A DNA stretch of 15,204 nt from a bacterium (GTDB lineage: Bacteria > Eisenbacteria > RBG-16-71-46), in NCBI GenBank assembly GCA_043779265.1, contig JAYWEM010000195.1:1-15204 (forward strand), read 5' to 3'. The notes beneath the pieces were generated by a model. The model ran no database searches. It saw nothing but the letters and a program-made list of their open reading frames with translations, and had not been told where the DNA came from. Position 1 is the first letter of the stretch; each line of letters starts with the position of its first letter. The position numbers and the translations under genes were made by a program. Shown piece after piece: positions 1-15,204 of this stretch.

Positions 1-20
1 CCCATGCCTGTCATCTCCAT
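1..20 (-). CDS. Possible 5' end of a divergent gene (MEMTGMG...), running off the window edge
   Basis: Minus strand reads GGGAGGG-TCAG-ATG GAG ATG ACA GGC ATG GG: an SD-like GGAGG followed by three in-frame ATGs (20, 14, 5). Only about 7 codons are visible. Confidence 0.35.
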
Positions 21-104
21 CTGACCCTCCCGAGGGAGGGTTACCTATCAGATGGCAGGACGATGGCCCCACGGGTGACATCTTAGATGGCTTGATGCGT
101 GACA

Positions 105-134
105 TTGACGTGACGTGCGGTCCGTTGCTAGCGT
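105..134 (+). promoter_or_regulatory. Putative sigma70 promoter for the membrane-protein operon
   Basis: TTGACG (105-110), 18-nt spacer, TAGCGT (129-134) with extended -10 TG at 126-127; lies upstream of the SD/TTG start at 191. Confidence 0.5.
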
Positions 135-190
135 CCGCTCGCTTCCGCAGGGATGTCGCACCCGATGTGGACTCGAACCGGGGAGGCTCG

Positions 191-1390
191 TTGCATCGCC
201 CTCGCACCGCTCGACGAAGTTGGTGGCTGTACGGATGTCTTGGCCTGGTGGCGTGGCTGGCCATCACGAGCAGCGCGTCCGCACAGGAGACGGAGCAGAT
301 CGCGAGAGCACCGCTCGCCCCGTCGGGTCTGACGTTCTCCGACATTCCGAATGACGCGGGCCGGGCCATCAGCCTGGCTTGGACGCTGTCTCCGGATGAC
401 ACCGCCGCCAATGGACTCGTGAGCAGCTATCAGATCGAACGCGGGGCGAGCCCGGCAGGTCCCTGGGAGGTCCTCGACACGCTGCTCGCGGGCGTGACGG
501 CCAAGACGGACAACACGCTGCGGCGCAACGAGCGCTACTTCTATCGGATCTCGGCGTTCGGACCGGGTGGCCTGACCCCCGCGGGCGCCGCCGCCGGGCC
601 CGCGATCGCGCGCTCGACTTGGTTCAACTCGACTCGGTGGAGCGTCCTGACGTTCATGGTGACGTTCTTCCTCTTCGTCCTCTACTACACTTCGATGGCC
701 CAGGCGGGGAAGAAACCGTTCGTCCGGCGCCTCGCGGGCATCGACGCCATCGAAGAGGCCATCGGTCGTGCCACCGAGATGGGCCGTCCGGTGCTCTACA
801 TCCCCGGCGTGACGGACATCGATGATATCCAGACCGTCGCAGGCTTGGTGATCCTCGAAAGCGTGGCCAAGATCACCGCTCGCTACGACACGCCGATACG
901 CGTTCCGGTCGCCTATCCGATTCCGTTCACGATCGCGCAGGAGATGGTGAAGAGCGGCTACCTGAATGCCGGCAGCCCCGAGCGATTCGAGCCCGATAGC
1001 GTGCGGTTCGTCTCTCCGGAGCAGTTCGCATATGTCGCCGCGATCAGCGGCATCATGCTTCGTGAAAAGCCGGCGGCCCATATCTACATGGGTGCGTTCT
1101 TCGCCGAGTCGCTGCTGCTCGCGGAGACCGGATTCTCGACCGGTGCCATCCAGGTGGCGGGTACCGCGAACGTGCACCAGTTGCCCTTCTTCGTCGTCGC
1201 GTGTGACTACACGCTGATCGGCGAGGAGCTGTATGCGGCGAGTGCGTACCTCTCGGGCGAACCCAAACTGGTCGGCGGCCTCAAGGGCGCCGACCTGCTC
1301 AAGATCCTCATCATCGTGTTCGTACTGGTGGGCAGCGGGCTGGAGTCAGCCGACATCCATTGGGTCTCGGACTGGGCCAGAACCCGCTAG
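191..1390 (+). CDS. Membrane protein with signal peptide, fibronectin type III-like domain and C-terminal DUF6754-type domain
   Basis: ORF track gives 92..1390. The likelier start is in-frame TTG at 191 (SD GGAGG 182-186), giving a signal peptide MHRPRTARRSWW...SSASA|QE. FN3-like pattern (AP..L....D.PND.G.AISLAW...YQIER...RYFYRISA), then a TM helix, RRLAGIDAIEEAIGRATEMGRPVLY...DYTLIGEELYAASAYLS and a C-terminal TM, recognised as DUF6754-type. Confidence 0.8.
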   Translation: MHRPRTARRSWWLYGCLGLVAWLAITSSASAQETEQIARAPLAPSGLTFSDIPNDAGRAISLAWTLSPDDTAANGLVSSYQIERGASPAGPWEVLDTLLAGVTAKTDNTLRRNERYFYRISAFGPGGLTPAGAAAGPAIARSTWFNSTRWSVLTFMVTFFLFVLYYTSMAQAGKKPFVRRLAGIDAIEEAIGRATEMGRPVLYIPGVTDIDDIQTVAGLVILESVAKITARYDTPIRVPVAYPIPFTIAQEMVKSGYLNAGSPERFEPDSVRFVSPEQFAYVAAISGIMLREKPAAHIYMGAFFAESLLLAETGFSTGAIQVAGTANVHQLPFFVVACDYTLIGEELYAASAYLSGEPKLVGGLKGADLLKILIIVFVLVGSGLESADIHWVSDWARTR

Positions 1391-1399
1391 GAGAACAGC

Positions 1400-2050
1400 G
1401 TGAAGCGTGAGTTGCCTCTGTTCCTGACGGCGGTGATCGGCTTGTTCATGATCCTGTCGTTCTTCGTCCCGCACCAGTGGGTGAGCGTGCCGGCCGACTT
1501 CCTGCAGCAGTGCGCCGTCATCGTGGTCGCGTTCGGCTACGTCCTCGGTGGCGCGAACGTGCTTCGCGTGAACCTCGACGGGATCTCACGGCGGCAGACG
1601 GACTGGCCGTACAAGATCGTGCTGGTGGTCGCCGTGTTGGGCACGATGTTCTTCGGATTCAAGGAGGGGTCGGGCTGGCAGGATCCTTCCACCGTCTCGA
1701 TGTGGATCTACAACCGGCTGTACTCGCCGATGCAGGCCACGATGTTCTCGCTGCTGGCGTTCTTCATCGCCTCGGCGGCGTTCCGTGCCTTCCGAATCCG
1801 CACGTTCGAAGCCGGCCTGCTCGCGATCGCCGCGCTCATCGTGATGCTCGGCCGAGTCCCGGTGGGCGATCAGATGACGGGCTTCCTGCCGGAATGGATG
1901 CGCCTCTCGAGCCTCCAAGAGTGGATCATGGGCAACCCGCAGAACTCGGCCAAGCGCGCCATCCTCATCGGAGCCGCGATGGGCGTGATGGCGACCGGTC
2001 TGCGCGTCATCCTCGGTATCGAGCGCTCCTATCTGGGCGGGGGGGACTGA
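1400..2050 (+). CDS. Uncharacterised integral membrane protein (~6 hydrophobic segments), DUF6754 operon member
   Basis: GTG start with SD AGGAG overlapping the upstream stop; 216 aa, strongly hydrophobic; GC3-rich codon usage; 9 nt after gene 1. Confidence 0.85.
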   Translation: MKRELPLFLTAVIGLFMILSFFVPHQWVSVPADFLQQCAVIVVAFGYVLGGANVLRVNLDGISRRQTDWPYKIVLVVAVLGTMFFGFKEGSGWQDPSTVSMWIYNRLYSPMQATMFSLLAFFIASAAFRAFRIRTFEAGLLAIAALIVMLGRVPVGDQMTGFLPEWMRLSSLQEWIMGNPQNSAKRAILIGAAMGVMATGLRVILGIERSYLGGGD

Positions 2051-2051
2051 C

Positions 2052-2885
2052 ATGAACCTCTCGTGGCTGGAGAAACTCGACCGTCGCTGGTTGTTCCTGA
2101 TCGTCGCGCTGCTGGTCCTGGGGCCGCTGCTTCGGCCCCTCGGACTGCCTCTGACGACGTCGGCTCCGGTGAAGCAGTTCCACGACACCGTGGCGGGTGT
2201 GCCGGATGGCTCGATCATCCTCCTGTCGTGCGATTACGACCCGGGCGCCAAGCCCGAACTCGTGCCGATGACCAAGACTGCGCTTCGCCAGCTGTGGGAC
2301 AAGCAGTGCAAGCTGGTGATCACGTGTCTGTGGAATGGCGGGCCGGGTCTGATCGATGCCACGATCGAGGAGGTCGCGAACGAGTATCGCGCCAAGGGCG
2401 TGCCTCTCGAGTACGGCAAGGACTACGTGTTCCTCGGATACAAGGCCGGCAACGAGGCCGTGATGGTGCTGATGGGGCAGGGCATTGCCAATGCCTTCCC
2501 GCGCGACCACCGCGGCAATGTCACCAGGAGCCTGCCGCTCATGACCAAGGTGCGTGACTACTCGACATTCCCGTTGCTGGTGAACATCTCGGCCGGCTAC
2601 CCGGGCACCAAGGAGTGGGTTCAGCAGGTGAACACCCGGTTCCAACTTCCGATGGTCTCCGGATGCACCGCCGTGAGCGCGCCCGAGTACTACGCGTATC
2701 TGCAGGCGGGCCAGCTCAGCGGGCTGCTGGGCGGCATGGCGGGCGCGGCGGAGTACGAAAAGATCCGTGAGGAGAAGGGCTCGGCCACCAAGGGCATGGA
2801 CGCGCAGTCATTGGCGCACATCTTCATCGCGCTCTGCATCATCATGGGTAATGTCGTGATGTGGACGAAGGGGGGCAACCGATGA
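2052..2885 (+). CDS. Uncharacterised membrane-anchored protein (N- and C-terminal TM, alpha/beta central domain); probable distant paralog of the DUF6754 domain
   Basis: ATG 1 nt after the upstream stop with SD GGGGGA; 277 aa; motifs DYDPG, DYVFLGY, GLLGGMAGAAEYE, GMDAQSLAH. Confidence 0.85.
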   Translation: MNLSWLEKLDRRWLFLIVALLVLGPLLRPLGLPLTTSAPVKQFHDTVAGVPDGSIILLSCDYDPGAKPELVPMTKTALRQLWDKQCKLVITCLWNGGPGLIDATIEEVANEYRAKGVPLEYGKDYVFLGYKAGNEAVMVLMGQGIANAFPRDHRGNVTRSLPLMTKVRDYSTFPLLVNISAGYPGTKEWVQQVNTRFQLPMVSGCTAVSAPEYYAYLQAGQLSGLLGGMAGAAEYEKIREEKGSATKGMDAQSLAHIFIALCIIMGNVVMWTKGGNR

Positions 2886-3550
2886 CATCCGATTTCGGCG
2901 TCTGGGTTGCGGCTCTGCTCACGCTCTTCGTCTTCTCGTTCCTGTACAAGGACAACCCGTTCTACAAGTTCGCTGAGCATCTCTTCGTGGGGGTCTCGGC
3001 GGGCTACTACATCGTCCTCAACTTCTGGACGGTGATCTACACGAACCTGTGGAACCCGGTCGTCGCGGCGTTCGCCGGAGGCCTTCCCGGCGGTCCGTTC
3101 GCGGCCTCTCAGGGCGACTATCGCGCGTGGTACATCCTGCCGGGGATCCTCGGCTTCCTCCTGTTCACGCGCCTCTCGAGCAAGATCGACTGGATGTCCC
3201 GGTGGTCGCTGGCCGTCATCATCGGCGTCTACGCGGGCCTCAAGACGACGGGCTTCGCGCAGGGCGATCTGGTGGAGCAGGTCGCCGCCAGCATCCAGCC
3301 GCTGTGGATCCCGGGCGACCTGCTGGGCTCGATCGACGCGATCATCTTCACGGTCGGTCTCATCGCCTCGCTGCTCTTCTTCTTCTTCAGCCGCGAGCAC
3401 AAGGGCGCCCTCGGAGCCGCCTCGAGGCTCGGCGTGCTGTTCCTGATGGTGAGTTTCGGTGCCGGGTACGGCTACACCGTCATGTCGCGAATCTCGCTCC
3501 TGATCGGCCGCTTCCAGTTCCTGCTGGAGGACTGGCTCGGGATGAAGTGA
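2882..3550 (+). CDS. Uncharacterised integral membrane protein (~6 TM), DUF6754 operon member
   Basis: Start placed at ATG 2882 (ATGA overlap with the upstream stop; ORF track starts at 2861); 222 aa; motifs SFLYKDNPFYKFAEHLFVGVSAGY and FLMVSFGAGYGYTVMSRISLLIGR. Confidence 0.85.
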   Translation: MTSDFGVWVAALLTLFVFSFLYKDNPFYKFAEHLFVGVSAGYYIVLNFWTVIYTNLWNPVVAAFAGGLPGGPFAASQGDYRAWYILPGILGFLLFTRLSSKIDWMSRWSLAVIIGVYAGLKTTGFAQGDLVEQVAASIQPLWIPGDLLGSIDAIIFTVGLIASLLFFFFSREHKGALGAASRLGVLFLMVSFGAGYGYTVMSRISLLIGRFQFLLEDWLGMK

Positions 3551-3580
3551 GCCTCGAACAAAGCATCGAGTCTGTCCGAC

Positions 3581-3612
3581 GCCCCCGGCCGCGAACGCGC
3601 GCCGGGGGTTCT
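3581..3612 (+). terminator. GC-rich hairpin, possible weak terminator or RNA-stability element after the membrane operon
   Basis: GCCCCCGGC (3581-3589) pairs with GCCGGGGGT (3601-3609); only a short T-tract (TTCT) follows. Confidence 0.35.
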
Positions 3613-3626
3613 CGTCAGGTGGCGGC

Positions 3627-4385
3627 ATGAGGCTCCATGTCGATTCCCCGGCCGCTGTCGGCGAGCAGATGGCCATCGATCGAGCGGCGTTCGAGCGTGC
3701 GATGCGTGTAGGCCTCGCCGGGCCGGTGTTGCGGCTGTTCCGCTTCGAACCCGCTGGGATCACGCTCGGGGCGTCCCAGGTGGCGGAGATGGAACTCGAC
3801 CTCGCGCGCTGCACCGAGGACGGCGTCGCCTGGGCGCATCGCCCGACGGGCGGACGAGCGATCTTCCACGGCGAGGAGTGGACGTTCTCCCTGCTGGCGC
3901 GGCTCGGCGACGGGGGATGGGCGGCCGATGCGCGTGCCGCGTATCAGCGGACCAACGCGTTGATCGGCCGGGCACTGGTGAGGCTCGGCGCGCCGGTCGC
4001 GCTCGACGAGGGGAGCGCGAAGGGTGTGGGCGCGCCGCGCAGCCGTGGCGGGGCTGCGCCGCCTTGCTTCGCCACGAGTGCCAGGCACGAACTGACTCTG
4101 GGGGGGCGCAAGTGCGCCGGTATCGCGCAACGCGTGGGGCGCTGCCATGTATTGCAGCAGGGGAGCCTGCTCATCGGGCCCGGGCATGAACGCTTGGCGG
4201 ACTACGCGGCTGGACCGCCGGAGAGACAGGACGAACTGCGGGAATCGATGCGTCACTCGTCGGTGGAGATGGGCCCGTGGATCGGGGACGGTCGCACGCT
4301 CGATGACCTGGCGGAGGCGATCGAAGCCTGTTCGGAGGGCCCCGTTCGTCGGACACAGGCCGCGTCGGTCCGCTTGCCCCACTGA
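3627..4385 (+). CDS. Lipoate/octanoate-protein ligase family protein (BPL/LplA/LipB catalytic domain, LipM-like, no C-terminal LplA domain)
   Basis: Family motifs QMAID, LRLFRF.P..ITLG.SQ, HRPTGGRAIFH, CF, GRKCAGIAQR (catalytic Lys) and LQQGSL; 252 aa. Confidence 0.85.
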   Translation: MRLHVDSPAAVGEQMAIDRAAFERAMRVGLAGPVLRLFRFEPAGITLGASQVAEMELDLARCTEDGVAWAHRPTGGRAIFHGEEWTFSLLARLGDGGWAADARAAYQRTNALIGRALVRLGAPVALDEGSAKGVGAPRSRGGAAPPCFATSARHELTLGGRKCAGIAQRVGRCHVLQQGSLLIGPGHERLADYAAGPPERQDELRESMRHSSVEMGPWIGDGRTLDDLAEAIEACSEGPVRRTQAASVRLPH

Positions 4386-4434
4386 TCGAGGGTCGATTCG
4401 GTCATCGTCTCGGCGTTCTTCCGGGCCATCGTGA

Positions 4435-4464
4435 CTGTCGCTCCCTCGAATGGCTCTCTATACT
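4435..4464 (+). promoter_or_regulatory. Possible promoter for the ABC transporter operon
   Basis: Good -10 TATACT (4459-4464) about 50 nt upstream of the start; the -35 match is poor (CTGTCG). Confidence 0.3.
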
Positions 4465-4512
4465 GCGCCGCGTCTTGTCGATCTGTGTGTCTTGGCCCCG
4501 AGGGAGGACCTC

Positions 4513-6339
4513 ATGCGTCATCGAATCGTCGCCGCGTTCGCGGCCCTGTCACTGCTCGCCCTGATCGCCGGTTGCGGCGGGGGTGCGGCTCCGCGCTCGG
4601 CGTGGGTCGATTCGAACCCGCTGCCGCAGGACACCATGATGACGCCCATGAACGAGATCGGCGTGCACGGCGGCCGTTTCGTGATCGGTGCGACCTCGAG
4701 TCCGAAGACGTTCAACGCCCTCATGGCGAATGAGACGTCCACGACCGACGTCATCCGCTTCATGTTCGTCGCGCTGACCGACATCGACTACAAGACCCAG
4801 CAGGACCGGCCGCTGCTCGCCAAGTCGTGGGAGGTCAGCCCGGACGGCCTGACCTACACGTTTCACCTGCGCCGCGGTGTGCGGTTCTCCGATGGCACGC
4901 CCATCACGAGCGCCGACGTGAAGTTCAGCTTCGATGTCGTGATGGACCAGACGCTCCACCCGTCCATGCAGGACGGCCTGACCATGACGGTGGCCGGCAA
5001 GCGCGTCGCCTACACCTACAGCGCTCCGGACAGCCACACCTTCGTCATCAGCTCGCCCCGCGTGGATGCGCTGATGCTGGCGCATGTCGGCTCCGTCTAC
5101 ATCATGCCTCGGCACTCCTTGATCCGCGCCTTCGAGAGTGGGGACTACGCCTCGATCTACGGCACCAACACGTCGCCCGACAGCATCGTCGCCAGCGGCC
5201 CCTACCGTCTCAAGGAGTACGTGCACGATCAGCGGACGATCATCGAACGGAACCCGCACTGGTTCGGCGTCGACGCCAACGGGCAGCGTCTGCCGTACCT
5301 CGACCAGATCGTGTACGTCGTGGCCAAGGACCAGGACGTCGCCGCGCTGCGCTTCGAGCAGGGCGAGCTCGACGGGCTCGACAACGTGAAGCCCGAGAAC
5401 TACGCCTCCTATGTGGACAAGGCCAAGGGAGGCGACTTCGTGTTGCACGACATCGGCCCATCGTTCAACACGAACTTCTTCTGGTTCAACCTCAACATCG
5501 CCAAGCAGGACGGCCCGGACCGCAAGAAGGGTCGGCCCATCGTGGACGCGGTCAAGTACAGCTGGTTCAACCAGCGCGACTTCCGCCGCGCCGTCTCCCA
5601 TGCCATCGATCGTGAGGCGCTGATCAAGGGCCCGTTCCAGGGTTTCGCGATCAAGGGTTGGTCGACCATGACGCCCGGCAACGCCCGTTGGCACGACCCC
5701 GCGTTCCAGGGCGCCGACTTCGATACGGCGGAGTCCAAGAAACTGCTCGCTGGTCTCGGGTTTGCGGACAAGAACGGTGACGGCATCCTCGAGGATACGA
5801 AGGGCAACCCGATCCGATTCACGATGATGACGAACGGCGACAACCGCATCCGCGTCGACATGCTCAACTTGATCAAGGATGACCTGCGCAAGGTCGGTAT
5901 CGACATGCTGCCGACGCCGCTCGACTTCAACACGCTCGTCACCAAGTTCCGCAGTGACTTCACCTACGAGACCGCGCTGCTGGGCCTCGGCTCGGCCGTT
6001 CCGTCGGACCCGGGCATGGGCATGAACGTGTGGAAGTCCTCGGGCCTGACCCACTACTGGAATGCCAAGCAGGTGACGCCCGCGACACCGGAGGAAGCGC
6101 GCATCGACGCTCTGATGGAAGCCAATGTCGGGACGTCGGACTACGAGGAGCGCCGCAAGTCGTTCCGGGAGGTCATGGCCATCGTCAACGACCAGGCCTG
6201 GGTCGTGTGGCTGCCGGTCCAGAAGATGATGCTGCCCGTGCGATCGAAGTTCGGAAACGTCGACCCGAGCCCGATGCCGCATCGCATCCTGTGGAACGCG
6301 GACGTGATCTACGTGAAGCCAGGCGCGGGCAAGCGCTAG
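4513..6339 (+). CDS. oppA: Peptide/nickel ABC transporter substrate-binding lipoprotein (SBP family 5, OppA/DppA/AppA-like)
   Basis: Start at ATG 4513 (SD GGAGG 4503-4507), lipobox LIAG-C; family-5 signature LAKSWEVSPDGLTYTFHLRRGVRFSDGTPITSADVKFSF; SGPY; FRRAVSHAIDR. Opp versus Dpp/App specificity cannot be resolved. Confidence 0.93.
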   Translation: MRHRIVAAFAALSLLALIAGCGGGAAPRSAWVDSNPLPQDTMMTPMNEIGVHGGRFVIGATSSPKTFNALMANETSTTDVIRFMFVALTDIDYKTQQDRPLLAKSWEVSPDGLTYTFHLRRGVRFSDGTPITSADVKFSFDVVMDQTLHPSMQDGLTMTVAGKRVAYTYSAPDSHTFVISSPRVDALMLAHVGSVYIMPRHSLIRAFESGDYASIYGTNTSPDSIVASGPYRLKEYVHDQRTIIERNPHWFGVDANGQRLPYLDQIVYVVAKDQDVAALRFEQGELDGLDNVKPENYASYVDKAKGGDFVLHDIGPSFNTNFFWFNLNIAKQDGPDRKKGRPIVDAVKYSWFNQRDFRRAVSHAIDREALIKGPFQGFAIKGWSTMTPGNARWHDPAFQGADFDTAESKKLLAGLGFADKNGDGILEDTKGNPIRFTMMTNGDNRIRVDMLNLIKDDLRKVGIDMLPTPLDFNTLVTKFRSDFTYETALLGLGSAVPSDPGMGMNVWKSSGLTHYWNAKQVTPATPEEARIDALMEANVGTSDYEERRKSFREVMAIVNDQAWVVWLPVQKMMLPVRSKFGNVDPSPMPHRILWNADVIYVKPGAGKR

Positions 6340-6342
6340 GCG

Positions 6343-7311
6343 ATGCGCACCTACATTCTCCGCCGTCTCCTGCAGACGATTCCGCTGCTGCTGGGGATTT
6401 CCGCGCTGACGTTCGTGCTCCTCCAGGCGGCGCCAGGGGATTTCCTCAACATGATGGCGGAGAATCCGGCGATCTCGGCCGAGACTCTGGAGCAGATGCG
6501 GAAGAACTTCGGTCTCGACCGCCCCTGGTATGTGCAGTACTTCGTCTATCTCAAGAACATCTTCCTTCACTTCGATTTCGGACAGTCGTTCTCACGTCAC
6601 CAGCCCGTGTTCGAGGTGCTCAAGCAGGGTCTCGCCAACACGCTGTTGCTCGCCTCCGCTGCGATGGTGATCACGTGGGGGCTGGCCATCCCGCTCGGCG
6701 TTCTGGCGGCGGTCAAGCAGTACTCCCTCCAGGACAAGGCGCTGTCGCTGATCGCGTTCGTCTGGCTGAGCATCCCCGAGGTGCTGTCGGGGCTGCTGCT
6801 GTTATTCCTGGCGGCGCAGACGGGCTGGTTCCCCCTCGGCGGCATGACCTCGCTCGATCATGACCTGATGCCCCCGATCCAGCGCTTCTGGGATCTGCTC
6901 CGTCATCTGGCGTTGCCGGCGCTCGTGGTCGGCCTGGTCCCGCTCGCGGGACGCATGCGTCAGATGCGAGGCAACCTGCTCGATGTGCTGCGGCTCGACT
7001 ACGTCACCACGGCGAGGGCCAAGGGCCTCGACGAGCATGTGGTCATCTACAAGCACGCGTTGAGGAACGCACTGAATCCGCTCATCACGCTGTTCGGATT
7101 CACGCTCGGCTCGCTCGTCTCGGGTTCGTTCGTGGCGGAGTTCATCTTCTCGTGGCCCGGTCTCGGCAGCATCACGCTCGAGGCGCTCAACACCCAGGAC
7201 CAGTACCTGGTGATGGGGGCCGTGCTCATGGCCTCGACCGTGCTCGTGTTGGGGAATCTGATCGCCGACCTGCTGCTCGCGGTCGTCGATCCGCGCATCT
7301 CCTATGACTGA
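6343..7311 (+). CDS. oppB: Peptide ABC transporter permease (OppB/DppB family)
   Basis: YILRRLL...PGD...FGLDRP..VQY; EAA-like loop DYVTTARAKGL; HALRNALNP; FSWPGLG; DPRI C-terminus. Confidence 0.95.
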   Translation: MRTYILRRLLQTIPLLLGISALTFVLLQAAPGDFLNMMAENPAISAETLEQMRKNFGLDRPWYVQYFVYLKNIFLHFDFGQSFSRHQPVFEVLKQGLANTLLLASAAMVITWGLAIPLGVLAAVKQYSLQDKALSLIAFVWLSIPEVLSGLLLLFLAAQTGWFPLGGMTSLDHDLMPPIQRFWDLLRHLALPALVVGLVPLAGRMRQMRGNLLDVLRLDYVTTARAKGLDEHVVIYKHALRNALNPLITLFGFTLGSLVSGSFVAEFIFSWPGLGSITLEALNTQDQYLVMGAVLMASTVLVLGNLIADLLLAVVDPRISYD

Positions 7312-8424
7312 GCCCATGCTGGCCACGACTCCTCCTGAGGCGCCGCGTCGATCGCTCACGCCCGGCCAGATCTTCTGGCGGCAGTTCCACCGGAACTCGC
7401 TCGCGGTGGCCGGACTGTGGCTTCTCGGCCTGCTCTACGGTATGACGCTCCTCGCGCCGTTCCTCGCGCCCTACAGCGAGAACTCGATCGACCGCACACG
7501 TTTCTACCATCCACCGACGCCGCTGCGTTGGGTGGATGCCGATGGCCGATTCCATGCGATCCCGTTCATCCACCCGACGCGGGAGATCGCGACCAGCCGC
7601 TACGAGGAGGATCGGACTCGGACGCTCCCGATTCGATTCTTCGTCCAAGGCGAGCCCTACAAGTTGTGGGGCATGCTCCCGATGGACCGCCATCTCTACG
7701 GAGTCGAATCGGGCGAACGCATCTTCCTGATGGGCGCCGATCATCAGGGTCGATGTGTGTGGACGCGCCTTCTGTTCGGCGCCCAGATCTCGCTCAGTGT
7801 CGGACTGATCGGCATTGCGATCTCGTTCACGCTCGGCATGCTGCTGGGTGGCATCTCGGGCTACTTCGGGGGATGGATCGACACGATCGTGATGCGTTTC
7901 GTCGAACTGCTGTTGAGCATTCCCGGGCTCTATCTGATCGTCGCACTGCGTGGGGTGTTCCCGAACGACCTGCCGAGCGAGCAGATCTACCTGGCGATCA
8001 TCGCGATCCTCGCCTTCATCGGGTGGGCCGGATTGGCGCGTGTCATCCGCGGCATGGTGCTCTCGATCCGCAAGGCCGACTACATCGCCGCGGCGGAGGC
8101 GCTCGGGATGTCGAGAATGCGCATCATCATCCGACACATCCTCCCCAACACGCTCTCGTACGTCATCGTCGCGGCCACAATCGCGGTTCCGGGCTACATC
8201 CTCGGCGAGGTGTTCCTGTCGTTCCTCGGCGTCGGGGTGCAGGAGCCATCCGCCTCGTGGGGCAACATGCTCAATCAGGCGAGGTCGCTCGCCGCCCTCC
8301 GCTACTATCCGTGGATGCTGTTCGTCCCCGGCGTGGCCATCTTCTTGACCGTGATGGCCTATAACTTCTTCGGTGACGGGTTGCGCGATGCTCTCGACCC
8401 GCGCAAGACCCCGGGAGGCAAGGG

Positions 8425-8428
<4 letters not shown>
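7304..8428 (+). CDS. oppC: Peptide ABC transporter permease (OppC/DppC family) with a long periplasmic insert
   Basis: [20 protein letters not shown] loop [38 protein letters not shown]; overlaps the oppB stop. Confidence 0.95.
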
Positions 8429-9439
<1,011 letters not shown>

Positions 9440-9447
<8 letters not shown>

Positions 9448-10420
9448 AGCGTTGCTCGAGGTCTCGGGACTCAAGAAGTACTTCCCGATCAAGAAGGGCC
9501 TGCTCTCCAGAGTCGTCGGGCATGTGAAGGCCGTCGATGGCGTCAGCTTCCAGGTGCGCCAGGGTGAGACGCTGGGGCTGGTCGGCGAGAGCGGTTGCGG
9601 CAAGACCACGACCGGGCGCTGCATCCTGCGGCTGATCGAGCCCACCGAGGGCAAGGTCCGCTTCCAGGGCCGCGAGGTCACGGAGATGGGGAAGCATGAG
9701 CTGCGCGCGATGCGTCGCGAGATGCAGATCGTCTTCCAGGATCCCTACTCGTCGCTCAATCCCAGGCTCACCGTCGGCAGCATGTTGGGCGAGGCGCTCG
9801 AGATCCATCGGCTCGCCAAGGGTCCTGCGATCCGCGAGCGGGTCGCCGAACTGCTTCACATGGTCGGACTGTCGCCCGATCATCAGCGGCGCTACCCGCA
9901 CGAGTTCTCCGGGGGCCAGCGCCAGCGGCTCGGCATCGCTCGGGCCCTCGCCGTGAGCCCCAAGCTGATCGTGCTCGACGAACCGGTCTCCGCGCTCGAT
10001 GTGTCGATCCAGGCGCAGATCATCAATCTTCTGCAGGAGCTGCAGAGCAGGCTCGGCTTGACCTACCTGTTCATCGCCCATGATCTCTCGGTGGTCGAGC
10101 ACATCAGCGACCGGGTCGCTGTCATGTATCTCGGACGGATCGTGGAGCTGGCGGATCGTGCGACGCTCTATCGCGACCCTCGCCACCCGTATACGCAGTC
10201 GTTGCTGTCCGCGGTTCCGGTGCCCGATCCCGAGCGACGCAAGTCGCGCATCGTCCTCAAGGGAGATGTCCCCAGTCCTGCCTCGCCGCCCTCGGGTTGC
10301 AGCTTCCATCCCCGCTGTTTCCTGGCGGAGGAGCGTCAGGGATTGGCTCGCTGTTCGGGTGAGGAGCCGATGCTGCGTGAGGTCTCACCGGGTCACTGGG
10401 TGAGCTGTCACTTCGCCTGA
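9440..10420 (+). CDS. oppF: Peptide ABC transporter ATP-binding protein (OppF/DppF family)
   Basis: Start placed at GTG 9440 (SD GGAGG 9429-9433); [40 protein letters not shown]...C...CH. Confidence 0.96.
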
Positions 10421-10422
10421 GG

Positions 10423-10724
10423 CGCGATTCGGGGGATTCGCCCCACGAGTCGTGGTGGAGCGGGGCACTTGCCGCACTTGTGCGATGCGCGCACGGGCAT
10501 CCTGCGATGGTCCGTGCTCTCGTGCGTCAGCACCCGGCCGCTGAATTCGCAGGCTCGTGACGCATTCGCAAGCAGATGCGCTCCGAGTGCGGGGCGGTCC
10601 ACCCGATGGCACGCAGGTTGCCCTACTCGTCTGCACATGCCGCGGCGGTGGCAACGCCGCCCCGGCCCAGACGTTCCCTGGGTGACTCGTGCTTTGCGGT
10701 CTGTGGGCTGATCCCCCTATCGCG
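10423..10724 (+). ncRNA. Candidate large structured non-coding RNA (~300 nt), family not recognised
   Basis: Nested helices found by eye: 10423-28/10719-24, 10431-38/10710-17, 10440-43/10705-08, 10444-51/10684-91, 10454-59/10598-603, 10472-80/10584-92, a long arm at 10481-10570, and a GCAA-tetraloop hairpin at 10639-66. Most wobble pairs are G-U on the + strand. No credible CDS in the interval. Confidence 0.5.
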
Positions 10725-10847
10725 AGCGAAGGAGTCTTACGGTCCGCACACGGTCGACCTGGGGACGAACATCGGGCCCCGAAGCCCTCGGCGCATTGGC
10801 CATCGTGCTCGACTCGCGCGACCGCGGAACGGGGCCCATGAAGTACC

Positions 10848-10891
10848 CCCTGAGCCGTTCTCTCCACATGAGAGAGCGGCTCAGGGTCTTT
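10848..10891 (+). terminator. Intrinsic terminator-like hairpin
   Basis: 17-bp stem CCCTGAGCCGTTCTCTC (10848-64) / GAGAGAGCGGCTCAGGG (10870-86) with one G-U pair, 5-nt loop, followed by TCTTT. Confidence 0.7.
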
Positions 10892-10902
10892 CCCGGTGTG
10901 CG

Positions 10903-10931
10903 TTGACCACCCCCTGACCCGCTGGTAGGTT
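10903..10931 (+). promoter_or_regulatory. Putative sigma70 promoter of the BMC operon
   Basis: TTGACC (10903-08), 17-nt spacer, TAGGTT (10926-31) with extended -10 TG (10923-24); 45 nt upstream of ATG 10977 and just downstream of the terminator. Confidence 0.65.
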
Positions 10932-10976
10932 GCCGTTTCGCCCTTCTCCCGTAGGGGGAGAGGCGGATCGGAGCCC

Positions 10977-11294
10977 ATGGATCGTCCTCGCAGGCGGCAG
11001 GCACTCGGCATGGTGGAGACTCTCGGATTCGTGGCCTCGGTCGAGGCGGCGGATGCCATGGTCAAAGCTGCCGAGGTGACGCTCGTTCGCTACGAGGTCA
11101 CTCGGGATGCCCGGGTCACGGTGCTCGTGCGAGGGGAGCTGGCCTCGGTCGAGGCGGCGGTCGCCGCCGGATCGGCTGCGGCGGCTCGCGTCGGCGAGTG
11201 TCTTCATGGCCACGTCATCCCGGCTCCGGATTCCGAGCTCGAACCCATTCTCGGGGCTGCGGCCCCTGCTGCGACCAAGCCACGGAGGACGTGA
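10977..11294 (+). CDS. BMC-H microcompartment shell hexamer protein (Pfam00936), atypical pore loop
   Basis: [22 protein letters not shown]...VTVLVRGE...V.AAV.AG...HVIP.P; SD GGAG 10970-73. Confidence 0.92.
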
Positions 11295-11590
11295 TGGAAG
11301 AAGCCCTGGGCCTCATCGAGACGCGCGGGTTCGTGGCCATGGTCGAAGCGACCGATGCCATGGTGAAAGCCGCCCGAGTCGAACTGGTGCATTACGAGAA
11401 GATCGGCGGCGGCTATGTCACGGCGATCGTGCGTGGCGATGTCGCAGCCGTGCGAGCCGCCACGGAGGCCGGCGCCGCCGCCGCCGCCAAGGTGGGCGAG
11501 GTGGTGAGCGTGCACGTGATCCCGCGTCCGCACGGCCAGCTCGAGGACGTGCTCCCGATTCGCCGTCCCGAGCCTGCCGGCAAGAAGTAG
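11294..11590 (+). CDS. BMC-H major shell hexamer protein (EutM/PduA/CcmK family)
   Basis: Start at ATG 11294 (SD GGAGG 11284-88, overlaps the upstream stop); canonical [38 protein letters not shown]. Confidence 0.96.
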
Positions 11591-11593
11591 CCG

Positions 11594-11908
11594 ATGATCC
11601 TGGCGCAGGTCATGGGCACGGTCGTGTCCACGCGCAAGGACTCGGGGCTCACCGGGCTCAAGCTACTCATCGTCCGCGAGGTCGACGCCGGCTTCCAGCC
11701 GGCTGGGAATCTCGTGGTGGCGGTGGATGCCGTGGGCGCCGGCGCCGGTGAGTTGGTACTCGTCGCGGCCGGCTCCTCGGCGCGTCTGACGGACGTCTCC
11801 AAGGACCGCCCGGTGGACCATGTCATCTGCGGCATCGTCGACACCGTCGAGACCAGCGGCCGCGACGTCTGGCGCAAGGGCCAGGGTGCGGTGAAGGGTA
11901 AGGCGTGA
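11594..11908 (+). CDS. BMC-P vertex pentamer protein (EutN/CcmL family) #1
   Basis: MILAQVMGTVVSTRK...L.G.KLLIV...VAVDAVGAGAGELVLV..GSSAR...PVD..ICGIVD. Confidence 0.96.
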   Translation: MILAQVMGTVVSTRKDSGLTGLKLLIVREVDAGFQPAGNLVVAVDAVGAGAGELVLVAAGSSARLTDVSKDRPVDHVICGIVDTVETSGRDVWRKGQGAVKGKA

Positions 11909-13326
11909 GCGTCGATCGGGGCCGCGTCGAGGCCATCGTGGCCGAGGTGCTGACCCGGCTCGAGGGCGATCCCTCGCGCACGACGGTGGGCCGGGATGCG
12001 CCGCTCGGGGTGCATGCGTCACTCGATGCCGCAGTCGAAGGAGCGAGGCGCGCTCAGAAGGCCTACGAGGCGACACCCGTCGCGGTGCGCGAGCAGATCA
12101 TCGCGAGCGTGCGTCAGACGATGGCGACGCAGTACGAGACGCTCTCGAAGCTCGCGGTCGATGAGACGGGACTCGGCCGCGTCTCCGACAAGATCCTCAA
12201 GAACAAGCTGGTCACCGAGCGCACTCCGGGGGTCGAGGACCTCGAGCCCCACGTCTGGACCGGGGATCATGGGCTGACGCTGATGGAGCGCGCGCCCTAT
12301 GGCGTGATCGCGGTGATCACGCCGGTCACGAATCCGTCCGAGACCATCCTCAACAACGGCATCTCGATGGTGGCGGGCGGGAACACCGCGGTGTTCTGCC
12401 CGCACCCGAATGCACGCCGCACCTCGATCCTGACGATCGACCTGTTCAATCGGGCGGCGCGCCGGGCGGGGGCGCCCGAGCCTCTGCTGCACACCGTGGC
12501 CGAACCGGCGCTCGAAGTGGCGCAGGCGTTGCTTCGCTATCCGGGTCTCCGACTGAACGTCGTGACGGGCGGGCCGGGCGTGGTGAGGGAGGCGATGGCC
12601 TCCGGCAAGAAGTCGATCTGCGCGGGCCCGGGCAATCCGCCGGCCGTCGTCGATGAGACGGCGGATCTCGAGCAGGCCGGACGCGATCTCGTCATGGGCG
12701 CCTCGCTCGACAACAACATCATCTGCACCGACGAGAAGGAAGTGCTCGCGGTGTCGATCATCGCCGACCGCCTCAAGGAGACGATGGCGAGGAACGGTGC
12801 CGTCGTCCTCGCCTCGCATCAGGTGGAGCAACTGCGCAAGCTCGTGATGGAGTACGAGAAGGGGCCGCGCCAGCACGGTGGCGTCAACAAGAAGTACGTC
12901 GGCAAGGACATCCAGGTGATCCTGCGTGACGCGGGCATCCCATGTGGACCCGACAAGCGCCTCGCCCTGTGCGAGGTGGACGCCGATCATCCGTTCCTGT
13001 GGACCGAGCTGATGATGCCGATTCTGCCGCTGGTTCGGATGCGGAATGTCGATGAGGCGATCGACTTCGCGCTGCTCGTCGAGCACGGCTATCGGCACAC
13101 GGCCAGCATGCACTCGCGCAACATCGACAAGCTCTCGCGCATGGCGCGCCTGTGCGACTGCTCCATCTTCGTCAAGAACGGCCCCAACGCCTCAGGCCTC
13201 GGCTGGAATGGCGAGGGCCCCACCAGCTTCACGATCGCGAGCCCGACAGGAGAGGGAATGACGACCGCCCGTTCGTTCACGCGCCTGAGGCGCTGCACAT
13301 TGGTCGACCGGTTCCGCATCGTATGA
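11905..13326 (+). CDS. BMC-associated CoA-acylating aldehyde dehydrogenase (EutE/PduP family) with N-terminal encapsulation peptide
   Basis: GTGA overlap; ETGLGR, PGVEDL, APYGVI..ITPVTNPSET, VTGGPGVV, AGPGNPP, DNNIIC(274)TDEKE catalytic Cys, ELMMP, EHGYRHTA, SFTIASPTGEG, FTRLRRC; N-terminal amphipathic helix VEAIVAEVLTRL. Confidence 0.95.
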   Translation: MSVDRGRVEAIVAEVLTRLEGDPSRTTVGRDAPLGVHASLDAAVEGARRAQKAYEATPVAVREQIIASVRQTMATQYETLSKLAVDETGLGRVSDKILKNKLVTERTPGVEDLEPHVWTGDHGLTLMERAPYGVIAVITPVTNPSETILNNGISMVAGGNTAVFCPHPNARRTSILTIDLFNRAARRAGAPEPLLHTVAEPALEVAQALLRYPGLRLNVVTGGPGVVREAMASGKKSICAGPGNPPAVVDETADLEQAGRDLVMGASLDNNIICTDEKEVLAVSIIADRLKETMARNGAVVLASHQVEQLRKLVMEYEKGPRQHGGVNKKYVGKDIQVILRDAGIPCGPDKRLALCEVDADHPFLWTELMMPILPLVRMRNVDEAIDFALLVEHGYRHTASMHSRNIDKLSRMARLCDCSIFVKNGPNASGLGWNGEGPTSFTIASPTGEGMTTARSFTRLRRCTLVDRFRIV

Positions 13327-13877
13327 ACCTGATCGCCCTTGCCGCAGTCGAGTGTTCGAGCATCGCCCAGGGCGTTGTGGTCGCCGACGGCATGCTGAAG
13401 CACGCCGAGGTCACGCTGCTCGCCTCGACAACGTTGAGCCCCGGCCGATTCTGGGTGTTGATCGGCGGTTCGGTCGCTGAGGTGCGAGCGTCGCATGGCC
13501 GCGGCATCGTGCTCGCAGCGGACACGCTCATCGATCAGCTCTTCCTGCCCCAGCTCGATTCACAGGTCCTGCCGGCGTTCGCCGGCGTCGCGACGTGGGG
13601 CGAGTCGGATGCACTCGGCGTGATCGAGACCCTGAGCGCCGCCTCCGCCATCGTCGCTGCCGACACGAGCGTCAAGGCGGCGACCGTGAGCCTGCGTCGC
13701 ATCCGCCTCGCGGATGGCATCGGCGGCAAGGGCGTGGTCGCCCTTTCGGGCGCCGTCCACGATGTCCAGGCGGCGGTCGAGGCCGGCGCCCACTCGGCCC
13801 GCACGCGTGGTCTCCTCGCACGCTCGGTCGTCATCCCCCGCGTCGAGCCGCAACTGCGCGCCCGATTGTTCGGCTGA
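13323..13877 (+). CDS. BMC-T tandem-domain shell trimer (PduT-like)
   Basis: Start at ATG 13323 (ATGA overlap), 184 aa; domain 1 E.SSIAQG...ADGMLK.A.V...PGRF..LIGG.V; domain 2 ALGVIET...ASAIVAAD..VKAA.V....IRLA.GIGGKG...SG.V.DV.AAV. Confidence 0.93.
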   Translation: MNLIALAAVECSSIAQGVVVADGMLKHAEVTLLASTTLSPGRFWVLIGGSVAEVRASHGRGIVLAADTLIDQLFLPQLDSQVLPAFAGVATWGESDALGVIETLSAASAIVAADTSVKAATVSLRRIRLADGIGGKGVVALSGAVHDVQAAVEAGAHSARTRGLLARSVVIPRVEPQLRARLFG

Positions 13878-13884
13878 TCGGGTC

Positions 13885-14169
13885 ATGAATCTGGGGCGCG
13901 TCATCGGGACGGTCGTCTGCACGCAGAAGGTCCCGGCGTGGAAGGGCGAGCGCCTGTTGCTCGTCCAGCCCTGCGACCCCGCGGGCGAGCCGTTGGGAAC
14001 CAGGCCGGTCGCAGCGGTCGATTGTGTCTCGGCCGCGCCGGGTCAGCTGGTGTTCTTCGTTCGGGGACGCGAGGCCTCGACGGCGCTCGGGAATCCGGAC
14101 AATCCGGCGGATGCGGCCATCGTGGGCCTCGTCGATTCGCTCCGGCATGCGCCGGGGGCGACCCGCTGA
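13885..14169 (+). CDS. BMC-P vertex pentamer protein (EutN/CcmL family) #2
   Basis: Start at ATG 13885; MNLGRVIGTVVCTQK...G.RLLLVQP...AVD.V.A.PGQLV..V.GREA...PADAAIVGLVD; 94 aa. Confidence 0.93.
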   Translation: MNLGRVIGTVVCTQKVPAWKGERLLLVQPCDPAGEPLGTRPVAAVDCVSAAPGQLVFFVRGREASTALGNPDNPADAAIVGLVDSLRHAPGATR

Positions 14170-14441
14170 TGTTCATCGCGCGCGTCGTGGGGGAGGTCGT
14201 CGCGACCACCAAGCACCCGCACCTCCACGCACGGAAACTGCTGCTGGTGCAGGCGGAGCCCACGCCGGGGAGGCCCGCCTCGCAGCCCGTGATCGCGGTC
14301 GATTCGGTCGATGCCGGAATCGGGGACCGCGTTCTGGTGGCGGATGAGGGCAATGGTGCAGCTCAGGTGCTCAAGGCTCCTCGCGGCCCGGTTCGCACGG
14401 TCATCGTGGGGATCGTGGACGCCACGACGGAGGGAGCTTGA
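14169..14441 (+). CDS. BMC-P vertex pentamer protein (EutN/CcmL family) #3
   Basis: Start at ATG 14169 (TGATG overlap); MFIARVVGEVVATTKHP.L...KLLLVQ...IAVDSVDAGIGDRVLV.DEGNGA...PVRTVIVGIVD; 90 aa. Confidence 0.93.
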   Translation: MFIARVVGEVVATTKHPHLHARKLLLVQAEPTPGRPASQPVIAVDSVDAGIGDRVLVADEGNGAAQVLKAPRGPVRTVIVGIVDATTEGA

Positions 14442-14524
14442 GAACCCGTTTCGCCTTACGCGGCGATTTGGCGTAGATTCCCCGGACTCTGGGTGGGAGG
14501 GGTTTCGAGCCTGCCACTGGTGGA

Positions 14525-14631
14525 CGAGTGCTGGGATGTACTCGGAGCAGCCGGTCCCAGGATCGGCTGCAGCATCGAGTCCCAGGACTCGAGAACCTTC
14601 GGATGCTCATGTCGCCGGTTCTTCCGGCGAT
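14525..14631 (+). promoter_or_regulatory. Structured 5' leader (four hairpins) upstream of the HU/IHF gene
   Basis: Hairpins at 14525-44, 14547-70, 14575-92 and 14611-31; two share the apex GTCCCAGGA. Confidence 0.35.
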
Positions 14632-14665
14632 GGGTGATGGACGGTTTCTTCAGGGAGGACGGATC

Positions 14666-14980
14666 ATGACCAAGGCGGACCTGGTGGAGCACATCTCCAC
14701 ACAGACCGGGGTCTCCCGGAATCACACCGCGATCATCGTCGACCAGCTTCTGGAGTCCGTTTGCAACGCCCTCAGCGAGGGCAAGCATCTCGAGATCCGC
14801 GGTTTCGGCACGTTCAAGGTGCGGGAGCGTCGCGCGCGTCGCGCGCGCAACCCGCGCAGCGGCACCGAGGTCCTGGTGCCGGCCAAGCTCGTGCCCGTGT
14901 TCAAGCCCAGCAAAGAGCTCAAGACGCTCGTGCTCGGCGGAGAGTCACCTGAACCGGTTGCCAACGAGGCGACCGTCTAA
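14666..14980 (+). CDS. HU/IHF family DNA-binding protein (IHF-beta-like)
   Basis: Start at ATG 14666 (SD GGAGG upstream); MTKADLV...LEIRGFGTFKV...ARNPRSG...PVFKPSKELK; 104 aa. Confidence 0.95.
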   Translation: MTKADLVEHISTQTGVSRNHTAIIVDQLLESVCNALSEGKHLEIRGFGTFKVRERRARRARNPRSGTEVLVPAKLVPVFKPSKELKTLVLGGESPEPVANEATV

Positions 14981-14992
14981 CGAGGAGTCGGA

Positions 14993-15088
14993 ATGGGTTC
15001 CGGGAAGAAGCGGAAGCGCAAGAAGATCGCGACACACAAGCGGAAGAAGCGTCTGCGGAAGAACCGCCATAAGAAGCGGATCCGCTGA
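14993..15088 (+). CDS. Small basic ribosomal protein bS22-like (AURKAIP1/COX24, mS38 family), 31 aa
   Basis: SD GAGGAG (14982-87), then MGSGKKRKRKKIATHKRKKRLRKNRHKKRIR*; the K.ATHKRKKR.R.NRHKK pattern is typical of this family. Too short for the ORF track. Confidence 0.85.
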   Translation: MGSGKKRKRKKIATHKRKKRLRKNRHKKRIR

Positions 15089-15124
15089 TCCCGCTGTGGA
15101 CCGCGACCCGGTCCGCCGTCTCCT

Positions 15125-15160
15125 CGGCCGCGCCCTATTCGGGCGCGGCCGTTGGAGTTT
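15125..15160 (+). terminator. Terminator-like hairpin after the ihf/bS22 pair
   Basis: Perfect 11-bp stem CGGCCGCGCCC (15125-35) / GGGCGCGGCCG (15141-51), loop TATTC; interrupted T-tract (TTGGAGTTT). Confidence 0.5.
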
Positions 15161-15204
15161 CGACCCAGCCAAGCGACACCTCGGCGTGCGGCCCCGCATC
15201 TGGA

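What the first reader, a model, noticed from the sequence alone, without database searches (positions are those of the whole stretch)
10423..10724. Unrecognised ~300-nt multi-branched structured RNA between oppF and the microcompartment operon
Seen: a consistent set of nested helices starts 2 nt after the oppF stop. Closing stems: CGCGAT/ATCGCG (10423-28/10719-24), GGGGGATT/GATCCCCC (10431-38/10710-17), GCCC/GGGC, CACGAGTC/GACTCGTG (10444-51/10684-91). A multiloop then carries (a) a ~150-nt rod: GGTGGA/TCCACC (10454-59/10598-603), CCGCACTTG/CGAGTGCGG (10472-80/10584-92), TGCGA-TGCG/CGCA-T-TCGCA (10481-89/10561-70), CACGGG/CTCGTG, CCTGCGA/TCGCAGG (10501-07/10547-53), TGGTC/GGCCG, GTGCT/AGCAC; (b) a looser hairpin at ~10606-38; (c) a GCAA GNRA-tetraloop hairpin at 10639-66; (d) a short hairpin at 10667-81. 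Most imperfect pairs are G-U on + and would be A-C on -, which favours a + strand RNA; a strong terminator lies ~125 nt downstream. I find no diagnostic motif of RNase P RNA, tmRNA, SRP RNA, or TPP/cobalamin/c-di-AMP riboswitches. Inference: a new ncRNA class or a structured non-autonomous element. Any functional link to the adjacent BMC operon is speculative.
Basis: partly seen in the sequence, partly recalled or inferred. Interest (0 to 1): 0.8.

Follow-up and report, generated by a model that had tools for sequence, protein, structure and literature searches.

The report
Half-size 6S RNA under sigma-54 control
Many bacteria of the uncultured phylum Eisenbacteria carry, besides their normal 6S RNA (the decoy that parks RNA polymerase), a second, half-length copy with its own sigma-54 promoter that has lost the parts that grip the housekeeping sigma factor, so it may be a new kind of polymerase decoy, although binding has not been shown.

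Summary

The conserved unit is a sigma-54 promoter (10607-10622), a ~95-nt hairpin (10673-10767) and terminator hairpins. The downstream microcompartment operon has a separate sigma-70 promoter. The hairpin covaries and is single-copy here. It was found in at least 109 of 151 Eisenbacteria genomes, nearly always behind a sigma-54 motif (79 of 80 loci), with changing neighbours.

Deeper-branching copies align to Rfam's 6S model below threshold. They keep the closing stem, the P2 helix and the pRNA start (E. coli U44 = U10712), while 81-98 model positions (apical arm and most of the bubble) are skipped. A full-length 6S gene lies elsewhere in 95 of the 109 genomes.

Best reading: a half-size 6S paralog that binds RNA polymerase without the sigma-70 contacts (core or sigma-54 holoenzyme) and re-partitions it when sigma-54 is active. 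Homology is well supported through relatives, though the window's own copy is not recognisable as 6S. Expression and binding are untested. No description was found in ten literature searches.

The parts
9425..10420 (+). oppF-like ABC ATPase, upstream neighbour (not part of the RNA)
   Evidence: Pfam ABC_tran + oligo_HPY; upstream of the RNA in 43 of 43 family-type loci with enough flank, but replaced by gpmI, a CAAX protease and others in other families
10431..10443 (.).
   Evidence: Similar motifs in the first 120 nt after the oppF stop in 20 of 26 relatives vs 6.4 expected; the pattern was written after seeing the sequences
10607..10622 (+). sigma-54 (-24/-12) promoter; predicted start about 10633
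   Evidence: 11 of 11 on my consensus score; motif >=9/11 upstream of 79 of 80 cores vs 6.5 expected and 0 of 25 full-length 6S genes; rpoN in G000 and in 119 of 121 near-complete phylum genomes; consensus and -12 to +1 spacing recalled
   Evidence: Folds in the predicted transcript; distance from the -12 element to the core varies 17-163 nt among relatives; not alignable across the family
10673..10767 (+). conserved core hairpin = closing half of a 6S RNA (P1 closing stem, internal helices, P2, short cap)
   Evidence: 94.3% of cells paired, 11 of 21 pairs with two-sided changes, 0 of 500 shuffles, 32 sequences; similar on 40 model-fitted sequences; 6S model alignments of relatives
10710..10717 (+). 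unpaired GAUCCC strand; U10712 matches E. coli U44, the pRNA start
   Evidence: E. coli U44 aligns to model position 45, as does the U of GAU in L123/L127/L128; A-U kept in 36 of 40 aligned copies; U44 as start site from PMC8876501 passage
10774..10837 (+). second hairpin (GGGCCC stem), conserved in family f1; other families have a plain terminator-like hairpin here
   Evidence: 8-bp stem in the consensus of 27 family sequences; distant copies
10848..10892 (+). strong hairpin with short U tail, likely terminator
   Evidence: 17-nt arms, 94% complementary; not called by the terminator scanner
10903..10931 (+). separate sigma-70-type promoter (-35, extended -10) for the microcompartment operon
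   Evidence: Same motif downstream of the core in 46 of 52 family loci (0.5 expected) and 23 of 28 other loci (0.3 expected)
10977..11294 (+). first BMC-H gene of the downstream operon (neighbour only)
   Evidence: Pfam BMC; BMC-H downstream in 47 of 50 family loci

Best explanation
The locus holds a stand-alone small RNA gene that arose from a 6S RNA duplicate. An enhancer-binding protein (not identified) activates sigma-54 polymerase at 10607-10622. The transcript (about 10633 to 10845-10890) folds into a ~95-nt hairpin, which may be trimmed out. The hairpin keeps the half of 6S that mimics downstream DNA (closing stem and P2) and the unpaired template strand with the pRNA start. The arm and bubble strand that mimic the -35 and -10 elements for sigma-70 are replaced by a 15-24-nt cap. 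It most likely still docks in the RNA polymerase cleft, but without sigma-70 selectivity: core enzyme, sigma-54 holoenzyme, or sigma-70 holoenzyme at low affinity. It may be released by short pRNA synthesis from U10712, and so shifts or stores polymerase when the sigma-54 signal is on. Shown here: conservation, covariation, promoter and terminator architecture, independence from neighbours, homology to 6S in relatives. Inferred: transcription, processing, polymerase binding, pRNA synthesis, physiological role.
For: Model R1, built only from 27 family-f1 sequences, found one strong copy in most genomes of five other families. Rfam's 6S model independently hit those same coordinates as 103-104-nt matches in 9 of 32 f11 genomes (E 2.9e-5 to 0.039), and in 4 of 20 and 5 of 20 loci in all-family scans, with 81-98 model positions skipped in the middle. 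Weight matrices trained only on full-length 6S closing stems rank G000's own 6S first genome-wide. They score 20 of 40 short copies outside f1 above the best non-6S site of that genome. The pRNA-start A-U is kept in 36 of 40 copies. The sigma-54 motif precedes 79 of 80 cores, and the next gene has its own promoter. A 78-nt B. subtilis 6S-1 lacking the -35 region still binds polymerase (about 10-fold weaker) and templates pRNA, and P2 contacts beta and beta' (PMC8876501). The short RNA is kept in 9 of 9 genomes of genus g23, where the full-length 6S is missing from its zapA-rny slot in 4 of 4 loci read.
Against: The window's own copy gets no 6S match and ranks 8379 of 10857 with the 6S stem matrices; none of 9 f1 copies passes that test. 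The 6S link therefore runs through relatives. All 6S-model scores are below the gathering score (at most 34.3 vs 46.4). The best-conserved part, the closing stem P1, is reported dispensable for polymerase binding, and the functional B. subtilis truncations keep both bubble strands, whereas this RNA has almost no 3' bubble strand (PMC8876501; folds). One paper states that 6S does not bind core (PMC11077062); another reports weaker core complexes (PMC1874619). There are no expression data. In E. coli, cutting the distal apical stem abolished detectable binding (PMC8876501).
Confidence: 0.57

Rival explanations
1. It is a 6S-derived RNA repurposed to bind something other than polymerase: a nuclease or RNA-binding protein that recognises the 6S closing stem, or a protein that reads the family-specific cap.
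For: P1 is the most conserved helix across all families (97% paired, several invariant pairs), yet is dispensable for polymerase binding (PMC8876501). The cap is near-invariant within families but differs between them. A second set of short hairpins with the same outer stem and unrelated tops exists.
Against: Conservation also covers P2 and the exact pRNA-start dinucleotide, which a stem-binding protein would not need. No candidate partner gene lies nearby in any context examined.
Confidence: 0.2
2. It is a base-pairing small RNA whose unpaired C-rich strand (GAUCCCC) acts as an anti-Shine-Dalgarno seed on target mRNAs, like C-rich-seed sRNAs such as RsaE/RoxS (recalled).
For: The strand is unpaired, C-rich and conserved. 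Sigma-54-driven base-pairing or sponge sRNAs are common (GlmY/GlmZ and NfiR in the search listing).
Against: In G000 there is no complementary site of 12 nt or more. Of 67 sites of 10 nt, one lies before an ATG-started frame; of 12 sites of 11 nt, none (one genome, crude test, no control). The seed is only about 6 nt inside a long rod, and the same bases are explained as the 6S template strand.
Confidence: 0.13
3. It is a cis-acting leader or attenuator for the microcompartment operon.
For: BMC-H follows in 47 of 50 family loci, in f2 and some f3, and in a distinct metagenome variant ahead of a pduL-type BMC operon.
Against: Terminator hairpins and a separate sigma-70 promoter lie between the RNA and the next gene in 46 of 52 and 23 of 28 loci. 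The same RNA precedes sppA (f10, f11, f17), an OPT transporter (f13) or a glycosyltransferase (f3). No alternative terminator/antiterminator pairing appears in the consensus fold.
Confidence: 0.05
4. The reader's 300-nt multibranched RNA is the functional molecule, for example a read-through 3' UTR of the opp operon.
For: It folds at z -5.0 in isolation, and oppF ends 2 nt before it.
Against: It is not conserved, it is unstable in longer context, it spans a perfect sigma-54 promoter, and it breaks the covarying hairpin.
Confidence: 0.02
5. It is a decaying, non-functional 6S duplicate or a non-autonomous mobile element.
For: A few genomes hold tandem or extra copies (G033, G004, G008).
Against: One copy in most genomes, covariation, a 32-nt stretch matching exactly in 53 genome records, and a dedicated promoter. 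No exact match to two patterns in viral contigs.
Confidence: 0.03

Closest known systems
6S / SsrS RNA (Rfam RF00013), including the B. subtilis 6S-1/6S-2 paralog pair
   Same: Closing stem, the helix next to it, P2 and the pRNA-start position align to the model in relatives; occurs as a second gene beside a normal 6S
   Different: 88-106 nt instead of 160-200 (PMC8414754); apical -35-like arm and most of the 3' bubble are absent; below the gathering score; own sigma-54 promoter, while 0 of 25 full-length Eisenbacteria 6S genes have one within 200 nt; not in the zapA-rny slot
Engineered truncated B. subtilis 6S-1 RNAs 6S78 and 6S82cp (PMC8876501)
   Same: Lack the -35 region, similar size, still bind polymerase and template pRNA (passages)
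   Different: They keep the whole central bubble and shorten both arms; this natural RNA keeps the full closing arm and loses most of the bubble's 3' strand
Ms1 RNA and CoRP RNA (RNA polymerase core binders; PMC11077062)
   Same: Precedent for 6S-related RNAs that bind polymerase without the primary sigma factor (passages)
   Different: About 300 and 516 nt, actinobacterial; no Rfam match to any such family here. The paper found one type of abundant polymerase-binding RNA per species, whereas here two forms coexist
Sigma-54-dependent sRNAs (GlmY, Qrr, CrcZ, Pxr; mostly recalled, GlmY/GlmZ seen in search listing)
   Same: Promoter type and stand-alone intergenic gene with terminator
   Different: No sequence or structure match in Rfam; those act by base pairing or protein sequestration and have no 6S stem

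Membership tests
6S RNA (RF00013) | Scores above the Rfam gathering threshold (46.4 bits) | tested here: not met
   Window copy: no hit; relatives 21-34.3 bits
6S RNA (RF00013) | Length about 160-200 nt, rod with two arms | tested here: not met
   Core 88-106 nt in 40 aligned copies
6S RNA (RF00013) | Closing stem with the conserved 6S sequence and pairing | tested here: met
   Met in relatives: model alignments and 20 of 40 copies outside f1 above the genome background; paired and covarying. The window's own sequence has drifted (rank 8379 of 10857)
6S RNA (RF00013) | P2 helix followed by an unpaired 5' bubble strand carrying the pRNA start | tested here: met
   E. coli U44 and the U of GAU share model position 45; A-U in 36 of 40; unpaired in consensus fold
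6S RNA (RF00013) | Large central bubble with a -10-like 3' strand | tested here: not met
   Only 15-24 nt lie between the two P2 strands; 0-5 unpaired bases on the 3' side in most folds
6S RNA (RF00013) | Apical arm with the -35-like element for sigma-70 region 4 | tested here: not met
   81-98 model positions skipped in every alignment
6S RNA (RF00013) | Binds housekeeping holoenzyme and templates pRNA | not testable with these tools
   Needs binding and transcription assays
Ms1 / CoRP RNA | Binds RNA polymerase core | not testable with these tools
   No assay available
Ms1 / CoRP RNA | Sequence/structure match and size (about 300 / 516 nt) | tested here: not met
   No Rfam match; size
SRP RNA (RF00169, RF01854) | Model match / helix-8 motif | tested here: not met
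   No match at this locus; a normal SRP RNA lies elsewhere in 23 of 30 relatives
tmRNA / RNase P RNA / riboswitches | Model match | tested here: not met
MITE / REP element | Many dispersed copies per genome | tested here: not met
   One copy in G000; one match in 101 of the 110 positive genomes
Sigma-54-dependent sRNA gene (architecture) | -24/-12 promoter, terminator, rpoN present | tested here: met
   by sequence only

The most novel reading that the evidence does not exclude
This is a natural 6S derivative re-aimed from sigma-70 holoenzyme to sigma-54 holoenzyme or to free core: a promoter-mimic RNA made by the very polymerase form it then captures. It would form a feedback loop and a fourth class of polymerase-binding RNA after 6S, Ms1 and CoRP, and in genus g23 it may be the only 6S-type RNA left. 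The sigma-70-promoted short hairpins with the same outer stem would be further members of a family of minimal polymerase decoys.
Probability: 0.3. Interest if true: 0.9.

Novelty: new variant of a known kind. Interest (0 to 1): 0.72.

Why it matters
6S RNA is treated as a roughly 180-nt decoy specific for the housekeeping holoenzyme, and the papers read list only three classes of abundant polymerase-binding RNA. A half-size natural paralog conserved across most of a phylum has discarded exactly the sigma-70 contact elements and moved under sigma-54 control. It would be a natural deletion experiment on what polymerase recognises, and possibly the first RNA decoy tied to the sigma-54 system. It is directly testable in vitro with E. 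coli enzymes, and the pRNA start is predicted. It also shows that Rfam thresholds hide short 6S relatives, which could be sought in other phyla.

Tried and rejected
Expression: no RNA holder was listed. The three runs laid were contigs of uncertain RNA status from relatives at 80% likeness. One 250-nt contig happens to span leader to terminator, but contigs cannot show ends or strand; not used as evidence.

Profile HMMs of the 6S arms against G000 were underpowered: the genome's own 6S scored only E 1.1. The weight-matrix test failed for the window's copy.

SRP identity was considered because G000 has no SRP hit, and rejected. Being the genome's only 6S was rejected. A recalled likeness of the stem ends to type I-E CRISPR repeats and to the 16S 3' end was not pursued beyond the target scan. 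A coding reading was rejected by eye: no start codon follows the AAGGAG in the cap, and the ATG after the second hairpin is missing in 5 of 27 sequences.

The generic promoter scanner sees only sigma-70 sites and found none. Three records with non-Eisenbacteria NCBI labels carry family-type copies; I did not count them as evidence for other phyla. No other phylum could be searched with the models. Viral contigs gave 0 and 0 matches.

In one search one row had wrong coordinates; that alignment was redone and not used. The regex missed the six f10 loci and three of five f4/f5/f17/f18 loci, so they are not in the 79 of 80. By eye, four of the five f10 loci with enough flank match the strict motif and the fifth has a near-match. 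Weak model hits judged to be chance after reading (L210, L212, L249-L252, L256, L258, L259, L261, L264, L265, L269) were dropped.

Barrick 2005 (PMC1370762) was not held. The 2014 survey of 6S distribution (Wehner et al., recalled) was not read. Supplementary Data 2 of PMC8217296, which bears on the MIC7 label, was not read.

Full report
Setting. The window is contig C195 of a 3.4-Mb genome. Records that share the element's 32-nt core are mostly titled Candidatus Eisenbacteria. The finding lies between an oppF-like gene (9425-10420) and a microcompartment operon that starts with two BMC-H genes.

Observation. The six helices I checked are complementary as stated. The 302 bases fold at z -5.0 on + and -3.0 on -, and Rfam has no match there. 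The fold, however, is private to this genome. Rod (a) alone has z -1.3, and in the whole intergenic context the closing pairs have probability 0.00-0.12. The equivalent stretch in 26 family members has median z -1.1; 4 of 26 make a similar closing helix, and the closest relative keeps 29 of 44 pairs. The closing helix pairs a G-rich palindrome near the oppF stop with a C-run inside the real RNA.

What is conserved. A BLAST of 10200-11100 against 60 relatives hit oppF, BMC-H and a non-coding stretch starting at 10673. A search with 10668-10850 matched 79 of 88 family genomes, one of them only by short hits. Alignment shows a ~95-nt hairpin with a nearly invariant top, then a second hairpin. The region 10423-10672 is not alignable except for a sigma-54 -24/-12 motif. 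The motif scored at least 9 of 11 upstream of 79 of 80 cores (6.5 expected from shuffles) and upstream of 0 of 25 full-length 6S genes (nine loci were missed by my pattern and are not counted). rpoN is in 119 of 121 near-complete phylum genomes. Downstream of the terminator hairpins a sigma-70-type promoter precedes the next gene in 46 of 52 family loci and 23 of 28 others (0.5 and 0.3 expected). A transcript started at the predicted site folds into the conserved hairpin with pair probabilities 0.65-0.91 at the three pairs checked. Kin are not independent, so these counts show conservation, not significance.

Range. Model R1 (27 family sequences) matched 104 of 151 phylum genomes. Model R2 (32 diverse cores) matched 110 of 151. 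After reading the weak hits, one (G113) belongs to a second type, leaving 109; these tallies include G000 and the unpublished G038. Model R3 on 39 chosen genomes added copies with a sigma-54 motif in f7, f10, f17 and f18, and one in f6 with a near-match motif. None was found in the f9, f12, f14, f15 and f16 genomes searched. Covariation on the MAFFT alignment of 32 cores: 94.3% of cells paired, 11 of 21 pairs changed on both sides, 0 of 500 shuffles as high, slid controls 39-51%; the structure was partly drawn from these sequences. Neighbours change: oppF/BMC in f1 (43 of 43 and 47 of 50), gpmI/sppA in f11, CAAX protease/OPT in f13, gpmI/BMC or glycosyltransferase in f3, sppA downstream in f10 and f17. 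G000 has one copy. A metagenome pattern scan gave 21 loci. Eight carry a variant that the matching pattern did not find in 206 phylum genomes; its neighbour proteins are labelled Ca. Eisenbacteria by NCBI. I cannot say that the RNA occurs outside that group.

Identity. In all-family Rfam scans the short hairpin of relatives matched 6S in 4 of 20 and 5 of 20 loci (26-34 bits, below the 46.4 threshold). Each alignment covers the closing stem, P2 and the start of the bubble, then skips 81-98 model positions. In the phylum-wide RF00013 search, 9 of 32 f11 genomes gave a second, 103-104-nt hit at the coordinates of this RNA. E. coli U44, the pRNA start (PMC8876501), aligns to model position 45, as does the U of the conserved GAU; this is U10712 in the window, and the A-U is kept in 36 of 40 copies. 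Only 15-24 nt lie between the P2 strands. Matrices trained on full-length 6S stems rank G000's own 6S first in its genome and score 20 of 40 short copies outside f1 above the best other site. They score 0 of 9 f1 copies that high, and the window's copy ranks 8379 of 10857. The ten metagenome copies also pass but were selected by a similar pattern and are not counted. The window's copy is thus tied to 6S through a chain: BLAST within f1, R1 to other families, RF00013 on those. A full-length 6S lies elsewhere in G000 between zapA-like and rny-like genes (gene names from my reading of the proteins). It was found in 95 of the 109 genomes (93, two more, which shows that the search can miss genes). 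In genus g23 none was found in 9 of 9 genomes, and the zapA-rny gap is too short to hold one in 4 of 4 loci read, while the short RNA is present in 9 of 9.

Mechanism. In 6S RNA the -35-like element lies in the apical arm and the -10-like element in the 3' bubble strand; P2 contacts beta and beta', and the terminal stem is dispensable for binding (PMC8876501: abstract, introduction and passages). This RNA keeps the terminal stem, P2 and the template start, and lacks the two sigma-70 elements. A 78-nt B. subtilis truncation without the -35 region still binds at about a tenth of the affinity and templates pRNA, though an E. coli apical truncation lost binding. I therefore infer a polymerase decoy without sigma-70 selectivity, induced through sigma-54 (confidence 0.57; about 0.85 for 'real sigma-54 RNA gene derived from 6S'). 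Against this stand the near-absence of the 3' bubble strand, the strong conservation of a helix that binding does not need, and conflicting reports on 6S-core binding (PMC11077062 passages; PMC1874619 passages). Rivals are a decoy for another stem-binding protein (0.2), an anti-Shine-Dalgarno sRNA (0.13; a crude scan found no strong target) and a leader of the BMC operon (0.05).

Known or new. It fails membership of RF00013 on score, length, bubble and apical arm, and meets it on closing stem, P2 and start position: it is derived from and may work like 6S, but is not a canonical member. Ten full-text searches (listings and abstract starts only) showed no natural half-size or sigma-54-driven 6S RNA. 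Passages of PMC8414754 and PMC4227106 give 160-200 nt and mention only full-size second copies. Subscription papers and the 2014 6S survey were not seen. PMC8217296 lists MIC2-7 loci in its main text (passages); the MIC7 label for this operon comes from earlier notes and was not checked against the supplement.

Verdict. Observation partly confirmed, interpretation partly supported. The real feature is a previously uncatalogued, nearly phylum-wide, half-size 6S paralog under sigma-54 control, of untested function. Novelty: new variant of a known kind. Interest 0.72.

Noticed in passing
L134, L157 (f3); L159, L160, L162 (f11); L135 (f18); L161 (f14); L205 (f4); L206 (f13); L211, L213 (f1); L218 (f5); L246, L266 (f8); L248 (f3); L263 (f6): A second set of ~95-120-nt hairpins shares the outer stem and a U run but has unrelated tops, several behind sigma-70-type promoters. 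They may be further short 6S relatives; no Rfam 6S hit, and none was found in G000.
   Followed up: partly
L277-L280 (genus g23, zapA-rny gap): The full-length 6S gene is missing from its usual slot in 4 of 4 loci, and was not found elsewhere in the genomes searched, while the short RNA is kept.
   Followed up: partly
L035 (G033:C82), L142 (G004:C124), L026/L095 and L217 (G008), L125 (G163): Extra copies: a tandem duplication with a sigma-54 motif before each copy (G033), a diverged second copy 3.6 kb from the SRP RNA gene (G004), two copies in G008 (one beside a transposase-like HTH frame), and a degenerate copy in G163.
   Followed up: partly
L235, L238 (metagenome): A distinct variant of the RNA lies directly upstream of a pduL-BMC-H-BMC-H-BMC-P-AldDH operon, a second association with a microcompartment locus.
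   Followed up: partly
window 10977-14980: Seven-gene shell plus aldehyde dehydrogenase operon followed by an HU/IHF gene. In f17 the RNA is followed by sppA and an HU/IHF gene (L141), suggesting the BMC genes took sppA's place. Earlier notes call it MIC7.
   Followed up: partly
window 92-3550: DUF6754 protein followed by three membrane-protein-like frames without Pfam match, then a lipoate-ligase-like gene at 3627-4385.
   Followed up: no
G000 whole genome: No SRP RNA match although 23 of 30 relatives have one; probably an assembly gap (92% complete).
   Followed up: no
families f14 and f16: Most genomes hold two rpoN matches, and the sigma-54-driven short RNA was not found in those searched.
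   Followed up: no
window 10495-10578: An inverted repeat (10501-10507 / 10547-10553) and an adjacent motif 30-45 nt upstream of the promoter are kept in G001; possibly DNA sites for the activator or IHF.
   Followed up: no
L208 (G109:C85): A 123-nt sub-threshold 6S match that is neither full-length nor of the sigma-54 type: an intermediate-length 6S-like RNA.
   Followed up: no
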